From positions 6,607 through 70,606 of the IMG/VR virus record IMGVR_UViG_3300021137_000010: 64,000 nucleotides of DNA; one strand, written 5' to 3'. Shown here in pieces: positions 1 through 64,000 of the stretch. Within the stretch, counting starts at the first letter, position 1, and every line of letters starts with the position of its first letter. The stretch comes from a virus. A program made the translations under genes and the position numbers. The notes under the pieces are model-generated. The model was not told the DNA's origin. It made no database searches and saw only the letters and a list, made by a program, of their open reading frames with translations.

Positions 1-26
1 GCCACCATTGATAAAAAGTCCGATGA

Positions 27-290
27 TCATGCTGCGTGCACCCCAACTACCTCGTGTCCATTCACTGGCTTCAGCTTGAGGAGGTCATCCAACGGAACCG
101 TATGTCGATTCCCATTTTTACTGACCCGATATCCAGGCAGTACCTGATGGCCGTTGTACCACCCGCCTTTGCAATACGCGAGTGGTCTCAACTCGCCAGT
201 GACTTTGATTGAGTACAACCTCTGATTGGTGGTATTCCAAAAATAACCAGGGTACTTAATCGCAACGAACTCTCCGGGCAATACTACCAT
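27..290 (-). CDS. hypothetical phage protein
   Basis: ORF in a tightly packed minus-strand run; no recognised motif. Confidence 0.6.
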   Translation of the reverse strand: MVVLPGEFVAIKYPGYFWNTTNQRLYSIKVTGELRPLAYCKGGWYNGHQVLPGYRVSKNGNRHTVPLDDLLKLKPVNGHEVVGVHAA

Positions 291-481
291 TTTCGTGCTC
301 CTACAGGGTTAGAACATTGTGGACATTCGATGTAATGAATGACCTCGGACCCGCCACCGTAGTCACGCTCGATCCTCTCCTTCACATCTCTTGGTACGTA
401 TTCTAACGTAGCTCCACAATTGTGGCAAACAGCTTGTTTGACAATGGTTGGATGTGGAATGGTGCTGACAACGGTTACCAT
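284..481 (-). CDS. small zinc-ribbon protein
   Basis: CHNC...CPQC; coupled to neighbouring genes. Confidence 0.7.
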   Translation of the reverse strand: MVTVVSTIPHPTIVKQAVCHNCGATLEYVPRDVKERIERDYGGGSEVIHYIECPQCSNPVGARKW

Positions 482-482
482 G

Positions 483-977
483 TTAGGCTCCAGAAATCTC
501 TGTGTAGCTGTTTAGGAAAATCTTTTGATCGACAATCCAAGTATCAGTATAATCTTCGCGATTACGCACCACAAAGTCGCCTAGTTTGAAACGCTGTATA
601 TTTGGCATACCATCAATAGTTTCACCCCAGTTACCTTGTATACAAAAATCTGCCGATCCTAGCATAGTATTTGTAATTTGGCAAAACTCCACGCTGTTTT
701 CCTGCTTTGGATTACACACCATCCAGCCATCTGGATCAATTGCATCAACAGTATACTTGGATAGTAGTTTCTTTGCCGATTGCTGCCACGCATCATTACT
801 TTCACCAATACAAAACATTGCATCAGCATGTACTGGTTCTTTAGCCTCAAGTGTATCCACGAGAAATTTTGCCATTACAGTGCGATCAACAAGCAATGTT
901 ACCATTGGTTTGGCACGCAGGCCTTTTGTTTTACGACCCACTTTGTAAGTCAACTTGCTTGTATCTAATAGTTCCAT
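483..977 (-). CDS. hypothetical protein (PGDYG-like)
   Basis: C-terminal 'LGDFVVR...DTWIVDQKIFLNSY' resembles the PGDYG-type motif. Confidence 0.55.
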   Translation of the reverse strand: MELLDTSKLTYKVGRKTKGLRAKPMVTLLVDRTVMAKFLVDTLEAKEPVHADAMFCIGESNDAWQQSAKKLLSKYTVDAIDPDGWMVCNPKQENSVEFCQITNTMLGSADFCIQGNWGETIDGMPNIQRFKLGDFVVRNREDYTDTWIVDQKIFLNSYTEISGA

Positions 978-978
978 A

Positions 979-1980
979 TTATGCTCCTAACTTCCAAGTG
1001 CTTGGTGTGTGGATCTTTTGTTGACCACAGCCGACGCTTGGTTTGACATGTTCTGGGTGATCTTTCATCCAGTCCTGCACGTACCACAACTGACCGCATC
1101 CGCCGCCGATTGTATCTTGGCCAGCCGGGTCGAATACCCGGACATTGTATCCCTGCTCCAGCAGCTTATTCCCAAAGTCTACAGCCAAATCACGTTGGTA
1201 GTTGTTCTTCGCTTCTGCATGAGCATCACGTTCGCAGATTACAGATACAGTCGCTTCCCACACATATGGCGGAAACAGAGATACGATTCGCGACACGTCA
1301 TCATCGGTATTGTTACCGTCGTGAGCGCAGTAGTTGAAATACGGTTTGCGGCCGGTTTCCAAGAACCAATCTACACCCTCGTTTGCAATCTCTTGTAAGT
1401 TCATTTTCTTCTTGAACGGAATCAACTTGTCACGAGCTTCGTCTGTGCTTTCGTGAATGCTAAACTGCAGACCCACGGTAGGAATGCGAACACTCATGTC
1501 ACGGATCCAAGTGTAATCAACTTTTGGACCAGATGAGCTGATCAGCAGAGCAGCGTTTGGATACTTGGCGTATAGCACGTCAAACGCTTGTTCTAGTGCT
1601 TTGTTCAATGCCGGTTCGCCCATGCTCATTACCATGATCTGGAGCTTTTTGATCGCCGTCGGATCAACACCTTCGATTTGACTCGAGAGAATGTACTCAG
1701 CCTGTCCAACAATTTCTTCTGCAGTCAAGCTGCGAACAAAGTAATCGCCGGTTCCGCAAAACCGGCAACCCATTGGACAACCACACATTGTGGAAATGCA
1801 CAATACAGTACGCTCATCATACGTGGGGTACTTGTACAGCACTGATTCAACTGCGATGTCGTCCTTTTCAAAGACGTACTTCTTCACATGCTCTTTTTCG
1901 TCTTCAAAGACGTTGATGTTGGTCCACATATTTTTAGTCCTGATGTATGCGTCGTATTGTTTGTAATCGGGGTGAATCAT
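979..1980 (-). CDS. rlmN: RlmN/Cfr-family radical SAM RNA methyltransferase-like protein
   Basis: CISTMCGCPMGCRFC (CxxxCxxC), MSMGEP (cf. MGMGEP) and IGGGCGQL (cf. IxAACGQL); lacks the RlmN N-terminal domain. Confidence 0.85.
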   Translation of the reverse strand: MIHPDYKQYDAYIRTKNMWTNINVFEDEKEHVKKYVFEKDDIAVESVLYKYPTYDERTVLCISTMCGCPMGCRFCGTGDYFVRSLTAEEIVGQAEYILSSQIEGVDPTAIKKLQIMVMSMGEPALNKALEQAFDVLYAKYPNAALLISSSGPKVDYTWIRDMSVRIPTVGLQFSIHESTDEARDKLIPFKKKMNLQEIANEGVDWFLETGRKPYFNYCAHDGNNTDDDVSRIVSLFPPYVWEATVSVICERDAHAEAKNNYQRDLAVDFGNKLLEQGYNVRVFDPAGQDTIGGGCGQLWYVQDWMKDHPEHVKPSVGCGQQKIHTPSTWKLGA

Positions 1981-2234
1981 CGAACACCTCCGTTGCTAAA
2001 ATCATCATGCGCTGGAGGGATGCCGACGGTTTTTTCGTCGTCTTCGAATTGCACAGTACACCCACTGAATGCTTTATGCGAGTAGCGGTCCGCAAAATCA
2101 GATATCTCAGCCAAGTTAAACTCGATTTTTTTGACTTTGCGACCAGTGTCACGTTCGAGATATTCCTTGATGATGCTATCTACTGCTGCCTTCTCGAGTG
2201 ATGCGCTCACTGCGATCTTAAAGGTGTAGCTCAT
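1977..2234 (-). CDS. hypothetical protein
   Basis: ORF coupled to both neighbours. Confidence 0.65.
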   Translation of the reverse strand: MSYTFKIAVSASLEKAAVDSIIKEYLERDTGRKVKKIEFNLAEISDFADRYSHKAFSGCTVQFEDDEKTVGIPPAHDDFSNGGVR

Positions 2235-2235
2235 G

Positions 2236-3261
2236 TTACGCTCCTACTCCCCACTGAATCATTTCAAAGTGATCTTCGAAGCACTCATCGCTGCGAATTT
2301 CTGCAATTGGAACCCAACGTGCCTTTTCGGCGTCGTCAGCACCCTTTACCTTTGCAAGTGGACCGTCAGGCAACACGATCTTGAAGCAGTGTGTGATGAT
2401 ACGGCCACGAGGAGAACGATCGATCGCATCAAACACTTTGTTTGACTGAATGCTTCCACGCAACACTGGAGTTGGAACCTTGATCATCGTTTCTTCACGC
2501 AACTCACGCAACATCGCGTCTTCCACACTACGGTCGGTGTTTGCATTGACAAAACCACCAGGCAGTGCCCACAGTCCCTTACCAGGCTCAGAGCGGCGCT
2601 TGACCATCAAGATATGTCCACTTTGGATAACCAGTGCGTCAGCTGTGCTCAGGATCGGAGGATATTTCAAACCAGCGTATTGCTTTTTGTACTCAGTAAC
2701 GAATTCGCGCTCGCGCACAACTTGTTCGTGTTCTGGCGTATCGCAGAATTGGTTCAACAAATCAAATGTAGTAGGGGGGACGACGTTTCGAATGAAATTC
2801 ATGTTGGGATCGCGCTTGAAATACAAGTCGCGAATTTCAGACGCATCGAGTGGTTCCAGCAATTCAATTTCTTCGAAGCCCCATTGTGGGAACATTTCTA
2901 GGTAGTAAGAGCTCGGATCCTTCTTGTGGCCGATAATGCCAACTTTGTCACCGGGCTTGGTATGCTTTGCAACTAGTGCTTGCACGCGTGCAGCCCATGC
3001 TTGATCGTTATACAAACTATCAGGGTTCGGTTCAACGTGGAACGTCAGTGTTCCAGCCATGCCGTTCGTTGCCAGCTTGATCATTCGGCTACGTTCGTCG
3101 AATGTAAATGGATTCTTGTAGGTGCGAGGTTGGTGTGCGCTGCCAACGATGAAGACAACTTGTTCAGCAAGCGCTGTGGCTCGTTGAACTAGCAGCAAGT
3201 GAGCTGTATGGAAGGGCTGGAAGCGTCCGATAAGGACGAGGGTATCGTATTGTTTAGTCAT
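2236..3261 (-). CDS. nadM: bifunctional NMN adenylyltransferase / ADP-ribose pyrophosphatase (NadM-Nudix)
   Basis: IGRFQPFHTAH, KNPFTFDER, Nudix box GGFV...RELREET, GADDAEKARW. Confidence 0.93.
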   Translation of the reverse strand: MTKQYDTLVLIGRFQPFHTAHLLLVQRATALAEQVVFIVGSAHQPRTYKNPFTFDERSRMIKLATNGMAGTLTFHVEPNPDSLYNDQAWAARVQALVAKHTKPGDKVGIIGHKKDPSSYYLEMFPQWGFEEIELLEPLDASEIRDLYFKRDPNMNFIRNVVPPTTFDLLNQFCDTPEHEQVVREREFVTEYKKQYAGLKYPPILSTADALVIQSGHILMVKRRSEPGKGLWALPGGFVNANTDRSVEDAMLRELREETMIKVPTPVLRGSIQSNKVFDAIDRSPRGRIITHCFKIVLPDGPLAKVKGADDAEKARWVPIAEIRSDECFEDHFEMIQWGVGA

Positions 3262-3283
3262 TTCAAAATCCTTGAAAAATAAT

Positions 3284-3308
3284 GATGTGAAAGTCTATCT
3301 CTCACACC
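3284..3308 (-). promoter_or_regulatory. 10-bp leader hairpin (AUAGA loop) upstream of nadM
   Basis: GGUGUGAGAG-AUAGA-CUUUCACAUC with two G-U pairs that form only on the minus-strand RNA. Confidence 0.45.
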
Positions 3309-3340
3309 TGTATATATGATAGTTCAGTGAAGGGTTGGTC

Positions 3341-3976
3341 TCAACTGGGTGAATATTCATCAATCAAGTACTGGATGTTGAATCGAGCCTTTGCTTCCCA
3401 GTTAGTGCGAGCGTATTCTGTGTGGTAGATATTGTCCCGCACTTCCAAAAACTGCTTCAAGAATGTTGCACACTTACCGAGCGACTCTTCGTCGACATTT
3501 CCACCATTTTCTATAACGATGTTGCACTGCAGTTGCACAAATACATCAAGGTCGGATGTAAGTGCAACGAGATCAGCGTCAAGCAGCGTGGCGAGGTCAC
3601 TAAGTGGATCTAACTCAATCGACATTAGATGGTTTTTGATAGATGTTCGCCGAATCAGATTTTGAGCTGGTACAAGCACTGGATGATTCTTATCAAATCG
3701 ACACTTTTCCCAGTCTACCGCAAGAGCAGCAGCAGAGCAGCGTTCGTTTGAATCGCTTCCAGCACCTGGCACATAAACAGCATCGTGATACAGTGCTGCA
3801 ACCATCCAGGAAAGTGGTGCTTCTGAGTTAATTTCCTGCACTGCATCCATTACCGCTAATGCGTGCGCATAGTTGTGGTACTGTCGAAGGTCTCTGTCCA
3901 CGCTATACCGCACGTTTGCCATAGCGTTCATTAGAGTAAGGATTTCGTGGTCACGAGAGTGCATAGATGGTGTCAT
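3341..3976 (-). CDS. HD-superfamily metal-dependent phosphohydrolase
   Basis: YHNYAH...ALYHDAVY...SNE.SA...LLDADL. Confidence 0.8.
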   Translation of the reverse strand: MTPSMHSRDHEILTLMNAMANVRYSVDRDLRQYHNYAHALAVMDAVQEINSEAPLSWMVAALYHDAVYVPGAGSDSNERCSAAALAVDWEKCRFDKNHPVLVPAQNLIRRTSIKNHLMSIELDPLSDLATLLDADLVALTSDLDVFVQLQCNIVIENGGNVDEESLGKCATFLKQFLEVRDNIYHTEYARTNWEAKARFNIQYLIDEYSPS

Positions 3977-4024
3977 AAAATATCCTTGAACTTGTGAACA
4001 GTATCCACACTTCCAAAAAAGGGA

Positions 4025-4264
4025 TCAACTTTCTTTTACCATCTCGACTGTGCGGGAGTATGTGTCTTCATTGTCCCAAAACTCACGAAACGTGATAATG
4101 AACGTAGCGCCTTTCTGAGACTTTTGCAAATACTCCCACCAGAACGAACGGGTGGTGTACTTGAACAATGTAACTGCGTCATATCCTACGAATGCACGTT
4201 GTTCAATTTCCCGACATTTTGCTCGGCACTCTGCAAGTATTTCTGAATAATCAGGGGCTGTCAT
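4025..4264 (-). CDS. hypothetical protein
   Basis: start refined to MTAPDY, overlapping the upstream stop. Confidence 0.55.
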   Translation of the reverse strand: MTAPDYSEILAECRAKCREIEQRAFVGYDAVTLFKYTTRSFWWEYLQKSQKGATFIITFREFWDNEDTYSRTVEMVKES

Positions 4265-4560
4265 TATCGACCTTTCCAAAAAGTTGCTTCCTCCACAAGA
4301 CGGGCGGTGACTGCTTTTTGAATAAGCGCTTGTCCTTCTTCGCTTGTCGCCCACCACCGCTTGACTGCGTGTTCCACAGTTGATATCACTACTTCACGAG
4401 CAGCTTTATCGATAGTCGCCTGAATCACGTCAGGATGACAAGCACGGTCAATAGCCAACTTGAGTTCGGCACTGAAGTCGAGTTCTCGTTCTGCAAACGC
4501 GTGAATGATCGTTTGCTTCATGTGCTCGACTTCGAGGGTCACTCGTGGAATATCGTACAT
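4264..4560 (-). CDS. hypothetical protein
   Basis: coupled ORF. Confidence 0.65.
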   Translation of the reverse strand: MYDIPRVTLEVEHMKQTIIHAFAERELDFSAELKLAIDRACHPDVIQATIDKAAREVVISTVEHAVKRWWATSEEGQALIQKAVTARLVEEATFWKGR

Positions 4561-4562
4561 GA

Positions 4563-4811
4563 TTAGTCGTCCAATTCTTCGATATCATCGACATCGACAT
4601 CACCATCACTGAATCGGAATCCGCAGGAATCCAAATCTAGCGAGTCGGGAAATTCAAGCTCTGCAGCAAATGATCCTTCGTTCTGCCCGTAGTCTTCACA
4701 GAACCGATCATCTTTAACGAATCGAGTTGCCTTAGCTTCGTCACGAAACCAATCCATCGTGGCAGAGCCATCACCACAATTCCGAACCAATCCAAATACT
4801 TTTTGTACCAT
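4563..4811 (-). CDS. hypothetical acidic protein
   Basis: coupled ORF with an acidic tail. Confidence 0.65.
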   Translation of the reverse strand: MVQKVFGLVRNCGDGSATMDWFRDEAKATRFVKDDRFCEDYGQNEGSFAAELEFPDSLDLDSCGFRFSDGDVDVDDIEELDD

Positions 4812-5048
4812 TTAGTTTCCTTGTTTAAAAATATGCATCTCGCACATGGAGTGCTCTTGCTCGAACAATATGATTGAGTCCATGTCAGGGACAGTGCAAC
4901 CCCATCCAATTAGCTTGGTTACGCTACCTTTAAACGCTTCATTCCGATTCCAAGGATGTGCGGAAACTGCACGCTGAAATTTACAGTTGCAGCAACATCG
5001 ACCTTTAGCGTTGGCAGATTCTTCCCACCCGATAAAACACTTAGCCAT
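4812..5048 (-). CDS. Cys-rich hypothetical protein
   Basis: start refined to MAKCF; CCCNC and further Cys/His residues. Confidence 0.6.
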   Translation of the reverse strand: MAKCFIGWEESANAKGRCCCNCKFQRAVSAHPWNRNEAFKGSVTKLIGWGCTVPDMDSIILFEQEHSMCEMHIFKQGN

Positions 5049-5166
5049 TTGTTCGTACCTTTGCGTTTTTGCGAATCTTCTTTGCAACTCGCATGATAAG
5101 ATACCAGTAGTATCCCAACACAAACGTCACTACGAACGGAGAGATGTAATCAAGGAATGCGTTCAT
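5041..5166 (-). CDS. 41-aa single-TM protein (below ORF-track cutoff)
   Basis: hand translation MNAFLDYISPFVVTFVLGYYWYLIMRVAKKIRKNAKVRTNG; fills the gap between genes. Confidence 0.5.
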   Translation of the reverse strand: MNAFLDYISPFVVTFVLGYYWYLIMRVAKKIRKNAKVRTNG

Positions 5167-5176
5167 AGAATGATGT

Positions 5177-5758
5177 TTATCGTTTTGCTAATTTTGCTTC
5201 TACTTGTTGTTTGTTGACAACTATCAGCTGTTTACTGTACTTCTTCACCGGACGGGTGGTCTTGGACGGAGATGCCAGCATGAGCTGCACTACACCGTAC
5301 CCATCGTCGTATACCCTTGCAGGCAGACCCTTCACTACGTAGATGCAGTTGGTGAACACAACGTAGTCGCCAATCGAAATCGGTTGGCTAAGCAAATCCG
5401 TGACCCCGGTCGTGGGGTACCAGTCTGCTAAAAGACGTTCGCCGACGTTGACCTTATCCATCCAGTAGGAGTAGTTACTCTGAGTGCCTCCACCATACTG
5501 AGCGTTGCTTTCGCTGTAATATGCAATTTTTTCACGAAGTTCTTGCTCCGTGAACCGCCGACGTTCGGATAGCTCTAGGATATCAGTACGGTCAGTGTAC
5601 GCACGTTTAAGGTAGTCAGTCCCGCCATCAACTGCGATTGCGCCACACGTGCACCGGTTGAAATCATGTCGGTGAACAGATTCGATCTCATCCCCGCATT
5701 TGTTGCACTTGGCGGCGTTGCGGGTGGTGACATAAAAGTCATGGTCGTCCTTCAACAT
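5177..5758 (-). CDS. zinc-binding hypothetical protein, two-domain fusion
   Basis: N-terminal CNKC...HRHDF..C.CG...VDGG domain; C-terminal 'DLLSQPISIGDYVVF' beta domain. Confidence 0.7.
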   Translation of the reverse strand: MLKDDHDFYVTTRNAAKCNKCGDEIESVHRHDFNRCTCGAIAVDGGTDYLKRAYTDRTDILELSERRRFTEQELREKIAYYSESNAQYGGGTQSNYSYWMDKVNVGERLLADWYPTTGVTDLLSQPISIGDYVVFTNCIYVVKGLPARVYDDGYGVVQLMLASPSKTTRPVKKYSKQLIVVNKQQVEAKLAKR

Positions 5759-5984
5759 ACAGTTCTCCCAAATCAGTAAGTGGACCAATGCGGTTGATTT
5801 CGCGACTAACGTTTGTCATTATCGTATAGCTGGATATCACGTTGCCATCCAGCAGTCGTTCACCCATTTCGACAAGCAAGCGTCTGTTTTCTGGTTTTGC
5901 GCTAACGGCTTTATTTCCAGCGTTCGCAATGTGTTGCTGCCCACTACCTGGATACGTAATTAACAGCATGTAAAAATCGTTCAT
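5739..5984 (-). CDS. hypothetical protein
   Basis: coupled ORF. Confidence 0.55.
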   Translation of the reverse strand: MNDFYMLLITYPGSGQQHIANAGNKAVSAKPENRRLLVEMGERLLDGNVISSYTIMTNVSREINRIGPLTDLGELYVEGRP

Positions 5985-5992
5985 GTCCAGGA

Positions 5993-6211
5993 TTACTTAC
6001 GGAACTGGGTCAATACAGTGGTGGCGAGAGTTAGATCCTCGACGTCGTCAAAAAAGTTGGCAGCGTAGAGCTCGAGGTCAGTCTTGGCTTGATTGAGCAA
6101 CTCTGTCGCATACGCGTGGTCGTCTGGCCCCATTTTTGCATACCAGTCTTGAATGGTTGTTGCGGACGAGTTGAGTAGAAAACTGAGGTTTTCTTGATCA
6201 TGTGGGTTCAT
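5993..6211 (-). CDS. hypothetical protein
   Basis: AGGAG RBS; coupled ORF. Confidence 0.65.
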   Translation of the reverse strand: MNPHDQENLSFLLNSSATTIQDWYAKMGPDDHAYATELLNQAKTDLELYAANFFDDVEDLTLATTVLTQFRK

Positions 6212-6401
6212 TTAAATACTCCTTTGAAAGACGGGTAAGCTTCATACGCCAAAATGTTCGGTATACACGAGCAGCGGTGGTGCGGTGCGATGATTGTATC
6301 CCCACGCTGAGGTGACTATCACGAAACCTACAAAACCGTTTAGGCCGAGGCATCCCGTTCAGTAAGCGCTGCGAAATTCGCTCATATGCACTAGTCATCA
6401 T
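6198..6401 (-). CDS. hypothetical basic protein
   Basis: coupled ORF. Confidence 0.45.
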   Translation of the reverse strand: MMTSAYERISQRLLNGMPRPKRFCRFRDSHLSVGIQSSHRTTAARVYRTFWRMKLTRLSKEYLNEPT

Positions 6402-6580
6402 AGCATATCCTCATTGTGTTGGGAACGTGCGGCGTCGAATGCAGCTCGTATCCACAGTTCGGCATTAACTGGCTTTCCAGTTTCACTGAACTGTGTCATG
6501 CTTTCGAAAAAACGCTCACTACGGAGACTAAACGACTCAATCTCGTTCCACCAGTCTTCGAAAGTTTCGTATTGGTTCAT
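6398..6580 (-). CDS. hypothetical protein
   Basis: ATGA overlaps at both ends. Confidence 0.6.
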   Translation of the reverse strand: MNQYETFEDWWNEIESFSLRSERFFESMTQFSETGKPVNAELWIRAAFDAARSQHNEDML

Positions 6581-6786
6581 ACTACAATGTCCTTTGACAC
6601 CAACTCACTCAACACGCTCATAATCTCTTTTTGCTTGTGCAACGGCATGTCAAGCATGACGTTAGTAAGCAGTGTAGACAATGCACCAGCTGCATACGCA
6701 TCAGTACCGAACTCTTTACGAGCAGCGCTGGTGAACAGAGTGAGCTGTTGGTTGATAAATTCGCGATTGTATTTGGTCTTAGACAT
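6577..6786 (-). CDS. hypothetical protein
   Basis: coupled ORF. Confidence 0.6.
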   Translation of the reverse strand: MSKTKYNREFINQQLTLFTSAARKEFGTDAYAAGALSTLLTNVMLDMPLHKQKEIMSVLSELVSKDIVV

Positions 6787-6798
6787 GATGCATATTCA

Positions 6799-7080
6799 TT
6801 AAACAGCTGTGAATTCCACCCAGAAATGGCTAGACGCAGCAAGCGAAGCTCCACCGCGGAACGACGCCCAATGGTCACCGTGTTCTTTCATAAACAAAAC
6901 CAGACCCGCATCTGCAAGCAACTTGGCAACGGTAGAAGCGAAGCGAGCAGAGTCCATTCCGTTACGGTAGAAGTAACCACGACGAATGATGATAGTTCCA
7001 TCTTTCTTCTGTCCGATTCCGTCAGAGCGACTCTCGAGTGCTTTGCGAACTTGCGAAATGAGAGTAGGTTGCTTTGCCAT
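6799..7080 (-). CDS. early hypothetical protein
   Basis: directly downstream of a sigma70-like promoter; AAGGAAG RBS. Confidence 0.7.
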   Translation of the reverse strand: MAKQPTLISQVRKALESRSDGIGQKKDGTIIIRRGYFYRNGMDSARFASTVAKLLADAGLVLFMKEHGDHWASFRGGASLAASSHFWVEFTAV

Positions 7081-7112
7081 TTTGAACTTCCTTAATTACT
7101 TACGATGAGGTA

Positions 7113-7140
7113 ATTATCCCCCATTTAGGGTAAAGGTCAA
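7113..7140 (-). promoter_or_regulatory. sigma70-like early promoter
   Basis: TTGACC-N16-GATAAT; member of a recurring family. Confidence 0.7.
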
Positions 7141-7400
7141 CGCCTTTTTGTCGCTCCGATGCGATTATTTTTGTTCCAACCGTAGTCGGTACCGTCTGGT
7201 AACCTACCATCAGCAACTGCGTCCACACCAGATTTACCAACGCTGTTGGTATTTTCACTAACGATTGAGACAAACTGCATTCCAACCTTTCGAAAGCCTT
7301 CAGCATACCGCAACGCTTCAGCCAAGGAGTCTAGGAAATGTGAGTGTGGCCATTCTGTGACCGGGTCGGTGTAGTACACTACGTATCGAATTTCATCCAT
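7137..7400 (-). CDS. hypothetical protein
   Basis: start refined to MDEIRY. Confidence 0.65.
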   Translation of the reverse strand: MDEIRYVVYYTDPVTEWPHSHFLDSLAEALRYAEGFRKVGMQFVSIVSENTNSVGKSGVDAVADGRLPDGTDYGWNKNNRIGATKRR

Positions 7401-7439
7401 TTTGGTATTCCTGTTGAATGACTTATTGTATACAAACGA

Positions 7440-7466
7440 GAAAAAGGGCTCAACGGGCCCCTTTTC
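7440..7466. terminator. intrinsic terminator
   Basis: AAAAAGGGCTC-AAC-GGGCCCCTTTT. Confidence 0.65.
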
Positions 7467-7480
7467 TACCATATTAATTA

Positions 7481-8545
7481 TTACTTGCTTGGAATCACTA
7501 GTTTCTGACCAACTGCGATGAAGTTGGGGTTAGCCAAGTTGTTACGAGACTGGATGTCACTGTACTTCTTGATGTCACCGAGCTGGGCTAGTGCAATCGT
7601 ACTCAAAGTGTCACCTTTAACCACAACGTAGCTGACTTCACCTGAGCTAACACGACGGACCGCTGCAACAGCAGTGCTCATAAAATATGACTTCAACATT
7701 GTTGTGTATTCAGGGGTGTCGATTGACTTCCGAATCGCGCTATTCAATGCAGCCAGCAAATCTACATCTCCCTTGCGCACGCCAATGCTGTATTTGATGT
7801 CGGAACCTTTGATCTTAGTTTGCGCAAATTGCAGGTTAGTGCCTTCAACTTCAGCTACAGCGAACGGATAGTCGTACATCACCGCGTCTACTTGCTTGGA
7901 AGCGATGTGACCTACAATCCATTTTCCATTCACGTCGGCTTTATCAGACAGTTCAATCAGTTTTGCATCTGGGAATGCTTGCTCAGCGAACGCTTTCGCA
8001 TCCGGATCACCCTGCAAGATGCCGATTCGCATACCCGCGCCAGGAGATTCGCCCTTAGCCATGATCAAGCTGTAACCGAAATCTTTCACATACGGAATCG
8101 TATACACAACTCCTGGATTATCTTCATCATTCAGCGTAATGCCGTCAATAATGATGTCGACCTTTTTATTGGTAAGCAGTTGCTTAGGCAAATCAGCGTA
8201 TGTTTCAACCTGCGCACTCGTATCTACCTTGGTGATGCCTTTGAACTCAGTCTGAGCGAATAGAATCTTCATAAAGTCAACGTTAAAGCCTTTTGCGCGG
8301 CCACCTTCGTCGCTATAAAACGGCTTAGAAGGATTTTGCACACTAGCTTGTACCATCTTAGTCCCGATGATGTTAGCCAAGCGCCCGCCAGCTACTTCTG
8401 CTACAACAGAACCACGTGGGAGAGTGGCCGACGTGTTAGAATGGCCGATAAGCGAATCGACTTTTGCTTTGAATGAAGCATCGCTAAAATACCCAGCGAC
8501 TAACACGACTACGAGAAATGCGACTGAACTGATGAGTTTGTTCAT
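7481..8545 (-). CDS. periplasmic substrate-binding protein (family 3-like) with C-terminal LysM domain
   Basis: N-terminal signal/TM; 'GFNVDF', 'VDIIIDGIT', 'YSIGVRKGD'; LysM 'YVVVKGDTLSTIA...NPNFIAVGQKLVIP'. Confidence 0.85.
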   Translation of the reverse strand: MNKLISSVAFLVVVLVAGYFSDASFKAKVDSLIGHSNTSATLPRGSVVAEVAGGRLANIIGTKMVQASVQNPSKPFYSDEGGRAKGFNVDFMKILFAQTEFKGITKVDTSAQVETYADLPKQLLTNKKVDIIIDGITLNDEDNPGVVYTIPYVKDFGYSLIMAKGESPGAGMRIGILQGDPDAKAFAEQAFPDAKLIELSDKADVNGKWIVGHIASKQVDAVMYDYPFAVAEVEGTNLQFAQTKIKGSDIKYSIGVRKGDVDLLAALNSAIRKSIDTPEYTTMLKSYFMSTAVAAVRRVSSGEVSYVVVKGDTLSTIALAQLGDIKKYSDIQSRNNLANPNFIAVGQKLVIPSK

Positions 8546-8560
8546 TTTTGTTCCTTAAGG

Positions 8561-9043
8561 TTATTCCAAATCAATAGGGCTAACCGTTACCCGATCTTCA
8601 ATGTATACTGGTACCGGTTTACCGGTCTTGTGATTAACACACATCACCCAAGTGCCATCTGCGGAAGCGGGGCTATACAGACCGTTCGGATCAGATTGCG
8701 GCAACACCACATAATGACTGGAAGCATAGTGCTCAGTCTGAGGGTTGGTGTATTGCGTCGCATACGGCAGTCCATAGCCGATGCTGTCACAACGCTTGTG
8801 GAGCTTACCGTTCATGTCGGTGATATAAGTGGTAGTTGCTACATCCTTGTCACGTAGTTCAAGAATATCTTTCATCATGCGTTTTTCAGCAAAGTTGGGA
8901 ATAGACGGCATACCGACTGCTTCGACTGCTTGCAAGCTCATTGCCTCTTGCTGCTTCGATTCGCGTTGATGTGACGTTTCCGGACCACAGCCAGCCAACA
9001 TAGTTGCTGCTGTAAGTGCTGCGATAATATAAAGTGTTTTCAT
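8561..9043 (-). CDS. lipoprotein
   Basis: MKTLYIIAALTAATMLAGC lipobox. Confidence 0.75.
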   Translation of the reverse strand: MKTLYIIAALTAATMLAGCGPETSHQRESKQQEAMSLQAVEAVGMPSIPNFAEKRMMKDILELRDKDVATTTYITDMNGKLHKRCDSIGYGLPYATQYTNPQTEHYASSHYVVLPQSDPNGLYSPASADGTWVMCVNHKTGKPVPVYIEDRVTVSPIDLE

Positions 9044-9207
9044 GTAATCTTTCTGAATTTGATGTTGCCGCATTTTTCACATTGAAGGTGATAGTTTGTA
9101 CCTATCGGGATGGTCATTTCGCTATCACTACACAGTAGAACGGTTTTGTGTATTACCCAACGATGGTCGCACCCGCCCACTAACCAATACCATAGTTTGT
9201 ATAACAT
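9040..9207 (-). CDS. 55-aa zinc-ribbon-like protein (below cutoff)
   Basis: hand translation MLYKLWYWLVGGCDHRW...QCEKCGNIK...; overlaps both neighbours by 1-4 nt. Confidence 0.55.
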   Translation of the reverse strand: MLYKLWYWLVGGCDHRWVIHKTVLLCSDSEMTIPIGTNYHLQCEKCGNIKFRKIT

Positions 9208-9533
9208 TATTTTCCTGCCCGTAGATCATTGTAGAAGTTACGTAGATTGGGTGGTAGCTTTTCTTGTGGATACACACTAAAGCGATGTAACACGATCGCC
9301 CGAAGTGCGTCTTTTTTATCAACATCGGCGGTGACGTATTCCATTTGGAGATTCTCCAAGTCACGTACCATACCATCATTATATTGTTGGGATTCGTGGA
9401 ACACTTGATTATCCACTGCCATGTACTTTGGTGCGAAGTATGCATACATGCCGTACGATAGCAATCCGATACCGAACACGAGCGTAACAAAACCGAGAAT
9501 GGAGCCGAATACGAAGTTGATCGTGTCTTTCAT
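9207..9533 (-). CDS. membrane protein
   Basis: N-terminal TM helix. Confidence 0.7.
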   Translation of the reverse strand: MKDTINFVFGSILGFVTLVFGIGLLSYGMYAYFAPKYMAVDNQVFHESQQYNDGMVRDLENLQMEYVTADVDKKDALRAIVLHRFSVYPQEKLPPNLRNFYNDLRAGK

Positions 9534-10306
9534 TATGCGGTCACTTTCTGAGCTACCAAAGTAGTTTCGACGTCAATCACCTGAGATGGTACATTGGTCA
9601 GTGCTGACTGCACTGGCTTGCGGTTAACCATTGTGGCAGTTTCCATTTGGGCGAACGCTTTGTTCAGGTTGGACATCACACTATCAACTGCAGCCTCGTT
9701 CTTGATACGTGCAAACTCGTCGCCAGTATTCATACCAGCTAGTTTATTCATCTTTTGGGTGGCGATTGCCAACTTCCATAGGGCGCGCATTTTCTTGATT
9801 GTTGCAGCAAGATTTGCCAGTTCGGCTTGTACAGCGGCATAACGATTTTCACGCTCTTTCAAGTTTTCTCGCATAAATGCAAGTTGCTCACGACCCGCTT
9901 GGGCGTCATCTGGATATTCAACCTCGAACTCCTTGACGGTACCTTCGTAGTTCTTGATCTCAGTTCGGAATTCTGTAATAGAATCCGCAAACTTTGCAGC
10001 GTCATTCACACGCCCATTGTAACCTATTTGAATCGTTTCGATTGGATTCTCTGCAGCAGCGTCTTGGATCTTAATAAGATGGTTAACTCGCTCTGCATCT
10101 AGTTCACGATATTTCAAATCAGCGAGTTTCAATGCGACGACTGGCGCAGCGTTGATTCCAACTAGTCCAATGCCGCCCGCAATCAAGATGCCCACAATTC
10201 CTAGTGCGCCGTAAATGATTACAGGTAGTGCTACTGCGCATGCTACGAGCACTACACCGAATTTTGCAACATTAATAAACTGTTGCTTCTTTACTTCATC
10301 GATCAT
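9533..10306 (-). CDS. membrane-anchored coiled-coil protein (PspA/IM30-like architecture)
   Basis: start refined to MIDEVKK; two TM helices, then a long coiled coil. Confidence 0.65.
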   Translation of the reverse strand: MIDEVKKQQFINVAKFGVVLVACAVALPVIIYGALGIVGILIAGGIGLVGINAAPVVALKLADLKYRELDAERVNHLIKIQDAAAENPIETIQIGYNGRVNDAAKFADSITEFRTEIKNYEGTVKEFEVEYPDDAQAGREQLAFMRENLKERENRYAAVQAELANLAATIKKMRALWKLAIATQKMNKLAGMNTGDEFARIKNEAAVDSVMSNLNKAFAQMETATMVNRKPVQSALTNVPSQVIDVETTLVAQKVTA

Positions 10307-10331
10307 CGAATATCCTTTGTTAAATATGTAC

Positions 10332-10535
10332 TCAGCCGCCGAAATGGTTGATGAGAAGTTTGAGAGCTGGCAGAAGTTTGTCCTGATTGGCAGCGACGTC
10401 TTCCGGATGCATGTAACCACCGTTAAAGTGATCCTTGAGATTCTTTTTGATTGTACGACGATAGTCTTTTAGCACAAGCAATGCGATACCATCAGCGACG
10501 TCGTAGTCGAGTTCGAGTTTAATTTTAGAGGCCAT
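10332..10535 (-). CDS. hypothetical protein
   Basis: start refined to MASKIK. Confidence 0.6.
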   Translation of the reverse strand: MASKIKLELDYDVADGIALLVLKDYRRTIKKNLKDHFNGGYMHPEDVAANQDKLLPALKLLINHFGG

Positions 10536-10603
10536 GTGTAGTCCGAGTGAATAAAGGGGTAGTGTACCACATTGTTGAACTGTGCGATACACTAACTTTG
10601 CAT

Positions 10604-10780
10604 TTAAGCGATAGCAGTAGTTTCTTCAAGGAACTGTTCAAACAGGAATTGATCAGCCATCGCTTCGGTCAGACCACGCTTAGTGGAGACGTTGTAACCC
10701 ATCAACTTGGCGTACTCGGCGTTATCAAGAATGAAGTCAGCGTAAGCATCAGAGGTCATCAGGAGAGAGTAGTCAGTCAT
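10604..10780 (-). CDS. hypothetical protein
   Basis: AAGGA RBS; start MTDYSLL. Confidence 0.6.
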   Translation of the reverse strand: MTDYSLLMTSDAYADFILDNAEYAKLMGYNVSTKRGLTEAMADQFLFEQFLEETTAIA

Positions 10781-10805
10781 TTTAGAGTCCTTTGAAGTGA
10801 AAAAA

Positions 10806-10886
10806 TTAACGAGACACACGAGCGCGGATGAAAACAAAGACATAAACAGCAGAGATTACCAACATTACGATATCTACACTATCCAT
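10806..10886 (-). CDS. 26-aa hydrophobic peptide
   Basis: MDSVDIVMLVISAVYVFVFIRARVSR, first ORF after the promoter at 10915-10943. Confidence 0.35.
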   Translation of the reverse strand: MDSVDIVMLVISAVYVFVFIRARVSR

Positions 10887-10914
10887 TTCAAGGTTCTTTG
10901 TTGTCAATATGGCT

Positions 10915-10943
10915 ATTGTACCCCAACGTTATGAAAAAGGCAA
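10915..10943 (-). promoter_or_regulatory. sigma70-like early promoter
   Basis: TTGCCT-N17-TACAAT. Confidence 0.6.
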
Positions 10944-11142
10944 CAGATAGTTCAACAAATATTTTTCAGCCGATTGAGCTGGTTCTGCTGCGGATGCGAA
11001 GCCGTTTACAACAAGTTTGAACTTATTTTACAATAAATTTTTTGATGAGCTCTATAGAGCAAGTAGTCGCCATGGCGCCAGTTTGATATACATCGAATGG
11101 CTTGTGTGGCGGTAAGTATTTCTGTCACACATCCTAACCAAA

Positions 11143-11904
11143 ATGCTCGAATTAATCAACCAAGCTACTGGACCAAGTCCATCATCAGTAGTATATGTAT
11201 GTCACGCAGATCAACGACCAGTTGGTATGATTGCTGCTGTGCAGAAGTTAACGCTCGCGGCGAATATATACGTCGATTGTGTGGATACAGTAGGAGAATT
11301 ACTACAAAAAGTCGGACGAGGGCTAATTGATCCAGATCTTATCATAATCGATCACAGTCTATTGACAACTCCTAACCCCCATTCTTCCGTTTTTGACATT
11401 ATTAATACTCTGAATACGTTATTGAAGTATCAACGTTCTGAACCTGTGATTGGACCAACTAAGCCATCGTTCGTTGCCGTAGGAATAGATGATCAAGTAG
11501 CCACACAAGTCATTCGAGAACTTCTAACAATTAGCACAATATCTAGGATCTATCCAAGTGGACCTGTGCACACACTAGTCGACAAAGTTACCGCAATACA
11601 GGAATTACTACGCGGAATTCGGCACATGCCTGCTCCAATTAAAGACCGGATCGTGCACCGAGCTAAACAGGTATCTAAGCAACCAATTGAAACTATTGCA
11701 CTAACCCCACGACAGCAACAAATCTTCGATCTTGTTACTACCAGAGGAGCGAGCAATAAAACAATCGCAAATACTCTACACATAACAGATAGTACAGTAA
11801 AGCTTCACATGACAGCAATTTTAAAGAAGTGTGGAGTACGCACCCGGACCCAATTGGCTGTGTTTACTAAGCAACCCAATGTACCAATTTCGCTACTCAA
11901 ATAG
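11143..11904 (+). CDS. LuxR/NarL-family transcriptional regulator with degenerate receiver-like domain
   Basis: LTPRQQQIF...GASNKTIANTLHITDSTVKLHMTAILKKCGVRTRTQL; 'PDLIIID' receiver-like segment. Confidence 0.88.
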   Translation: MLELINQATGPSPSSVVYVCHADQRPVGMIAAVQKLTLAANIYVDCVDTVGELLQKVGRGLIDPDLIIIDHSLLTTPNPHSSVFDIINTLNTLLKYQRSEPVIGPTKPSFVAVGIDDQVATQVIRELLTISTISRIYPSGPVHTLVDKVTAIQELLRGIRHMPAPIKDRIVHRAKQVSKQPIETIALTPRQQQIFDLVTTRGASNKTIANTLHITDSTVKLHMTAILKKCGVRTRTQLAVFTKQPNVPISLLK

Positions 11905-11945
11905 TTATGTCCCACCCTGTACCCGATAGCACACCAGATGCGCTA

Positions 11946-11962
11946 TACCTATTTTAGGAGTA
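11946..11962. promoter_or_regulatory. candidate NarL/LuxR-type operator
   Basis: TACCTAT-TTT-AGGAGTA, inverted TACYNMT-like heptamers. Confidence 0.35.
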
Positions 11963-12081
11963 GTGCGTTAAAGGCTACAGCTAGCCTGATGTGCCCAGTA
12001 TATCGTCAGAGAATTTTTTAAATATTAGTAAGGGAAGACTAATTTAAGTATCCCTTAGAATATATTCTTAGGAGAATTAAT

Positions 12082-12807
12082 ATGGCAGATATCGTAACAG
12101 GTACAGTATCCGGACAAGTAGACATGACATCCGTTCAGGCGCAATTGTCTGACATCCGTCGTGAAGCAGAAGTTGCTGCTGGTGTAGCTAATTTGGAAAA
12201 TATGAAAGGATTTGACCGCGTCAATTCTGACGTGCTGAAGTCTGCATGGCAGACAACGGATGCAACTAAAGATGCGCGCCATGATGTGACTGATGCAGTT
12301 GCATCCCAGGCAGCATTGCTATCTCGACAAATAGATGCAATTGATGACACTCTCAGTGCATCCGTCAATCAAGTTAGTCGTGACGTAACAGACAACCGTG
12401 CACAAATCAGTGCAATTGGTTATCAGATTCGTGACGGTTTCTTCTCAGCAGGTAAAGATTCTGAAATCAATGCGTTAAAGACACAAGTCGATGCAGCTAA
12501 GAACACGACTTACCTATCGGACAAAATTGGCGGCGAAGGTGAAAAAACTCGCCTACTAATCAACGAACTCCAAAGCAACGATCTAAATCGCATGCTGATT
12601 GAACGCAATGCGCTATTGGCTGAAGCATATGCTGATGGTCGTCACGCACGTGACCGCGTCGACATGGGTCAATTTGCAGCAGTGAACAGCCAGATCCAAG
12701 CGCTACACAGCCAGTTGTCCACACAACTAGCAACTCAAGGAACTGTTAACTTTGGTTCGATGAGTGGCAATGCTGGGCGCAATACTAGCACAAACAACGT
12801 AGTTTAA
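12082..12807 (+). CDS. coiled-coil protein of unknown function
   Basis: strong AGGAGA RBS; helical, Ala/Gln/Asn-rich; 'KIGGEGEKTRLLI'. Confidence 0.8.
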   Translation: MADIVTGTVSGQVDMTSVQAQLSDIRREAEVAAGVANLENMKGFDRVNSDVLKSAWQTTDATKDARHDVTDAVASQAALLSRQIDAIDDTLSASVNQVSRDVTDNRAQISAIGYQIRDGFFSAGKDSEINALKTQVDAAKNTTYLSDKIGGEGEKTRLLINELQSNDLNRMLIERNALLAEAYADGRHARDRVDMGQFAAVNSQIQALHSQLSTQLATQGTVNFGSMSGNAGRNTSTNNVV

Positions 12808-12828
12808 TACAAACTAGTGAAGAGTTGA

Positions 12829-12861
12829 AGGGTGGGTAGCTTTGGTTACGCACCCTTTTTT
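12829..12861 (+). terminator. intrinsic terminator between the coiled-coil and collagen genes
   Basis: GGGTGGGTAGC-TTTG-GTTACGCACCC followed by a T run. Confidence 0.65.
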
Positions 12862-12892
12862 AATTAAGCATGGCGCATATTTAAGGACGATT

Positions 12893-13786
12893 ATGGACAC
12901 CCTAAACAGACGACTGGTTGAACTAAATGAGGCCTTATTGAAACTGTCAATGGGGCAAAAGGTAGATGACAGATTGCTAACCCAAGCTCGACAAGTGTTA
13001 GCTGGAGCGACAGTTGGTCCTCTAATCGACACCGGTTCGGGGAACGATACTGTGATCGTAAATGAGGGAGGGAGGTGCAACTGCCCACCTGGACCTCCGG
13101 GTCCTGTCGGTCCACCCGGACCAAAAGGAGATAAAGGTGATCAAGGAATTAACGGAGAGCCAGGTGCTACAGGCTTGCCTGGCCCTGCAGGAGTTGCAGG
13201 CCCACAGGGGGAACAAGGACCATCAGGAGTTGCAGGTACTCAAGGACCAACTGGACCAACTGGAGAACAAGGTCCGCCTGGCGCAGATGGTACGACAGGA
13301 CCAATCGGTCAACAAGGTCCACCAGGATCAGCCGGAGCTGATGGTGCTCAAGGACCAGTTGGTCCAGCTGGACAGCAAGGTATACCAGGACCAACTGGTG
13401 CAAATGGAGTTGACGGTCAGAGTGGACCAGTTGGAGCACAGGGTCCGGCAGGACCACAAGGAGAGTCTGGTCCGGCAGGACCAGCTGGTGAATGCACTTG
13501 CCAATGTACGACGACTGTTGTTACAAAAAACTACACAACTACGATGGATGACTATTATATTGGTGTTGCTAATCCTCGACCGGTTACCATCACTCTACCA
13601 AGCTATCCAGCACACTGCATTCAACTAATCATCAAGGAAGAGTTGGGACCCCCAGTCGGCAATCGAAAGATTACGATCGCAACCGAGGATGGGAGTTTAA
13701 TAGACGGCAATGCAGAATTTGTGATTACAGAACCCTACGAAGTTCTGCGATTGATCTACCGCGGCGGAGAATGGCATGTTATTTAA
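12893..13786 (+). CDS. collagen-like protein
   Basis: about 45 uninterrupted G-X-Y triplets flanked by CNC and CTCQC; C-terminal beta domain 'YYIGV...VTITLP'; start refined using the AAGGA RBS. Confidence 0.9.
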
Positions 13787-14082
13787 CAATAGTCGAATCC
13801 ATAAGCGTCGTGACTATCTTCATCGTCCCTATCGTACTGCCAATTGGGGCTGGTACCTTTTGGAGCGCAATCTCGCCAGTGATTACCGTAGTTGTGACGA
13901 ATACCGTAACCGGATTGATTGGTGGGACGATGAGCTGATTGAGCAGGAATTTTTGTTACTTGCTGCTCGGCGAACATGGCGATATTGTCAACCCAGGTTG
14001 CATGCGCCCCCTTGTTAATCCTGTAACCCAACCCCGACCATGCAGCGAATGGTCGGAAGTCGGTTAATCGCAGTACAGACAT
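13783..14082 (-). CDS. hypothetical protein
   Basis: coupled ORF, convergent with the collagen gene. Confidence 0.6.
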
Positions 14083-14084
14083 TG

Positions 14085-14507
14085 TTAAAACTTTACGAAC
14101 ATTTCGTCGATGTTGAACAAAAAGCGGTTCTTCATATTGTGAAGGACGTTTTCTGGTACACCATGCACAGAACTGAAGTTGGATTGCGCTAGGATAACAG
14201 TAGGATTTTGCCCGTACTGTTGAATCATCTCGAAGTAAGGCTGGAGTTCCTTCTTAGTCGTGAACGTGTTAGACACGATCACAGTATCACCTTCTTTAAG
14301 GCGTTCGGCACACTCAGTTTGGCACCAAGCATGAGCGGCACCAATCCTCGTTACATCCCAGTGATAGTTACCAGCTTTGTCAGTGAAGAACTGGTCAGCT
14401 TCGTAATGGCATACTGGGATAAACCGTTCGTACGAAGCCAACAGACATTTTGCAAGCGTGGACTTACCAGATCCGGGATTTCCTCGAATAATAATCAACT
14501 CACGCAT
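14085..14507 (-). CDS. P-loop kinase (AAA_33 / polynucleotide kinase-like)
   Basis: IIRGNPGSGKST, EADQFF, AHAWCQ, VSNTFT, HGVPE. Confidence 0.85.
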   Translation of the reverse strand: MRELIIIRGNPGSGKSTLAKCLLASYERFIPVCHYEADQFFTDKAGNYHWDVTRIGAAHAWCQTECAERLKEGDTVIVSNTFTTKKELQPYFEMIQQYGQNPTVILAQSNFSSVHGVPENVLHNMKNRFLFNIDEMFVKF

Positions 14508-15489
14508 TTTCAGTTTCCTTTTCAAGTAGTGCTTCGTGATCATCAAGCACAAGTGATTTGATTGTTTCGTCGTCCCAGTCAAGCACTGCTTCTGGCGTCA
14601 TGTAGGTTTTCAGCACCTTCATCAATTGTCCGAGCGCAGCATTTTCACGACCGGTCCACTCTTGCACAAGATTACCGTTGAAACGCTTTGCAGCTTGTTC
14701 AATCATAAACTTGCGTCTCCACAGTTCATCAAATTCCATACGAGCGTGTGGGAATGCTTTGAAGATTTTCTTATGGTAGATGGTCTTGTCAACATCGAAC
14801 TGGTAGAATTCATTTTTGAAGGTCTGTGTCTTGCACCATTCCAAAAACGTTGTGTACGTTGCACGCTTGCGGTCGCGCACACGTGATGTGTGGTTGCGAT
14901 TTTCCAGCAGAAAGATGTCCGGAATGAAGTATTTGCTCGAGGCAACGTTTTCAAAAATATCTTCCAGCGTATCAAAACCACCAGCGGGTGGTGGAGGCAC
15001 ATCGAGGAACTCTTCCGCTTCGTGCGGATCCAGTGTCAGCAACACTTCACCAAGAGTGTGATCTTTACTACGCACAGGGAACCACAGACCATCGTGACCG
15101 TGTTTCATACCGAGCTTGTGGGCAAGACGACCAACAAGGTTACCACGATCGTTGAACGAGAAGTAGTTCAGAGCGTAGTCCATCTCTTCCCACTTTGTAG
15201 TGATCAGGTCCAGTTGAAATCCCTTGTAAACAAGAGACCACACACCACCGTTATGCAGCACTTCGTCCTTGGCGCTTCCAAAAGCTGTCATTAGCAGCTG
15301 TTTGTTGATCTCAACAGACGGGGTGAACAGGATGTCCATATCCCCGAACGAAGCCTTTTCATTGTACGCAGGGATAACCACAAGCGCAGCAGAAAACGGT
15401 ACCATCAATCGTGATACTTCGTCAATCAGGTCGAAATATTCACTACGTTCGAATCTACGTGTTTTACCAGGGAAAACTTTTCCACCCAT
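14500..15489 (-). CDS. Pol beta-superfamily nucleotidyltransferase-like protein
   Basis: 'KASFGDMDIL' and 'FQLDLI'; start refined to MGGKVF. Confidence 0.7.
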   Translation of the reverse strand: MGGKVFPGKTRRFERSEYFDLIDEVSRLMVPFSAALVVIPAYNEKASFGDMDILFTPSVEINKQLLMTAFGSAKDEVLHNGGVWSLVYKGFQLDLITTKWEEMDYALNYFSFNDRGNLVGRLAHKLGMKHGHDGLWFPVRSKDHTLGEVLLTLDPHEAEEFLDVPPPPAGGFDTLEDIFENVASSKYFIPDIFLLENRNHTSRVRDRKRATYTTFLEWCKTQTFKNEFYQFDVDKTIYHKKIFKAFPHARMEFDELWRRKFMIEQAAKRFNGNLVQEWTGRENAALGQLMKVLKTYMTPEAVLDWDDETIKSLVLDDHEALLEKETENA

Positions 15490-15701
15490 TTTAGTACCAT
15501 CCTCTATAGAAGTAATATCGAGCCATAAACGATTGCATATCGTTGCTGGGCACAATGTCATTACCGTAATTATCTACGAAACGACTGACGATGACAACAC
15601 CTGTTGACATATATTTTGACTTTATTTGTTGATTAGACTGTGAAATTTACACACTCGTGTAAAGAGGGAGGTATGACGATATTTGAACATTGGGTCAACT
15701 A

Positions 15702-15785
15702 TGGAGCCCCCTGGAGGAATCGAACCTCGTACCGTCCATCTTTCGTTAAGGAGCGCTTTAGAAGAGCGCTAAAAGGGCAGGGGGC
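15702..15785 (-). tRNA. atypical D-armless tRNA-like RNA, anticodon UCU (Arg)
   Basis: acceptor stem GCCCCCT/AGGGGGC-T-CCA; T arm GAGG-TTCGATT-CCTC; anticodon arm AGCGCT-CTTCTAA-AGCGCT; no D arm. Confidence 0.75.
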
Positions 15786-15880
15786 ATACATTGGCATTTA
15801 TACAACAATGAAGATAGTTGATCTGTCCAGTTTAGTCGACATGACGAGCATACACCAGAAGTTAAGAAGGGTGCTACCTT

Positions 15881-16150
15881 TTACTCGTGTGTTAGCTCTT
15901 TATCTTTTTGTGTTTTTTTATCGAACTCGCCTGGTTTGATCTTACGTAGCCACTTCGCGGGGGCATGAGCTTTGTTTCCTACTCCACCGTACTCTGTTAC
16001 CAATTGATCTCGCGAGCTAACTTCCCACACTGTACCGTACAGAGAATGGTCACCGACGATTTTAACACACTGCACGACTGCTCCTACTTGAGAGCCAGTT
16101 ATCGTTTGTATCACTACTGCTAAACAGCCCGGTTCCAAATTATTCGACAT
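15881..16150 (-). CDS. hypothetical protein
   Basis: coupled ORF. Confidence 0.65.
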   Translation of the reverse strand: MSNNLEPGCLAVVIQTITGSQVGAVVQCVKIVGDHSLYGTVWEVSSRDQLVTEYGGVGNKAHAPAKWLRKIKPGEFDKKTQKDKELTHE

Positions 16151-16487
16151 CTGGCACGGTAGCTACAATGCGGTGACTAACAATCACCTCGTCAAGAAAC
16201 TTCGTCGACCTCGTTTCGACGTCCCCACACGTAACGCTATCCAGTGCATACTCTGGATGGTCGCCAAGAGTTTCGATGTAATAGGTGTTTCGAATTACTT
16301 GTACAGTCTGAACTTCAACCAACACCCTCGACGGAACCTTGGTTAGTGTAAACGTACCGTCGCCGTTATCGTTCCAGTTGATAGTATCCCCTTCGCACCA
16401 GCCAACAGCAGTCAATACTGCGTCACTAAACGGTAACATTAAGTTACCGTCTTGGTCCTCACCCACGATGACCGTTTCGGTGACCAT
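16140..16487 (-). CDS. AbrB/MazE-like domain protein
   Basis: 'GNLMLPFSDAVLTAVGWCEGDTINW...DGTFTLTK'. Confidence 0.6.
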   Translation of the reverse strand: MVTETVIVGEDQDGNLMLPFSDAVLTAVGWCEGDTINWNDNGDGTFTLTKVPSRVLVEVQTVQVIRNTYYIETLGDHPEYALDSVTCGDVETRSTKFLDEVIVSHRIVATVPDVE

Positions 16488-16488
16488 G

Positions 16489-16923
16489 TTAATACAGACC
16501 TTCTAAATTTGGCTTGACGTAATCAGGTCCCTTAGTGATCTTACCGTTAGTATCGAACACTGGCTTACCATCAACGAACTTAGACCAGTTGCTGATATTA
16601 ACACGATTTAGCGCTTCGGTAATATCCATACCAAGCATGTGAGCCACCCCCGTTGCTGTAACGATTTGATCGCACAACGCGTCAAGCATTGCCTTACGGT
16701 CGATGACCAGCTGGTCGAACGTGAGAGTACCCTCTGGTGTGATGCCGCTTTTGAACGTAGCCGCGAGATTAAACATCGGTTTAGCGACTTCAGCAGCGCC
16801 CATTGCGTCAAACATTTCACTGAATTCTTCGATGTGTACACCAAGTTGAACCAATCGGTTCTTATCATTAGGCGTGGGCACTGCAGCCTCAAACCATTGT
16901 TTTGTGCTTTGTAGTTCACTCAT
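16489..16923 (-). CDS. MazG-like / all-alpha NTP pyrophosphohydrolase
   Basis: EEFSE...LDALCDQIV...SNWSKF...GKITKGPDYVKPNL. Confidence 0.85.
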   Translation of the reverse strand: MSELQSTKQWFEAAVPTPNDKNRLVQLGVHIEEFSEMFDAMGAAEVAKPMFNLAATFKSGITPEGTLTFDQLVIDRKAMLDALCDQIVTATGVAHMLGMDITEALNRVNISNWSKFVDGKPVFDTNGKITKGPDYVKPNLEGLY

Positions 16924-16993
16924 TTTTTAGTTCTTTCCAAGTTTTATAAAAAGGGCGCCCATAAAAACTAAGGCTACCCCTATCGCAATATCG

Positions 16994-17158
16994 TTAAGCA
17001 AGCAAGCAGGATGATTCGTCACAATTTTCTACTTCTTGCACGAATGCATCGTCACCGCATTCGTATCTGTTGTTTTGCATAAATGCCTTACATTGCCCCA
17101 TGGTTCCGGTATACAAAATTTTTGTCACGTACGACGTTTCGAAGATCACTGCAAACAT
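16994..17158 (-). CDS. hypothetical protein
   Basis: start refined to MFAVIF; AAGGGA RBS. Confidence 0.5.
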   Translation of the reverse strand: MFAVIFETSYVTKILYTGTMGQCKAFMQNNRYECGDDAFVQEVENCDESSCLLA

Positions 17159-17237
17159 AAGAGTTCCCCTTAATTGACAAGATTGAATCATACCACAAAA
17201 AAGTTGTGGTTTTGTACTAACTGAAGCTTTATTTATG

Positions 17238-18170
17238 CTACCACTTAGCTTCGTTGGCAATAAGTTGCCGAGCTTGGATCCAACCGCGGAAGTTTGCAGA
17301 CCACAGCGAACCATCGCGACGCATGTGAGTGACACCAGGTTCCCACGCAGAGGGCGATCCCCATGCTTCTTGCATCACTTTGCCTTGATGTTCGACAGGA
17401 GAAGCGTGTTTTGGATCACTTTCAATTAGGCGAGAATAAATTGATTGTGCTTTTTCGAGCGTATCATTCATCGTGCGGTAGCTCACTTGCGCACAGCATG
17501 CTGCACTAACCTTCAACGCATCTTCAATTGACAAAACACCGTCACTTTCCGTAGAGTACAGAGTGTCACCATCCGGATCAAGGTAAGTATCAACGTACGG
17601 CAAGTGCCACTCGCCTACTTGCAGAATATGCGGTTTGCTTTGTGTATATGCAGTACGCATGCAGCTAGCAAGTGCTTTAAATTCAGGTTGCGCATCTGGA
17701 TGGTCACGAAGATGGAAAAAGTTCGCCCACTCGGTACCGGAAATGACAGTTTTCATTCGTTGCCAAGGTTCACACAGACGGTTTGCAACTTGCTTGTGCA
17801 GTCCGCCACCAGTCAACACTCGCGTCGTGCTGATCATAATCTTGCGCGCATCACGCCAGACCATTTTTGCTGCTTGTTTACCTGGTTCACTCAGCTCCTC
17901 ACGAGCAGACATGCCGGGTTGGTTCTGTCCCCAGTGCACAGGCATTGCTGGGTTCGTGTCGATCATTTCGAGCAATTTTTCAACAGGAATAGCACGCGAT
18001 GATGCACTATTCTTGCTCAACATTTTGTGCGTATTGAGCTCAGCGAGAATAAAGCGCGGATACTCAATCTCAAATGTAGTCAACCGAGTACCGTTGTGTG
18101 CGTAAGCAACACTGTCAGCGATAATACACGCGGAGATGCCCTCAGGGCCGTGAACTTCAACCATTTTCAT
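17238..18170 (-). CDS. thyX: FAD-dependent thymidylate synthase
   Basis: YPRFILAELNTHKMLSKNSASSRAIP, HKQVANR, LRDHPDAQPE, HASPVEH. Confidence 0.92.
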   Translation of the reverse strand: MKMVEVHGPEGISACIIADSVAYAHNGTRLTTFEIEYPRFILAELNTHKMLSKNSASSRAIPVEKLLEMIDTNPAMPVHWGQNQPGMSAREELSEPGKQAAKMVWRDARKIMISTTRVLTGGGLHKQVANRLCEPWQRMKTVISGTEWANFFHLRDHPDAQPEFKALASCMRTAYTQSKPHILQVGEWHLPYVDTYLDPDGDTLYSTESDGVLSIEDALKVSAACCAQVSYRTMNDTLEKAQSIYSRLIESDPKHASPVEHQGKVMQEAWGSPSAWEPGVTHMRRDGSLWSANFRGWIQARQLIANEAKW

Positions 18171-18534
18171 TTTCCTTTTCTTCTGGTATTTCTTCTAGTG
18201 CTGCTTCAAATATATGGTGGCCTCCACGCTGGCTGTGTTGCCACGTTTCGTCCCACAACGCTTCATTTTTCTGCATCATTTTGATCAGTGTTTCGTTGCC
18301 TGACCAACCAACGGTGGAGAGGTGGTAACGATTGCCACCCAGCTTCCATCCAGACCAGTGGTCTGTTACACACGGCTCTGAATGCCAACCGTATGAACGA
18401 AGGTGCCAGATGGTGAAAATAAATTCAAACCATCCAGCACGATCATTGTAATCCCAAGTCGCAATCCGTTCGCACGCTTCGTATGTTGGGTAACCATCTT
18501 GGTCGTAGTAGAGGGGATCGCGATCTTGGACCAT
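18157..18534 (-). CDS. hypothetical protein
   Basis: Trp-rich; 'STVGWSGNE...RGGHHIF'. Confidence 0.7.
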   Translation of the reverse strand: MVQDRDPLYYDQDGYPTYEACERIATWDYNDRAGWFEFIFTIWHLRSYGWHSEPCVTDHWSGWKLGGNRYHLSTVGWSGNETLIKMMQKNEALWDETWQHSQRGGHHIFEAALEEIPEEKENENG

Positions 18535-18537
18535 ATT

Positions 18538-18729
18538 TTAAAAGGGGCGTTTGCGGCCCAATAAGCGAAAGTGGAACTTCTCATTGTAGTGCCAGGCACC
18601 AACAACGAGCACGACAAACAGAAATGCAAGGACGTACAGTGGAGAGATTACCAACCACCACGACCAAGCGATGTATCCCATCAACTTGAGCGCAGTGAAT
18701 AGCATTGTTAGTGCAACAATGTACGACAT
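18538..18729 (-). CDS. small membrane protein
   Basis: 'LKLMGYIAWSWWLVISP', two TM helices. Confidence 0.7.
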   Translation of the reverse strand: MSYIVALTMLFTALKLMGYIAWSWWLVISPLYVLAFLFVVLVVGAWHYNEKFHFRLLGRKRPF

Positions 18730-18730
18730 A

Positions 18731-19672
18731 TTACTTCTTCGATGCCTTGAATGGTGTCATGCCACCAGTATTTGCACCGAGGTTGACTTCGTTCCAAGCT
18801 GGTTGGTACGAACCTTCCTTGAGCTCAGTCAGGTTAGCTGTGATACACGCTTGAATTGCAGCAATATTTGCAGCACGTTGGCCAGAGAACTGACGGGTGA
18901 CAAGTACGTTCTGCACTGCAAGACTGTTGTTGTTATACACTGCAATGTTCTTGTAATTCAGAGCCTTCACTTTGTATGGATCGCCGATTGGAGCATCAAA
19001 CGGAACCATTGTCAGACCACTTGATTGGTTGAGTGCTTTGACGGTGCCAGAAGGCCAGCCAGAAACTGTGAATGCAGCCGCAACTTGCCCCTTCTTGACC
19101 ATGTCGAATGCGGCGTTGTCGTCCTTGACGTCCACAAATTGCATGCCGTAACCGAATTGCTTGTCGAGCCGACGACCAAGGAGTTGGGCAGACCCAACCA
19201 ACGCGACAGGCTTGCCACGCAGCTCGCTGAAACGACCAATTACAACCGTAGTCGCATCGCCTTTCATAAAGCCGCCAAACTTCTTCTCGCCTTGCACGGT
19301 AAAGCCGGCCGATGCAGTAATTACATGTAGGTAGTTGTTGTTGACTGGCATCACAGACTGCAGAGCCGCAACATTGTCGTCACCATTCTTCATGTCTGTC
19401 CAAGTATCGACTGACACGAACCCGACGTCAGCTTCTTTGGTAGACAGCGCATTCAGGTTATCGAGGCCGCCACCAGTATTGATTTCACAAAGATTGACCT
19501 TAGCGCCACACAGCTTTGTTACGTCAGCGAACAATAGAGAAAATCCTTTGCCTTTAGGGCCGGTGGCGACCTTAACGCCGTCACAATCAGCAGTAGGAGC
19601 ACCATCAGCGGGTGCAGCGAAGGTAGTAGCGCAAGCCAGGGCCAGCAGAGAAGCAGTGAAAACTTTTTTCAT
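18731..19672 (-). CDS. TAXI-family TRAP solute-binding protein-like
   Basis: signal peptide; ATGPKGKGFS, TGGGLDNL, ADVGFVSVD, YLHVI, ELRGKPVA. Confidence 0.8.
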   Translation of the reverse strand: MKKVFTASLLALACATTFAAPADGAPTADCDGVKVATGPKGKGFSLLFADVTKLCGAKVNLCEINTGGGLDNLNALSTKEADVGFVSVDTWTDMKNGDDNVAALQSVMPVNNNYLHVITASAGFTVQGEKKFGGFMKGDATTVVIGRFSELRGKPVALVGSAQLLGRRLDKQFGYGMQFVDVKDDNAAFDMVKKGQVAAAFTVSGWPSGTVKALNQSSGLTMVPFDAPIGDPYKVKALNYKNIAVYNNNSLAVQNVLVTRQFSGQRAANIAAIQACITANLTELKEGSYQPAWNEVNLGANTGGMTPFKASKK

Positions 19673-19682
19673 AACGTATCCT

Positions 19683-19820
19683 TTAGAAATTAAATTTGGT
19701 TTGGGGTTGAGTGGAAGCAGGTTGGATAGATGATGGATCATCTTTCGTGAACACTGCGTACGCGATGACCGCAATGAATATCGCAGACGCCAAGTACTTG
19801 AAAAGTTTGTAGAAATCCAT
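19683..19820 (-). CDS. 45-aa single-TM protein (below cutoff)
   Basis: MDFYKLFKYLASAIFIAVIAYAVFTKDD...; GAGGA RBS. Confidence 0.55.
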   Translation of the reverse strand: MDFYKLFKYLASAIFIAVIAYAVFTKDDPSSIQPASTQPQTKFNF

Positions 19821-19880
19821 TTAGGTCCTCATGTTGTGTTGATGGGCCGATTATTACCAAAGTCGAAATTGTGCTCAACC

Positions 19881-20318
19881 CTAAAGTAACGCGAAGTCAT
19901 GCATCTCTAGGTCTTTCAACTTCCAATGAACAGCGTTCCACAGAGCGGTATCACCCCAGTCATAGATGTCTTCGAAATTCCAGATGATCTGCTTCTGTTG
20001 GATGTCTGTTAGGTACCCAATAGCCTCAAACTCACGTTTTGCTTGGATTGCATTTTCTGCATTCATAAAGATTATGTGCTGTGCCCAGTTTATCAGGTTA
20101 CAGCTCATTGGCACGAGTGCGATTTTTACATTCGATCCAGCTGCGCGTGCATTATATCCAAGACTGGATGCAACCATTTGAGCGGTTGGGCTACGAAGCA
20201 TTCCAACCGAACAGACAAAAAGCAATCGCCTTGCCTTTGTCTGGTTGTAGTTGTCGTACGGACACAGATCACTAAAGATCTGCTCCGTTTTAGTCTGCTT
20301 GTTTGCGGAGGTACTCAT
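19881..20318 (-). CDS. low-molecular-weight protein tyrosine phosphatase-like protein
   Basis: LLFVCSVGMLRSPTA (CX5R), RAAG, WAQHIIFM, EDIY. Confidence 0.85.
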   Translation of the reverse strand: MSTSANKQTKTEQIFSDLCPYDNYNQTKARRLLFVCSVGMLRSPTAQMVASSLGYNARAAGSNVKIALVPMSCNLINWAQHIIFMNAENAIQAKREFEAIGYLTDIQQKQIIWNFEDIYDWGDTALWNAVHWKLKDLEMHDFALL

Positions 20319-20369
20319 TTGAGATAGCTGTTTGCATAAATAGATGCACAAGTATATTGTTTTGTATAA

Positions 20370-21209
20370 ATGTCGTCAACCTTTGTTCCAACTTTTCTAT
20401 ACATCAAGCGACACAAGATAACTGGGTTGTTGTATTTCGGAAAAACCATTAGAAACCCTGAAAAATACAAAGGGTCTGGCAAGTATTGGTTGCGGCATTG
20501 TGCTGCACACGGTACCGAGCATGTTGAGACTTTGTGGTACTGTCTATTTGTTGATTTGGATACGCTACAAGAATTTGCATTAGCGTTTTCACGACAACAA
20601 TCCATCGCGGTCGACGAAGGATGGGCGAACCTCATTGACGAGAATGGAACCAATGGCGCACCAGTCGGGCACGCGGGGGTAGTGTTTTCTCCTGAAAGTT
20701 TACAAACGATATCCGAAAAGTCTAAACAAAGTTGGGCGATAAATCGCGATAGGATCAGCAATGCACAGAGAGCAGCTGCAAACACTCCTGAACGGTTAGC
20801 ACAGTATTCGAAGAACTCCAAGTTATATTGGGAGAATGCTGACGAGGAGCGGCGAGAACAACAACGGGCGATTGTTAGACGGTTGGACAACTCAAAGTTT
20901 TTAGCATTATCCAAACAGCCGAAAACCGAAGAACACAAAAGAAAAATTGCACAAGCGCTAACCGGGCGACAGCGAACTCCAGAGAATGTGCGAACACAAC
21001 GCATTGCTCGTTCGAAACACAAAGGCAAATTCAGAGACCACAATGGCGTTGTATATGAGCAGGCTATTGATTTTTTAGATGCGTATGAGTTGTATGCTTC
21101 ATTTTTGGATACGCTCGACAGTCCGGTGAAGCACAAAAGCGCCAGACGAAAACTCGGAATAGAAAAATCCACCCTAACGAAGCGTGAGTTAGGGATGGAT
21201 TTTGTTTAG
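20370..21209 (+). CDS. GIY-YIG-type free-standing homing endonuclease
   Basis: LYIK.H..TGLLYFGKT...YKGSGKYW...WANL; NUMOD-like 'KTEEHKRKIAQALTG'; TAAATA at 20337. Confidence 0.85.
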   Translation: MSSTFVPTFLYIKRHKITGLLYFGKTIRNPEKYKGSGKYWLRHCAAHGTEHVETLWYCLFVDLDTLQEFALAFSRQQSIAVDEGWANLIDENGTNGAPVGHAGVVFSPESLQTISEKSKQSWAINRDRISNAQRAAANTPERLAQYSKNSKLYWENADEERREQQRAIVRRLDNSKFLALSKQPKTEEHKRKIAQALTGRQRTPENVRTQRIARSKHKGKFRDHNGVVYEQAIDFLDAYELYASFLDTLDSPVKHKSARRKLGIEKSTLTKRELGMDFV

Positions 21210-21937
21210 TCTTTGGATTTCACCAAATAAGCGTTAGAAATCGCTTTCCAGGTGAGACGCTTGCGAGATTTAGCCTTAAACACGAGACCTTCACGTTTCG
21301 TTTTCGGGTTGATGACTGACGGACCGTCTGCCATTTTGATCACATCATCGATTGTCATGTCACCAAACGACCAATTCGCGTCAACCAGTGGAGCTTCCAT
21401 AAAACCAAACTTTGCCGCAAATTCATGGCGTTCGTCAGGGTCCATGTATCGACCGCCTTCGTTAGGCAGCTGCACGTCAAATAGACGGAACTGGTGCTTG
21501 TCCAATTTGTAGATGTTGTCCTGAATACCAGGGCCAATTGCTTCGCCTTGGATTGCAATGTCTTGACCAAACTGGAGAAGGCGAGATTCTGCTTCAATGG
21601 CTGGCGAACGAGCAAGATCCCAGAATGTGTTACCTTCAGTTTCCTTGAGGTCCAAATTACGAGAGGCAACACCAAATTCACCGTCGAGAATGTACATCGT
21701 GCAAGAGGAACCTTCACACTTTTCCTGCACTTCGTACTCTTCTGCTTGCAACGTACCGTTGTTGAAGGCGCGCGTCAGGTTTTGGATGCGTTCTTGATCA
21801 GTCTTGACGATACGGGACGGGAAGTTACCACGAGCCATACCAGCAAGTTGAGCAGAGATTGGGGCTTCCCACTTTTGAATACCGAGTACTTCTGTCAGGT
21901 CAATACCCTCTTCAATTTTAATCAATAGTGTGTTCAT
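21206..21937 (-). CDS. RNA ligase (DRB0094/Rnl5-like), C-terminal nucleotidyltransferase part
   Basis: FPSRIVKTDQERIQN, EKCEGSS, IQGE, FRLFD, REGLVFK, KAISNAYL; own ATG overlaps the GIY-YIG stop region. Confidence 0.85.
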   Translation of the reverse strand: MNTLLIKIEEGIDLTEVLGIQKWEAPISAQLAGMARGNFPSRIVKTDQERIQNLTRAFNNGTLQAEEYEVQEKCEGSSCTMYILDGEFGVASRNLDLKETEGNTFWDLARSPAIEAESRLLQFGQDIAIQGEAIGPGIQDNIYKLDKHQFRLFDVQLPNEGGRYMDPDERHEFAAKFGFMEAPLVDANWSFGDMTIDDVIKMADGPSVINPKTKREGLVFKAKSRKRLTWKAISNAYLVKSKD

Positions 21938-22811
21938 TTTGTTTAATCGCTTTGCAAAATTTTCTAAAATCTGTATATCCAAGTTCGCGCACCCATTTTC
22001 GTAACACCCAACTCGATATTCCAAACGTGTATTCGAGGTTAGCCATTGATGTTTTCGTAGACTGAATGTGTTGTATGATATCTGCTTTTGGTTTTGGGGG
22101 GAACTCAACATAGTTGGGGTTGCTTTCACCTGAAAACTGTTGGCGGCGCTTTTCACGCTCAACAGCAGCCTTTTCCTCTCCAAACACCTGCTCGTAAGTC
22201 ATTCCCAACCGTGCTTTACCCATCTTTTCTTTTGAAGCAGCAGAATGTTGCTTCCCTGTGAAAGTTCCCACTTGGCCCGCTTTCCATTTCGTATACTCGG
22301 GGGGTGCTATTCCTCGTTCTTTGTTGGTGGTGCTTATTTTTGCTGCTATTTCGGCTTTTTGTTCTGTGGTGTAGCTCTGCTGTCTTTTAGTCGCGGCGGA
22401 AGCCATATTTGCGCGTTGTTCCGGAGTGCGTTTTTGCCCAGTTCGAGATAGTGCCTGCCGCTTATATATTTCTGCACGGTTAGGATTATGTTTAAGCACA
22501 AACCCACCCTCACCACCTTCGGTCATATTATAGTTACCAAACGAGTGTTCTGCATTTAATTCTTTAATCCAATATTTTTCCCGCTCTGTTAACTCTTCTG
22601 TTGTTGCACAGACTTCTAAAATATCAATCGAAAAGTTTTCAGCGCCGTGTTTTCTAATTGAGTTATACAGAGGGCGGTGCGATGTCAGTGCGTCACGCTG
22701 GTGTCGAGCCCACCGCTCTTCGATCAGCCGTTCGGTCTTCCCAACATATATTCGGCCGTTGATATTATTTGTTATCCGGTAGATTACCACTTTGTGTTCC
22801 CGTAGTTGCAT
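21918..22811 (-). CDS. GIY-YIG homing endonuclease with NUMOD3-like repeats, inserted in the RNA ligase gene
   Basis: VIYRITNNINGRIYVGKT...RW..H...EKYWI...YNMTEGG. Confidence 0.92.
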   Translation of the reverse strand: MQLREHKVVIYRITNNINGRIYVGKTERLIEERWARHQRDALTSHRPLYNSIRKHGAENFSIDILEVCATTEELTEREKYWIKELNAEHSFGNYNMTEGGEGGFVLKHNPNRAEIYKRQALSRTGQKRTPEQRANMASAATKRQQSYTTEQKAEIAAKISTTNKERGIAPPEYTKWKAGQVGTFTGKQHSAASKEKMGKARLGMTYEQVFGEEKAAVEREKRRQQFSGESNPNYVEFPPKPKADIIQHIQSTKTSMANLEYTFGISSWVLRKWVRELGYTDFRKFCKAIKQNEHTID

Positions 22812-23172
22812 CGTATGTAGTATTTATACGAATGAACTGTTCATCCCCTATTGTTTCTATAGTACCAATAGCCGAGAGTGGGAGGAGCAAGCCTTGGCTC
22901 AACGCTCCACGCAAGCGTATGGTTCGCAACTTTTCACCTTCCGCACTGTTGTATGTCTTCGGGAAGTGACCAGGCTTCGTCAGAAACGGGGCAAGTGCGG
23001 TCGGAATGAACGAGTCGATTTCAAAATAAGTCGCAAGATCACCAACAGAGAATTCACCCTTTTTGACAACAATATCCCAGTTGAGCACACGCGCAACTTC
23101 GATAGCATCAGCACCTTCAATAGGCGAGATGGAGACGATTTTTTGAATGGAAGCAAGTTTTCGTTCAGTCAT
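22765..23172 (-). CDS. RNA ligase (DRB0094/Rnl5-like), N-terminal OB-domain part
   Basis: RKLASIQKI...PIEGADAIE...YFEIDSFIP...LRGALSQGLLLP. Confidence 0.85.
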   Translation of the reverse strand: MTERKLASIQKIVSISPIEGADAIEVARVLNWDIVVKKGEFSVGDLATYFEIDSFIPTALAPFLTKPGHFPKTYNSAEGEKLRTIRLRGALSQGLLLPLSAIGTIETIGDEQFIRINTTYDATTGTQSGNLPDNK

Positions 23173-23420
23173 AGTAATACCTCAATAATTATGGTAATGG
23201 CAACGAGTGTTACCGTTTGGTGTTGGGAACAATAATTAACAATTGTCAGCATTTTAAGCAGTGTGCTCTACATCCCATTCCACATAGTTACGCCAGTCCG
23301 TCTCGGTAGCAGCGAAATCATCTTTCCATACAAGTGCTTCTACCTCGTCGGAAAATACCTTCACCACTGATTCAAATACATCACAAAAGTTGTAGTAGCA
23401 CTGATAACCGAGATAGACTT

Positions 23421-23639
23421 TCATGTGGTCTCCGTTGGGATCATTCCAAAAGCAGCGATAATTTCTTCGGCAGCGTCTTCGTAATCTTCTTCGTCCATCC
23501 CGTCATCAGATCCGCAACCATATCCCCTGTGGAACGTAGTGGTGAACTTGGACATGATAACAACGATCTTCTCGCGCATTTCGAACTCAGCTTTGGAGCA
23601 CTTGCTGTACTCTGGATCTTCGTTGTAATACTTTACCAT
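23421..23639 (-). CDS. hypothetical acidic protein
   Basis: AAGGAG RBS; follows an early promoter. Confidence 0.6.
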   Translation of the reverse strand: MVKYYNEDPEYSKCSKAEFEMREKIVVIMSKFTTTFHRGYGCGSDDGMDEEDYEDAAEEIIAAFGMIPTETT

Positions 23640-23670
23640 CGTGGGCTCCTTATCTGTCGTCAATAGGGTA

Positions 23671-23698
23671 ATTATCCCCCATTCTCGCAAAAGGTCAA
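23671..23698 (-). promoter_or_regulatory. sigma70-like early promoter
   Basis: TTGACC-N16-GATAAT. Confidence 0.7.
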
Positions 23699-23701
23699 CA
23701 G

Positions 23702-24307
23702 TTAGTACAAAGATTTGTGTGGCGTACCGAGCATTACTTTGGTGTGAGGCTCTCCACCAATGATGCGGGTGTAAAAGTAATTTTTTAGATCTGGGTGGCG
23801 AATGACCTCTGGATCATCCTCAGCAGGACGAGTCGCCTCGTCCCCACGTTGAGCGAGCATTTTTACCGCCTCGTTGAACGGTATCAGGTACGGAGCGAGA
23901 TCGAGTTGTTTGCGAGCGAATGACAACGCTTTACCAGACACTTCACCGTAGCTACGACCTTGCATCAAGTCAGCAACGGTCATGTCTGCGGCCGCTTTTC
24001 TACCTTCTGGAGAACCGTCAGTAGCCACAGCCACGCGCTTTCTGCCAAGGGTATCCTTATACATCCCGACCGCTACGATTCTACCTGCGGTGCGAGCTAC
24101 TTTCCAGAATGGAATATTTGCTACCATATCGTCAGGAGAACGGAATCCAGATCCAGCAATTCCGCCTTGGTCAGCATACGCTTTTTGAAGCATAGCATAT
24201 ATCTGATCTTTAAGTTCGTTTTTCTTCTCAGTATCGCGGGGTAACAGATTGGTATACCGCTCAGTTAAGCTAATGCTGAGTTGTTTAAACAAGGGAAATG
24301 ACGACAT
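23702..24307 (-). CDS. late hypothetical protein (possible internal virion protein)
   Basis: TAAATA at 24329-24334; N-terminal 'FKQLSISLTE'. Confidence 0.7.
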   Translation of the reverse strand: MSSFPLFKQLSISLTERYTNLLPRDTEKKNELKDQIYAMLQKAYADQGGIAGSGFRSPDDMVANIPFWKVARTAGRIVAVGMYKDTLGRKRVAVATDGSPEGRKAAADMTVADLMQGRSYGEVSGKALSFARKQLDLAPYLIPFNEAVKMLAQRGDEATRPAEDDPEVIRHPDLKNYFYTRIIGGEPHTKVMLGTPHKSLY

Positions 24308-24308
24308 G

Positions 24309-24833
24309 CTACAGATAGTTGATCTTCTTATTTAGTATCGACACGATCGACTCAGCATTTGCAGTAGTCATTCTGTGACCGCCACTGCTCCAAACCACGT
24401 CATATTTGTGGAAGTATCCAGCAGCATATTCAGGTAACACAATATCATCATCGTAACACAGTACGACTGACCGAGTGGACGAAGGCGATGATGGAGCTGG
24501 TGCAGAAAGAGCAAGTTCGCGCAGCTCCGGTAACGCAGCAGGATCGATTCGACTAACTTCATACGGGCGAAGCGACGGATTGTAGAAAATCACATGGACG
24601 ACCCGACGTACTGCTACGTTTTCGGCGAAAAACCCACCCAGCGAGGACGCAATGATATACACATCATCTTCCGGAAATTGATCGACAAGTGCAAGTAGCG
24701 TTTCGAGAGCTTCTGCAGGTTTGTAATAATCTAACGTAGGAGCAATCAACCCAGGGACGAGGGTTTTAAACAGAGAAGCGGTGTCTCCGATACCGCTTGA
24801 TCCCCAACCGTGAATGTATATAAATTTGTTCAT
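24309..24833 (-). CDS. YqiA/YcfP-like alpha/beta hydrolase
   Basis: YIHGWGSS, ASSLGG, NPSL, DDIV, GGH. Confidence 0.85.
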   Translation of the reverse strand: MNKFIYIHGWGSSGIGDTASLFKTLVPGLIAPTLDYYKPAEALETLLALVDQFPEDDVYIIASSLGGFFAENVAVRRVVHVIFYNPSLRPYEVSRIDPAALPELRELALSAPAPSSPSSTRSVVLCYDDDIVLPEYAAGYFHKYDVVWSSGGHRMTTANAESIVSILNKKINYL

Positions 24834-24864
24834 GTGTGTATGATCCTACAAAACAAGACGAAGG

Positions 24865-25155
24865 TCAACGGCGCATTCTTGCTATATCTGTTATATGTGC
24901 TGTATCAAACACTGGTACCGCATTTGATTTCGCCATTTGACTCACCCCCAGCATCTTTTCGCCAGTGTATTGCAGAACGGGTTTGAGAGCTGTTGTTCCA
25001 CCTGGCGTAACACGACTGCGAAGCTTTGGTGTGTTACGCGCATTGGCGCTCGTGTCAATAGGTGTCCACGGCTTTATTCCAGAGGGAGTGGGCCCTCTTC
25101 CAAATCTTTTGATAGTGCTGCGCTGGACTTTGGGAGAATAGTCAATCTTTTTCAT
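24865..25155 (-). CDS. basic hypothetical protein
   Basis: C-terminal 'YTGEKMLG...KSNAVPVF...DIARMRR'. Confidence 0.7.
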   Translation of the reverse strand: MKKIDYSPKVQRSTIKRFGRGPTPSGIKPWTPIDTSANARNTPKLRSRVTPGGTTALKPVLQYTGEKMLGVSQMAKSNAVPVFDTAHITDIARMRR

Positions 25156-25546
25156 ATAACCAAGGCTTTTGATTCTTTCGTTCACTAATACGAGAAAGAA
25201 TTAGTGTACGAGAATCAGAAGTTGGGGTCCAGTCGTTATACAATACTGTTGGGAATCCATCAAAGTTTTGTGTACGACTTTCCGCAACAAAGTATCCACG
25301 ATGTCGCATTTCTTGCTTGAGATGCTCATATCGCTGTTCGAGATATTTCAACTTATCGAAAAAATATGATACGTGCCCTTTATTGAGAGTAAATGTTTTA
25401 GGAATACTTGCAATAATATCATTGATATTCCGAGTACGAAGCGAGCGACGTAATGCTGCCGGTACCATTAGAGTTTCTCTGTACTCCGCAATCAAATGAC
25501 GACGGTGTAACTCAGACGGGTCGACGCCTGCATTTATTCTAGTCAT
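25142..25546 (-). CDS. denV: pyrimidine dimer DNA glycosylase / endonuclease V
   Basis: MTRIN....EL...HLIAEYRE; FTLNKGHVSYFFDKLKYL..RY. Confidence 0.92.
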   Translation of the reverse strand: MTRINAGVDPSELHRRHLIAEYRETLMVPAALRRSLRTRNINDIIASIPKTFTLNKGHVSYFFDKLKYLEQRYEHLKQEMRHRGYFVAESRTQNFDGFPTVLYNDWTPTSDSRTLILSRISERKNQKPWLYEKD

Positions 25547-26130
25547 GTTAATATATTATCAGTGCGGTTAGGAAATTGGTTACGAGATGGCTTGCGTTTA
25601 AAACTCGCACGTGGACGGGCTTGCGTTTTCCATCCAGTTAAATCCCAAGTACGAGCATCGAGATTAATATGCACATCCCCCAACCACTCGTGTGGTAGTT
25701 CACGTGGGTCAAACTTACATTTCTTTTTACCATCTGTCATTCCAGCAAGGCGACGAGTTTCCACAGCATATTTTAAATCAGCAAGTGTATATTTGCGAAT
25801 CTTTCCAACCATCTCTCCGGCTTTAGTCGAGCTTACATTAACGATTAACCAGTAATCTGCAGTCGATATGGATATACCAGATGGGTTAGTATTTTTTGAT
25901 TGTTCGAATTCAATATCTACACTACCGTGAAACTGAAATTTTACTTCATATGTGGTACCAGTATCCGCATCAGTAAAATCAAATTCACTGTGGAAACCTT
26001 CTGCAATTGTTCGGTTCACAATTCCGACGAGATCAGCAAGTGCTTCTTCGGCGATCTTACTATAGTCGAAGCACTTTTTCATGCTCCAACCTGGCTGCAA
26101 TTTCCATAACCGGTCATGTTCAACAATCAT
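25543..26130 (-). CDS. putative PD-(D/E)XK nuclease-like protein
   Basis: 'EFDF...TYEVK' and 'PSGISISTADYW'. Confidence 0.55.
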   Translation of the reverse strand: MIVEHDRLWKLQPGWSMKKCFDYSKIAEEALADLVGIVNRTIAEGFHSEFDFTDADTGTTYEVKFQFHGSVDIEFEQSKNTNPSGISISTADYWLIVNVSSTKAGEMVGKIRKYTLADLKYAVETRRLAGMTDGKKKCKFDPRELPHEWLGDVHINLDARTWDLTGWKTQARPRASFKRKPSRNQFPNRTDNILT

Positions 26131-26161
26131 AGTATTCCCATATCAACATTTCAATAGTGGA

Positions 26162-26190
26162 AGTATCACTCTAATTGGCCGATCGGTCAA
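26162..26190 (-). promoter_or_regulatory. sigma70-like early promoter
   Basis: TTGACC-N17-GATACT. Confidence 0.6.
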
Positions 26191-26210
26191 CAGAGTTTCG
26201 ACAAAGACAT

Positions 26211-26239
26211 AAAAAAAGGGTGCATTGCACCCTTTTTTT
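26211..26239. terminator. bidirectional intrinsic terminator
   Basis: A7-GGGTGCA-T-TGCACCC-T7. Confidence 0.75.
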
Positions 26240-26265
26240 AAAGTGGGAAAACTATTCCGAAAAGC

Positions 26266-26574
26266 TTAGATGGTGCGGGTCGGAATGCCGAATTTAGCCA
26301 TGCGATTAGCTACTGTGGAGTGTGACACGCCTGCACGAGCAGCAATGGTGCGAAGCGATTCGCAGCGAGCCCAATAAGCAACAACAAGATTCGGAGCATA
26401 GAGCTGTTCACTCGGCCGGCCTGGCGACTTGACTGCCAAGCCAGCAGTCTTCAGGACGCGAGTAACAGTGGAGCCGGAGATCCCAAGCAACTTACCTGTA
26501 GTCTCACGCGAACCGGTCATTTTATATACAGTATTAATAGCGCGAACTGCAACGGAAGAGTTGGAAATAGACAT
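26266..26574 (-). CDS. tandem helix-turn-helix DNA-binding protein
   Basis: 'TGKLLGISGSTVTRVL' and 'SLRTIAARAGVSHSTVANRM'. Confidence 0.75.
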   Translation of the reverse strand: MSISNSSVAVRAINTVYKMTGSRETTGKLLGISGSTVTRVLKTAGLAVKSPGRPSEQLYAPNLVVAYWARCESLRTIAARAGVSHSTVANRMAKFGIPTRTI

Positions 26575-26660
26575 AAGGTTCCTTAAATTGGATAATTATC
26601 GAATACGCAGATGTGAATTACAAACTGCAGCCCCAATATTATCGAACTTAAGGATTGTGC

Positions 26661-27164
26661 TCAACTGATATACTGAGCTGCGAATTCGGCTGGCGTCAAT
26701 GCTGCAAGTGCTGTCGTTACGATAACTTCACCCAATTTGTTACACAGTAGTTTAATTTGGGCAAACGTGAACACACCGCTTTGGTATGCTTCTAGTGCAG
26801 TATCATATTGACGAGTACGAGACCACTTTTCAACACGTGCTGAGGCTTCTTTCTTGGCACGAGTAAATGCAGTAGTTGGGAACATAGTAGGACCAGTGAT
26901 TGCACGCGGGTCTGAAGCACGCAAGTCGTTACGTGCGCACCATGCATCAAACTCGTCAACGTACGAATCGAGTAGGTCAAACTTCAATGTAGATTCGTCA
27001 CCTTTGTTAGACTGCAGCAACCGAAAATCACCACGATTGCGATCTTCACCATCAGTGCGGTGGCACCCTGCGAGAAACGTATCCCGAACATCTTCAGCAC
27101 TACCGTAACCGTAGTACACGTTGGAGGTAAATGGACCAGAAACCTTATAAACAACTGTCGACAT
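26661..27164 (-). CDS. early hypothetical protein
   Basis: follows an early promoter. Confidence 0.7.
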   Translation of the reverse strand: MSTVVYKVSGPFTSNVYYGYGSAEDVRDTFLAGCHRTDGEDRNRGDFRLLQSNKGDESTLKFDLLDSYVDEFDAWCARNDLRASDPRAITGPTMFPTTAFTRAKKEASARVEKWSRTRQYDTALEAYQSGVFTFAQIKLLCNKLGEVIVTTALAALTPAEFAAQYIS

Positions 27165-27195
27165 TTTGCAACCCTTTTTGTTAACCGATAGGGGT

Positions 27196-27224
27196 ATTGT
27201 ACACCGCTATCGGCAAAAAGTCAA
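27196..27224 (-). promoter_or_regulatory. sigma70-like early promoter
   Basis: TTGACT-N17-TACAAT; the -10 box lies within a CCGATAG/CTATCGG inverted repeat. Confidence 0.7.
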
Positions 27225-27228
27225 CACT

Positions 27229-28347
27229 TTAGTTCACCGCGTCACTCTGTTGAACGATCACTGTTAGTTTGTACGTAATCGTCCAGGACCGTGACGCATC
27301 TTTTTGCAACGGTGAGAAAATGAGGTGAGTCAACAGTCGCTCGCGCTCATTCTCCGGATAGGTTGGATTATCCTCTTCTCCTTGCGGTTGGCCAATTACA
27401 GCAGTGCTGAGCCCCACGTAGGCGGTCGCACCACCAACTGTTGCAATCATTAATTGTGGGAGCAACCAGGTGCACCCGACTGGGACTCCGACGCCAGATG
27501 ACAAATCTACAATCACGATAGACGAGGTCGATCCAGTTGTGATCGAGCAGAAACGTAGATTGCCGAGTGTATTGACGCCGGGTTGGGAGATTTGAGCGAC
27601 GAAGCCGAAACCGAGCGCGTCAATTGCTTGCTTTAAGTCTGTGTAGGTAATTGCGCCACCCAATCCGGTACCAACTGGTAACACCACTGTGGCATTTTTT
27701 TGAACCCCGTCGACAACCACTTGGAAATAGTAAGCAACTCCTGGAGTTAGGTAAGTTAGATCGGTATACACCTTGCCACCGTGAAGCACAATATCTTGAT
27801 ACCCTTGAGTAGAAGTTGCTGGTAGTCCTGATGTAAACAACCCGAGCTCGTCGAATGTGTATACGCCAGTTGTTGCACTGATTAAGCTATTAGCAAGTTG
27901 AGCGATCGGCTCTTGGCTATTCAATACGCATGTTACCACAACCTGACTTTCGCCAGTGGGGAGCTTCAAGCTCCGTACACCGTCGATTCCAGCCGGATCC
28001 CCACCAGGAAATGTGCCAAGGCCTGTGCCAAGCTTTAGGGAGCTTTCATCTACAATTTCGTTATACGTTTCATTGTACAACCGACTTTGCCAGCCAGCGA
28101 GATCAGGCGAAATGCCATCGTTGGGACGACGAAATGAAATTGCCCCAGTCGCATCTATATAAGTTCCTCCATTGCCAAGGGCAAGTTTGTAAATTGTACT
28201 GTTTGGCTCGCGAGCGAGCGCACGGGAAATAATGCGAGAAATATTTTGGGGATGGATAGCGTTGCTTTTATCGAGCACTACTTGACCCAAATCGTCCGTA
28301 ATCGTCACGTGGCCTGCAATACCGACTCGTAAAAAATTGTCACTCAT
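27229..28347 (-). CDS. putative virion structural (baseplate-associated) protein
   Basis: late promoter at 28372; 'NAIHPQN...LGNGGT', 'FDELGLF', 'LLTHLIFSPLQK'. Confidence 0.6.
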   Translation of the reverse strand: MSDNFLRVGIAGHVTITDDLGQVVLDKSNAIHPQNISRIISRALAREPNSTIYKLALGNGGTYIDATGAISFRRPNDGISPDLAGWQSRLYNETYNEIVDESSLKLGTGLGTFPGGDPAGIDGVRSLKLPTGESQVVVTCVLNSQEPIAQLANSLISATTGVYTFDELGLFTSGLPATSTQGYQDIVLHGGKVYTDLTYLTPGVAYYFQVVVDGVQKNATVVLPVGTGLGGAITYTDLKQAIDALGFGFVAQISQPGVNTLGNLRFCSITTGSTSSIVIVDLSSGVGVPVGCTWLLPQLMIATVGGATAYVGLSTAVIGQPQGEEDNPTYPENERERLLTHLIFSPLQKDASRSWTITYKLTVIVQQSDAVN

Positions 28348-28407
28348 TTTGTGTAATCTTGTTTTATATTGTATTTACGTGCCGGTGATGCTTCGTGCGC
28401 AACTGAT

Positions 28408-28788
28408 TTAGGCTGCTACTGGAGATGGACCGTGACCGATTGATCCGCCAATTTCACCAACGCGTGGGGTTAGCACTTGATGAGTAGGGGTAAGTACCTT
28501 GACCAACTGTTGGAAATACGATAACGCATTCACCCCATTTCCGAGTGTGGTTTGTGCACAAAGGTCATACAGTGGGAATTGACCGGCGTTACGGTTGGAG
28601 ATCAAGTTGAAGAAACGCTGACGATCAATACGGTCGAGAGCGGTTAGTGGGAAAAAGTGAACGTTACCGTTGTTGTCGACGGTCATAATTGCAACTTCAG
28701 TCCAGACACCTTTACCAGCAATGTCTACCCAACCTGTGTGTGGGAATTTACCTGGGCGAATTTCGATTGGAGTTGGATTATATTTCAT
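28408..28788 (-). CDS. late hypothetical protein
   Basis: TAAATA at 28826-28831. Confidence 0.7.
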   Translation of the reverse strand: MKYNPTPIEIRPGKFPHTGWVDIAGKGVWTEVAIMTVDNNGNVHFFPLTALDRIDRQRFFNLISNRNAGQFPLYDLCAQTTLGNGVNALSYFQQLVKVLTPTHQVLTPRVGEIGGSIGHGPSPVAA

Positions 28789-28863
28789 GTTTGTAGCCTT
28801 TGCAGGTGCACAGTGTGTTCGGTGTTATTTAGACTACGAAAAATGCGGGTATTTTTAGGGAAC

Positions 28864-28890
28864 AAAAAAAGGACCTTGCGGTCCTTTCTT
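28864..28890 (-). terminator. terminator after tmRNA
   Basis: AAAGGACC-GCAA-GGTCCTTTTTTT. Confidence 0.8.
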
Positions 28891-29165
28891 AGCGGTTATT
28901 GGGAGATAAGGTCACCGTGACCTCAGAGTCATGCTTAGGCCACTAGGGCAAAGCGTTCGTCGTTCGAAGCGTTAGCTGCGTTTAGTTTTTCGCTGGTTTT
29001 ACGTGTACTGCATCACGATTCCTAATCATATCTACTTATTGCGCAGGCAATCTCCACGTCGGGCCCATCAAATATGGTCTGACTTTTACAACAGACCGTA
29101 GGCACTACCAGCCTAGCATATTTGGTGGACCCGGGGGCGTCGAAGCCCCTTCTTGCACACCTTTT
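28890..29165 (-). ncRNA. ssrA: circularly permuted two-piece tmRNA
   Basis: acceptor piece (T arm GGGGC-TTCGAC-GCCCC, CGGGTCC-A-CCA ending at 29123) precedes the coding piece starting GGGCCCG at 29066; G3-U70 pair; tag 28979-28935 AANASNDERFALVA*; outer ends approximate. Confidence 0.88.
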
Positions 29166-29174
29166 GATACAATT

Positions 29175-29786
29175 TCAAACAGAATTCTTATATAGAGTGG
29201 TCAACTTGGATAAACTATCCCCGTAGAGCACTCTGCGTTCTTTACTATTTATACCTTCATCCAGGTTTACCAATCTACCACCGTTGGCTACCAACCCGAA
29301 TATATCAATCAACTTCGATTCCAGCATCAATGCTTCTTTTTCTGTCAACCGATCTTTTAATACTTCTACGATAACCTCTTTACCAAACTGTTGTAAACGT
29401 TGCCGAACTTTTCTATGAGTTTCATTGCGGTTGAGGTTGTATGCTCTATTACCCGTGCCCTTGCCGACATAAAATGGCAGTTTTGTCATTCCTATTGATG
29501 CTGCAAAAGTTGTTTTTCCATTTTTACCGGCGTGAGCATTTTTAGTAGGCTCACAATGCGTATACACATAATACACAGGCGCATCATCCAGCATCAATGA
29601 GTTGTATACTGGTGAAATATCTGTGTTGTATATTTGCTGGCATGCATCTAATACACTTCCCGCACGCTCTTTATGAGTTCCATACTTACCAGCTCGGTGT
29701 TGCCCAATCAGGGTTTGGGCAAGTTTCAACAGCCGGGTGCAATCTTCCAGCGAATCGATGTCAACTTCGTATGATTTCAAGTTCAT
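29175..29786 (-). CDS. GIY-YIG-like (LEM-3-type) endonuclease
   Basis: YYVYTH...PFYVGKGTGNRA...EALMLESKLI...LVN. Confidence 0.8.
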   Translation of the reverse strand: MNLKSYEVDIDSLEDCTRLLKLAQTLIGQHRAGKYGTHKERAGSVLDACQQIYNTDISPVYNSLMLDDAPVYYVYTHCEPTKNAHAGKNGKTTFAASIGMTKLPFYVGKGTGNRAYNLNRNETHRKVRQRLQQFGKEVIVEVLKDRLTEKEALMLESKLIDIFGLVANGGRLVNLDEGINSKERRVLYGDSLSKLTTLYKNSV

Positions 29787-29798
29787 ACTACGATGATA

Positions 29799-30401
29799 TT
29801 ATACTTTCGAACTTGTCCACAACGGATTGTGAGAAGTTAGTATCGCCATACGGTCGTTGAAGTTTGGCGTTTCGATGATGCACTGCTTTGTTGGCTGTGT
29901 CATCTGTCCAAAATAATCAATCATCGTAAGGTCGACCATTCGACTATAGTGACGGTTACTACCTCGTACTCCATCGTGCTCTGGCTTGAAGTGTCCAGCA
30001 CGTAGATAATATACTTTGTCATACACTTGTTGTGCAGCCATGCACTTACGGTAGTACTCATCTAACCAATCGCTGTACGAGTTATTGCTGCCCATTGCAA
30101 CCAATGCGTATGTCCACAAGTCAGCAAAACTTCGCTCAGTCACAACAACACTGGCTCCAAGTTTTCCGAGCTTGTGCATCTTTTCAACTACGCTGTCATC
30201 TTCCAACTTTCGCTTTAGGATCTCATCCTGAAACTTGCACGTTAGCTCGTTATCCGAATTTACCTGAGTTAGAGTCACTCCCCAATCACTTAAAATCGAG
30301 CGAGACGTCTTTCTAGTGATGGTTATATATCCAAGCTCAGACAGAGCTGAGATGATGCTACTCTTGCCGCTACCTTGACTTCCGCTAATTGCAATCAACA
30401 T
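29799..30401 (-). CDS. P-loop nucleotide kinase/ATPase (AAA_28-like)
   Basis: IAISGSQGSGKSS, TERSFAD, EHDGVR. Confidence 0.8.
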   Translation of the reverse strand: MLIAISGSQGSGKSSIISALSELGYITITRKTSRSILSDWGVTLTQVNSDNELTCKFQDEILKRKLEDDSVVEKMHKLGKLGASVVVTERSFADLWTYALVAMGSNNSYSDWLDEYYRKCMAAQQVYDKVYYLRAGHFKPEHDGVRGSNRHYSRMVDLTMIDYFGQMTQPTKQCIIETPNFNDRMAILTSHNPLWTSSKV

Positions 30402-30411
30402 GTACAACCTT

Positions 30412-30612
30412 TTAAACTGCTGGCGTGGCGATCTTAGTTGCCGTTGCAACTGAGGTACGATTGAGTGTCATAATTTGATCATTGTGAGCACTCAATTTTG
30501 CCGCAAGCTTCGATGCGAGAATGTTCGAAAGCACTGCTTGGGCTTGCTCTTTACTATCATTTACGACGTGGTTGATCATCGCGTTGTATTGTTGACGTAG
30601 TTCTAGTTCCAT
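30412..30612 (-). CDS. hypothetical protein
   Basis: coupled ORF. Confidence 0.55.
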   Translation of the reverse strand: MELELRQQYNAMINHVVNDSKEQAQAVLSNILASKLAAKLSAHNDQIMTLNRTSVATATKIATPAV

Positions 30613-30617
30613 TTTTA

Positions 30618-30875
30618 TTACCCCATAAAATAAAGTTTATACGACCTGTTCCGAAATTCCGGAAGAGAGCCGATCTGATACCCTTGTACCTTCTTTTCGA
30701 CAAGTTGGGAACTGCGAGTTTGTGAAAGCAGATCTGCAACTTGCTTTGCGAGCGCTTCATCAGCTGGATTACCGGCTGCTTCAACAACACACACTTTGCT
30801 ACCAGTTGGTGCAAGACGCGAGAGCTGGGCGCTCACAGTAGTTAGTGCGCCACCTGTCAAGTAAAATACGTTCAC
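30618..30875 (-). CDS. hypothetical protein
   Basis: coupled ORF. Confidence 0.55.
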   Translation of the reverse strand: MNVFYLTGGALTTVSAQLSRLAPTGSKVCVVEAAGNPADEALAKQVADLLSQTRSSQLVEKKVQGYQIGSLPEFRNRSYKLYFMG

Positions 30876-31171
30876 GGCTGATCCTCTAGTTTCTCGATGT
30901 CACCAAACAACACAGTGTATAGTTCGCTCGTTGCTTCTTGTTTCGCTGCGACTGTTGTGAACGTTTGTTTGTGACGCATTGCAATCACCTTGTTGAGAAT
31001 TGAGGCGTCAATCTTAAACTGCTCGCGAATAGCACTAATTATTTCTTTCTTGTGGTCACGCTCCCCATCTGCTCTAATTAAGCAACCGCACGCTTCTTCA
31101 ATCATCACCTTGAGTTGCTTACGTTCAGCTTCTGCACTCGGAATTACAAATTCAAAACCTTCGATTGCCAT
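30872..31171 (-). CDS. T4 DsbA-like dsDNA-binding protein
   Basis: size and pattern 'RKQLKVMIEE...KEII..I.EQF.ID...LNK....HKQTF......LY'. Confidence 0.6.
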   Translation of the reverse strand: MAIEGFEFVIPSAEAERKQLKVMIEEACGCLIRADGERDHKKEIISAIREQFKIDASILNKVIAMRHKQTFTTVAAKQEATSELYTVLFGDIEKLEDQP

Positions 31172-31181
31172 AATATATCCT

Positions 31182-31808
31182 TTAAATTGATTGTTCTAAC
31201 CACTGACGCCACGTGCCGGGAAAGTTCTTCGGCGAGTACAGTAGTGGTGGATTTAACTGAATAAATGTCTTTGATACAAATAGTTCTCCCATTCCGACCT
31301 TCGAAAATACGTGCGTGAAATGCGGATCACTTGGATAAATGATCATAGTACCACGCACTGGATTAAATCCGAATCCATGAGATGGAAATTCCAGCTTCCC
31401 ACCGTACACCTCAAACTCGCCATCAAACGGCGGCTTATCGTTATAATCACACAGAAACAGAAGTGCCGTCAAGTCTCGGTTGTGTACCCGCAGCCACTTG
31501 TCTTTAATGCGAGTAGAATTATCACACACTGCTACTGGCGCAACCCACTCATTTGCCCACTGCACTCGAGTAGGTTCCAAATCAGTGACAACCGCTTGGT
31601 AATGATGCTCAATCGCTTCTCGATGAACAGCAAGAGCTTGTGCTACGTACGTGTGTGCTAGCTCAGTATGCTTGATCGTCATTATTGGACGATTGGACCT
31701 ATCTACATCAGTCTGGATAAATTCCGCGCTATCAGCAATTTGTTCACACTGCATCGGAGATACGGCTTCGTCGATAATGAAAAATGGAGAGCGTGAGGTG
31801 GGGATCAT
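31182..31808 (-). CDS. 2OG-Fe(II) oxygenase (prolyl-4-hydroxylase-like)
   Basis: RDLTALLFL...GGKLEFP...P.RGTMIIYPS...H. Confidence 0.75.
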   Translation of the reverse strand: MIPTSRSPFFIIDEAVSPMQCEQIADSAEFIQTDVDRSNRPIMTIKHTELAHTYVAQALAVHREAIEHHYQAVVTDLEPTRVQWANEWVAPVAVCDNSTRIKDKWLRVHNRDLTALLFLCDYNDKPPFDGEFEVYGGKLEFPSHGFGFNPVRGTMIIYPSDPHFTHVFSKVGMGELFVSKTFIQLNPPLLYSPKNFPGTWRQWLEQSI

Positions 31809-32521
31809 TTTTTCAACTTCGATGTGTGGTAGTCAGTGAAGACTTTATTTACTTGTTTCACGTATGGGTAAATTGACTTTTCGAACACTTGAGCTTTGAA
31901 TAGCGTTTCGTTCCCAATAATGGTAACAATGTTCTCAATGAGAATGCCAGACATTTCATAGAACATCAGTGCATATGTCGTCTCTTGTAGGAAGTAGTCT
32001 TTAATCCAATCTTCCTGTTTCTTTTTACTTGCAGTCTTGAAGTCAATGATACAAGGCTTGCCCTTCCATACACCAATCAAGTCTACTCGACCAGCAGTTT
32101 TCAACTCATGTGAGACGAGGCACTGCTCGTTCATCCAAATCTCCGACAGATTGGTTGTCAGTTCTTTTTTGATTTGTCTGTATGGAATAGCGACTTCACG
32201 TGGTGCATCTTCTTGCAACACTTTAGACTGGTCATTGAGCCATTCGTCGAGTGGATTGTGTACTCCAGTACCACGGTCAGTTGCAGCTTTGGTAGTTTGC
32301 TTTGCTTGTTCGAAGCCAACCCTTTTGCGCCACACGTTTAGAGATTCCTGTTTTTCAGGATCCGCTTGGCCAATTACTGTCGTAACGCTTGGATACCACA
32401 AATCATCAGCGACTTTATACATTCGCTTGCCATACACATTAGTTTTTGCTTCGAGCTCTACAGCCCAGGCTTGAGGTGGTTGACGAGGAATCAAAATAGA
32501 TAAGGTAGTACTAATGCACAA
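31805..32521 (-). CDS. PD-(D/E)XK exonuclease
   Basis: YPSVTTV, RGTGVH, AGRVDLI...IIDFKT, YFLQ...Y. Confidence 0.88.
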   Translation of the reverse strand: MCISTTLSILIPRQPPQAWAVELEAKTNVYGKRMYKVADDLWYPSVTTVIGQADPEKQESLNVWRKRVGFEQAKQTTKAATDRGTGVHNPLDEWLNDQSKVLQEDAPREVAIPYRQIKKELTTNLSEIWMNEQCLVSHELKTAGRVDLIGVWKGKPCIIDFKTASKKKQEDWIKDYFLQETTYALMFYEMSGILIENIVTIIGNETLFKAQVFEKSIYPYVKQVNKVFTDYHTSKLKK

Positions 32522-32550
32522 TTATCTATGGTTGCAAAAAAGGGGGCAAC

Positions 32551-32817
32551 CTACCACCCTTTGTCGATGATTACCCTTGGCATTGCATCTTCTTCCACTT
32601 CGTCTTTCATTAGTTTAACAAGACGAGGTTTGAATAGCAACTGATCCCCTTTTGTAGTATGGAGAATCGGCTGGCCATGCTTATCGGTGCCGAATCCTGT
32701 CACCGTCGCTTTACGGTTCTTAAACTTCCCAACTCTGATTTCATCACCAACGGCGATAGGAGGAACATTAAGCTCCTCTTCCGCTTTTTCAGTTAGGAAA
32801 GCTATGAACTTGCCCAT
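32551..32817 (-). CDS. hypothetical protein (putative internal head protein)
   Basis: N-terminal MGKFIAFLTE. Confidence 0.7.
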   Translation of the reverse strand: MGKFIAFLTEKAEEELNVPPIAVGDEIRVGKFKNRKATVTGFGTDKHGQPILHTTKGDQLLFKPRLVKLMKDEVEEDAMPRVIIDKGW

Positions 32818-34577
32818 TACACTGGCTTACGAATGCATTCAGCTTTGTGGTTACGACCACCGACTAGCTTTTTAACTTCTGCACAGGCAGCATCCGCTGT
32901 GTCCACATAAACAGTCTTCGTGGCGCCTTTTTTAAGCGGGACGTCCTTGTTAGAACCGTATGTGTCGTACGTCACAGTCCATTTCGATTTAGCATCTTGT
33001 GGGTCTGCGCTTTCTTCAACACTTTCGTTATCTGAATTAGCGTGCGCTTTAGCAGCTTGTTCGTTTTTAAAGATTTTACGCGAACCAGCTAGATTAGTTG
33101 TACAGAAAGACCCATCTTTTAATTTCTTTACATCACCACGAATAAATCCACGTGCTTCTTGTGAGGAATCGATAGTTGGATCTTTGCCTTCTGCCACGTC
33201 TTGATTGTTAAGTTGATGAGAAACTCCTTGTCGCAGCGCTTCCTTAAATTTACCCAACTCCATAAAGTTTCCATTTTTACGCATACGCTTATCTAATATA
33301 TTTAATATACCTTCAATAGCAGATTCAGCAGTCGCGCCCGATTTGGAGAAATAATGTTTTACACCTTGGCGAATTGCGTCCAACGCACCGCTATCATTTA
33401 TATTATGCTTACGAAATAATCTCTCGACGGTGTTGAGAATAGCATCTTGAATACCTGAATTGTCCATACGTTCTCTCATACGATCTGGATTGCCTCGTTC
33501 GCCCTGGCGCATACTGTAATCGGTATAGTCATCTTCCCACGCATCGTGGTTAGCTCCTTCTTCGACGCTTTCATTCTTGTGTTTGAAGTATTCGACTTCA
33601 CGTTCGTGCTTTTCAGCTGCAGCTTTGGTTGGGAAGTCGCCAAGATTTTTACCAGTCTTTTTGCTGACGAGACGGTATCCAGCACCGTGCTTGATGATGT
33701 GTTCATTAACTGTTTTATAACGATCGACCTTCATGCCACAGTTCGTGCAGTGCAATACCCCATCCGTATCATCCAGTTGTGATGTTTCTTGATACGTACC
33801 TTTGCCGCATTTAGTGCACTTGCAACCAGTCATGTCTTCGCCAGCTGCTTCTTTGACCTTCGTCCAAGTGCCCGGATGTTCGAGATTTGCGTAACGTTCG
33901 TGCTTTCTAAACGCTTTTGCAGCACCTGGATGATCACCTTTCTTCTGTGCAGCCCCTGCATCTCCCCAGGTTGAATCTACTTTTTTCTTTAGTTCACTGC
34001 CTCGTTGAATTTTACCAATGAATGAATGCTTGTCGGCTTCAGCCAATCCTTCATTCAACATCTTTACCAACTTTTCCATATCCGCAGGGCCTGCAATCGG
34101 TTCATCAAAGTGCATCAGTGGGGTGGCTCTTCGATTGTTAGCATCGTCGACCGACTTGTGATACGCTACATGTGCCGTGAGGTTACCATCGTAGTTTGTA
34201 AAATTCACAATGCCTTTACCACTTACAGCTCTAACACTATCTGGTAATACATACTTTCCTGGCGAATATTCGACATCAGCATTGTGTTGGTCTGGAAAAT
34301 ATTTTATGATAAATGCACGCTGCTCTGCATCAATCGGCATTCTTTTTGGAACTGGAGCAGCTTTCTTTTTAAAACGGTCAAATAAACCTTCAGTTAGACT
34401 ACCTTTACCGGAACCAGCTTTAAATGAGCCTTTATTTGTGGTACCATCCCAAGCGTGGTACGTACCAGACTTGTTGTCTTTTGTTACTTTGTAGCCAGCT
34501 TTTTTAGCAGCTTCTTCCCACGCAGTAAGCGATGGGTAAGTACCTTCATTCAGCGTTAGGACAGTTGAGAGTTTCAT
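32817..34577 (-). CDS. mosaic putative internal head protein
   Basis: short modules separated by (L/V)xE motifs; central CxCxxC...CxxC. Confidence 0.65.
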   Translation of the reverse strand: MKLSTVLTLNEGTYPSLTAWEEAAKKAGYKVTKDNKSGTYHAWDGTTNKGSFKAGSGKGSLTEGLFDRFKKKAAPVPKRMPIDAEQRAFIIKYFPDQHNADVEYSPGKYVLPDSVRAVSGKGIVNFTNYDGNLTAHVAYHKSVDDANNRRATPLMHFDEPIAGPADMEKLVKMLNEGLAEADKHSFIGKIQRGSELKKKVDSTWGDAGAAQKKGDHPGAAKAFRKHERYANLEHPGTWTKVKEAAGEDMTGCKCTKCGKGTYQETSQLDDTDGVLHCTNCGMKVDRYKTVNEHIIKHGAGYRLVSKKTGKNLGDFPTKAAAEKHEREVEYFKHKNESVEEGANHDAWEDDYTDYSMRQGERGNPDRMRERMDNSGIQDAILNTVERLFRKHNINDSGALDAIRQGVKHYFSKSGATAESAIEGILNILDKRMRKNGNFMELGKFKEALRQGVSHQLNNQDVAEGKDPTIDSSQEARGFIRGDVKKLKDGSFCTTNLAGSRKIFKNEQAAKAHANSDNESVEESADPQDAKSKWTVTYDTYGSNKDVPLKKGATKTVYVDTADAACAEVKKLVGGRNHKAECIRKPV

Positions 34578-35515
34578 GCTCGTGATGCTCCACCAGATTT
34601 TTGCGAACGGAATTTTGCTAACCGCTGAACTAATCGTTCATTTTTCTTGCGTTCTTTTTCTTCATCCTCGAATTCTTCCATATCAGCAATCTCCTGCTGG
34701 CCAGCAATCTCGTTGTCTTGCTTCTGTTGCTCAACCCCTTGCAATTCAGTCTCTGCTTTTGCTTTTGCGACATCTGCGTTGGCGGTACGGACACCTGTTT
34801 CAGATTTTAGTAGGTCAATAACCTGTTGTAATAGTTGAACAGTGCTTTGTTGCATATCTGGAGATGATTCGTCTTCGCCACCGAGGTCACCTTCGCCACC
34901 TTCTGTGTCTAGGTCCAGTTCACCTTCGCCACCTTCTTCGCCATCAAGTGCTAAATCTTCTTCACCACCATCTTCACCTTCGGCGCCTGGCTCTTCTTCG
35001 TCTTCAGTGATTGGTTCATCCCACTCTACGTCAACGATATCGTAGTCCTGCTTTAGCATATACAACACTTCAGCGATTTCTTTTTTCTGCTCCGTGTCCG
35101 ACAGAATGGAGTTTAGACGGGATTCAAAATCTTCAGCTTGTTCACGCTTGACGGTTACTTTAACGATCTTACCATCACCATCCTGCAAACCGAATGTAGA
35201 AGTTTGCGTTTTGTCATCAACATCCGCACGTTTGGTAGCATTGCTAACTTTGTCATTGATGTCGGCGACAATTTTCTTGTTTTTATCGGTCATTACCGGA
35301 GCAGTTTGTCCATCGTCGAATTCAAACAAAATCGCAGTACCGACATCGAATGTCGCAATACTACTCTCGTTGAATTTAATCTTTTCGATCTTGGCGCTAC
35401 CAGAAAATTTACGGCGTTTAACAGGTTTCGATGGGTGGGTAAATGGGTTGGTAGCGATAGCCTGTGCACTTACGGCGCCGGCTGCTGCATCTTCAAGTAT
35501 GGTGGATAGTTTCAT
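34574..35515 (-). CDS. acidic coiled-coil protein (scaffold/prohead-core-like)
   Basis: MKLSTILE; E/D/G-rich linker; late promoter at 35539. Confidence 0.65.
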   Translation of the reverse strand: MKLSTILEDAAAGAVSAQAIATNPFTHPSKPVKRRKFSGSAKIEKIKFNESSIATFDVGTAILFEFDDGQTAPVMTDKNKKIVADINDKVSNATKRADVDDKTQTSTFGLQDGDGKIVKVTVKREQAEDFESRLNSILSDTEQKKEIAEVLYMLKQDYDIVDVEWDEPITEDEEEPGAEGEDGGEEDLALDGEEGGEGELDLDTEGGEGDLGGEDESSPDMQQSTVQLLQQVIDLLKSETGVRTANADVAKAKAETELQGVEQQKQDNEIAGQQEIADMEEFEDEEKERKKNERLVQRLAKFRSQKSGGASRA

Positions 35516-35537
35516 AGTGGTTTAGGGGCAGTATCGA

Positions 35538-36941
35538 TTATTTATCGCCGAGGTAGCTCTTATATAGTATTTCGACAGCTTGTTGTGTAGTCTTAGCGGA
35601 TTGGAGAGCTTGCTCGCTTGTACGAACGTCAGTAATAACGTCAGCAAACTGGGAAAGTGTGCGCCGAATAATTTCAGGAGAGTACTTGAAATTCCGACCA
35701 GCTTCGGTAGCGAGTTCCAACTTGTCGGCGCGCTCCACGAATGTATCTTTTGCTTGGATAAGTGAAGTTTCTGCAGTTTTTAGTGCACGAATCAATAGTG
35801 GGCGAGCCTGCTTAATGTCGACTGCCCAATTACCGTCGTGAGAAGCGAGTAATGCACGGATAGTACGTGGAGTCTTCAACTTAGGCTCTTGCAAGATAAT
35901 TGATAAATCTTCCAACAAGTCGCCGTAGATCGAGCCACTGCGAGTTTCCGCAACTTTCAAAATGCCTTGAACTGGCCGAGGCACAGATGCTTTAATTTGA
36001 TTGCGAATGGCGAAATTGAACTGATTGAATGCAGAGAACACGTCTTTATCAACGATCTTGACTTGGCGATTTGTCTTTGGATCGAACATTACAACGCCCT
36101 CTACCCCTGGGTCGTGCTCCGCTTCAACATCTTGGACGTCTCGGAGACTTGGTACCAACGTGCGCACAAACTGCTTAAGCAGTTTTTCTTTGATAGGGAG
36201 TTTGAAATCAGTTAATAATTTTTCAGCAACTTGCTTACGGAGTGCGACCATTTCGCGAGTTTTTGAGGTGGATTTGGCGATAGCTGCAATTGACATTGGG
36301 CCTTGCGAGGTTTCGATCTGTTGCGCTACGTACGTTTTTAGTTGATCCAACTCTGCTGCAAAGTCGATTTGCTTTAGCTTTTGAGCATCAATTTGCTGCG
36401 GAGTGACAAATCGCCATGTGATCAGAGTTGGCTTCCTAACTAACGACACACCGTCTTCGGTTGTGACTTCAACAGTTTCAACTTTGACAGGAGCAAGCTG
36501 CAATGCGATTAGTTTTTTGATAATAGCTGGGGAGTCCTCGCTAATCGCTCGCAAGAACGCAATACTAGAGGTACCGTAAATGATCGCATTTGGTTGGCGG
36601 CCATATAACACCTCGCACTCGACCATAACATTTACTGGGACTGCAGTTGCTAATTGATCTTCAACCTGTTGTAACGCTTGGTGAGCAGATTTGAATCCAA
36701 CATACGCAGGAGAGTCGCCCCATTGTTGTGCATCGTACACTGGAGTGTCATTGCCTTTTTGTTGACGATTGGTAAACAATTTACCATGTTCGTCAATGCC
36801 AAACGTGAGCGCCGATCCGTCCAGCTTTTCTGTAACAGCGTACCGGGTTAGATTAGTAATAGTATCAACGAATTCATCAATCGACAAATCTTCGATGTGC
36901 TCTATACCTTCTCGCAAAAATTGACTAAATCGCATATACAC
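35538..36941 (-). CDS. ligase-like nucleotidyltransferase-fold protein, probably virion-associated
   Basis: TEKLDGS, ECEVL, EGVV, KIVD; MRFSQFLRE N-terminus; TAAATA at 36956. Confidence 0.65.
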   Translation of the reverse strand: MYMRFSQFLREGIEHIEDLSIDEFVDTITNLTRYAVTEKLDGSALTFGIDEHGKLFTNRQQKGNDTPVYDAQQWGDSPAYVGFKSAHQALQQVEDQLATAVPVNVMVECEVLYGRQPNAIIYGTSSIAFLRAISEDSPAIIKKLIALQLAPVKVETVEVTTEDGVSLVRKPTLITWRFVTPQQIDAQKLKQIDFAAELDQLKTYVAQQIETSQGPMSIAAIAKSTSKTREMVALRKQVAEKLLTDFKLPIKEKLLKQFVRTLVPSLRDVQDVEAEHDPGVEGVVMFDPKTNRQVKIVDKDVFSAFNQFNFAIRNQIKASVPRPVQGILKVAETRSGSIYGDLLEDLSIILQEPKLKTPRTIRALLASHDGNWAVDIKQARPLLIRALKTAETSLIQAKDTFVERADKLELATEAGRNFKYSPEIIRRTLSQFADVITDVRTSEQALQSAKTTQQAVEILYKSYLGDK

Positions 36942-36958
36942 TTATTTTAAAAGCGTAT

Positions 36959-38269
36959 TTAGGTCAATCCCAACAAGTCGTCCAACGATACCTTACTCGA
37001 TGCGACTTCGCGTTGAGGGCGGTCGAATCCACCCTTTTGAGCCATATTTGTAATACGCAGCGATTTCGCATCCCAACCAATGTTAACAATACTGCCTACC
37101 CCACCCGAACTGCGAGTTTTTAGAAACTGGAATCCGATTTGTCCTGCAGCTCGCATCGCATCAGTTAGGTGAATAGCTAGAGTCCAGTCACTGCTACGAA
37201 TCTTTTCAGCTCCGCCAGCTTGGTGACTCTGATTGTAGACTTCGACTTCTGCGGCGCCTTTTGTCAACTGACTAGCAGTGAGTCCGATCATATTGTATTC
37301 ACCAAGCAAGTCGTAGAACTCTTCCGTGATAAACTTATCACGTGTTCCGATGTTCTCAGTAGACACTTTTTGGATCGGATACATCTTGTCAAGGTAGTCG
37401 AGTACAATGATATCAGGAATCCAACCCTTTTGGATTTCAACCTCTTTAATTAAGGCACGTAGGTCATTGGCTGTAGACCCAAGTCGAACTTTCTTGATCA
37501 CCATCTCACCACACTGGTCCGAAATTCCATTAAGAGCAGCAGCGGCCAGCTCTGGATGACGGGCGAGTTCTAGCGAGCTCTTACCCGATACTACCATCTG
37601 CGCGCGTTTATCTATCATCTCTTCACTCAATTCGAGCGAAACGTATAGCGCATTTAGGAAGCTCCCATCAAGCCCGCGCTCCTTGAGCATATTTAAACCG
37701 AAGTTTAAAATAGATACGCTCTTCCCACCACCTGAAATAGCAAGCACTAGCATCATTTCGCCACGAGCTGGACCGCCATCCATTCGTTTATCGAGCTCAG
37801 GATAACCAGTTGAATACCGAACTGAATTCTCTGTAGCTCCTTGCCGAGCTTCAGGATTTTCGAAGAATGATATGCCAATATTACTATCAACCTTGATTGA
37901 AATTGCTGCACGCACCAAATGCTCTAGTTGATCGTACTGCTCCTCCATAATCAACGACGCAGACTGCTCCAGAATGATATTACGGAGAGCGCTTTGTCTA
38001 CAAAATGTTTCGATTTGGTCTTGGGTGTATTTGACCTCGTCCCCTAGCAATGCTTTAACTTTTTTGAGCTTCGTCTTAGTCTCTGACTCGATGATGTCAC
38101 CAGATGGGATTCCATTATACTTGCTGTGATACACTTTAACAAATGTAATTGCTTTACGAAATTGAGGATCGAAGTACTCTGGTTGAATGATTGGAAGAGT
38201 TTTTGTGAATAGCTTAGCATCTGCTACCCACAAAGATAGGAGCATTTCTTGTTGTTTGGTGTCAAGCAT
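36959..38269 (-). CDS. dnaB: DnaB/gp41-like helicase
   Basis: STGYPELD, AISGGGKS, YVSLEL, VLDYLD, TASQL, LKTR. Confidence 0.88.
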   Translation of the reverse strand: MLDTKQQEMLLSLWVADAKLFTKTLPIIQPEYFDPQFRKAITFVKVYHSKYNGIPSGDIIESETKTKLKKVKALLGDEVKYTQDQIETFCRQSALRNIILEQSASLIMEEQYDQLEHLVRAAISIKVDSNIGISFFENPEARQGATENSVRYSTGYPELDKRMDGGPARGEMMLVLAISGGGKSVSILNFGLNMLKERGLDGSFLNALYVSLELSEEMIDKRAQMVVSGKSSLELARHPELAAAALNGISDQCGEMVIKKVRLGSTANDLRALIKEVEIQKGWIPDIIVLDYLDKMYPIQKVSTENIGTRDKFITEEFYDLLGEYNMIGLTASQLTKGAAEVEVYNQSHQAGGAEKIRSSDWTLAIHLTDAMRAAGQIGFQFLKTRSSGGVGSIVNIGWDAKSLRITNMAQKGGFDRPQREVASSKVSLDDLLGLT

Positions 38270-39205
38270 TTAGTAGATTGTGTACGGTTTACGTAGTTGT
38301 TCAATGATAGACGAGTTTGCAATAATAAGCTGCGTGTTGTCAACGACGATGTCCCCCAAACGCACAGTGGAATTGCGGATGATTTTATCAGCGACAATAT
38401 CAATTGCAGCTAGTTTTTGAGATACTGCCAATGGGAGCACGATAGTCGGTAAATTAGCACCAGACAATTGAAGGGCATTTCCCTTTTGTAGAGTATACGA
38501 CGGGAGAGTAACAGAGTACAGAAAGTACGGCTTTTCGATAGCGAGTACTTTATACCGAGCCCATAGTGTGCCACCAACAGGAGTAGCTGCAGACATAGGT
38601 TGGTAATGATTAACAAAGGTAAGAGTCTCTGTACTCATATCTTTCGAGTGGAGTGTTTTATATAGTAGTGTAGCAACAAACGTTGGGGCGTTGATATCTG
38701 CTGCAATTGTCATGATGTTAGACGTTAACAGATTTGGTGCTGACCAGGCGGCTGTATTAGCATATAACACAGGTGGGTTAAATTGATTATCGGTTATAAC
38801 AGCTACGCCAGTTTGGGGAGTTAGCAAATCAATCACAACAGTATCATTAGTTTGAGAAACGATAACGAAGTTGGTAGTTTTTACATGCGCAATGCTGGTA
38901 GCGGTAACAACTTCCACAAATATCTCAACAACAAGGGCACCAACGTGACCAAAGTTGTGGATCGCAGTAAGGTTGCGAAGTTTTGAAAATGAAGTTTTGA
39001 ACACAACCGGTGTCTGGCGCCAAGTAAGGGCACTGCGGGTCGATACTTCGGCATTTTGGTCAATCGTTAGTATTCCAGCACAGTTGGGAGTAAAGGTACA
39101 TCGATTAAAAAACGTAACTGCTCCTGGTACTACTGCTTTATGATCAGCTTTTGCACAAATACTACATTTGAAGATTTTATTGATATTTGTACGTTTGTTG
39201 CTCAT
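38270..39205 (-). CDS. hypothetical protein with N-terminal zinc finger
   Basis: CSIC...CTFTPNC. Confidence 0.65.
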   Translation of the reverse strand: MSNKRTNINKIFKCSICAKADHKAVVPGAVTFFNRCTFTPNCAGILTIDQNAEVSTRSALTWRQTPVVFKTSFSKLRNLTAIHNFGHVGALVVEIFVEVVTATSIAHVKTTNFVIVSQTNDTVVIDLLTPQTGVAVITDNQFNPPVLYANTAAWSAPNLLTSNIMTIAADINAPTFVATLLYKTLHSKDMSTETLTFVNHYQPMSAATPVGGTLWARYKVLAIEKPYFLYSVTLPSYTLQKGNALQLSGANLPTIVLPLAVSQKLAAIDIVADKIIRNSTVRLGDIVVDNTQLIIANSSIIEQLRKPYTIY

Positions 39206-39687
39206 GTTAATTCATCTAATAGTTGACAGAACTTGGGATAAGCCGCTGTTCGTATAGCTACGTATTTATTGACCCCAAACACATGAATCGGAATCTTTTT
39301 GTCAGTAGCTTGGCGAATATCAACCACTTGACTAAATCGATCAGTGATAACTTGCTCGAGTAGATGAGCATCGAGGGCGTTTGCTACAGGGTCAGTACGT
39401 TCGAATACAGTTGGGCGCCAGTCGTACCCATTGAAAGGTAACACATACACACTAGATTGTGACGATTGCCAATCAATCTCGATTGATCTGCATAATACTC
39501 CCTTTATTCCGACTAACTTCTCGATTATAGTTTCCGTAGGAGAATATGTATAGTCACGGTGCCGCACTTTGACGATCGACATTACTTTTGCGTTAGGTGG
39601 GCGGCTCTTTATTAAACACAGTTCTTCACGGAGTACCTTGCTGCAGTGTTCTTTAATAAAGTTTCGTTGAGGTTGCGTTAAGTACAC
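39202..39687 (-). CDS. hypothetical protein
   Basis: GTG start; TAAATA at 39710-39715. Confidence 0.6.
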   Translation of the reverse strand: MYLTQPQRNFIKEHCSKVLREELCLIKSRPPNAKVMSIVKVRHRDYTYSPTETIIEKLVGIKGVLCRSIEIDWQSSQSSVYVLPFNGYDWRPTVFERTDPVANALDAHLLEQVITDRFSQVVDIRQATDKKIPIHVFGVNKYVAIRTAAYPKFCQLLDELT

Positions 39688-39743
39688 AGCGTAAATGAAT
39701 GATGTGACTTATTTAGCGCTGACGAACGTGTATACTAAATACT

Positions 39744-39907
39744 GTCGTCGGATAGACGTATCAGTCAGTATCCCGAACTCGACACAGATGGTTTCAGTAC
39801 TTTGTACATTCAGTTTCAGACCGATCGAACGCCTCTAAGTTTCCGTCGGCATCGTCTTATTATGTATGCAACTAGTGTTAACCGGATGTACGGGTGGATC
39901 ACTTGCA
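39744..39907 (+). ncRNA. candidate late structured ncRNA
   Basis: stretch with no ORF-track call between two TAAATA promoters; pseudoknot-like pairings. Confidence 0.4.
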
Positions 39908-39941
39908 GCATAAATAGTGCACACATACTTTACTTACCCAT

Positions 39942-41477
39942 ATGAAGTTCTCACAATACTTGTACGAAGGCATACGAACTGCGGATTTTGCAAAAGCTGT
40001 TGGCTCAATTGTTCAGTACATCGAAAAACAAATTGGTACACTGTACCGCTATCCAGAGATCGAGCACTACAAAGGCTCACAAGGTAGCGGCATCGGTCTA
40101 CGGTATTTTACTCAGGACGGTAGTAGCATTCGGTTCAACTGGACGTCAACAGCAGCTTCTTCGAAGCTTGATTCAATTTCGCTTTGGAACGGATCAACTA
40201 AGTATCCTAATTTCCAAATCCGTGGCATCGACGACGTGCCGCTCGGTCAACTATCGCTTGCAAAAATCTTACCAACGCTAATCCAGACGTTGAAAAATCC
40301 AAAAGTAGGTGAAGTTGAACTGTCGACACAAGAAAGCGCTGACGTACTCGATGATCTCGATAAAGCACTACTAGAGGGTGTACTGAAGGAAGATGCGTAC
40401 GAGGACGTGATCGATGCATTAGATGCCGGCCCAGTATCCGGTTACACATTCTCCAAGATGGGACGCAACCAAGACCGTATTTTCCAGAAGATTTTGTCAA
40501 CCTACAAAAATTCATTTGATGTTAAGACTGATGGTGCTGGACGGGCAAAGTACACATTTAAAGATGATGCTAACGAGATTGACAGAGAAACTATCGTCGG
40601 AGCTGTGATGAGTGGCCAAGCACGTAGTGCTCGTCTTGGGTTGAATGTAACTGCTGGTGGCGAAGAAACGATTACTACTGATGGTGAGCTCGCAGCACAA
40701 AAGCAGTATCCGGCTGCACCAGCGCGTGTACCGTACGAAGAACAGTTAGACGATATGAAGACGATTATCAATGCTGTTGTCAAAGGTGCATCAAATTTTG
40801 CTGTTATCTTGGGAGCTGGTGGACTGGGTAAGACTCACACCGTTGAAGAAACATTAGGGGATCTGGGATTAGAAGACGGCAACGGATACTTCAAGAACAC
40901 ATCCAGCGGTTCTGCAGCAGGTTTATATAAAACATTGTTTATGAACCGCAAGGGCATCGTGGTGCTAGACGACTGCGACACGATTGTTGCCACACAAGAA
41001 GGCCGCAACTTGATGAAAGCTGCGCTCGATACCAAGAAGAAGCGTAAATTAACTTGGTCCAAGCACGCATCGTGGTTATTTGACCCAGCAAATCAAGAAG
41101 AGATGGCCAAGACAGAAGATTCGATTGCAGTTGGCGAAGAGCCAGAGATGTTTCCGAAGTATTACGACTTCGAAGGTCGTGTCATTATGATTAGTAATCT
41201 ATCAGCAGACACGCTAGATCCAGACGGAGCCCTTGCTACACGTGGGTTTATTCTTACCCTGGATCCAACCAAGGATGAGGTGTTTGCGTTCATGCGCAAG
41301 ATTGCACCAAAGATTCCAGTCGAAGGGCGCCAATTGACCGATGCAGAGCGCAACGAAGTCGTTGACATGATTGAGAAACAACCAGGCACTGCCAACATTC
41401 GTAAGCTAGTTAGAGGGTTGAATATGTGCGCATCCGGGGTGCCGAATTGGCAGCGAATCGTCGAACGATACGTATAA
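39942..41477 (+). CDS. AAA+ ATPase with N-terminal domain
   Basis: GAGGLGKT, VVLDDCD, MKAALD, IMISN; MKFSQYLYE; late promoter at 39911. Confidence 0.85.
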   Translation: MKFSQYLYEGIRTADFAKAVGSIVQYIEKQIGTLYRYPEIEHYKGSQGSGIGLRYFTQDGSSIRFNWTSTAASSKLDSISLWNGSTKYPNFQIRGIDDVPLGQLSLAKILPTLIQTLKNPKVGEVELSTQESADVLDDLDKALLEGVLKEDAYEDVIDALDAGPVSGYTFSKMGRNQDRIFQKILSTYKNSFDVKTDGAGRAKYTFKDDANEIDRETIVGAVMSGQARSARLGLNVTAGGEETITTDGELAAQKQYPAAPARVPYEEQLDDMKTIINAVVKGASNFAVILGAGGLGKTHTVEETLGDLGLEDGNGYFKNTSSGSAAGLYKTLFMNRKGIVVLDDCDTIVATQEGRNLMKAALDTKKKRKLTWSKHASWLFDPANQEEMAKTEDSIAVGEEPEMFPKYYDFEGRVIMISNLSADTLDPDGALATRGFILTLDPTKDEVFAFMRKIAPKIPVEGRQLTDAERNEVVDMIEKQPGTANIRKLVRGLNMCASGVPNWQRIVERYV

Positions 41478-41480
41478 AGA

Positions 41481-41504
41481 AAAGGGCCTCACAGGGCCCT
41501 TTTT
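41481..41504 (+). terminator. intrinsic terminator
   Basis: AAAGGGCC-TCACAG-GGCCCTTTTT. Confidence 0.7.
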
Positions 41505-41602
41505 GTTGAGCCACCCTGCAGGTAAGTTCGCATAAATAGAGGTGTGAGCCACGATGTACCACCATCTGCTCACTCTAACAGTCGAGAAAGGACTAATCAG
41601 CA

Positions 41603-42532
41603 ATGCGTATTTACACGATTTATATGGCCACCAATATGGTCAACAACAAAAGGTATATTGGATTCGATTCCGCTTGGCCCAATCGACAAAAAGACCACCT
41701 TAAAAAAGCGTTCGGTAAGTATAACCAACAAAATAAGTATTACTTTCACAGAGCTATTCAAAAACACGGTAGAGATAACTTCGAATGGACTGTGTTATAC
41801 CAAAACCTCGATGGGGAACATACGAAGAATGTTATGGAGAACCACTTCATTGCAGAATATCGCACGTTTCGTGGGTTCGAAGACTGCAATGGATACAACC
41901 TATCACTTGGTGGGGATGGGAACTTGGGTCGAAGACATTCAGCAGAAGCAGTAGCCAAGGTGAGCCAGAGTAAGACTGGGAAACTAACAGCCCGGTCAAG
42001 ACCAGTTACCACACCGTACGGAACATTTGATAGCTTGGCTGCAGCGACGATGGTTACTACACAGCACGGAATATCAAAAGGAATGATGTACGTACGACTA
42101 CGTAGTTCATAGTTTCCGGAGTGGAGTTTCGTAGATACGCCGAAACATACTCCTGTTGCGAAACAACGAAGACAACGCACCAAACCGTTGCCGAGACAAC
42201 AACGGGCTGTAACTACACCAGAAGGTAGCTTTGAGAGTGTCAAAGCAGCAGAAGTAACAACAGGTACGTCAATGCAAACAATTCGATGGCGAATACATAG
42301 TGTGAATTATCCAGATTGGTATTATAGCGAACCAGCTACACACAAACTAACAACTTCCAACCCAAAACGGCTTACTGTACGGACCGAGTCCGTACAAACC
42401 CCGATTGGTACATTTTTTGGATTAGAAGCTGCATCAGTAGCGACCGGATTGCAAACTGGGACTATACGTTACAAGATTAGCAGCGACAATTACCCAGAGT
42501 GGCAGTACGATAATACTGTAGTAGAAAATTAA
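41603..42532 (+). pseudogene. GIY-YIG homing endonuclease with one in-frame TAG (42110-42112)
   Basis: TIY..TN.VNNKRYIG, GYNLSLGG; three 'VTTP.G.F.S...A......RI.S..YP.W' repeats continue in frame across the stop. Confidence 0.8.
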
Positions 42533-43113
42533 GCAGTCTGCGATTTTAAAAGTTTTTTCACGTTGTAGTGGTACGTCGCAGCACCGTTTGGAGTGAGCTT
42601 CAGCTGTTCGATGAACATATTTTGCAGTTCACGCGACGTGGCTGTCGGGTTGGCTTTCACGATGTCGATAGCACGAGCTTGCTTCGACACTGGGCGAACA
42701 TAGTCTTCTTTGTGCTTAGCAGTCAGCGCTTTCACTTCGTCACGGCAACCCATTTTCCAACCGACGCGTTTACCAACCGGAATGCGTGATGAGAACACAT
42801 CAAAGTACTTTTCGGTACCAGCTTGTGCAGTGCGAATAGCTTGCTGTAGAGCAATGTCTTCAGTCTTAGCGTATTGAGTGACAGCATCACGTACGAAGTT
42901 GATGAAGTACATCTTAGCTTGGAGTTCAAACTGAGTGTGAGTCAAGTCACCGGTGATTTCGAACATAGCACGTTCGTAACCAGCTTGATCACTTTCGAAA
43001 TCTTCAGCAGCAGTCACAGCACGTGTAACATTATTGACATCGATACCCTTGTCGCGAAGTTTTGTGATGACATTAAACAAGTTAGCGTCTGTGCGTGTGA
43101 TCGATGCTGTCAT
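42529..43113 (-). CDS. early hypothetical protein with C-terminal helical domain
   Basis: AAGGA RBS; promoter at 43143-43170. Confidence 0.75.
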   Translation of the reverse strand: MTASITRTDANLFNVITKLRDKGIDVNNVTRAVTAAEDFESDQAGYERAMFEITGDLTHTQFELQAKMYFINFVRDAVTQYAKTEDIALQQAIRTAQAGTEKYFDVFSSRIPVGKRVGWKMGCRDEVKALTAKHKEDYVRPVSKQARAIDIVKANPTATSRELQNMFIEQLKLTPNGAATYHYNVKKLLKSQTA

Positions 43114-43142
43114 TTAGAATCCTTTAGTAGTTGATAGGGTCT

Positions 43143-43170
43143 ATTATCCCCGTTTTTTGCCAAAAGGCAA
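43143..43170 (-). promoter_or_regulatory. sigma70-like early promoter
   Basis: TTGCCT-N16-GATAAT. Confidence 0.6.
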
Positions 43171-43184
43171 CGGGGTTTGTAAAT

Positions 43185-44003
43185 TTATTTGAAAGAAACT
43201 CGCTGAACAACAGTTTGTTGCATACCGTTGTACACCGTATGATCTTTCACTGTGAAAGCAGCAGTAGCAAACTCAGTAGAGACATCCATGTGATGGCTCG
43301 TCCACCACGTCAGCTGGTTACCGGCATTATCTTCCAGGGTAACCAGGATACGAGGAGTTTCAGTGTAACCAAACGAGCTCCAACCAATTTGAAGACTACG
43401 AACCACCCGAATCTTGGCATTTTTCACCCGTTCCCCAACTACACCGATGTGGCGGCTGTTGACAGCAGCTTCAGCTTGGCGTCGTTGCACAGCGAACACA
43501 CTCTCAGTAGATTCCAACTGACGGACGGTGAGCGAACCCCATTCCTTCAGCTGTTGCTGCATAGACAGCAGGAATCCGTTTGTACCGACATAGTCTGTCA
43601 ATGCATTCACCAGGGCAAGATGTTCATTCCTCCAGGCAGATGTGGACTCTTGACGCTCGGCTTGGCGAGCTTGGCGCTCAGCTTCCCAACGAGCTTGGCG
43701 CACTGCACGACGTTCAGTGGCTTTCACAGCACGACGTTCCCGAGCATTTTGCAGGCGAACAGCTTTGAAATTCTCAACTTCACCACCGGTCTTTGCAACA
43801 CAGTCGCAACCGACGACAAAGTTCTTACCATCCGCACTCTTGATCACAAACTCGTACAGGATACCGGTACCACAGTAGTCACAAGTACCACCGGGCTTAC
43901 GACCGAACCCAGGCATTACAAACCAGTTTTCACGGCAACCAACACAACGGAAAGGAGCGCGACCGAGACCGGCTTTTTCAAAAGGGTGGGTAGATGTTGT
44001 CAT
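43185..44003 (-). CDS. early protein: zinc finger, coiled coil, OB-fold-like C-terminus
   Basis: CDYC...GCDC; 'HIGVVGER...TVKDHTVYNGMQQTVVQRV'. Confidence 0.75.
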   Translation of the reverse strand: MTTSTHPFEKAGLGRAPFRCVGCRENWFVMPGFGRKPGGTCDYCGTGILYEFVIKSADGKNFVVGCDCVAKTGGEVENFKAVRLQNARERRAVKATERRAVRQARWEAERQARQAERQESTSAWRNEHLALVNALTDYVGTNGFLLSMQQQLKEWGSLTVRQLESTESVFAVQRRQAEAAVNSRHIGVVGERVKNAKIRVVRSLQIGWSSFGYTETPRILVTLEDNAGNQLTWWTSHHMDVSTEFATAAFTVKDHTVYNGMQQTVVQRVSFK

Positions 44004-44010
44004 TTCGTGT

Positions 44011-44297
44011 TCCTTTGTTTGTTGAGTCAATTATCTACCCTAATTCAGTTAAGGTCAACAGGTTACCCACAAGTTGTTGCACCAATTTCCCACAGTCCAT
44101 TCTTGATGGTCAGACGAGTCCAGTACGTGAACTTTCTATTACCAAACTTGCGTTGGTACTTTTTCAGCAGGCGTTCAGCAGTACGGTAGTCTCCCACGTT
44201 GATAGCTTCACTAATGTGATGGCTTGCTGTAGTGATCTTCATTTCAGGTCCTTTGTTTGTTGAGTCGATTATCTACCCTAATTCAGTTAAAGTCAAC
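44011..44297 (-). repeat. 49-bp direct repeats (44011-44059 and 44249-44297), each a promoter plus RBS
   Basis: 47/49 identical; TTGAC(C/T)-N17-GATAAT...ACAAAGGA. Confidence 0.9.
44063..44242 (-). CDS. 59-aa early protein between the repeats (below cutoff)
   Basis: MKITTASHHISEAINVGDYRTAERLLKKYQRKFG...; own promoter and RBS. Confidence 0.7.
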   Translation of the reverse strand: MKITTASHHISEAINVGDYRTAERLLKKYQRKFGNRKFTYWTRLTIKNGLWEIGATTCG

Positions 44298-44300
44298 GAT

Positions 44301-44879
44301 TTAACGCTTACCAGTGAACTTTGCAATGTAGTACGAAGCGTTTGCAACACTGATGTTGAGTTCTGTCGCAATACGCTTAGCAATTGCGTAATTACTCAGT
44401 GTTCCGTATGCAAACAGGCGATCAAATGTCAAACGAGCACCAGCTTGTTTGTCTGCAGGGGATTCCACTGAGTAGTGCTTAGCAGCAACAACTGTAGGAG
44501 CAGGCACGACAGCAGCGTCATCAGTCCAGTAGAAGTTGGTTCGAGACTTACCACCAACCTTCCAGGAATCATGCAGAACACCGTCGATGATCGCAAATGC
44601 GTGACCGCGCTTGAGACCATACACACGACCTTTCGGAAACTTTGTGATCAGTTGATTCAGAGTGATCTTCTCACCATCTTTGCGAGTTGCGCGATCGAGC
44701 AAGTCATAGATAATGTGGTTTTTCGTGGCGTGTCCGTCGCGGCGACCACGTTGTTTGAATATACGGTGGGCTTCGTCGTACGGAATGTCTTTGAACAGCG
44801 CATAGGCACGAACTGCACAGTCGTTGCTTTCGGCAAAACCAGAACTACGCATTCCACCATCTGTTTTAACGAACTGCAT
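44301..44879 (-). CDS. early hypothetical protein (possible Cys-His-Asp peptidase-like fold)
   Basis: NDCAVRA...GHAFAIIDG.LHDSW. Confidence 0.7.
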   Translation of the reverse strand: MQFVKTDGGMRSSGFAESNDCAVRAYALFKDIPYDEAHRIFKQRGRRDGHATKNHIIYDLLDRATRKDGEKITLNQLITKFPKGRVYGLKRGHAFAIIDGVLHDSWKVGGKSRTNFYWTDDAAVVPAPTVVAAKHYSVESPADKQAGARLTFDRLFAYGTLSNYAIAKRIATELNISVANASYYIAKFTGKR

Positions 44880-44914
44880 TTTGCTTCCTGTCTGTGCTGT
44901 TTAACGATAGGGTA

Positions 44915-44943
44915 ATTATCCCTCAGTTTGAACAAAAGGTCAA
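44915..44943 (-). promoter_or_regulatory. sigma70-like early promoter
   Basis: TTGACC-N17-GATAAT. Confidence 0.7.
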
Positions 44944-44951
44944 CGGACAAT

Positions 44952-44978
44952 GAAAAACCCGGCCAGGCCGGGTTTTTC
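44952..44978. terminator. bidirectional terminator after rIIB
   Basis: GAAAAACCCGGC-CAG-GCCGGGTTTTTC. Confidence 0.8.
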
Positions 44979-44984
44979 ATTCTG

Positions 44985-46166
44985 TTATACAGATGCGAGC
45001 TTTTCTAAGGTTGCACGATCCGTAAGCGACATCAATCGCTTAATACCAGTTGCCTTATCCCGGAAGTGGTCGAGTTGGTTAATCGCCATTTGGTTCCACA
45101 TCGCAACTAATTGCGTATTTGTAAACTTTTGCAAAGTGAGAGCTAGATTAGCATCAGTCATTTTGCCAGCAAAGCTACTTTGGACTGCATGAGCAAACGT
45201 TGCGTTGCCTCCAGCTGCCACAGGATTTGGCCACGTACTCGGCACAGGTGCTGCTGGAGTGCCAGTTGCAATAGATGCACGAGCAGCAGACACGTCAGCA
45301 GCAGTATACGCTGGTGTGTGCATAGAGGGGGCCACAACAGAGGTAGTCAGAGTGGTGCGATACGCAGTGGACGATACGACTGCAGGACCTTGGGATAACA
45401 CAGGACCCTTAGTGACTTCTTCAGTAATTTCGCTCAGTACCTCATACTTGCAGCAGCGACCTTTAGTATCATTGTAGTTAGCAGGAATTGATACTACGTC
45501 AGCTGGATTGATTTTTAACACAACTACGCGGTTACCAGCACCAGCGGAGCCGAATTGACCGAGGTACGAGTACGAACAGAAGTGCAGACCAGTGGAACAG
45601 GTTTCACTGTCCTTGTCGTTAACTAGCACACGAGGCATTTCAACAGTCATACCGACCTTGTTTTCCATTGTACCAGAGTGGATGTCCTTCCAGTCGGCGC
45701 GAATCTTTTTGTAAGCTAGAAAGTACCCATCTTCAGTCAGTGGCATGTTACCGACTTCCAAAAACTTGTACAAGCGCTCTGCGATCGTGTTGCGAGGATT
45801 TTGATACAGATTTTCCAAGAATGCTAGGAACATCTGTAGAGGTTTTTGCTTGCCAGCACGATGCAGTTCCCCAGCTTTGGTAGCGATATATCCACTCAAT
45901 GGGAAGCCACGGTACTTGAGTGTACCACTTGCAATATCGAAGGTGACATCTTGATTACCGCGTGATACAGCATTAGGTTCGACACGTTGAGCACCCAAGC
46001 TCTTAACGATATCAATCAGTTGCATCAAGGCTCCAGCGTCATCGGTGCCACTTTCCAACTTGGAAACAATTTCCTTGAAATTAACGTGGTCGCTTGCCAC
46101 AGTATGGCCGCGACCTTTGACGAACAGAGTTGCAGAGTCAGGTTTAATGATGTATGGAATCGACAT
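44985..46166 (-). CDS. rIIB: rIIB protector from prophage-induced early lysis
   Basis: FLENLYQNP, EDGYFLAYK, MPR, CSTGLHFCS, INPADVVSIP.NY...KGR.C.YEV. Confidence 0.92.
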   Translation of the reverse strand: MSIPYIIKPDSATLFVKGRGHTVASDHVNFKEIVSKLESGTDDAGALMQLIDIVKSLGAQRVEPNAVSRGNQDVTFDIASGTLKYRGFPLSGYIATKAGELHRAGKQKPLQMFLAFLENLYQNPRNTIAERLYKFLEVGNMPLTEDGYFLAYKKIRADWKDIHSGTMENKVGMTVEMPRVLVNDKDSETCSTGLHFCSYSYLGQFGSAGAGNRVVVLKINPADVVSIPANYNDTKGRCCKYEVLSEITEEVTKGPVLSQGPAVVSSTAYRTTLTTSVVAPSMHTPAYTAADVSAARASIATGTPAAPVPSTWPNPVAAGGNATFAHAVQSSFAGKMTDANLALTLQKFTNTQLVAMWNQMAINQLDHFRDKATGIKRLMSLTDRATLEKLASV

Positions 46167-46188
46167 GAAGGTCCTTTTAAGTTAAGTG

Positions 46189-48597
46189 TTAAGCAGATGC
46201 TAGTTTAAGGTATTTGTGAACTTGGTCACAAGTATTTTTTATTTCCCGATCGTTACCCGAATACCGATAGTGAGTGTTGACGTAGCTGAGCATTGGAAAT
46301 TCAACTTCCAACTGTTTGCTCAACTTCATCAAATTGCCGTACTCAAGTTGGGCCAACGTACCAGAATTGGCAACCACAGTTGCAATATCTGCAAGTGCAG
46401 AATCAGTAGAACGAGCATGCAATCGATCAATACGGTGCATCAGTTGCAGTACAGTACTGATAGCAGCTTTATTAGCTGTAGCTCGAAGTTGAGCAGTGGT
46501 ATCACAGATGAACTTGTTTACTAATACAGAGGTTGCAGCCACAGTAGCATTGGTGGGAGTCGGAATGGTAGCAACAGCTCGTAGCACGATGTTTTGTTTA
46601 CCGGAATTGTTCACCCAAGTGATGTGATAAGCATCCGTCTGGGACACCGTTTTAGCATTATTATGGAACCACATTCGCAAGAATATATCGAACGCTTGTG
46701 CACGCGGTAGAAACGCTTTCGCCTTTTTACTTCCAATTGCTGACACCTTGATGCCGACCAACAGTATACAGGCTGGTAGAAACGCTTTTGCTACGTTGTT
46801 CCACAGATCAGAAAAGTCTTCAGCAAGTTCACTATAAATGACGTCTCCCGTTGAGTTAGTGTTGATATATTGAGGAATGCCTCGAAGTTGCGGCACGAAC
46901 ACGATGTGAGCGTACTTTCCACTCGCGATATGCAAGTCTAGTGTAGCTTCATCCACCACATCCCAGCTATTCTGTGAATATTTCGTCGGACAATTACCGG
47001 CACGGAGGCAGGGTGCGAATACCTTGAACGTATCATCAGGCTTGCTAGCTTGCGATACTCTACGACCTTTTGCTGGAGGGGTTGCCAAATCGGATGTAAA
47101 CACCACCTTAACATAGCTACCAGGAATGCGAAACGCTTCAAGAAGCACTGTAACTGCCTGTTTGAATGTTGGGATATCAGTTAACTTGTCCCCACGCGGG
47201 ACACCAATTGAGATAATATCGCCAGATGAAGAACTGGCTACATTATCCAAAAAATGGTGTTTCAGTTTTGCTGCGCAACCCTTAACCTCATCGAATACTA
47301 CAACCGTAATGATATCACTCTTAGGACTGAAGCTCATTGCTGGCAGTACACGGTCAACCGGAACACTACCAACCAAGGTCGTCATTACCAGCGGATACGC
47401 TTCCATCTTGCGCCGTTTGTTGGTTTGTACTTGCAACTTATGGAGTGCTAGCGAGGCTGCAACCAATGCAGTATCAACACTAACACTTTGTTGAGTAGTA
47501 CTAATGGTCTGACCTTTCCAGATCAACTTACCAGCGTCAACCAACTGTACAATATAGCGCATGCGATCATTACGCAACGCTTTGCAAAATTTGACAACGT
47601 CCCACGGTGTAGGCAATGCAGCAAACTGAGCTTGGATATGTTCTTTGATACTGTCGCCAATTTTAAGCAGCTTATCGATGATCACAGCGACAGTTTGTTC
47701 CGTGTACTGCAGTTCTTCTCGAGATGCGCTAAAGTCAAGCGAGCCGATCGGAAATGTAATAATGATCGGGAGTTCCAGCAGGCGCGTCACTAAGTCGCGT
47801 GCAGTTTGTAGTTTGCAACGGTCACGGAATGCGTTTGAAGAGGTAATTGTATGGCGTTGCAGTGGATACGGAACGTTACCCTGAATTGCTAGTGCAGTCG
47901 ATAGCGGACCAGCTACTGTGGCAACAAACCAATCAGTTCCACCGAAATCTCGTTCCACCTGACGCAATGTCGTATGACCATACAGACCACCTGTAATTGA
48001 AGGTGGAACAGATCCCCACGTTGTGAAGTATGATTGAACTTTAGAAGTGAACTTCTCAAAGTCGCTAGCTTTGACTGCAAACGTTACTTCTAGGCCAGAC
48101 GGTTCGATGCTGTCGCTAACATCCAGTAGTGCAATAGACGGAATACCGTCGGCGCTTTTGAATGCAGAATATACTAACTTCAGTCCACCGTGCCAACTAG
48201 TAATTGTATAATTACTAGTGTACGAAAACGGAGACTTCGAACCAAGACCGAGGGCACCGACTACATCATTAGATTTAGTCTTAGTACTCTCAAAGAACTT
48301 AGTGTACACGCTGTCAATTTGCTCAGCAGACATCCCGATACCGTAGTCGCGGATCGTGAAGTGTGGCTCTAACTGATTCGGAAGATGGATATCGAACGCT
48401 TTGTCAACACAACCGTTTTCTACGTGGCTATCATACGCATTGCACGACAATTCCCGAATAATAGCGAGGTGAGGATCTTTATACAACATCGACGACAGAA
48501 TTTCGAAGGTCTTACCAGTCAATGCGATTGTATATTGTGAGGACTTCACCCCTGCGCTCATCGAGACAGGAGATGCTTCGGTAATCAGCGGAATCAT
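46189..48597 (-). CDS. rIIA: rIIA (GHKL ATPase domain)
   Basis: LSSMLY, IRELSCNAYD, RDYGIG, GALGLGSKSPFSY, SASREEL; upstream of rIIB. Confidence 0.92.
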   Translation of the reverse strand: MIPLITEASPVSMSAGVKSSQYTIALTGKTFEILSSMLYKDPHLAIIRELSCNAYDSHVENGCVDKAFDIHLPNQLEPHFTIRDYGIGMSAEQIDSVYTKFFESTKTKSNDVVGALGLGSKSPFSYTSNYTITSWHGGLKLVYSAFKSADGIPSIALLDVSDSIEPSGLEVTFAVKASDFEKFTSKVQSYFTTWGSVPPSITGGLYGHTTLRQVERDFGGTDWFVATVAGPLSTALAIQGNVPYPLQRHTITSSNAFRDRCKLQTARDLVTRLLELPIIITFPIGSLDFSASREELQYTEQTVAVIIDKLLKIGDSIKEHIQAQFAALPTPWDVVKFCKALRNDRMRYIVQLVDAGKLIWKGQTISTTQQSVSVDTALVAASLALHKLQVQTNKRRKMEAYPLVMTTLVGSVPVDRVLPAMSFSPKSDIITVVVFDEVKGCAAKLKHHFLDNVASSSSGDIISIGVPRGDKLTDIPTFKQAVTVLLEAFRIPGSYVKVVFTSDLATPPAKGRRVSQASKPDDTFKVFAPCLRAGNCPTKYSQNSWDVVDEATLDLHIASGKYAHIVFVPQLRGIPQYINTNSTGDVIYSELAEDFSDLWNNVAKAFLPACILLVGIKVSAIGSKKAKAFLPRAQAFDIFLRMWFHNNAKTVSQTDAYHITWVNNSGKQNIVLRAVATIPTPTNATVAATSVLVNKFICDTTAQLRATANKAAISTVLQLMHRIDRLHARSTDSALADIATVVANSGTLAQLEYGNLMKLSKQLEVEFPMLSYVNTHYRYSGNDREIKNTCDQVHKYLKLASA

Positions 48598-48601
48598 TGT
48601 G

Positions 48602-49096
48602 TTACAGGCCCAAAAGGTTAAAAAGAGTTTGTCGTGTGGTAGCTGGAGAAGTATGCAGAATGCCAATGCCACCCGCTTTCACCCAACGATTGATATTGTC
48701 AATACGATCATCAATAAGGATATCATTTTCATGTTCTTTACTGATGTGTTTTTGCTTATCACGAGACAAGCATACTACGACGTCAAGATTGGGGTCAAGG
48801 TGTTTCTTAGCCCACTCGATTTTGTGTTGAGCAGAGTTTGGAAACTTTTCCTTGCGAGGACGACCAGTGATAACACGGACGTGCCCGACTTTGTCTTTTG
48901 TCTCGTGAAACAGCTCGACCATTTCAGGATATGGTTTGAGATCAGAGAAAAATGATGGGTACTTTTCGAGAGTGCTCCACAAAATACCAGCATCATCGAG
49001 CGTTTTGGGAGTTACGCCAGTCAGCTCCATCACACTTTCATCGAATTGAGCATGGACACCATCAAGGTCCCATGCGATTGCAAATTGTTTATTCAT
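48602..49096 (-). CDS. HAD-family 5'(3')-deoxyribonucleotidase
   Basis: DLDGV, K..W, ILIDDR..NI..W..AGGIGILH. Confidence 0.85.
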   Translation of the reverse strand: MNKQFAIAWDLDGVHAQFDESVMELTGVTPKTLDDAGILWSTLEKYPSFFSDLKPYPEMVELFHETKDKVGHVRVITGRPRKEKFPNSAQHKIEWAKKHLDPNLDVVVCLSRDKQKHISKEHENDILIDDRIDNINRWVKAGGIGILHTSPATTRQTLFNLLGL

Positions 49097-49183
49097 AATT
49101 TATACTTTAACAAAAGGGAAAAAAGGGGTCAACCTCTCGATTAACCCCTAATGTTAACTTCAAGAGTTAACGATCTGTTTTAA

Positions 49184-49468
49184 TTACACTCGGCGGCCAC
49201 GAGTACCGCGTGCTTCGTTGATTGCCATCTTTTTTGCAATCTCGTCATTTAGATCAATTTGTTGCCATTGAGCTAAATCGACAACACGAAGAATGATGTC
49301 GACGAGTTCACTACCGAATTCCGGAGTAGGAACTTCACCACGGCATTCATTAACTGCTTCACCAACTTCACTGGCGATAAGCGCAAGAGCTTCGAGCACA
49401 GTCTTATTGTGCCATCCCATTCGCTCTACCCAATCATACTGCTTTGCAGCAAGTTCGTTAATATCCAT
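49184..49468 (-). CDS. MazG-like nucleotide pyrophosphohydrolase
   Basis: SEVGEA...ELVD...KMAINEAR. Confidence 0.8.
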   Translation of the reverse strand: MDINELAAKQYDWVERMGWHNKTVLEALALIASEVGEAVNECRGEVPTPEFGSELVDIILRVVDLAQWQQIDLNDEIAKKMAINEARGTRGRRV

Positions 49469-49470
49469 TT

Positions 49471-49977
49471 TTAATCCTTAAATTCATTCCACTCACGGTG
49501 ACCATATCTACTAGCGGTATTACTTTGGGTCTCTCTGACTTCGATGCGGCAACACCACAGACGATCCGCTTCAACTTGGCCGTACGACGGTAGGAGAATT
49601 GTGTTTACATACTCGTATAAAAAGTCTGACAATCCTTCACATCCAGTTTTTTCAACTTCTGTGATCTTTGCAATCCCCGCATTGTGCATCGCAACAAATA
49701 GCTCCTTATGGGGATCATCGATTGCAACCAAAAGCCGATGGTCGAACCATTCTTCTAGTTTCTCTTTTAGAGGACGCAATCCACCAAAATCCATTGCCCA
49801 ATTTTTTACATTGAGGTCATCAGTCTCGAACCAAAATTTAATGGTGAGTGCATAGCCGTGCACGATAGAGCATTTCCCATCATCTCGCCACTGACGATAT
49901 GCAACCGGAAATGCATCCTTGTACTCTTTTGTACTCACATACTTTTTCTGAATCACTGGTCTTATATTTGCTGTCAT
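49471..49977 (-). CDS. queD: 6-carboxytetrahydropterin synthase / PTPS
   Basis: CSIVHGY, DFGGL, FDH, GCEGL, EVRET..N. Confidence 0.88.
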   Translation of the reverse strand: MTANIRPVIQKKYVSTKEYKDAFPVAYRQWRDDGKCSIVHGYALTIKFWFETDDLNVKNWAMDFGGLRPLKEKLEEWFDHRLLVAIDDPHKELFVAMHNAGIAKITEVEKTGCEGLSDFLYEYVNTILLPSYGQVEADRLWCCRIEVRETQSNTASRYGHREWNEFKD

Positions 49978-49979
49978 CT

Positions 49980-50927
49980 TTACTTTCCTTTTGTTAATCT
50001 ATTACAAAATTCCACTAACACCTGGGAGCGTTCCGTAGGAGACATTTCATCTGTTACCACGAAAACAACAAAACCCTTTTCTTTCGCCAGGTCTATCTTA
50101 TGTCTGTCATTGTGGTACATCTCGGTTAACGTTTTTTTAGTAACCGGATGTACCGAATTATCAGGTTCTACTGGATGCCAAAAACTCCCATTGTATTCTA
50201 AGATAGATTTGGTCTCTCGATCAGTAAAGTCATACCCATATATTTTATTCGACTTACTCAGCCAAAATTCTCGTTTGCCCGGAACATCGCAATATAGTCG
50301 CTCCATGATAACCGTTGGCAGTGCTTGGCACAGAACATCGTAAATCCGCTTTGCAGGAGCTGACATCCTATTTGGACCATGGAAAGCCTTCTTCATCGCA
50401 TCATGGTATCGTTGTGTTCCGTCAATTTCACCATATTTGGTGACGAACACGTCCAGTCTGGGTTTACCCCTGATTTGCTCTGTAAGATATTTTTCTAACC
50501 CAGCGTCTCGTTTTTGTTTTATGGCTTTTTTAAGTTCGGGATGTTGTTGCCCAACGGTTTTTTGTTGACGAGCGTAGATATCAGTAACCGCAGCGTCCCC
50601 CAGTTTTTCTCTGACTATTGCAACGGTGTTTTTCTTAGCAAGCGTTTCTTGCCATTTTTTCTTACCAAGCTCTTCGCCCCATCGAGCGATCATATTTTCT
50701 TCCGTTTGGAGCGATTTGTTAACGTGAGTTGTAAACCGTTCGAGTCCGTCATCGGGGTACCGCCATAAAAACCATTCTTTTGTAAGTCTTCGATATGGAT
50801 GGGTTTTGTACGTTTCTTCTCGTTTTTTCAGCTGCACTTGTTTACTTGCATACTTTGCTGGACCTATTGTAGGTCCATACTTCGTGATATAATCATCTTC
50901 AGTCATAATAACGTATCCGTGCATCAA
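49980..50927 (-). CDS. putative homing endonuclease (YG-repeat N-terminus, Vsr/PD-(D/E)XK-like C-terminus)
   Basis: repeated (K/R)(Y/W)G units; YDF...ILEYNGSFWH...D..K...A...GF. Confidence 0.7.
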   Translation of the reverse strand: MMHGYVIMTEDDYITKYGPTIGPAKYASKQVQLKKREETYKTHPYRRLTKEWFLWRYPDDGLERFTTHVNKSLQTEENMIARWGEELGKKKWQETLAKKNTVAIVREKLGDAAVTDIYARQQKTVGQQHPELKKAIKQKRDAGLEKYLTEQIRGKPRLDVFVTKYGEIDGTQRYHDAMKKAFHGPNRMSAPAKRIYDVLCQALPTVIMERLYCDVPGKREFWLSKSNKIYGYDFTDRETKSILEYNGSFWHPVEPDNSVHPVTKKTLTEMYHNDRHKIDLAKEKGFVVFVVTDEMSPTERSQVLVEFCNRLTKGK

Positions 50928-50963
50928 CCTATTTATGCGTAAGCACGGATACGCCTCAAAAGA

Positions 50964-51659
50964 TTAGGCCGTTGGCAGTTTAGTGCGAGCGATTGCTAAG
51001 AATTCAGAGCGAACGTATGGATTGTCGACAAACTTACCGCTCATTGCGCACGTAACCGTATCAGCTGCAGTGTCTTTAGCACCACGAGTAGACATGCACA
51101 AGTGAGCCATCGAGGCGAACACTGCAACGTCAGTCGATTCAGTGATAAACTTCATTGCTTCCAAGATTTGGTGAGTTAGACGTTCTTGTACTTGCGGACG
51201 AGCTGCAAAGAAATCAACAATGCGGCTGATTTTCGATAGACCAAGTACACGTTCGCATGGAATATACGCAACGACAACTGCTGGCTTATTCAATCCGCCA
51301 GCTGGAATAATCGATAGCAAGTGGTGTTCACATTGCGAAACGGTGGAACAAGTAACTGCAACAAATTCGTCAGGTGCCGACATCTTGTTTTCGACGGTTG
51401 TGCATTTCGGGAAGTTGTCATAATCGAGTCCCCACATAAAGTCATTGACCCACATCTTACCAACTCGACTAGGAGTATCGATCAAACTGTCGTCAGTGAG
51501 ATCGAGACCGAGTGCTTCTAACATGATCTTGGTAGATGCAGCAATTTTGTCTATTTGCTCCTGTTTGGTAAGAGTCTGTTCAACCATTGGGGTTTCGATG
51601 CCAAGTGCCAATAGGTGCGCATGCACTCGTTTACCTAGTTCCGGATTTGATTTGCTCAT
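50964..51659 (-). CDS. folE: GTP cyclohydrolase I
   Basis: DTPSRV, CEHH, GLSKISR, RPQVQERLT, HLCM..RG. Confidence 0.95.
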   Translation of the reverse strand: MSKSNPELGKRVHAHLLALGIETPMVEQTLTKQEQIDKIAASTKIMLEALGLDLTDDSLIDTPSRVGKMWVNDFMWGLDYDNFPKCTTVENKMSAPDEFVAVTCSTVSQCEHHLLSIIPAGGLNKPAVVVAYIPCERVLGLSKISRIVDFFAARPQVQERLTHQILEAMKFITESTDVAVFASMAHLCMSTRGAKDTAADTVTCAMSGKFVDNPYVRSEFLAIARTKLPTA

Positions 51660-51692
51660 TTTTGTAGTTCCTTTTAAATATAAGATTGCTAT

Positions 51693-51977
51693 TTAGACTA
51701 GTTGAATACCGGATACTTCTTGCAAGTAATCTTTTTCGAACGCTGCATCAACTTCGATAACTGCGACGATGTGAGCAGCCGGAATTGTGACAGACGGTAG
51801 ATCGACAGCAGACATGAAGATTGGAGCTAGCATCAAACCCTCCCCTTTTTGAGTGCGAGTGAGCATTAGTCGGCGTGGATCCTGTAGAGTGATCTTGCCA
51901 TCATCGTGAAGCGAAGGTTGGTGTTTACCGATCCACTCTTCACCGTTTGTTACCTTGATTGCGATTACTGTTGCCAT
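51693..51977 (-). CDS. Sm-like fold hypothetical protein
   Basis: KVTNGEEWIG...P...SGI. Confidence 0.55.
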   Translation of the reverse strand: MATVIAIKVTNGEEWIGKHQPSLHDDGKITLQDPRRLMLTRTQKGEGLMLAPIFMSAVDLPSVTIPAAHIVAVIEVDAAFEKDYLQEVSGIQLV

Positions 51978-51978
51978 G

Positions 51979-52536
51979 TTATAGTGCCTTTTGAAGAATA
52001 GTGTTCTGCATGTATACCGCTAAAGTATCAACATCATCGAATGTGTTATCAACATCTGTGTGAATCGTATCATGTTGGTCAACGAACGTGCGTATTTTAT
52101 TGTCCATCACAATAGATTCAGCAAGAGTCTGCACTCTCCCCTCTTGCTTGAAAATATCTGAATTACGATTGATCCACACGTTGAAATTGTTGTATTTGTT
52201 GTATAGGCTTAACGAAAGCTTTTCGAATTCCTCATACGGATAGTTAGGAATGTATTCTCGTGCATACGGAGCGAACAATAGTAACGGACAGTCGCTGACA
52301 ACTACTCGTACTTTACCGTCTAGTGCCCACAACTTCTGATGTTGATTGGCGAGTAAGATTTCTGGATGTTCTAACACGTTTCCGTGATTGAGCCATACAG
52401 ACATTTTGTGCCACTCGTCTACGTACTCACAATCGATGCCGGCTTGCTTTAGCAACCCAGCAAGTAATAACGCGACGGTAGTTTTACCAACCCCAGCACC
52501 TGCGATGCAATTCACTACCAAAAGTTTGGATTTCAT
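51979..52536 (-). CDS. P-loop kinase/ATPase (AAA_28/NadR-like)
   Basis: GAGVGKTT, DCPLL, EGRVQT. Confidence 0.8.
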   Translation of the reverse strand: MKSKLLVVNCIAGAGVGKTTVALLLAGLLKQAGIDCEYVDEWHKMSVWLNHGNVLEHPEILLANQHQKLWALDGKVRVVVSDCPLLLFAPYAREYIPNYPYEEFEKLSLSLYNKYNNFNVWINRNSDIFKQEGRVQTLAESIVMDNKIRTFVDQHDTIHTDVDNTFDDVDTLAVYMQNTILQKAL

Positions 52537-53147
52537 TTTTTAAATCCGCTTATGGTGAATAATTTTTCTCTGCCAGTTACCAATGTGCTAATCTGCTTCG
52601 TATCAATGAAGTCTGCTAGTACAGCATATGCATCGAATGGAGTAATAACGTCTTTCGATTGCTCAACTGGAGCAACAATTGTAATAGTATCTGGAAGGTA
52701 ATTCATTGGGAAATTAGCAATCTCGTACGTATCAGTAAACACAACAATATCATAATTGTCAAATACCGCAAAGTTACTGTTGTCCAACAAGGGTCCGAAG
52801 AAATAACACTTGAACAAATTTGGGGAATTGACGTACTCATTAGCTGCAGCTTGCTCATCGAGTGATTTGACGATCGAGTCAACGACGTAGTCTGTAGACA
52901 TATTAAGTAGGATTTTTGCAAAAAGAGTACCGTGGTTGCCTATGGCAATTACTCGCTGAGGTTTATGATGGGTGTTTCTATTGAGATGCGCTGCTAATGC
53001 AAACAGTAGAAGTAATTGTCCACCTGATGCGTGCATTCCTGGAGAGTAGGACATCCCAATACAATCAGTTAAAATTGAAATTGGGATGAGGTTTTGGGTA
53101 GAAAACGTTGGTTGAAATTGTTCTGTGAACTGTACTGTTGGTGCCAT
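52533..53147 (-). CDS. hypothetical protein
   Basis: ORF only. Confidence 0.55.
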   Translation of the reverse strand: MAPTVQFTEQFQPTFSTQNLIPISILTDCIGMSYSPGMHASGGQLLLLFALAAHLNRNTHHKPQRVIAIGNHGTLFAKILLNMSTDYVVDSIVKSLDEQAAANEYVNSPNLFKCYFFGPLLDNSNFAVFDNYDIVVFTDTYEIANFPMNYLPDTITIVAPVEQSKDVITPFDAYAVLADFIDTKQISTLVTGREKLFTISGFKK

Positions 53148-53179
53148 AAATGTAGTTATTATCTAACTACAGTATACAG

Positions 53180-55528
53180 TTACAGTGCGGTGGGTGCTAC
53201 AGGTGCTGCTTTTTCAATTACATAATTATTAATAACCAAAATATCCAATCCACATTTTTTGAATGTGGTTACCGCGTCTTGTGGAGTTTCGACAATTGGC
53301 TCCTGACAGTTGAAGCTCGTGTTCAGTAACATCGGAATTCCAGTGATCTTATAAAACTCACTAATAAGCTTGTGATAACGTTCATTAGATTCTTTAGTCA
53401 CTGTTTGTATTCTCGCAGTCCCGTCTACGTGAGTTACACCTGGAATTTTATCAGATACCACAGGCATAATACGAGACATGTATGGACTTGGTTGATTTGT
53501 GTCAAAATACTCAGTATAATACTCTTCCAACACGCTGGGAGCAAACGGTCGGAAATCTTCTCGTAGTTTAATAGTCGAATTAATAATGTCTTTGATGTTA
53601 GGATTTCGCGGATCTGCAAGAATACTACGATTCCCGAGTGCTCTATTACCACTCTCGGACTTTCCTTGATACCACCCTACTATTTTACCATTAGCAATAG
53701 CCTGTGCGAGTTCGGTCGCGATCTCGTCAAACTGCTTATCCTTCCAAGATAACCCTTCAAATATAGCAGTATCAATATCATGTTCTTCCCCAGCATATAC
53801 TGTGGGAATATGTATATTACCATTTAATACATAGTCGGCGTGCATATATGTGCCTAACGCTTGCCCCTCGTCGCCAGGTGCAGGTGGTACAAATACATTT
53901 TCATACATCTTAGTAAATTCTTCAATTAGATAGCCGTTATACGCAACTCCGCCGCTGATACAAAGGTTTGACGAGGTCTTTAGTGAACCGACGACGTGAG
54001 TTACAAGACTGGTCGTTACTTTTTGCAATGTAAACGCTACGTCTTCCGTAGGTATTGTGTCGATGATGTTCCAATTTTCTGCCGACACACGTTTATCCGT
54101 TATATACTGATTAATAATATCACCAAAGTTCTCGTTGAATTTTCCATAGCCAGCTAATCCCATTAGTTTACCAGCGCCAAGATACCCCATTCCTGTATGT
54201 TGGGATAGCATATTCCATAAGCTCCCGATAGTTAACTTATCAGAGAGATCTACAATATTAAAGTGAACATCTACGAAGATGCAGCTGAATGTGCACCCTT
54301 GTCCGTCAATCGCTAACACGTCGGAGTCGGTATACCCAGAACTCAGTAACGCATATACAGCATGAGATTGATGATGATCGATGTAATAATAGTTATCAGT
54401 GTAATAACTATCCCACAGATTCGTAGGCTTAAATGAAAAAAAGTCTGAGGCAACCGGAAGATGAATATCTAACATATCCGATACGAATTTTTTCCCCAAA
54501 CTCGAACATGTAAACGCAATCACGTTATTATCAACACTGCAACTATATGTATAATTCGGCACAAAATGCGCTAGGAAAAATTCTCTACTCGGTCTCGAGT
54601 CGAAGGGTCCACCATCAGCGAGATTGTGTTTTCTCCTCGAGTACCGTTCCTCCTGTCTATGCAGAATGCCATCATATGTATTGTGATCGTGCATATTTAC
54701 CGCCGTTGCAAAAATATTCACACGAGCTGCAGCGCCGGGCACTTTGTGGAGGCGGGTCACTTTAGCGTGCAGTGTATTGATGCGAGTACGAGTCACTTTA
54801 GCAGGCGATTTGTGTTTTGACCAATCCCGCATATCCGTAGTAAAGTGGCTCCAACTCTCATTTGAAATGTTCGGAGAAACGTGAATGTCTGATGGTCGCA
54901 TCGCGTTAAAGTCTACTTTGTTTCGTAGAGTTAATTTATTTGCATTAAAGTCTCGATTCGATTTAACCAACAGCAGGCCAAACCCCTCTTGCATCGCGAT
55001 ACATTTTGCTTGATCTACTTCATGCTCGTTGTATTTAAATATGATATATTGCCAGTTAATACATTGCTCTAACTGTTTTCCAAGCTTCATCATTTCCCAC
55101 ACATTTTCGTAGTCTGACCCTATTCGGTATAGTTCACTCTTCTTATCGATACCATCAACCCCAAAGAACCACGCATTTTTGCCTTTACCGTAGCTAAATG
55201 CCGTTTTCCACCAATCGACGCTCCGACCAGTACCATTAGTCGAAATTCGCAATTTCTTGTTACGCTCGTCGCACAGTTTTAAAAAGGATAGAAAATTAGG
55301 ATGATATATCGGATCAGAAATTTGTCCACAGAACGCGACACCGCCATAGTAATCTAAAATTTTTACAAAGTCAATTTCAGCGAGGTCAAACGATCGTTTG
55401 ATTTGAGACTGGCTTCCTAACTCTTGTCTGTTACATTGTGGGCATCTTAAAATGCACCTGTGAGAAATATCCAAATTAGGTAAAAAATTTCGTTGATTTC
55501 GTATATACGTGTCAGTGATTCGGTCCAT
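53180..55528 (-). CDS. radical SAM domain fused to NodU/CmcH-family carbamoyltransferase
   Basis: CILRCPQC; HHQSHA, AIDGQG, GKLMGLAGYG, SGGVAYN, PGDEG, RALGNRSILADP, REDFRPFAP, HVDGTARIQTV, LNTSFN. Confidence 0.88.
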   Translation of the reverse strand: MDRITDTYIRNQRNFLPNLDISHRCILRCPQCNRQELGSQSQIKRSFDLAEIDFVKILDYYGGVAFCGQISDPIYHPNFLSFLKLCDERNKKLRISTNGTGRSVDWWKTAFSYGKGKNAWFFGVDGIDKKSELYRIGSDYENVWEMMKLGKQLEQCINWQYIIFKYNEHEVDQAKCIAMQEGFGLLLVKSNRDFNANKLTLRNKVDFNAMRPSDIHVSPNISNESWSHFTTDMRDWSKHKSPAKVTRTRINTLHAKVTRLHKVPGAAARVNIFATAVNMHDHNTYDGILHRQEERYSRRKHNLADGGPFDSRPSREFFLAHFVPNYTYSCSVDNNVIAFTCSSLGKKFVSDMLDIHLPVASDFFSFKPTNLWDSYYTDNYYYIDHHQSHAVYALLSSGYTDSDVLAIDGQGCTFSCIFVDVHFNIVDLSDKLTIGSLWNMLSQHTGMGYLGAGKLMGLAGYGKFNENFGDIINQYITDKRVSAENWNIIDTIPTEDVAFTLQKVTTSLVTHVVGSLKTSSNLCISGGVAYNGYLIEEFTKMYENVFVPPAPGDEGQALGTYMHADYVLNGNIHIPTVYAGEEHDIDTAIFEGLSWKDKQFDEIATELAQAIANGKIVGWYQGKSESGNRALGNRSILADPRNPNIKDIINSTIKLREDFRPFAPSVLEEYYTEYFDTNQPSPYMSRIMPVVSDKIPGVTHVDGTARIQTVTKESNERYHKLISEFYKITGIPMLLNTSFNCQEPIVETPQDAVTTFKKCGLDILVINNYVIEKAAPVAPTAL

Positions 55529-55821
55529 TACTGCGTCCCTTTTGTGCCACATTGTCGTTTACATGTAGCTGTTGCATGATTAGGGTCAGTTAATAACGTA
55601 GTAAAAAAGTTCTCCCACTGGTCAGATCCGAAAATTTGCTCTAATGAATCATTTTTAGATAGTTTTAAGACGTCATCTCGTAAGCCACGTTGCACTATGT
55701 CGTCATACGCTGCCCAGTTATCTAACCAACAACACGGAAGCATAAACCCATCGGAAGTGTAAGCGGCAGATTTATGGGTTGCTGGCTCGAATTGTAGGCA
55801 CTTGGGTATTATTCTTATCAT
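55528..55821 (-). CDS. stand-alone SPASM/twitch-like Fe-S protein
   Basis: PKC...SDGFMLPCC...SLEQIF...C...C. Confidence 0.7.
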   Translation of the reverse strand: MIRIIPKCLQFEPATHKSAAYTSDGFMLPCCWLDNWAAYDDIVQRGLRDDVLKLSKNDSLEQIFGSDQWENFFTTLLTDPNHATATCKRQCGTKGTQ

Positions 55822-56621
55822 GGCATTAGATCAACTACTCTGACTGGAGTATTAAAATCAAATACTCCATAAGCCCAAAACTTTTCTCGACACGGCCAAC
55901 AACCCTGGCACGGTTCTATACCTGGTCTATCATATATCATGCCGAACTTCTCCTTTAACACGTACCCAACATATTTGTGTGGTTCTGTTTCACAGGTTTC
56001 GGAAACTGGAAACAACGTATCCATTAGACCCAGTTCCCTACACACCCCTGCGATCTGCTTCTTATCGTAGTTCCTAAACGGACTATATTCGTATTTTGTT
56101 ATATCTTTGTACGAATATACACGCAGCAGGTCGTCACGAGTCGCATTTCTATCCTTCATAAACTGATCTTCCATACCTAACGCTGCTTGATCTTGTATAG
56201 GCGGGTTATGAGTTTCGCCAGAGAGCACAAGGTTCAACTTTCCTTCGTGTCTATCAAACATGTCTTTGACAAATTGCCGTTGAAATATGTCTTTAGGGTG
56301 GTACTTAATTCCATCATGATCTTTGATAGTTCTGACAAATCCTGTGGTATCAAAAATCCCAACTTCTTGTGGCATTAAATTATTGTTAGGATTGAGGTCA
56401 TTGAGAACTCTTAATACATTAGCGACGGAACTTTCCGCAATCGGTCTAAGTTTATTATAAAACGTAATAGGCACTAATTTAATATGTGGGAAATATTTAA
56501 GAACCACATAACACAAGATTGCTGAGTCTATTCCGCCACTGAGTCGTATCCCTATGTATTCTTGTTGGTTTATAATATCCATGACGTCGTCAGTGAATAA
56601 CTCGAGTTGTCCAATTTGCAT
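55818..56621 (-). CDS. QueC-like PP-loop ATP pyrophosphatase
   Basis: LSGGIDSA; SPF...DKKQI; SETCE...PCQGCWPCRE zinc site. Confidence 0.7.
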   Translation of the reverse strand: MQIGQLELFTDDVMDIINQQEYIGIRLSGGIDSAILCYVVLKYFPHIKLVPITFYNKLRPIAESSVANVLRVLNDLNPNNNLMPQEVGIFDTTGFVRTIKDHDGIKYHPKDIFQRQFVKDMFDRHEGKLNLVLSGETHNPPIQDQAALGMEDQFMKDRNATRDDLLRVYSYKDITKYEYSPFRNYDKKQIAGVCRELGLMDTLFPVSETCETEPHKYVGYVLKEKFGMIYDRPGIEPCQGCWPCREKFWAYGVFDFNTPVRVVDLMP

Positions 56622-56631
56622 GTTATATCCT

Positions 56632-57498
56632 TTATATTAACTGTAACTGCTCATACGCGTTTAAGATGGGTATCACATCAGGTTGTTTAATACCTCTCAC
56701 CCAATACACACTTCCGCCATCTACTATCGAAACATCTCTGCAATAAATCATATTCTTTCCAAACTGTTTACACTCTTGAATAATTCTTGGAGCTGGATCG
56801 AAAATCTCTTTTGTGTAGACGTACGTATCAAACAACCCCATCATATTTTCAACAGGTGCAGGTATGTTATTGTGTTTGGGATTCGCATACCCTAAATCGA
56901 CAGTTAATATTCCGTGATTTGGATACCGATCGACAACCTTTTCTGCTGATGCGTAATACTCTTTATTTGTGCCTAAAAATAAATACTCGAACTGAACATC
57001 GTCTACGTGCGAATTATATATCTCGAAATTGATGCGTTTTTCAAAATGTGCACCTAACCCTATACTCATCGGATACACTTCCGTATCGCATATGTCGACA
57101 ATATGTCGTGTGGAATAAAATAATACAGCTATTGGATATTCAGTAGGGTGATTTTCTGAATATACGGAAATCAGCTTGCCCGAAAACAGACGTTTTAAGG
57201 ACATTCGTTGAGGGTTGGTGTAATAATTGTAGTTGCGCCACGATAGTGTCAACATACTTCTTCCCATTATTAACGTAACGTCACCGATCGCTGGTGTAAA
57301 ATCATCAAATATAACATTTTCACAATGTACATATTTTTTCAATATCGACTGTATATAATCTTGCTTTGAAAAAGTCATGTTACATACAATGATCAATCTA
57401 TTGCTAACTCCAATATTCGTTAAGTACGAGCTATACTCGTAACTGTAGTAGAGCAACCCGTCTACAGGCGTACTGGTGCACACTATATTTAACGTCAT
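56632..57498 (-). CDS. hypothetical protein (possible glycosyltransferase-like)
   Basis: 'DPAPRIIQECK.FGK' resembles the GT-B C-terminal E motif (weak). Confidence 0.55.
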   Translation of the reverse strand: MTLNIVCTSTPVDGLLYYSYEYSSYLTNIGVSNRLIIVCNMTFSKQDYIQSILKKYVHCENVIFDDFTPAIGDVTLIMGRSMLTLSWRNYNYYTNPQRMSLKRLFSGKLISVYSENHPTEYPIAVLFYSTRHIVDICDTEVYPMSIGLGAHFEKRINFEIYNSHVDDVQFEYLFLGTNKEYYASAEKVVDRYPNHGILTVDLGYANPKHNNIPAPVENMMGLFDTYVYTKEIFDPAPRIIQECKQFGKNMIYCRDVSIVDGGSVYWVRGIKQPDVIPILNAYEQLQLI

Positions 57499-57523
57499 CG
57501 TTTAACCTACACAGATAGTCGCA

Positions 57524-60500
57524 TTACTGTCCAGGCCCAGTTGGTGTACCACCAGGTGTCGTATTGGTTGTAGTGCCAGAAGAATCGGTGGTGGATGATG
57601 CCGTAACTGCACCTGTCGTGTTATTAGTCGTCTGTGAAGTAGATGAGCCATCCGAGTTGGTCGTTGTGGTTGTCGTAGTGGTGCTAGTAGTGGTGGTAGA
57701 CGTTGTTTGGCCAGTAGTAGAATTTGTCGTTGCACTCGTAGTTTCACCCGTGGTTGGATTAGTCGTCGTAACCGATGTTACTCCTGTTGTCGGGTTGGTA
57801 GTAGCAGTAGACGTTACACCAGTAGACGAATCTGTTGCAGTTGTTGTTGTCACTCCTGTTGTTGGATTGGTTGCAGAAACGGCAGTTGTGGCCCCCGTAA
57901 CCGTTACAGAGCCAGTTGTTTGACCTAGCGAATTCGTAGTAACCGACGATACTAGGCCGCCTGTTGACGGGTCATTTGTAACTCGAGTAGTAACACCAGC
58001 ATTGTCTGTCGATACTGCGCTAACCTGAACACCTGCTAAATTGGTGTTGACGACCGACGTAGTAAGACCTGCAGTTGGACTATTCGCTGTTGTTGTTATT
58101 GACGTACCCCCTGCTGTCGAATCGGAGACTGTGGTGATTACTGCACCAGTAACCGCGTTTGTAGCCGTTACAGTAGTCGTCACCGCGCCTGTCATCAGAT
58201 TGTGGTATTCAGACGTAGTCGTATTCACGGTTTCTGCCACGGTACTTGACGCGATAACACCAGTCGTTGCGTCAATGGTAGCTGTTGCAACAACCCCGTC
58301 TGGGGCAGTGATGGTTACTGTAGTGTCTGGTCCGACAACTGTAACAGCAGTAAGGTCGCCTGTTGCTGGATCTAAGCTCTGGAGTGTTTGATCAAGTCCT
58401 TCGTATGCCAAGGCAGCTATTATAGCTGCCACTTGGTCAGTCAGACCAATCTGTAGATTGCCATTATATACTGCGGAGGTTTCGTCTCCGGTGACGTGTA
58501 ACAATCCGTCTGATCCTAAATATCCACCAGTTTCTGAAGTAGCAGCAGAAGAACCATCTCCAGGCTGGTTATACGAATGGCCTGACGTTGAGGTTGATGT
58601 TGATGTAGTTGTCCCAGGAACAGGACTGATATATCCGGTAGTATGGTATATCGTGTGCGATCCAGTTCTATTCGTTGCCGTTAAGGTAACCATGAACTGT
58701 CCAGTTGTAGCGTACACGTGGGTAGGATTCTGTTGAGTGGAAGTCACGCCACTACCGTCACCAAACTTCCACAACCAACTAGTCGGCGAATTCATTGAAG
58801 TATCAGTGAACTGAATGGTAACTGGAGCTTGGCCACTTGTCGGAGTAAAATTAAATCCAGCAACGGGTACAGGAGGTGCTACATCAATTTGGTGAGTCAT
58901 CGGTGCACTTGTACCCAGTACATTAGACGCTGTTAGGCTCACTGTATACACTCCCCACTGAAACGGATGTGTCGGATTCTGAGTTGTCGATGTTGCACCG
59001 TTGTCTCCAAAGTTCCATAACCAACTCGTTGGGTGACTCTGAGAAGTATCCGTGAACACAACGGAAGTCGGTTGTGCACCTGGAGGTGGCACTGCAGCCG
59101 TAAACGACGCAGTTGGGATTCCGCCAATTCGTATGTAACCCATACGTTGTGTGCTAGTGTGACCAATAGGGTTAGTTACAGTTAGCGAAACATTGTAAAA
59201 TCCTTGATTTTGGTACACGTGTATTGGATTTGTGTCAGTAGACGTAGTGCCATCCCCGAAATCCCACGCCCAATTAGTTGGAGTGTGAGTTGACGTATCT
59301 GTAAATTGAATTGTGGCTGGGTCTGCAGTTATCGGAGTGACTGGGGTATATGTAAAGTCCACTAGTGGAGTTCTGCCAACTTGAACGATTATATGGTGTT
59401 GTAAATTTGCAGAACTGCTTCCAGCTGTATTTGCCACAACCAGTGTTACTACGTAGAACCCTTGATTAGCGTAACTATGTGCTGGATTCTGTTCTGATGA
59501 CGTATTACCATCTCCGAAGTCCCACAACCAACTTGTTGGTGAGTTGGTTGACGTGTCAGTAAAGTGAGCAATATACGGAGCTGGTTCTCCAATGTCGTGA
59601 TCGACAGTAAAGCTTGCGGCTGGAATTGTATAGGCGTGCACCGGTGATTGCGCAGTAGTCGATCCAGCTGAGTTGGCGACCGTTAATGTTACTACATACG
59701 TTCCTTGGGTTGGGTATAAGTGAGAAGTGCTGCCAACCGTTGTCGACGTGGATCCGTCACCGAAATCCCAAGCGTATACTAAACTATCAGAAATTGGTGC
59801 CCAATGAACGGTTTTATATCCACCAACTGCAACAGTTTCGTCTGTGAAAGTCACAAGAAGTGGTGCCACACCTATCGATGGAGTCGCTGTAAACTCAGCT
59901 AGTGGAACCCCAGACGGAGGAAATAGGATATCTGTTAGTTTGCGTACCGCAATTCGAATCTGGGAATATACCAATCGAATCGTTGCAATCCCGTACACGT
60001 TTGCATTGCAATCTGTAAAGTTACTTGCAATCACTGTGTCCGCTGGTTCACCAGACGGAACAGATACACTGTACACAACTCCGAGTGCTTGTACAGTGGC
60101 AAGTAAAGCAACCCAATCAGCGGGTGTCGGACGGATATAGGTAGATAGAGTAGGCGGTTCCGGGATCGTTTGTAGACCGGCAGCTACGATTAGTCGATGT
60201 AGATCAACTACAAGGCGACTGTATTCAAGCTGTGATACGTACGGAATACAGCTGATGTCTCCCCAACTAGTTGAATAAAAGTTAAACGTGTAGGCTGAGG
60301 AATTAAACCACAACTCTCCTGGAGATACCTGTGACGAATCTGCAGCAACGTTAACCGCTGCCCCGAGCTTATAAAACGTATTGTCTCTACCGTACCAACG
60401 AGCGATTGGAGGGGTGTGACTACTATCTACCCAAATTTGGCCTATTGTCGGATACTGAGAATACAATGGAACTGTACTAGTAGTTGCAGACGGTTGTGCG

Positions 60501-60727
60501 TAGTTTTCCAATAAATTGAACAGATTATTCCACAACATACCTCCGTATCCAGATGCTCGATATCCATAGAAAGTCATATCCAGATTTTGATACGGAGTAG
60601 GTTGAGCAGAGTTGAAGTTAGTTGGGATGATGCCTGGCCGGTTAGTGTGGTCAGTGGCATCTATCAACAGATACCTACCATTCATTAAGTAGTCACTGTA
60701 CTTGATCTTGTAGGTATCGCCAATCAT
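57524..60727 (-). CDS. tail/baseplate-associated protein with 5 PKD domains and a Thr-rich C-terminus
   Basis: five W(D/N/K)FGD repeats; N-terminal 'LWNNLFNLLENYA...GQIW' module; late promoter at 60752. Confidence 0.85.
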   Translation of the reverse strand: MIGDTYKIKYSDYLMNGRYLLIDATDHTNRPGIIPTNFNSAQPTPYQNLDMTFYGYRASGYGGMLWNNLFNLLENYAQPSATTSTVPLYSQYPTIGQIWVDSSHTPPIARWYGRDNTFYKLGAAVNVAADSSQVSPGELWFNSSAYTFNFYSTSWGDISCIPYVSQLEYSRLVVDLHRLIVAAGLQTIPEPPTLSTYIRPTPADWVALLATVQALGVVYSVSVPSGEPADTVIASNFTDCNANVYGIATIRLVYSQIRIAVRKLTDILFPPSGVPLAEFTATPSIGVAPLLVTFTDETVAVGGYKTVHWAPISDSLVYAWDFGDGSTSTTVGSTSHLYPTQGTYVVTLTVANSAGSTTAQSPVHAYTIPAASFTVDHDIGEPAPYIAHFTDTSTNSPTSWLWDFGDGNTSSEQNPAHSYANQGFYVVTLVVANTAGSSSANLQHHIIVQVGRTPLVDFTYTPVTPITADPATIQFTDTSTHTPTNWAWDFGDGTTSTDTNPIHVYQNQGFYNVSLTVTNPIGHTSTQRMGYIRIGGIPTASFTAAVPPPGAQPTSVVFTDTSQSHPTSWLWNFGDNGATSTTQNPTHPFQWGVYTVSLTASNVLGTSAPMTHQIDVAPPVPVAGFNFTPTSGQAPVTIQFTDTSMNSPTSWLWKFGDGSGVTSTQQNPTHVYATTGQFMVTLTATNRTGSHTIYHTTGYISPVPGTTTSTSTSTSGHSYNQPGDGSSAATSETGGYLGSDGLLHVTGDETSAVYNGNLQIGLTDQVAAIIAALAYEGLDQTLQSLDPATGDLTAVTVVGPDTTVTITAPDGVVATATIDATTGVIASSTVAETVNTTTSEYHNLMTGAVTTTVTATNAVTGAVITTVSDSTAGGTSITTTANSPTAGLTTSVVNTNLAGVQVSAVSTDNAGVTTRVTNDPSTGGLVSSVTTNSLGQTTGSVTVTGATTAVSATNPTTGVTTTTATDSSTGVTSTATTNPTTGVTSVTTTNPTTGETTSATTNSTTGQTTSTTTTSTTTTTTTTNSDGSSTSQTTNNTTGAVTASSTTDSSGTTTNTTPGGTPTGPGQ

Positions 60728-60772
60728 TTAAACATTCCTTGCAGTGTTAGGTATTTAGTAGCCAATTTGAGG

Positions 60773-63505
60773 TTAACCACCAGTTGGGGTAAACGTGCCG
60801 GCACCGCTGATCGGATCGTACACGAACAGAGCAACGGATTGTCCAGTTGTACCACCGTTTTGAGTGTTTAGTGTTACATTAGCATATCCTGCACCAACCT
60901 CGATTGATGCTATTGCACTACCGTTCGCGAACGAGAAGTCAGCAGGTGCGATCGCTCCTCCTCTGTATAGAGTAGCAAATATGCGAACCGGTGTAGATCC
61001 CGGATCCCCGTACCATTCGCATCGGCAGTCGACTGTTAGGGGAACCGAGAAGTTCTTGCGATAATTAGTTAAGTTTAACATTGCAGTCTCCACCCCAGTT
61101 CCTGTGTTGTCTCCGCCCCACGTTAGCACTGGAGATCCATCAGGCAAGAGTTGCGTAATAGCTTGACTCCATCCTACTGGAGAACCTCCGATCGGCGGAT
61201 CGATCACCTTAGTTCGTTGATCTAGATCGGTCCCGGTATTAAATTCGTACGTTAGTACGATATAATCCGCGACAAACTTGAACTGAGCAGTAGAATTCGA
61301 GATCTGCACGGGCGAACTGACTGCCACGATAGGACCATTAGTGGAGTCAGTTCGGATATCCAATCTGAACATATCGTTAGTTACCGGAATTGTATCAAAC
61401 ACAGTACTGACTACCACGATCCCAGTTCCGTTGACCATACTTACGCTACCACCTGTAATCCCATTGACAAACTCACCGCCGGAGACAGTTCCGGTCAGCG
61501 GTTCAATCGTCCAGTATAAAGTTGGTGCTGTACTAGTCACCGTAAACGTTACACTGTCTCCTTTTGCAACTGTTTGTGTAGGTGTGGTGACTGTGGTTGC
61601 TGGTGAGACTACTATAGCATTTGCTACATCTGCGGTGCTAGTCGATCCGCCAGTTGAGTTTGATGCAGTCAGCGATACCAAGTACGTGCCTGGGGTCGTA
61701 TACGTATGTGTCGGATTTTGATCAGTTGAAGTGCCACCGTCGCCAAAACTCCACCACCAACTTGTTGGTGAATTAGACGATTGGTCTACGAAGGTAGAAG
61801 TCAACGGAGAAGGACCGGTGATCCCACTTTCAGAAAATTGCGCGACCACGGCTGGAATTAATACCGTCACCGTTGAAGTCGCGGTATTACTGCCAGCGGA
61901 GTTGGTAGTAGTCAATGTTACTACGTGCGCGCCGATTGCTGTGTACACGTGAGTTGGATTTACGCCCACCCCTGTGCTACCGTCACCAAAATCCCACGAC
62001 CAAGAGGTCGGGGTATTCGTTGACGTATCTGTGAATACAACCGTTAGTGGAGTCACTCCTGTAGTTGGTACGTAGGTAAAACTAGTGACCGGTGCGATCA
62101 CGGCTGGAGTTACCAATATAGTTGCTGTAGTAGAACTACTACCAGCAAAACTAGCTACTGTCAATGTAGTCGTAAACGTTCCATCAGTAGCGTACACGTG
62201 TGTTGGATATTGAGCAACAGAGGTGTTGCCATCCCCAAAATCCCACGACCAAGAGGTCGGGGTATTGATCGAGCTATCGACGAATGCGACAGTCAACGGA
62301 GCGCGGCCTGTAGTTGGAGTATCCGAGAATGATGCGACTGGGGCAGCAGCGGCTTGAATTGGCTGAGTATAGGTAGACGCGTAGCCTGTTGAATTAGTAA
62401 TTACTAACTGCACGACAAAGTGTCCCGCAGTGGTGTAGATATGCTGCACAGATCCTGCAACGGTTGAAGTTGAACCATCTCCAAAATCCCACTGATGTGC
62501 AGATCCGGCTGAATTCAAGCTAGTATCCGTAAATAGTACCGACATGGGAAGGGCTCCGATAGTCTGCGAGCATCTAAACGATGCAACTGGCAACGGAGTC
62601 TGGTGAGGAGTTAGATTGTAATACAGTGCATCAACTGCTGTTACTAGAGCATCGTAATACATTTGCAATAGTCCAATTCCAAAGCGATCGGTAACATAGC
62701 TTATAAACGTAGTATCAACAATAGCTGCAACAATTGCTGAGTCGACAGGAGTAGCTGGGGCCGGTGGAGTACCACAATGTGCACGAACGTATTGAATTAA
62801 ATTAATCCATTCGGCATCCGTCGGCGGTTGATCTGCTGGTAGCAGTGTTGGACGACCAGCAGCTGGCAAGTTCCACGAAATAAATCCAACAACGAACTGG
62901 TTGTATTCTAATGTTGATGCGTAGCGATGAAATAGCACATTAACCCACTTGTGTACTATTTGTGGGTGGATTCCTGGGTGATCCGTGACGCCGTCTGTAG
63001 GGCCATCCGGCCACAATGTGTTGTATGGTAGGACTGGGCTATTATTCGCGTACTGAGTCGCTAGGATCGGATCCCAAAAAAACAACCCTCGGTTGGTTGG
63101 ATTGTACCAAAGCACTTGGTCTGTCACCGAGGCTTGGGACGGAATCGGAGAATAGTCACTCACGATGATCCGGCTATTGATCGGATTCCACGTTGACGTG
63201 GATGGATTAACACACAAGTGCAACGAGCCGATTCCGACCGAGGTATCAAACCAAATCTGACCCAAGACAGGCCGAGTTGGGCGAGTCGGACTAGCAAAAT
63301 GCTCTAGCAAATTAAGTAGGTTCGTCCACAACCGTTGACCGTATTCTGGACTACGATACCCTGTAAACGTCAATGAAGTTAATGTGTTAGTAGCAAGTGG
63401 ATCAATTACACAAAATGTGTTTAAAGTGCCATTTGGGCCAGGTAATCCAGTACTCGCGCCGCGATCGCTATACTGGATACGATATTGAATATCTGAGGTT
63501 GCCAT
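60773..63505 (-). CDS. tail/baseplate-associated protein with 4 PKD domains
   Basis: four W(D/S)FGDG repeats; paralogous N-terminus 'LWTNLLNLLEHFA...GQIWFD'; late promoter at 63530. Confidence 0.85.
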   Translation of the reverse strand: MATSDIQYRIQYSDRGASTGLPGPNGTLNTFCVIDPLATNTLTSLTFTGYRSPEYGQRLWTNLLNLLEHFASPTRPTRPVLGQIWFDTSVGIGSLHLCVNPSTSTWNPINSRIIVSDYSPIPSQASVTDQVLWYNPTNRGLFFWDPILATQYANNSPVLPYNTLWPDGPTDGVTDHPGIHPQIVHKWVNVLFHRYASTLEYNQFVVGFISWNLPAAGRPTLLPADQPPTDAEWINLIQYVRAHCGTPPAPATPVDSAIVAAIVDTTFISYVTDRFGIGLLQMYYDALVTAVDALYYNLTPHQTPLPVASFRCSQTIGALPMSVLFTDTSLNSAGSAHQWDFGDGSTSTVAGSVQHIYTTAGHFVVQLVITNSTGYASTYTQPIQAAAAPVASFSDTPTTGRAPLTVAFVDSSINTPTSWSWDFGDGNTSVAQYPTHVYATDGTFTTTLTVASFAGSSSTTATILVTPAVIAPVTSFTYVPTTGVTPLTVVFTDTSTNTPTSWSWDFGDGSTGVGVNPTHVYTAIGAHVVTLTTTNSAGSNTATSTVTVLIPAVVAQFSESGITGPSPLTSTFVDQSSNSPTSWWWSFGDGGTSTDQNPTHTYTTPGTYLVSLTASNSTGGSTSTADVANAIVVSPATTVTTPTQTVAKGDSVTFTVTSTAPTLYWTIEPLTGTVSGGEFVNGITGGSVSMVNGTGIVVVSTVFDTIPVTNDMFRLDIRTDSTNGPIVAVSSPVQISNSTAQFKFVADYIVLTYEFNTGTDLDQRTKVIDPPIGGSPVGWSQAITQLLPDGSPVLTWGGDNTGTGVETAMLNLTNYRKNFSVPLTVDCRCEWYGDPGSTPVRIFATLYRGGAIAPADFSFANGSAIASIEVGAGYANVTLNTQNGGTTGQSVALFVYDPISGAGTFTPTGG
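61986..62266. repeat. exact 32-bp repeat in adjacent PKD domains (61986-62017, 62235-62266)
   Basis: CCAAAATCCCACGACCAAGAGGTCGGGGTATT occurs twice. Confidence 0.9.
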
Positions 63506-63532
63506 TATTAAGAACTGCTCATAGTTTTATAT

Positions 63533-64000
63533 TTAGGTAAGTGCACCATAGTAGGTGCCCCATGTTCCGAGTGGTAGCGAGAATCCTCTAGTGTTTACAA
63601 CAGCTGCACCACCCACGCCACCTGCAGTGGCGTTCATCGTGTAGTGCCAAGTAGCAGCATTTGTAGTTCCGGTTTGTGCGCCGAGGTGACTTTGAGAGTT
63701 CGGATCATTAATGTCTCCGCCACCACCACCATTGGTCGGACCTTCTTGATGCCCAGCTGTGCCTGCAACCCCTAAGTTTCCGCCTGCTCCTCCGTAACCA
63801 CCGTACGTGTAGTAATCAGCACCATTGTCACTCCCGCCGTACATTCCTCCGCTCCCACCAGTTGCACTTCCACCAGAGCTACCTGCGGTAGCTTGGTAAG
63901 TATGATATGATCCGCCTGACGTTGTACCTTGTACAGGGCCTCCGACACCGGCAAGGTTTCCGGCCCCACCACCACCACCACCACCTGCACAGTATAGGTT
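63533..64000 (-). CDS. Gly-rich tail-fibre/receptor-binding protein, 3' part (start lies outside the window)
   Basis: frame open to the window edge; 'CAGGGGGGGAG...GGAGGNLG.AG..G...GGAAV...YYGALT'. Confidence 0.75.
   Translation of the reverse strand, partial: NLYCAGGGGGGGAGNLAGVGGPVQGTTSGGSYHTYQATAGSSGGSATGGSGGMYGGSDNGADYYTYGGYGGAGGNLGVAGTAGHQEGPTNGGGGGDINDPNSQSHLGAQTGTTNAATWHYTMNATAGGVGGAAVVNTRGFSLPLGTWGTYYGALT

Follow-up and report, generated by a model that had tools for sequence, protein, structure and literature searches.

A NarL-type regulator, a predicted coiled-coil rod protein and a collagen-like protein with a phage fibre-type knob form a candidate accessory virion-fibre cassette in large uncultured phages

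The stretch of DNA analysed here (the window, 64,000 nucleotides, positions 6,607 to 70,606 of IMG/VR record IMGVR_UViG_3300021137_000010) belongs to a linear phage contig of 70,606 bases whose completeness is estimated by CheckV at about 26%; its source is a large uncultured freshwater phage, present as a fragment. Three plus-strand open reading frames (11143-11904, 12082-12807 and 12842-13786) stand within minus-strand surroundings, both flanks being minus, and AT skew is positive solely across 11001-14000; the ORF map thus bears out the original prediction of three plus-strand genes in a minus-strand region. All features described below lie on the plus strand. The neighbouring genes, both here and in the relatives examined, are those of DNA metabolism, methylases and homing endonucleases, with no structural genes alongside; the noted distance from the tail genes applies within this 26% fragment. 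A search for cultured relatives by megablast of positions 11000-14100 against 50,697 phage records returned no matches, nor did tblastn of the second gene and of a more typical member of its family against the same number of records. Identical pieces of the contig recur as DNA contigs in four runs (2012, 2016 and 2017), and because of this recurrence the phage can be regarded as a stable member of freshwater communities. No RNA run is listed as containing positions 11000-14000. No description of the cassette was found in literature listings and abstract openings, and the cassette terms were absent from the searchable text of PMC12619734.

The first gene (11143..11904, 253 aa) encodes a regulator of the NarL/FixJ type with a GerE/LuxR helix-turn-helix at residues 187-241 (Pfam GerE, 3.5e-13; 49.4 bits, cut-off 23.5); besides GerE, Pfam reports sigma-70 region 4 and nothing else. 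A profile of 16 homologues has NarL (1a04, E 7.6e-19) as its best PDB match, followed by VraR (5hev, 1.8e-15) and VpsT (3kln, 2.9e-14), in agreement with the NarL-like character proposed earlier. The N-terminal part, about residues 1-175, is modelled in the Atlas as a degenerate receiver-like domain: residues 8-175 resemble Response_reg clusters (TM 0.57-0.68), Pfam Response_reg gives no match in this domain, and across the 16 homologues it contains no invariant Asp, M1 and T92 being the only invariant positions before the helix-turn-helix. In five of 20 distinct relatives the regulator is reduced to the helix-turn-helix alone (72-86 aa). No histidine kinase was found on the 70,606-base contig, where the sole HATPase_c match is sub-threshold and lies within rIIA; the noted lack of a sensor kinase accordingly holds for the contig, that is, for 26% of the phage genome. 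The first gene product is an atypical, and probably phosphorylation-independent, member of the NarL/FixJ group. An assignment to quorum-sensing LuxR proteins was rejected, Pfam finding no autoinducer-binding domain and the modelled N-terminal domain resembling a receiver instead.

Regulators of the NarL type bind paired heptamers with the consensus TACYYMT, and a 7-3-7 dyad of this kind had been singled out between the first two genes. The dyad (11946-11962) fits TACYYMT-N3-AKRRGTA exactly, a pattern that occurs nowhere else in the window and in 0/100 shuffles; with one mismatch, it is found in 34 of 100. The dyad sits at the tip of a 33-nt hairpin just 3' of the regulator stop codon (11937..11969; 86-nt fold of -23.3 kcal/mol, z -2.56, equalled by 3/200 shuffles), which is followed by a second small hairpin (11972-11987). 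At spacers of 0-7 the dyad is absent from all 63 related loci examined. Exact and unique in the window as it is, the dyad is therefore not conserved and caps a hairpin, and its reading as a conserved operator is rejected as confined to this phage.

As far as sequence conservation indicates, the cis element that accompanies the regulator is a single TAAGTA and not the dyad. TAAGTA occurs no more than 130 nt upstream of the second gene in 19 of the 20 distinct loci with a regulator, compared with one of 29 without, and on the plus strand near the start of the regulator ORF in 13 of the 20; on the contig as a whole it is under-represented (23 copies against 48 in shuffles). In the window, one copy (11113-11118) is held in the loop of a hairpin 5' of the regulator gene, 24 nt before its ATG (11103..11131, an inverted repeat; 51-nt fold of -16.0 kcal/mol, z -3.1, equalled by 0/200 shuffles). 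Another (12045..12050) lies 31 nt before the ATG of the second gene and may serve as a promoter element or as a half-site for the regulator; read on the reverse strand, TAAGTA agrees with the NarL heptamer consensus at six of seven positions. A leader stem-loop (12051..12075) starts right after this copy, its 3' arm overlapping the AGGAG ribosome-binding site of the second gene (12070-12074, seven bases 5' of the ATG). Stem-loops of differing sequence begin 1-6 nt past TAAGTA in 18 of 19 distinct loci, and that of the window is weak (-5.8 kcal/mol, equalled by 96 of 200 dinucleotide shuffles).

The second gene, hereafter gene 2 (12082..12807, 241 aa), represents an unnamed virus-only family without a Pfam or PHROG family, comprising 96 cluster representatives at E<=1e-3; PHROGs searched with 57 aligned homologues yielded just three weak single-member matches. 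AlphaFold2 predicts a single helix over residues 16-217 (about 200 residues, pLDDT 82.2) and a disordered, conserved C-terminal tail with the motif NFG-x-M ... NNV. The hydrophobic period is 3.65, with an 11-residue register at residues 16-125 and a 7-residue register at residues 126-217, and about 25% of the helix positions carry large hydrophobic residues arranged as a narrow stripe. Added 11-residue repeats extend family members from about 200 aa up to 446 aa. The modelled product fits a coiled-coil rod that would form oligomers. Foldseek returned no matches, an expected outcome for a lone long helix, and a profile search of solved structures gave none that was significant, the best being apolipoprotein A-IV (E 0.072). 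No fused or longer forms were found at E<=0.001, which is weak evidence. In 185,579 bacterial and archaeal species genomes, a pattern scan produced 16 matches of which none was confirmed as a relative, and the Atlas look-alike clusters of gene 2 are, among those listed, 96-100% viral; gene 2 is therefore a gene of lytic phages. A prophage-moron reading of the cassette was also considered and rejected.

Between gene 2 and the third gene lies an intrinsic terminator (12827..12861), a hairpin at 12827-12858 followed by six T (-21.8 kcal/mol, z -3.2, equalled by 0/200 shuffles), which a simple consensus scan overlooked. Of 48 distinct loci, 29 have a hairpin with a T-run 3' of gene 2; the frequency in random control windows is 38 of 300. 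The third gene likely starts at ATG 12893, preceded at five bases by AAGGA, and not at TTG 12842, which is disfavoured because it falls within the terminator hairpin. The end of the terminator and this ATG are separated by 31 nt without TAAGTA, so that the gene most likely relies on read-through from the gene 2 promoter. The original prediction that the terminator lowers expression of the third gene stands insofar as the terminator is real, recurrent and compatible with a major/minor ratio of products; the ratio itself is an expectation.

The third gene (12893..13786, 297 aa; Pfam Collagen, 2e-22) encodes a collagen-like fibre protein with a conserved N-terminal domain (12893-13090), 45 uninterrupted G-X-Y triplets (13091-13495, residues 67-201) in which Pro occupies 20 of the 45 X positions, and a C-terminal knob formed by the last 98 residues (13490-13786) and predicted to be an 8-strand beta-sandwich. 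Cysteines flank the triplet run, at residues 62 and 64 before it and 201, 203 and 205 after it, with a further Cys242; the earlier estimate of about 45 triplets between CxC and CxCxC was thus correct, the count being exactly 45. No signal peptide was seen by inspection in this protein or in the product of gene 2, as had been stated, and in the window's collagen-like protein Pfam has no match to BclA_C or C1q domains.

The knob, modelled with a pLDDT of 91.5, is most similar in structure to residues 75-175 of CBA120 TSP4-N (7rej_B; Z 12.0, rmsd 2.0, 94 residues aligned), followed by a baseplate chain of Klebsiella phage KP1 (Z 11.4), the C-terminal end of an Acinetobacter phage tailspike (Z 10.9), the C-terminal region of the Pa223 capsid spike (residues 179-289, Z 10.1), residues 32-146 of a 602-residue T4 baseplate chain, which from its length we take to be gp10 (Z 9.8), and residues 35-163 of T4 gp9 (Z 9.7). 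These six phage matches span Z 12.0 to 9.7, while the next, unrelated ones reach Z <=4; sequence identity between the knob and its structural matches is 13-21%. In BFVD, 278 matches at E<=1e-3 include tail fibres, Gp9/Gp10 and collagen-repeat proteins, and a profile of 50 knob sequences marginally reaches proximal subunits of T4-type long tail fibres (9f4a_Le), the full-sequence E of 0.0023 arising from weak single stretches. In phage Atu_ph07 the same knob terminates a protein adjoining an annotated tail fibre gene. The modelled fold is that of a phage fibre/baseplate beta-sandwich module of the TSP4-N, gp10 and gp9 type; it identifies the kind of protein, not its destination.

Linkage of the three genes, which the original prediction proposed to examine in homologues of gene 2, is recurrent: these homologues are found beside collagen-like and LuxR-type regulator genes. 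Of 48 distinct loci, 43 have a collagen-like gene immediately after gene 2 and on its strand (40 of 45 where at least 1,500 nt are available downstream), and 39 carry the same knob. A regulator is the immediate 5' neighbour of gene 2 in 20 of 44, counting distinct loci whose upstream sequence reaches 1,500 nt or more. On the gene 2 tree the regulator loci occupy three separate regions, which forces at least five changes. Dozens of uncultured phages carry the cassette as a unit, on contigs of up to about 400 kb; those of L004, L005, L028 and L043 (240-400 kb) represent near-complete relatives. This pattern supports the view that the three genes make up a conserved functional unit. Three loci (L023, L028 and L029) retain the regulator and gene 2 with no collagen or knob gene nearby, which implies that gene 2 is able to function without the fibre. 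The cassette had been described as self-contained, and in the window it is indeed a minimal three-gene unit, but relatives carry further cassette genes, such as a second knob protein in 22 of 39. On the window's own contig (a 26% fragment), the protease found in relatives, the second knob protein and the family-(b) protein were not found.

Taken together, these features lead us to view the cassette, tentatively and with a confidence that falls a little short of half, as a self-regulated accessory virion-fibre module of large uncultured phages, present here in minimal form. The NarL-type regulator, linked as it is to TAAGTA, would bind and act at the promoter regions with this element that precede gene 2 and the regulator gene itself. 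The gene 2 transcript would start just past TAAGTA, and its 5' stem-loop and strong ribosome-binding site may make the product abundant; the helix and its periodicities are those expected of a rod of about 30 nm, hendecad and then heptad, that would oligomerise. By passing some transcripts only, the terminator would set a lower level of the collagen-like protein, which, by analogy, may trimerise from its C-terminal knob and have its triple helix locked by the cysteine clusters. Rod and collagen fibre would then co-assemble into additional virion fibres or whiskers, probably serving adsorption, and the tail motif common to gene 2 and to the tyrosine-rich peptides of relatives might act as a shared docking signal. 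Among the functions listed in the original prediction, virion decoration is the best supported, because the collagen-like protein ends in a knob of phage fibre/baseplate type, and the assignment of gene 2 to lytic phages also counts in its favour; inclusion bodies, occlusion bodies and lysate aggregation are speculation. Several observations weigh against the accessory-fibre interpretation. No cultured phage carries gene 2, so the products are not tied to particles; the cassette is not set among structural genes; virion genes do not usually have a regulator of their own; the three loci named above lack a collagen gene although they keep the regulator and gene 2; and the tyrosine-rich peptides and papain-type protease of relatives hint at something more elaborate.

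These additional genes can be accommodated by an unlikely alternative, in which the rod, the collagen hairs, the cysteine clusters and the tyrosine-rich peptides and protease of relatives constitute a kit for a cross-linked coat or matrix. Such a layer could be placed around virions, in the infected cell or in the lysate, resembling a spore coat or exosporium nap without discrete fibres. Of 39 distinct loci whose downstream sequence extends 5,000 nt or more, 10 contain tyrosine-rich ORFs that share the C-terminal motif of gene 2; more such ORFs, lacking the motif, are found in L001, L004, L023 and L029, and a Peptidase_C1-like (papain-type) gene is present in 18 of 39 loci. The bracketing of the collagen run by cysteines agrees with cross-linking, and the collagen-like protein of locus L034 matches BclA_C below threshold (29.6 bits, cut-off 38). 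However, the protease, the second knob protein and the family-(b) protein are missing from the contig, which covers 26% of the genome, cross-linking is conjectural, and with no signal peptides evident by inspection, export before lysis would go unexplained.

A different role for gene 2, as a chaperone or scaffold that assembles trimeric fibres, would be abundant owing to its stoichiometric action in folding and is absent from the finished particle, is rather doubtful. T4 possesses helical fibre chaperones and fibritin-assisted fibre attachment, and gene 2, whose product is all helical, tightly adjoins one or more trimeric fibre genes; but fibre chaperone genes are usually located 3' of the fibre gene, growth by 11-residue repeats is more in keeping with a spacer or rod than with a chaperone, and L023, L028 and L029 retain gene 2 without a nearby collagen or knob gene. 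A long-shot hypothesis is a switchable coat kit of large lytic phages, in which the atypical regulator, perhaps sensing host state, would determine whether the progeny receive a cross-linked, exosporium-like nap of rod and collagen, the NFG-x-M tail common to the rod protein and the tyrosine-rich peptides being a targeting or ligation signal handled by the papain-type protease.

It is very unlikely that the collagen gene encodes an ordinary late tail fibre unlinked to the regulator and adjacent to it by chance or shared descent. A collagen stalk with a knob is a common architecture among phage fibre proteins, 24 of 44 distinct loci lack an adjacent regulator by the regulator model used, and related loci are non-independent samples; yet the regulator, gene 2 and TAAGTA co-occur in three distinct regions of the gene 2 tree, and the TAAGTA-free gap before the collagen gene most likely makes it dependent on gene 2 read-through. 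The least probable alternative casts gene 2 as an apolipoprotein-, LEA- or phasin-like amphipathic coat of a membrane or hydrophobic surface whose proximity to fibre genes reflects shared regulation: it draws on the 11-residue repeats, the non-significant apolipoprotein A-IV match and Pfam Apolipoprotein matches in two of 11 long family members (none in the window's protein), but these reach at most 24.3 bits, far under the 90-bit cut-off, the narrow hydrophobic stripe and heptad second half point to a coiled coil and not a broad lipid face, and linkage to fibre genes is very strong.

Phage fibres and head decorations, on which the accessory-fibre interpretation bears, govern adsorption, host range and environmental persistence. 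Here a fibre-type gene travels with a presumably abundant rod protein of an unnamed family that has no Pfam or PHROG entry and no cultured representative, and in one large branch a NarL-type switch of its own and the corresponding DNA element accompany it. This company of switch and TAAGTA points to an optional or conditional feature of the virion surface, and such a feature would be uncommon in lytic phages. With 96 protein clusters the module is widespread, and rod-and-collagen fibres on particles, if real, have so far been seen by no one.

Parts of the cassette have recognizable counterparts. With NarL, VraR and VpsT the regulator shares the helix-turn-helix and preceding linker in sequence, and its N-terminal domain is predicted to be receiver-like; in contrast to them it has no Response_reg match, no invariant Asp and no kinase on the contig, and it is phage-encoded, five relatives carrying the helix-turn-helix alone. 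BclA and other bacterial collagen-like proteins consist of an N-terminal attachment part, a G-X-Y stalk and a C-terminal trimerising globule, an overall architecture that the cassette's protein resembles and that is echoed in the weak BclA_C match of the L034 relative, whereas the window's knob has the phage fibre/baseplate fold and the gene 2 scan of bacterial and archaeal species genomes found no cassette. The same small beta-sandwich is seen in CBA120 TSP4 and in T4 gp10 and gp9 (PDB 7rej, 7rfo, 7rfv, 5iv5, 1qex), where it is near the N-terminus and connects fibre to baseplate or fibre to fibre; in the cassette it stands instead at the C-terminal end of a collagen stalk.

Parallels in overall design come from fibres and spikes of the phage head and neck. 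As far as the accessible part of the report describes it, Pa223 gp52 (PDB 9ny6) is a trimeric spike of the phage head with N-terminal attachment, an elongated middle and a C-terminal knob; its authors name the knob a TNF fold and did not know what the spike does (bioRxiv 10.1101/2025.06.11.659172). The knob regions are alike (Z 10.1), but the gp52 stalk is a triple beta-helix and not collagen, and in that part of the report the spike is described with neither a partner rod nor a private regulator. SPP1 gp12 is a collagen-like capsid decoration, while the phi29 head fibre and T4 fibritin are coiled coils, and roles in cell attachment have been suggested for head and neck fibres of this kind, according to the consulted portion of PMC7602432. 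They offer architectural precedents, likened by description and not by sequence, for both halves of the cassette; each is a single gene of the late programme, whereas the cassette combines a rod and a collagen-like fibre protein with a regulator of its own.

The three plus-strand ORFs originally noticed standing isolated among minus-strand genes were recovered by ORF calling at 11143-11904 (gene 1, the regulator), 12082-12807 (gene 2, the rod protein) and, as called, 12842-13786 (gene 3, the collagen-like protein), and the AT skew flips over exactly this stretch. To survey the neighbours of gene 2, 60 viral-contig loci (numbered from L001) were fetched, and their ORFs were called and searched with models made from the cassette's own proteins, so that diverged partners may escape detection. 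The fetched loci and the window together hold 60 gene 2 homologues (none within the L060 sequence), reduced to 48 distinct loci. A same-strand gene with at least six G-X-Y triplets lies directly downstream of gene 2 in 43 of the 48, or 40 of the 45 with at least 1,500 nt of downstream sequence, and the regulator lies directly upstream in 20 of the 44 with at least 1,500 nt of upstream sequence; the predicted recurrence of both partners is thus borne out. Regulator linkage occurs in three places on the gene 2 tree (16 members of an 18-member clade; L003; and L023, L028 and L029), with starred branches forcing at least five changes. Five distinct loci have no collagen gene after gene 2, and three of these (L023, L028 and L029) keep the regulator. 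Cassette flanks, examined at 11 loci, carry genes for DNA metabolism, auxiliary metabolism, methylases and homing endonucleases, many being on the opposite strand, which makes the inverted-island layout a general feature.

The gene 2 product belongs to no Pfam or PHROG family, and a PHROG scan of 57 aligned homologues adds none. Among 1.84 billion proteins, 96 cluster representatives were found at E ≤ 1e-3; a second search gave 215 proteins, of which those named at source are called 'hypothetical protein' save for one automatic 'DivIVA'. Atlas clusters resembling gene 2, among those listed, are 96-100% viral; a scan of 185,579 species genomes of bacteria and archaea gave no relatives, and neither did two queries against 50,697 records of cultured phages. 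Run on the family alignment, AlphaFold2 predicts one helix over residues 16-217 (pLDDT 82.2); the last 24 residues are predicted to be disordered, yet they are the most conserved stretch in the family. The hydrophobic period is 3.65, or 11/3, with practically no power at 3.5, the register being 11-residue in the first half and 7-residue in the second, and only about one helix position in four holds a large hydrophobic residue. Length differences within the family are additional 11-residue repeats, and the predicted product may be described as a coiled-coil rod whose ends are conserved and whose length varies. Its gene has the strong ribosome-binding site that had been noticed (AGGAG, 7 bases 5' of the ATG).

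Gene 3 most likely starts at ATG 12893, with AAGGA 5 bases upstream, rather than at TTG 12842, which falls within the terminator. Its collagen run comprises 45 unbroken G-X-Y triplets with Cys62/Cys64 in front and Cys201/203/205 behind, exactly the cysteine-capped arrangement described originally. The run is followed by a 98-residue knob, predicted to be an eight-strand beta-sandwich (pLDDT 91.5). Its structural matches are CBA120 TSP4-N (residues 75-175; Z 12.0, rmsd 2.0, 94 aligned), a Klebsiella phage KP1 baseplate chain (90-194; Z 11.4), the C-terminal end of an Acinetobacter phage tailspike (606-696; Z 10.9), the C-terminal region of the Pa223 capsid spike (179-289; Z 10.1), a 602-residue T4 baseplate chain (32-146; Z 9.8) and T4 gp9 (35-163; Z 9.7), against Z ≤ 4 for unrelated structures. 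Among predicted viral structures the knob has 278 matches at E ≤ 1e-3, including tail fibres, 'Gp9/Gp10', tailspikes and collagen-repeat proteins from phages and giant viruses, and in Agrobacterium phage Atu_ph07 a protein ending in the same knob adjoins an annotated tail fibre gene. Since the knob matches phage fibre and baseplate parts, gene 3 taken alone is a familiar type of viral fibre protein. Convergent with gene 3, and overlapping its stop codon by 4 nt, is a 99-residue ORF (13783-14082, minus strand) with a C-terminal part rich in Asp, Tyr and Trp and a weak PHROG match (phrog_25175, E 0.0015); it could be a counterpart, on the opposite strand, of the aromatic-rich peptides of relatives.

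The gene 1 protein carries a GerE/LuxR helix-turn-helix (Pfam 3.5e-13). Across the linker and helix-turn-helix, a profile from 16 homologues matches NarL (1a04, E 7.6e-19), then VraR and VpsT. The N-terminal 175 residues have no match to Pfam Response_reg. The Atlas model of this N-terminal part aligns with receiver-domain clusters at TM 0.57-0.68; ahead of the helix-turn-helix only M1 and T92 are invariant across the 16 homologues, and 5 of 20 distinct relatives encode the helix-turn-helix alone. The product is probably an atypical, phosphorylation-independent regulator of the NarL/FixJ type. A quorum-sensing LuxR identity was considered and rejected in favour of this type.

The 7-3-7 NarL-like dyad proposed at 11946-11962 is an exact TACYYMT-N3-AKRRGTA, occurring once in the window and in 0 of 100 shuffles, but it is not conserved: the 63 fetched loci, which total 684,098 bases, contain no pair of this type at spacers 0-7. 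In the window the dyad sits at the tip of a 33-nt hairpin just past the regulator stop codon (z -2.56). The conserved element is TAAGTA: 19 of 20 distinct regulator loci, versus 1 of 29 without a regulator, have a plus-strand copy no more than 130 nt ahead of gene 2, and 13 of the 20 have a second copy between 190 nt before and 175 nt after the point where the regulator's longest ORF begins. The window's copies lie at 11113-11118 and 12045-12050 (plus strand), in a contig where TAAGTA is rarer than expected (23 versus 48 in shuffles). Both dyad half-sites and TAAGTA fit KRRGTA, the six letters that end the right half-site pattern, and on its other strand TAAGTA agrees with the NarL heptamer consensus at 6 of 7 positions; the operator idea may therefore be right in kind. 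TAAGTA may be either a regulator half-site or a promoter element. Of 19 distinct loci, 18 have a stem-loop that starts 1-6 nt after gene 2's TAAGTA, the stem sequences differing from locus to locus, a placement that would fit a transcript start there and a hairpin at the 5' end; in the window this stem is weak and lacks significance by itself (96 of 200 shuffles fold equally well). The terminator predicted after gene 2 is well supported (hairpin plus T-run, -21.8 kcal/mol, z -3.2, 0 of 200 shuffles), and 29 of 48 distinct loci have such a structure after gene 2, whereas 38 of 300 random windows contain one. Seven of the 29 regulator-less loci (L031, L036, L039, L043, L047, L053 and L057) have CAGACGA-type repeats (two or three, alternating in orientation) within 200 nt upstream of gene 2, which look like a different operator set, for another regulator. 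Outside the cassette, (G/T)TAAGTA lies directly upstream of a small gene at window 7103 (minus strand, some 17 nt ahead of an ATG that has the ribosome site AAGGAAG) and at contig 3220 (window -3387, plus strand); these copies may share a regulon or promoter class with those of the cassette.

The whole contig, of which the window covers bases 6607-70606, is single, linear and viral (70,606 bases), and CheckV places it at 26% completeness, hence a fragment of a phage of about 270 kb. PHROG matches over the window are to replication, nucleotide-metabolism, rIIA/rIIB and base-modification genes, nearly all on the minus strand; no close cultured relative was found, the best rIIA match being 28-34% identical. 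The phage recurs in freshwater, as four metagenome runs (2012, 2016, 2017) carry contig pieces with zero differences. Among its other genes, a 354-residue protein (7481-8545, minus strand) has a hydrophobic N-terminus, then an SBP_bac_3 (solute-binding) domain, and LysM at the C-terminus, an unusual combination for a phage. Base-modification genes cluster at 49471-55552 (minus strand) and encode a QueD-like synthase, a GTP cyclohydrolase and a 790-residue protein in which a radical-SAM part is fused to a Nol-like carbamoyltransferase; they suggest 7-deazaguanine-type DNA modification. GIY-YIG-type homing endonuclease ORFs lie at 21206-22811 (minus) and 41603-42112 (plus), and one of them overlaps an RNA ligase ORF in its 5' part, which may reflect an intron or a split gene. 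Outside the window, a large ORF at contig bases 4320-5765 (minus strand), which on inspection resembles a nicotinamide phosphoribosyltransferase, has long near-identical stretches in common with an open-ended ORF ending L003 (8969-9487), which suggests a common gene order.

The facts about the cassette as such are solid, and from them we tentatively infer a self-regulated module that would give the virion accessory fibres or whiskers, a reading that is quite possible but short of probable. It is favoured because the gene 2 rod is nearly always followed by one or two proteins with fibre or baseplate knobs, the strongest pointer available: the collagen gene bears the same knob in 39 of 48 distinct loci, and a second knob protein of about 203-211 residues occurs in 22 of the 39 with at least 5,000 nt of downstream sequence. 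Counting against a virion fibre are the cassette's location outside structural regions, its private regulator, the absence of gene 2 from the 50,697 cultured-phage records and its retention without a collagen gene at some loci.

Further genes in relatives also weigh against the virion fibre. Downstream of gene 2 (in L001-L059) are ORFs of 60-110 residues very rich in Tyr, Pro and Arg; some, in 10 of the same 39 loci, share gene 2's C-terminal motif (S-Q-I ... N-F-G-x-M ... V-x-Q), which as a sequence pattern suggests a modular docking or processing signal, and others are without it. A Peptidase_C1 (papain-family) gene ends the cassette in L001, L005, L006, L012, L036, L043, L047, L057, L059 and others (18 of the 39 by its own model), with Cys and His context intact and Pfam values of 1e-8 to 1e-15 in ten loci scanned; on inspection, the L001 protein has no apparent prodomain or signal peptide. 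Such peptides and protease would suggest a more elaborate, possibly cross-linked assembly, and a coat or matrix kit is an unlikely but serious alternative. Another conserved protein, family (b), is present at 13 distinct loci, every one of the regulator type (among them L023, L028, L029, L001, L002, L003, L006, L009, L010, L014, L017 and L019); it has 120-220 residues and no Pfam family, and its N-terminal motif reads ELL..A.ELL...Y..R.A..HN.W with P-Y-P after it. Somewhat less likely again is that gene 2 encodes an assembly factor, a role that would suit its close linkage to fibre genes and against which its retention without a collagen gene at some loci counts. Co-location of the three genes by chance, for which the patchy regulator linkage leaves some room, is highly improbable, the regulator, gene 2 and TAAGTA going together in three parts of the gene 2 tree. 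Least probable is a surface-coating amphipathic protein, as the family's weak apolipoprotein-like matches, far under threshold, stem from the 11-residue repeat.

Literature searches, judged by titles and abstract openings, turned up no account of this cassette. [quoted passage not shown] The cassette would belong with phage fibre or decoration modules, among which its uncharacterised core protein and unusual regulatory layout set it apart.

Follow-up and report, generated by a model that had tools for sequence, protein, structure and literature searches.

A D-hairpin-less family of tRNA-like genes in phages, probably arginine tRNAs with a rewired core

We consider it probable that positions 15702–15785 on the minus strand of the window (the whole 64,000-nucleotide stretch of viral DNA analysed here, positions 6,607 to 70,606 of IMG/VR record IMGVR_UViG_3300021137_000010) are a real, conserved phage gene for a working non-canonical tRNA-Arg(UCU), which would read AGA with a rewired core. 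In the architecture that we propose from sequence comparison, the parts facing the translation machinery are kept, namely the 12-bp branch with its 8/4 split between acceptor and T stems, the canonical T loop, the 7-nt anticodon loop and the CCA end. The D hairpin is replaced by a long-range helix, helix X, in which the 5 nt lying 5' of the anticodon stem pair with 5 nt in the 3' extra region. Helix X is predicted to stack on the 6-bp anticodon stem to yield an 11-bp arm that is followed by a D-loop-like GGA, and a second helix, helix Y, joins the nucleotides after the anticodon stem to those after the GGA. We infer that the RNA is expressed and that the host arginyl-tRNA synthetase (ArgRS) would charge it via the relocated A of the GGA together with C35 and U36. 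The charged RNA would then decode AGA on the ribosome, and its GG may contact the T loop as G18-G19 do.

Architecture of the window element

The element is a tRNA-like RNA of 84 nt, whose coordinates were checked, and comprises the following parts, from its 5' to its 3' end.

15778–15785, minus strand: acceptor stem 5' strand GCCCCCUG, 8 nt, pairing with 15706–15713
15776–15777, minus strand: CC connector, 2 nt, from the acceptor stem to helix X (parsed in relatives)
15771–15775, minus strand: helix X 5' strand CUUUU, abutting the anticodon stem directly (covariation, RNAalifold)
15752–15770, minus strand: anticodon arm, 6-bp stem and loop CUUCUAA, with the anticodon UCU at 15760–15762
15750–15751, minus strand: helix Y 5' strand CC, immediately 3' of the anticodon stem, pairing with GG at 15732–15733
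15745–15749, minus strand: A-rich linker UUAAC, from the helix Y 5' strand to the helix X 3' strand
15740–15744, minus strand: helix X 3' strand GAAAG, partner of 15771–15775
15735–15739, minus strand: D-loop-like motif AU-GGA, with GGA at 15735–15737
15729–15734, minus strand: CGGUAC, 6 nt, consisting of the helix Y 3' strand GG (15732–15733) and a 3-nt spacer to the T stem
15714–15728, minus strand: T arm, 4-bp stem GAGG/CCUC and loop UUCGAUU
15706–15713, minus strand: acceptor stem 3' strand CAGGGGGC (covariation in relatives)
15702–15705, minus strand: discriminator U and encoded CCA

The RNA is D-armless and carries a UCU anticodon and an encoded CCA, as the initial annotation of this DNA had recognized: a D hairpin is absent, and the gap between the acceptor stem and the anticodon stem measures 7 nt. 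The anticodon loop CUUCUAA (7 nt, anticodon UCU, U33, A37) is closed by a 6-bp stem (AGCGCU/AGCGCU), the T loop UUCGAUU matches the canonical consensus, and the discriminator U (U73) precedes the CCA. The same annotation had described this 6-bp anticodon stem correctly and had assigned 7 bp to the acceptor stem, a value that we revise. The acceptor stem has 8 bp (GCCCCCUG/CAGGGGGC) and the T stem 4 bp (GAGG/CCUC), which makes the branch 8/4 and not 7/5; a hypothetical fifth T-stem pair would be C-C. Within the 3' extra region, GAAAG is complementary to CUUUU.

Detection programs largely pass over the element. ARAGORN reported no tRNA in the window, Rfam returned no match there at gathering thresholds and RF00005 found none at E ≤ 1 in the entire 70.6-kb record. 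The sole weak Rfam match of the element is to tRNA-Sec (RF01852), at 25.6 bits versus a cut-off of 47 and with the D arm deleted in the alignment, and ARAGORN in mitochondrial mode yielded a single truncated call, 64 nt long, for the window copy and none for 5 other members. The single-sequence fold energy amounts to −29.6 kcal/mol (z = −1.74), with 14 of 200 shuffles equally good. This energy is unremarkable for a lone sequence, and the evidence for the window element therefore rests on its relatives.

We detected no convincing sigma-70-like promoter directly upstream of the element and no terminator in a scan around it, and a search of sequencing runs for the element yielded no RNA run containing the sequence. 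Among the 4 DNA runs compared, contigs of 3 freshwater metagenome runs cover the element with zero differences and the fourth is gapped over it.

A large phage family in three forms

The window element belongs to a large lineage that occurs almost only in viral contigs and phage genomes, in 8/4, 9/3 and 7/5 forms, and that largely escapes standard annotation tools. We found a 27-mer of the element in 3 viral contigs, and two pattern scans of viral contigs recovered 56 and more than 107 loci, respectively. The set parsed from viral contigs holds at least 95 unique elements (129 instances), made up of 76 of the 8/4 form, 11 of the 7/5 form, 7 of the 9/3 form and 1 false match, and the acceptor and T stems total 12 bp in every 7/5, 8/4 and 9/3 relative. 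All family searches demanded a near-canonical T loop and most demanded CTTCTAA or GGA-like motifs, so that the conservation of the T loop, of CTTCTAA and of GGA is partly by design.

The 7/5 form turned up in phi92-like, Felix O1-like and jumbo E. coli phages, among others, for a total of 257 GenBank phage records. Its sites carry no annotation in most of the GenBank matches listed, and phage tRNA inventories and codon-usage analyses may consequently omit arginine decoders in a systematic manner. RF00005 scores 7/5 relatives at only 29.7–40 bits (gathering threshold 29), in alignments that drop the D arm and contain an insertion of about 20 nt. We found no description of a D-armless or rearranged phage tRNA in the openly readable literature, and the words 'phage' and 'virus' have 0 occurrences in a 2020 review of non-canonical tRNAs.

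Covariation in every helix and a pseudoknotted core

Compensatory changes are seen in every helix of the family in a MAFFT alignment of 76 distinct 8/4 sequences. On this alignment, 94.0% of the cells are paired, compared with 70.4% in shuffles (0 of 500 shuffles as high) and 36–52% in slid controls. Covariation among phage relatives, which the initial annotation had suggested looking for, is thus found, and the view expressed there of an intact rather than decayed RNA holds for all helices. The relatives display the same D-armless architecture as the window copy and not the canonical tRNA-Arg that had been considered as an alternative. A decaying pseudogene, an attachment-site remnant or a set of chance hairpins would fit with ARAGORN and Rfam missing the window copy and with its modest fold z-score. 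Such an origin is refuted by the covariation, with at least 95 unique relatives and compensatory changes in every helix, and is further opposed by the identical sequence in contigs of three other freshwater metagenome runs and by the presence of the family in lytic phages and inside tRNA clusters; we regard its probability as negligible.

The acceptor stem features two-sided changes at all 8 pairs and 92.6% of paired cells in the 76 relatives, its eighth pair being G-C in 54, A-U in 5 and unpaired in 17 of them. The anticodon stem is 95.6% paired, with double changes at 5 of its 6 pairs and a non-standard outermost pair in 19 of the 76 sequences, and its loop reads CTTCTAA in 76/76 aligned relatives, including 29/29 of those retrieved with a pattern in which the loop was left unspecified. 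The T stem is 100% paired and the T loop, which the search patterns demanded, is TTCGATT in 76/76. An N-CCA end is encoded in 67 of the 76 8/4 relatives, with U (28), G (22), A (16) or C (1) as the discriminator.

The initial annotation had also proposed that the anticodon helix could be lengthened by pairing between the extra region and the 5' connector; this pairing corresponds to our helix X and is strongly borne out by the relatives. Using an anchor-defined register, all 5 pairs of helix X form in 80 of 82 unique sequences through 34 distinct combinations, compared with 5/5 pairs in 11.9% of the non-self pairing control. The matching alignment columns (12–16 with 48–52) are 97.9% paired, and RNAalifold independently predicts the CUUUU/GAAAG helix. 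Helix X is weaker in the 7/5 class (n = 64), where 3 of 4 standard pairs form in 40 sequences, 2 of 4 in 20 and 4 of 4 in 2.

Helix Y spans 2–4 bp in relatives and covaries, as GAC/GUC, GGCA/UGCC, AGC/GCU, CCA/UGG, CCU/AGG and others. It averages 2.80 bp in self pairing and 1.56 bp in non-self pairing and reaches at least 3 bp in 58 of 82 sequences; double changes number 27 at its column pair 37–61, which pairs in all but one of the 76 aligned sequences. The window copy contributes a helix Y of 2 bp only. Since helix Y crosses helix X, the core forms a pseudoknot.

The pairs with the highest mutual information are nearly all helix pairs, those of helices X and Y included. The sole non-helix pair, between columns 8 and 53, was considered as a tertiary contact and set aside, as it resembles subfamily linkage. 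We also evaluated an alternative local hairpin, UCCUU...AUGGA, which suits two sequences and not L003, and preferred helices X and Y. The connector from the acceptor stem to helix X is 2–3 nt long in the 82 parsed relatives (CC in 28, UC in 19) and is UA in the 7/5 class. The distance from the anticodon stem to the helix X 3' strand is 6–13 nt in relatives, usually with UAA(A), and the segment between the GGA and the T stem is mostly 6 nt long (51 of the 82 relatives) or 5 nt long (29), with 7 nt in the remaining 2.

This core also bears on the idea that the rearrangement is repaired at the RNA level, the transcript being cut and re-ligated into a canonical cloverleaf as for permuted or split tRNA genes. 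Helix X is D-stem-like in composition, the motif that follows it resembles a D loop, and a kinase-like ATPase with weak polynucleotide-kinase and RNA-ligase PHROG matches is encoded 1.1 kb downstream of the element in the window. Helix Y, however, covaries and yet would be roleless in a canonical product, no processing gene is conserved beside the element across about 94 loci, and the family is present in small phages. We know of no bacterial pathway that re-ligates rearranged tRNA transcripts, and we rate such a repair as highly improbable.

Association with arginine

Among the matches listed for an anticodon-free scaffold pattern of the 7/5 form, 72 have arginine anticodons (TCT 35, ACG 20, TCG 10, CCT 6, CCG 1) and two have others (GAT 1, TAC 1). 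In one 8/4-like member, whose anticodon is of the Tyr type, the GG precedes a C instead of an A, and a scan for the 8/4 scaffold with other Arg anticodons returned 15 matches, one of which is a member (L366, ACG). We rejected a motif-free scaffold detector, as most of the non-Arg 'hits' it gave came from canonical tRNAs whose D arm had been misread as an anticodon arm; the claim of arginine specificity therefore rests on the anticodon-free 7/5 scaffold pattern.

The bacterial arginine identity elements given in PMC9976931 are A20, C35, U/G36 and A/G73. The UCU anticodon of the window element agrees with C35 and U/G36 of this set, and its U73 departs from the bacterial preference for A/G73. A GGA lies 3' of helix X in 81 of the 82 parsed sequences and, by alignment column, in 44 of the 47 rows that were found without requiring GGA, 2 of the 3 misses being alignment shifts. 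A similar GGA occurs in the canonical tRNA-Arg(UCU) of phage L010, within the D loop AGUGGAUUA. We propose that the GGA 3' of helix X may be a relocated G18-G19-A20, which would probably answer the A20 requirement of ArgRS.

We also weighed whether the RNA could be a recoding tRNA that, along the lines proposed for allo-tRNAs, would accept a different amino acid in place of arginine and thereby change the meaning of AGA in phage genes. The 8/4 and 9/3 forms are common to allo-tRNAs, and some of the 9/3 type have AGA/AGG anticodons (PMC5389517); rare members of the scaffold have Ile, Val or Tyr anticodons. This reading is at odds with the 72 arginine anticodons versus 2 others among the matches listed, with the A retained after GG and with the absence of a long SerRS-type variable arm. 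AGA makes up 11.8% of the Arg codons in the window ORFs. The two AGA codons that fall in the conserved domain of the window carbamoyltransferase also argue against recoding, as each aligns with an invariant Arg in two solved (PDB) homologues, a test in which these two codons only are informative. Altogether, we deem recoding very unlikely.

Genome context and slot filling

Family genes fill the arginine slot left empty by canonical tRNAs in tRNA-rich loci, which we examined as pieces of at most about 15 kb. Among the 50 loci with at least 8 canonical tRNAs, a canonical tRNA-Arg of the same anticodon occurs in 1 and canonical tRNA-Arg of other anticodons occur in 23, a pattern that would be expected of a working isoacceptor. 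A canonical tRNA-Arg with the same anticodon lies beside a family member in 5 of 182 loci, indicating that the family member is not always the sole decoder.

Individual genomes illustrate this distribution. The tRNA regions of E. coli phage EC.P2 and Salicola phage SCTP-2 encode 16 and 24 canonical tRNAs, respectively, none of them a tRNA-Arg, and both phages carry a single family member. At locus L008, ACG, UCG and UCU family members sit next to 10 canonical non-Arg tRNAs. The family element is the only tRNA-like gene of a 249-kb relative (93% complete), which has 0 RF00005 matches, and is the sole RF00005 match in E. coli phage Bas93. Family genes occur inside phage tRNA clusters, including those of lytic phages.

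The initial annotation had favored a tRNA mimic, a nuclease decoy or a non-ribosomal aminoacyl donor, roles that do not fit well with the 12-bp branch, the canonical T loop, the location in tRNA clusters and the slot filling. A decoy would copy tRNA-Arg to absorb or mislead a host factor, such as a tRNA-Arg-directed anticodon nuclease or another tRNA-targeting defence, with no use in translation. The anticodon loop is invariant, as bait would need, the odd core could block some enzymes and still attract others, and phage L010 and locus L012 each carry a canonical tRNA-Arg(UCU) in addition to a family member. Phage tRNAs reportedly counter tRNA-cleaving defences in studies of PARIS, which we count on the side of this hypothesis. 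The members, however, include five or six Arg anticodons that complement the canonical set (same anticodon in 1/50 tRNA-rich loci, others in 23/50), conservation extends to the 12-bp acceptor branch, the encoded CCA and the canonical T loop, and no conserved partner protein adjoins the gene. We consequently view a decoy as unlikely and retain a tRNA-Arg used in translation as our interpretation.

In the window, the neighbours of the element are a PHROG 'DNA polymerase' family protein, the kinase-like ATPase, a MazG-like pyrophosphatase and ThyX. They do not recur, and no conserved partner gene was found next to family elements across about 94 loci. The commonest neighbour clusters are two that are homing-endonuclease-like by motif (one GIY-YIG-like, the other zinc-finger-like), at 8 of about 94 loci each.

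Comparison with known tRNA-related systems

The window RNA shares with canonical tRNA-Arg(UCU) (RF00005, with L010 as the comparator) the CUUCUAA loop, a T loop of the form UUCGAnU, the 12-bp branch, the CCA end and a GGA like that of the D loop AGUGGAUUA, and its family likewise occurs in phage tRNA clusters. It differs by having no D hairpin and a D-stem-like helix X formed across the anticodon arm, a GGA positioned 3' of that arm, a 6-bp anticodon stem, an 8/4 split and the pseudoknot helix Y. With tRNA-Sec (RF01852) it has in common the 8-bp acceptor stem and the 6-bp anticodon stem, whereas its anticodon is UCU and not UCA.

Permuted or split tRNA genes, viral tRNA-like structures and the tmRNA domain are tRNA-related and have altered connectivity or pseudoknots. 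The mature product of a permuted tRNA gene is canonical. In viral tRNA-like structures, the pseudoknot belongs to the acceptor arm and a comparable decoding anticodon arm is missing, and the tRNA-like domain of tmRNA is devoid of an anticodon arm.

D-armless mitochondrial tRNAs are short and lack the GG/T-loop consensus, whereas the phage RNA is 84 nt long, retains both the canonical T loop and a GG motif, and has an extra region of about 23 nt, a covarying long-range helix and a pseudoknot. The absence of a D hairpin and an effectively extended anticodon helix are shared with mitochondrial tRNA-Ser(AGY) and nematode mitochondrial tRNA-Ser(UCU), and D-armless mitochondrial tRNAs are still functional adaptors, according to PMC7609411.

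Allo-tRNAs (Mukai et al., NAR 2017), as depicted in that paper (PMC5389517), combine a D arm that has a long stem and a tetraloop with a long variable arm and serine-type identity. The phage family resembles them in the 8/4 or 9/3 split of the 12-bp branch, in the longer anticodon stem, in the tRNA-Sec-like matches that led to discovery and in the occurrence in phages, and departs from them in lacking a D hairpin, in having only a pseudoknotted helix of 2–4 bp and in being tied to arginine anticodons.

If family members are working arginine tRNAs, the cloverleaf would not be obligatory for translation outside mitochondria, and phages would harbor a whole tRNA lineage of different connectivity, with no D hairpin, a long-range substitute for the D stem and a pseudoknot. 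The fold could then serve as a natural probe of what ArgRS, EF-Tu, RNase P, modification enzymes and the ribosome require of the tRNA core, as a possible new orthogonal tRNA chassis and as a lead on whether phages reshape tRNAs to evade host tRNA-directed defences.

A possible re-threading of the tRNA core

More tentatively, the family may be a topological isomer of tRNA, in a joint reading that unites a re-threaded L-shape, a single origin, subsequent spread and escape from a host factor; we put it forward as a possibility that falls short of being probable. The 5' strand of the D stem and the D loop would have moved 3' of the anticodon arm, such that the strand entering the anticodon stem would correspond to positions 22–25 and the helix X 3' strand to positions 10–13, ahead of A14...G18-G19-A20. 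Such an RNA would retain the L-shape and tertiary core of canonical tRNA on a re-threaded backbone, and the extra pseudoknot helix would brace it in the 8/4 class. This fold could have arisen once, in a phage tRNA-Arg, and spread over phages of Proteobacteria, Actinobacteria and Firmicutes, and it might persist because a host factor targeting canonical tRNA-Arg would be evaded or outcompeted by the phage version.

Under the swapped mapping of helix X, G10:C25 is present in 62 of 76 sequences and Y11:R24 in 64 of 76. The 7/5 class has a U8-A9 connector, which the parse required, and an AA(N0-2)GGA motif, which served as the parse anchor; the unconstrained base immediately preceding the T stem is U in 64 of 64 sequences, consistent with an A15:U48 pair.

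Layout of the element

The D-armless arginine tRNA-like gene with anticodon UCU lies at window positions 15702–15785 (−), in a 70.6-kb record that is rated 26% complete and of which the window covers 64 kb. The sequence occurs in freshwater metagenomes and is that of a freshwater phage.

Layout of the element by sequence reading, in order from 15785 to 15702
First part, −: acceptor strand, 8 bp, GCCCCCUG
After the acceptor 5′ strand, −: connector CC
After CC, −: CUUUU, 5′ strand of the long-range helix X
After CUUUU, −: anticodon arm AGCGCU, loop CUUCUAA, AGCGCU
After the anticodon arm, −: CCUUAAC
After CCUUAAC, −: GAAAG, 3′ strand of X
After GAAAG, −: AU GGA
After AU GGA, −: CGGUAC
After CGGUAC, −: T arm GAGG, loop UUCGAUU, CCUC
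After the T arm, −: acceptor 3′ strand CAGGGGGC
End at 15702, −: discriminator U, then CCA

The initial annotation of a D-armless Arg(UCU) tRNA-like RNA with an encoded CCA was right overall, and its 7-bp acceptor stem is corrected here to an acceptor/T branch of 8/4 rather than 7/5. Standard tools pass over the gene: ARAGORN calls no tRNA in the window, the sole match of the window to Rfam at gathering thresholds is a permuted tmRNA elsewhere, and RF00005 has no match at E ≤ 1 over the whole record. The top weak Rfam match of the element is tRNA-Sec (25.6 bits, cut-off 47), with the D arm deleted in the alignment, and its single-sequence fold energy is unremarkable (z = −1.74). Overlap with the conserved RNA gene alone explains why a 99-aa ORF antisense to the element (15640–15939, +) matches ORFs of three other loci, and that ORF should not receive a protein annotation.

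A family of phage RNAs

A 27-mer of the 3′ half recurs in three viral contigs, where compensatory changes set the elements apart from the window copy. A degenerate pattern scan of viral contigs returned 56 loci (numbered with the prefix L below); 11–12 of the 12 acceptor and T pairs form in 54 of 57 instances, the window counted in, the exceptions being L023 (cut by the contig end), L042 and L057. Without the AUGG requirement the pattern matched more than 107 loci, and the parsed set holds at least 95 unique elements in at least 129 instances. Among the matches listed, 76 belong to class A (8/4 acceptor/T split), 11 to class B (7/5) and 7 to class C (9/3), with one false hit. The first pattern matched 14 places in a prokaryote set of one genome per species (185,579 species); only four are family members, all on MAG contigs, so by this count the family is mostly restricted to viral contigs. 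A covariance model trained on class A scores A at 80–99, C at 49–59 and B at 35–44 bits, and also found members with anticodons ACG and UCG (L008), GCG (L027) and Tyr GUA (L128, with C following its GG).

Class A relatives occur in Salicola phage SCTP-2, Vibrio phages Gary and GRLPWR and Nitrincola phage 1M3-16, at sites that are all unannotated. Class B matches 257 GenBank phage records, including phi92 and other Justusliebigvirus, Felixounavirus, E. coli jumbo phages, Klebsiella phages of 110–145 kb, and Streptomyces, Campylobacter and Listeria phages. Among the 60 listed, most sites carry no feature and a few are annotated as tRNA-OTHER, tRNA, tRNA-Val or hypothetical protein. The family gene of E. 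coli phage EC.P2 sits between tRNA-Leu and tRNA-Ser and is preceded by what looks by eye like a promoter (TTGACA...TATAGT), with a similar site before the next tRNA; the gene's 40-bit score under RF00005 comes with a deleted D arm and a 20-nt insertion.

A search of the literature turned up no account of such a tRNA, whether from phages or bacteria; the supplementary figures of PMC5389517 (phage tRNA clusters, 'irregular tRNAs') lay outside this search and could bear on the claim of novelty. The nearest published class is that of the 8/4 and 9/3 allo-tRNAs, to which PMC5389517 ascribes a D arm together with a long variable arm. Mitochondria are the only setting in which a 2020 review of non-canonical tRNAs treats D-armless forms, and it never mentions phages.

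A pseudoknotted core

We compared the helices in registers set by anchors rather than by pairing. Helix X joins the five nucleotides immediately 5′ of the 6-bp anticodon stem to the five that stop two bases short of GGA, a D-loop-like motif. Of 82 unique sequences in classes A and C, 80 form all five standard pairs and the remaining two form four, across 34 distinct strand combinations, whereas strands swapped between sequences pair 5/5 in just 11.9%. Helix Y joins the first 2–4 nt after the anticodon stem to the 2–4 nt after GGA, averages 2.80 bp (1.56 bp for non-self combinations) and reaches at least 3 bp in 58/82 sequences, with combinations that include GAC/GUC, GGCA/UGCC, AGC/GCU, CCA/UGG, CCU/AGG, GUCA/UGAC and GACC/GGUC. 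Because X and Y cross, they make the core an H-type pseudoknot whose first loop contains the anticodon hairpin.

The 76 class A sequences, aligned with MAFFT, support these helices: 94.0% of cells are paired, compared with 70.4% after shuffling (0/500 shuffles as high) and 36–52% in slid controls. X is 97.9% paired with double changes at 4/5 pairs, and pairing reaches 95.6% in the anticodon stem and 92.6% in the acceptor stem. Of the 76 sequences, 75 form the central Y pair, with 27 double changes; Y in a second register is 61.9% paired, since the spacer preceding the T stem can be either 2 or 3 nt long. The top mutual-information pairs in this alignment are almost all helix pairs, and RNAalifold predicts X unaided. 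GGA follows X by two bases in 81/82 sequences (L179 has GGU) and, by alignment column, is present in 44 of the 47 whose search had no GGA requirement.

Class B comprises a 7-bp acceptor stem, UA, a 4-nt strand, one base and a 5-bp anticodon stem, followed by a 3–8-nt linker, a 4-nt partner strand ending in GU, AA(N0-2)GGA, 4–10 nt ending in U, and a 5-bp T stem. The UA connector, the AA..GGA motif and the U before the T stem occur in 64/64 sequences, of which the parse fixed the first two and left only the U free. Long-range pairing is weaker here than in class A: 40 of the 64 sequences form three standard pairs, 20 form two and 2 form four, and non-self combinations reach at least three in 22%. 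Covariation is clear at one pair (C-G 23, G-C 19, A-U 6, U-A 5).

With the strands of X read in swapped order, the pair adjoining the anticodon stem is G-C in 62/76 sequences and the next pair out is Y:R in 64/76; the GGA region is similar to the D loop in a canonical tRNA-Arg from a phage. By these resemblances, together with the class B UA connector, AA..GGA motif and U before the T stem, the X 3′ strand and GGA look like canonical positions 10–20 moved 3′ of the anticodon arm. We infer the three-dimensional arrangement of X, Y and the GGA motif.

Link to arginine

A scan for the class B scaffold gave at least 107 unique sequences; its pattern required GGA then U, so that the motif is present by design, and the anticodon was free. 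Among the matches listed, clean-parsing scaffolds carry the arginine anticodons TCT (35), ACG (20), TCG (10), CCT (6) and CCG (1), against GAT and TAC once each; the rest are canonical tRNAs, lack acceptor pairing or are scaffold-type with an unreadable parse. The class A pattern without an anticodon matched 31 loci, 29 with UCU and 2 unrelated, and a class A scan for NCG anticodons gave 15 matches with one class-A-like member. Rare non-arginine members are Tyr GUA (L128 13907–13996, −; 8/4-like, with C in place of A after GG), Ile GAU and Val UAC (L254 194–271, −; L355).

Several results, all read from sequence, point to a working isoacceptor. The tRNA-type traits are an invariable 12-bp acceptor branch, a canonical T loop, and U33 and A37 in the anticodon loop; CCA is encoded in 67/76 class A genes. 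The tRNA regions of EC.P2 and SCTP-2, with 16 and 24 canonical tRNAs, contain no canonical tRNA-Arg, and each of the two phages carries one family member. Across 182 loci with an arginine-anticodon member, ARAGORN called 959 canonical tRNAs, and the anticodon is shared by member and canonical tRNA-Arg in 5. Where at least 8 canonical tRNAs are present (n = 50), a canonical tRNA-Arg with the member's anticodon occurs in 1 locus and with other anticodons in 23. L028 combines a UCU member with canonical GCG, UCG and CCU tRNAs; in L008 the members carry ACG, UCG and UCU, and canonical tRNA-Arg is absent. RF00005 finds no match in a 249-kb, 93%-complete relative of the window phage, and in Bas93 the element is the sole match.

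AGA makes up 11.8% of window arginine codons (99 codons). Both AGA codons of a conserved carbamoyltransferase domain align with invariant arginines of two solved homologues, so AGA means arginine in this phage. According to PMC9976931, bacterial arginine identity rests on A20, C35, U/G36 and A/G73; the family keeps C35, U36 and the A directly after GG, and its discriminator varies.

Neighbouring genes and other RNAs

We found no conserved protein partner near the element. The commonest neighbours are ORFs resembling homing endonucleases (e.g. L195 2150–3094, L189 4050–4871), two clusters of which, GIY-YIG-like and zinc-finger-like by sequence motif, each occur in 8 of ~94 loci, and an annotated HNH endonuclease adjoins the Bas93 element (L229 1034–1483). 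Such neighbours may aid the gene's spread between phages. The window carbamoyltransferase (53180–55552, −) is a 790-aa NodU/TobZ-type protein (Pfam Carbam_trans_C, E = 5.5e-68); no family matches its long N-terminal extension (~380 aa) with confidence.

The window's match to permuted tmRNA (28935–29185, −; RF04321, 53.5 bits, cut-off 47, E = 1.2e-07) would represent a tmRNA encoded in two pieces by a phage that lacks canonical tRNAs. Among family loci, ARAGORN also calls tmRNAs in L028, L041, L056 and, in permuted form, L156. Unusually long tRNA-Ile(tat) genes of 90–92 nt (L002 8988–9079, L008 9282–9372, L044 2807–2897, L032 155–245 and 9154–9243; ARAGORN) may belong to allo-tRNA-like species in which the extra arm is long.

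A GC-rich tRNA-like RNA (L059 3744–3836, +) recurs in ~20 near-identical loci of viral contigs, including L063, L066, L070, L077, L079, L083, L087, L088, L092, L094 and L134; RNAfold gives it an acceptor stem, a 6-bp first hairpin, a long second arm capped by a loop that reads UCCGACA or CCGAC, and a T arm whose loop is UUCGAUU. Two miniature tRNA-like sequences (L084 5472–5531, −; L124 4345–4416, −) have an 8-bp acceptor stem, a 4-bp T arm and a short segment in place of the anticodon arm, and that of L124 retains a GAUGGA motif. Suppressor-type tRNAs (tta, cta; ARAGORN) beside the arginine scaffold in L161 (6822–6906, +) and L167 (9087–9158, −) may reflect stop-codon recoding in those phages.
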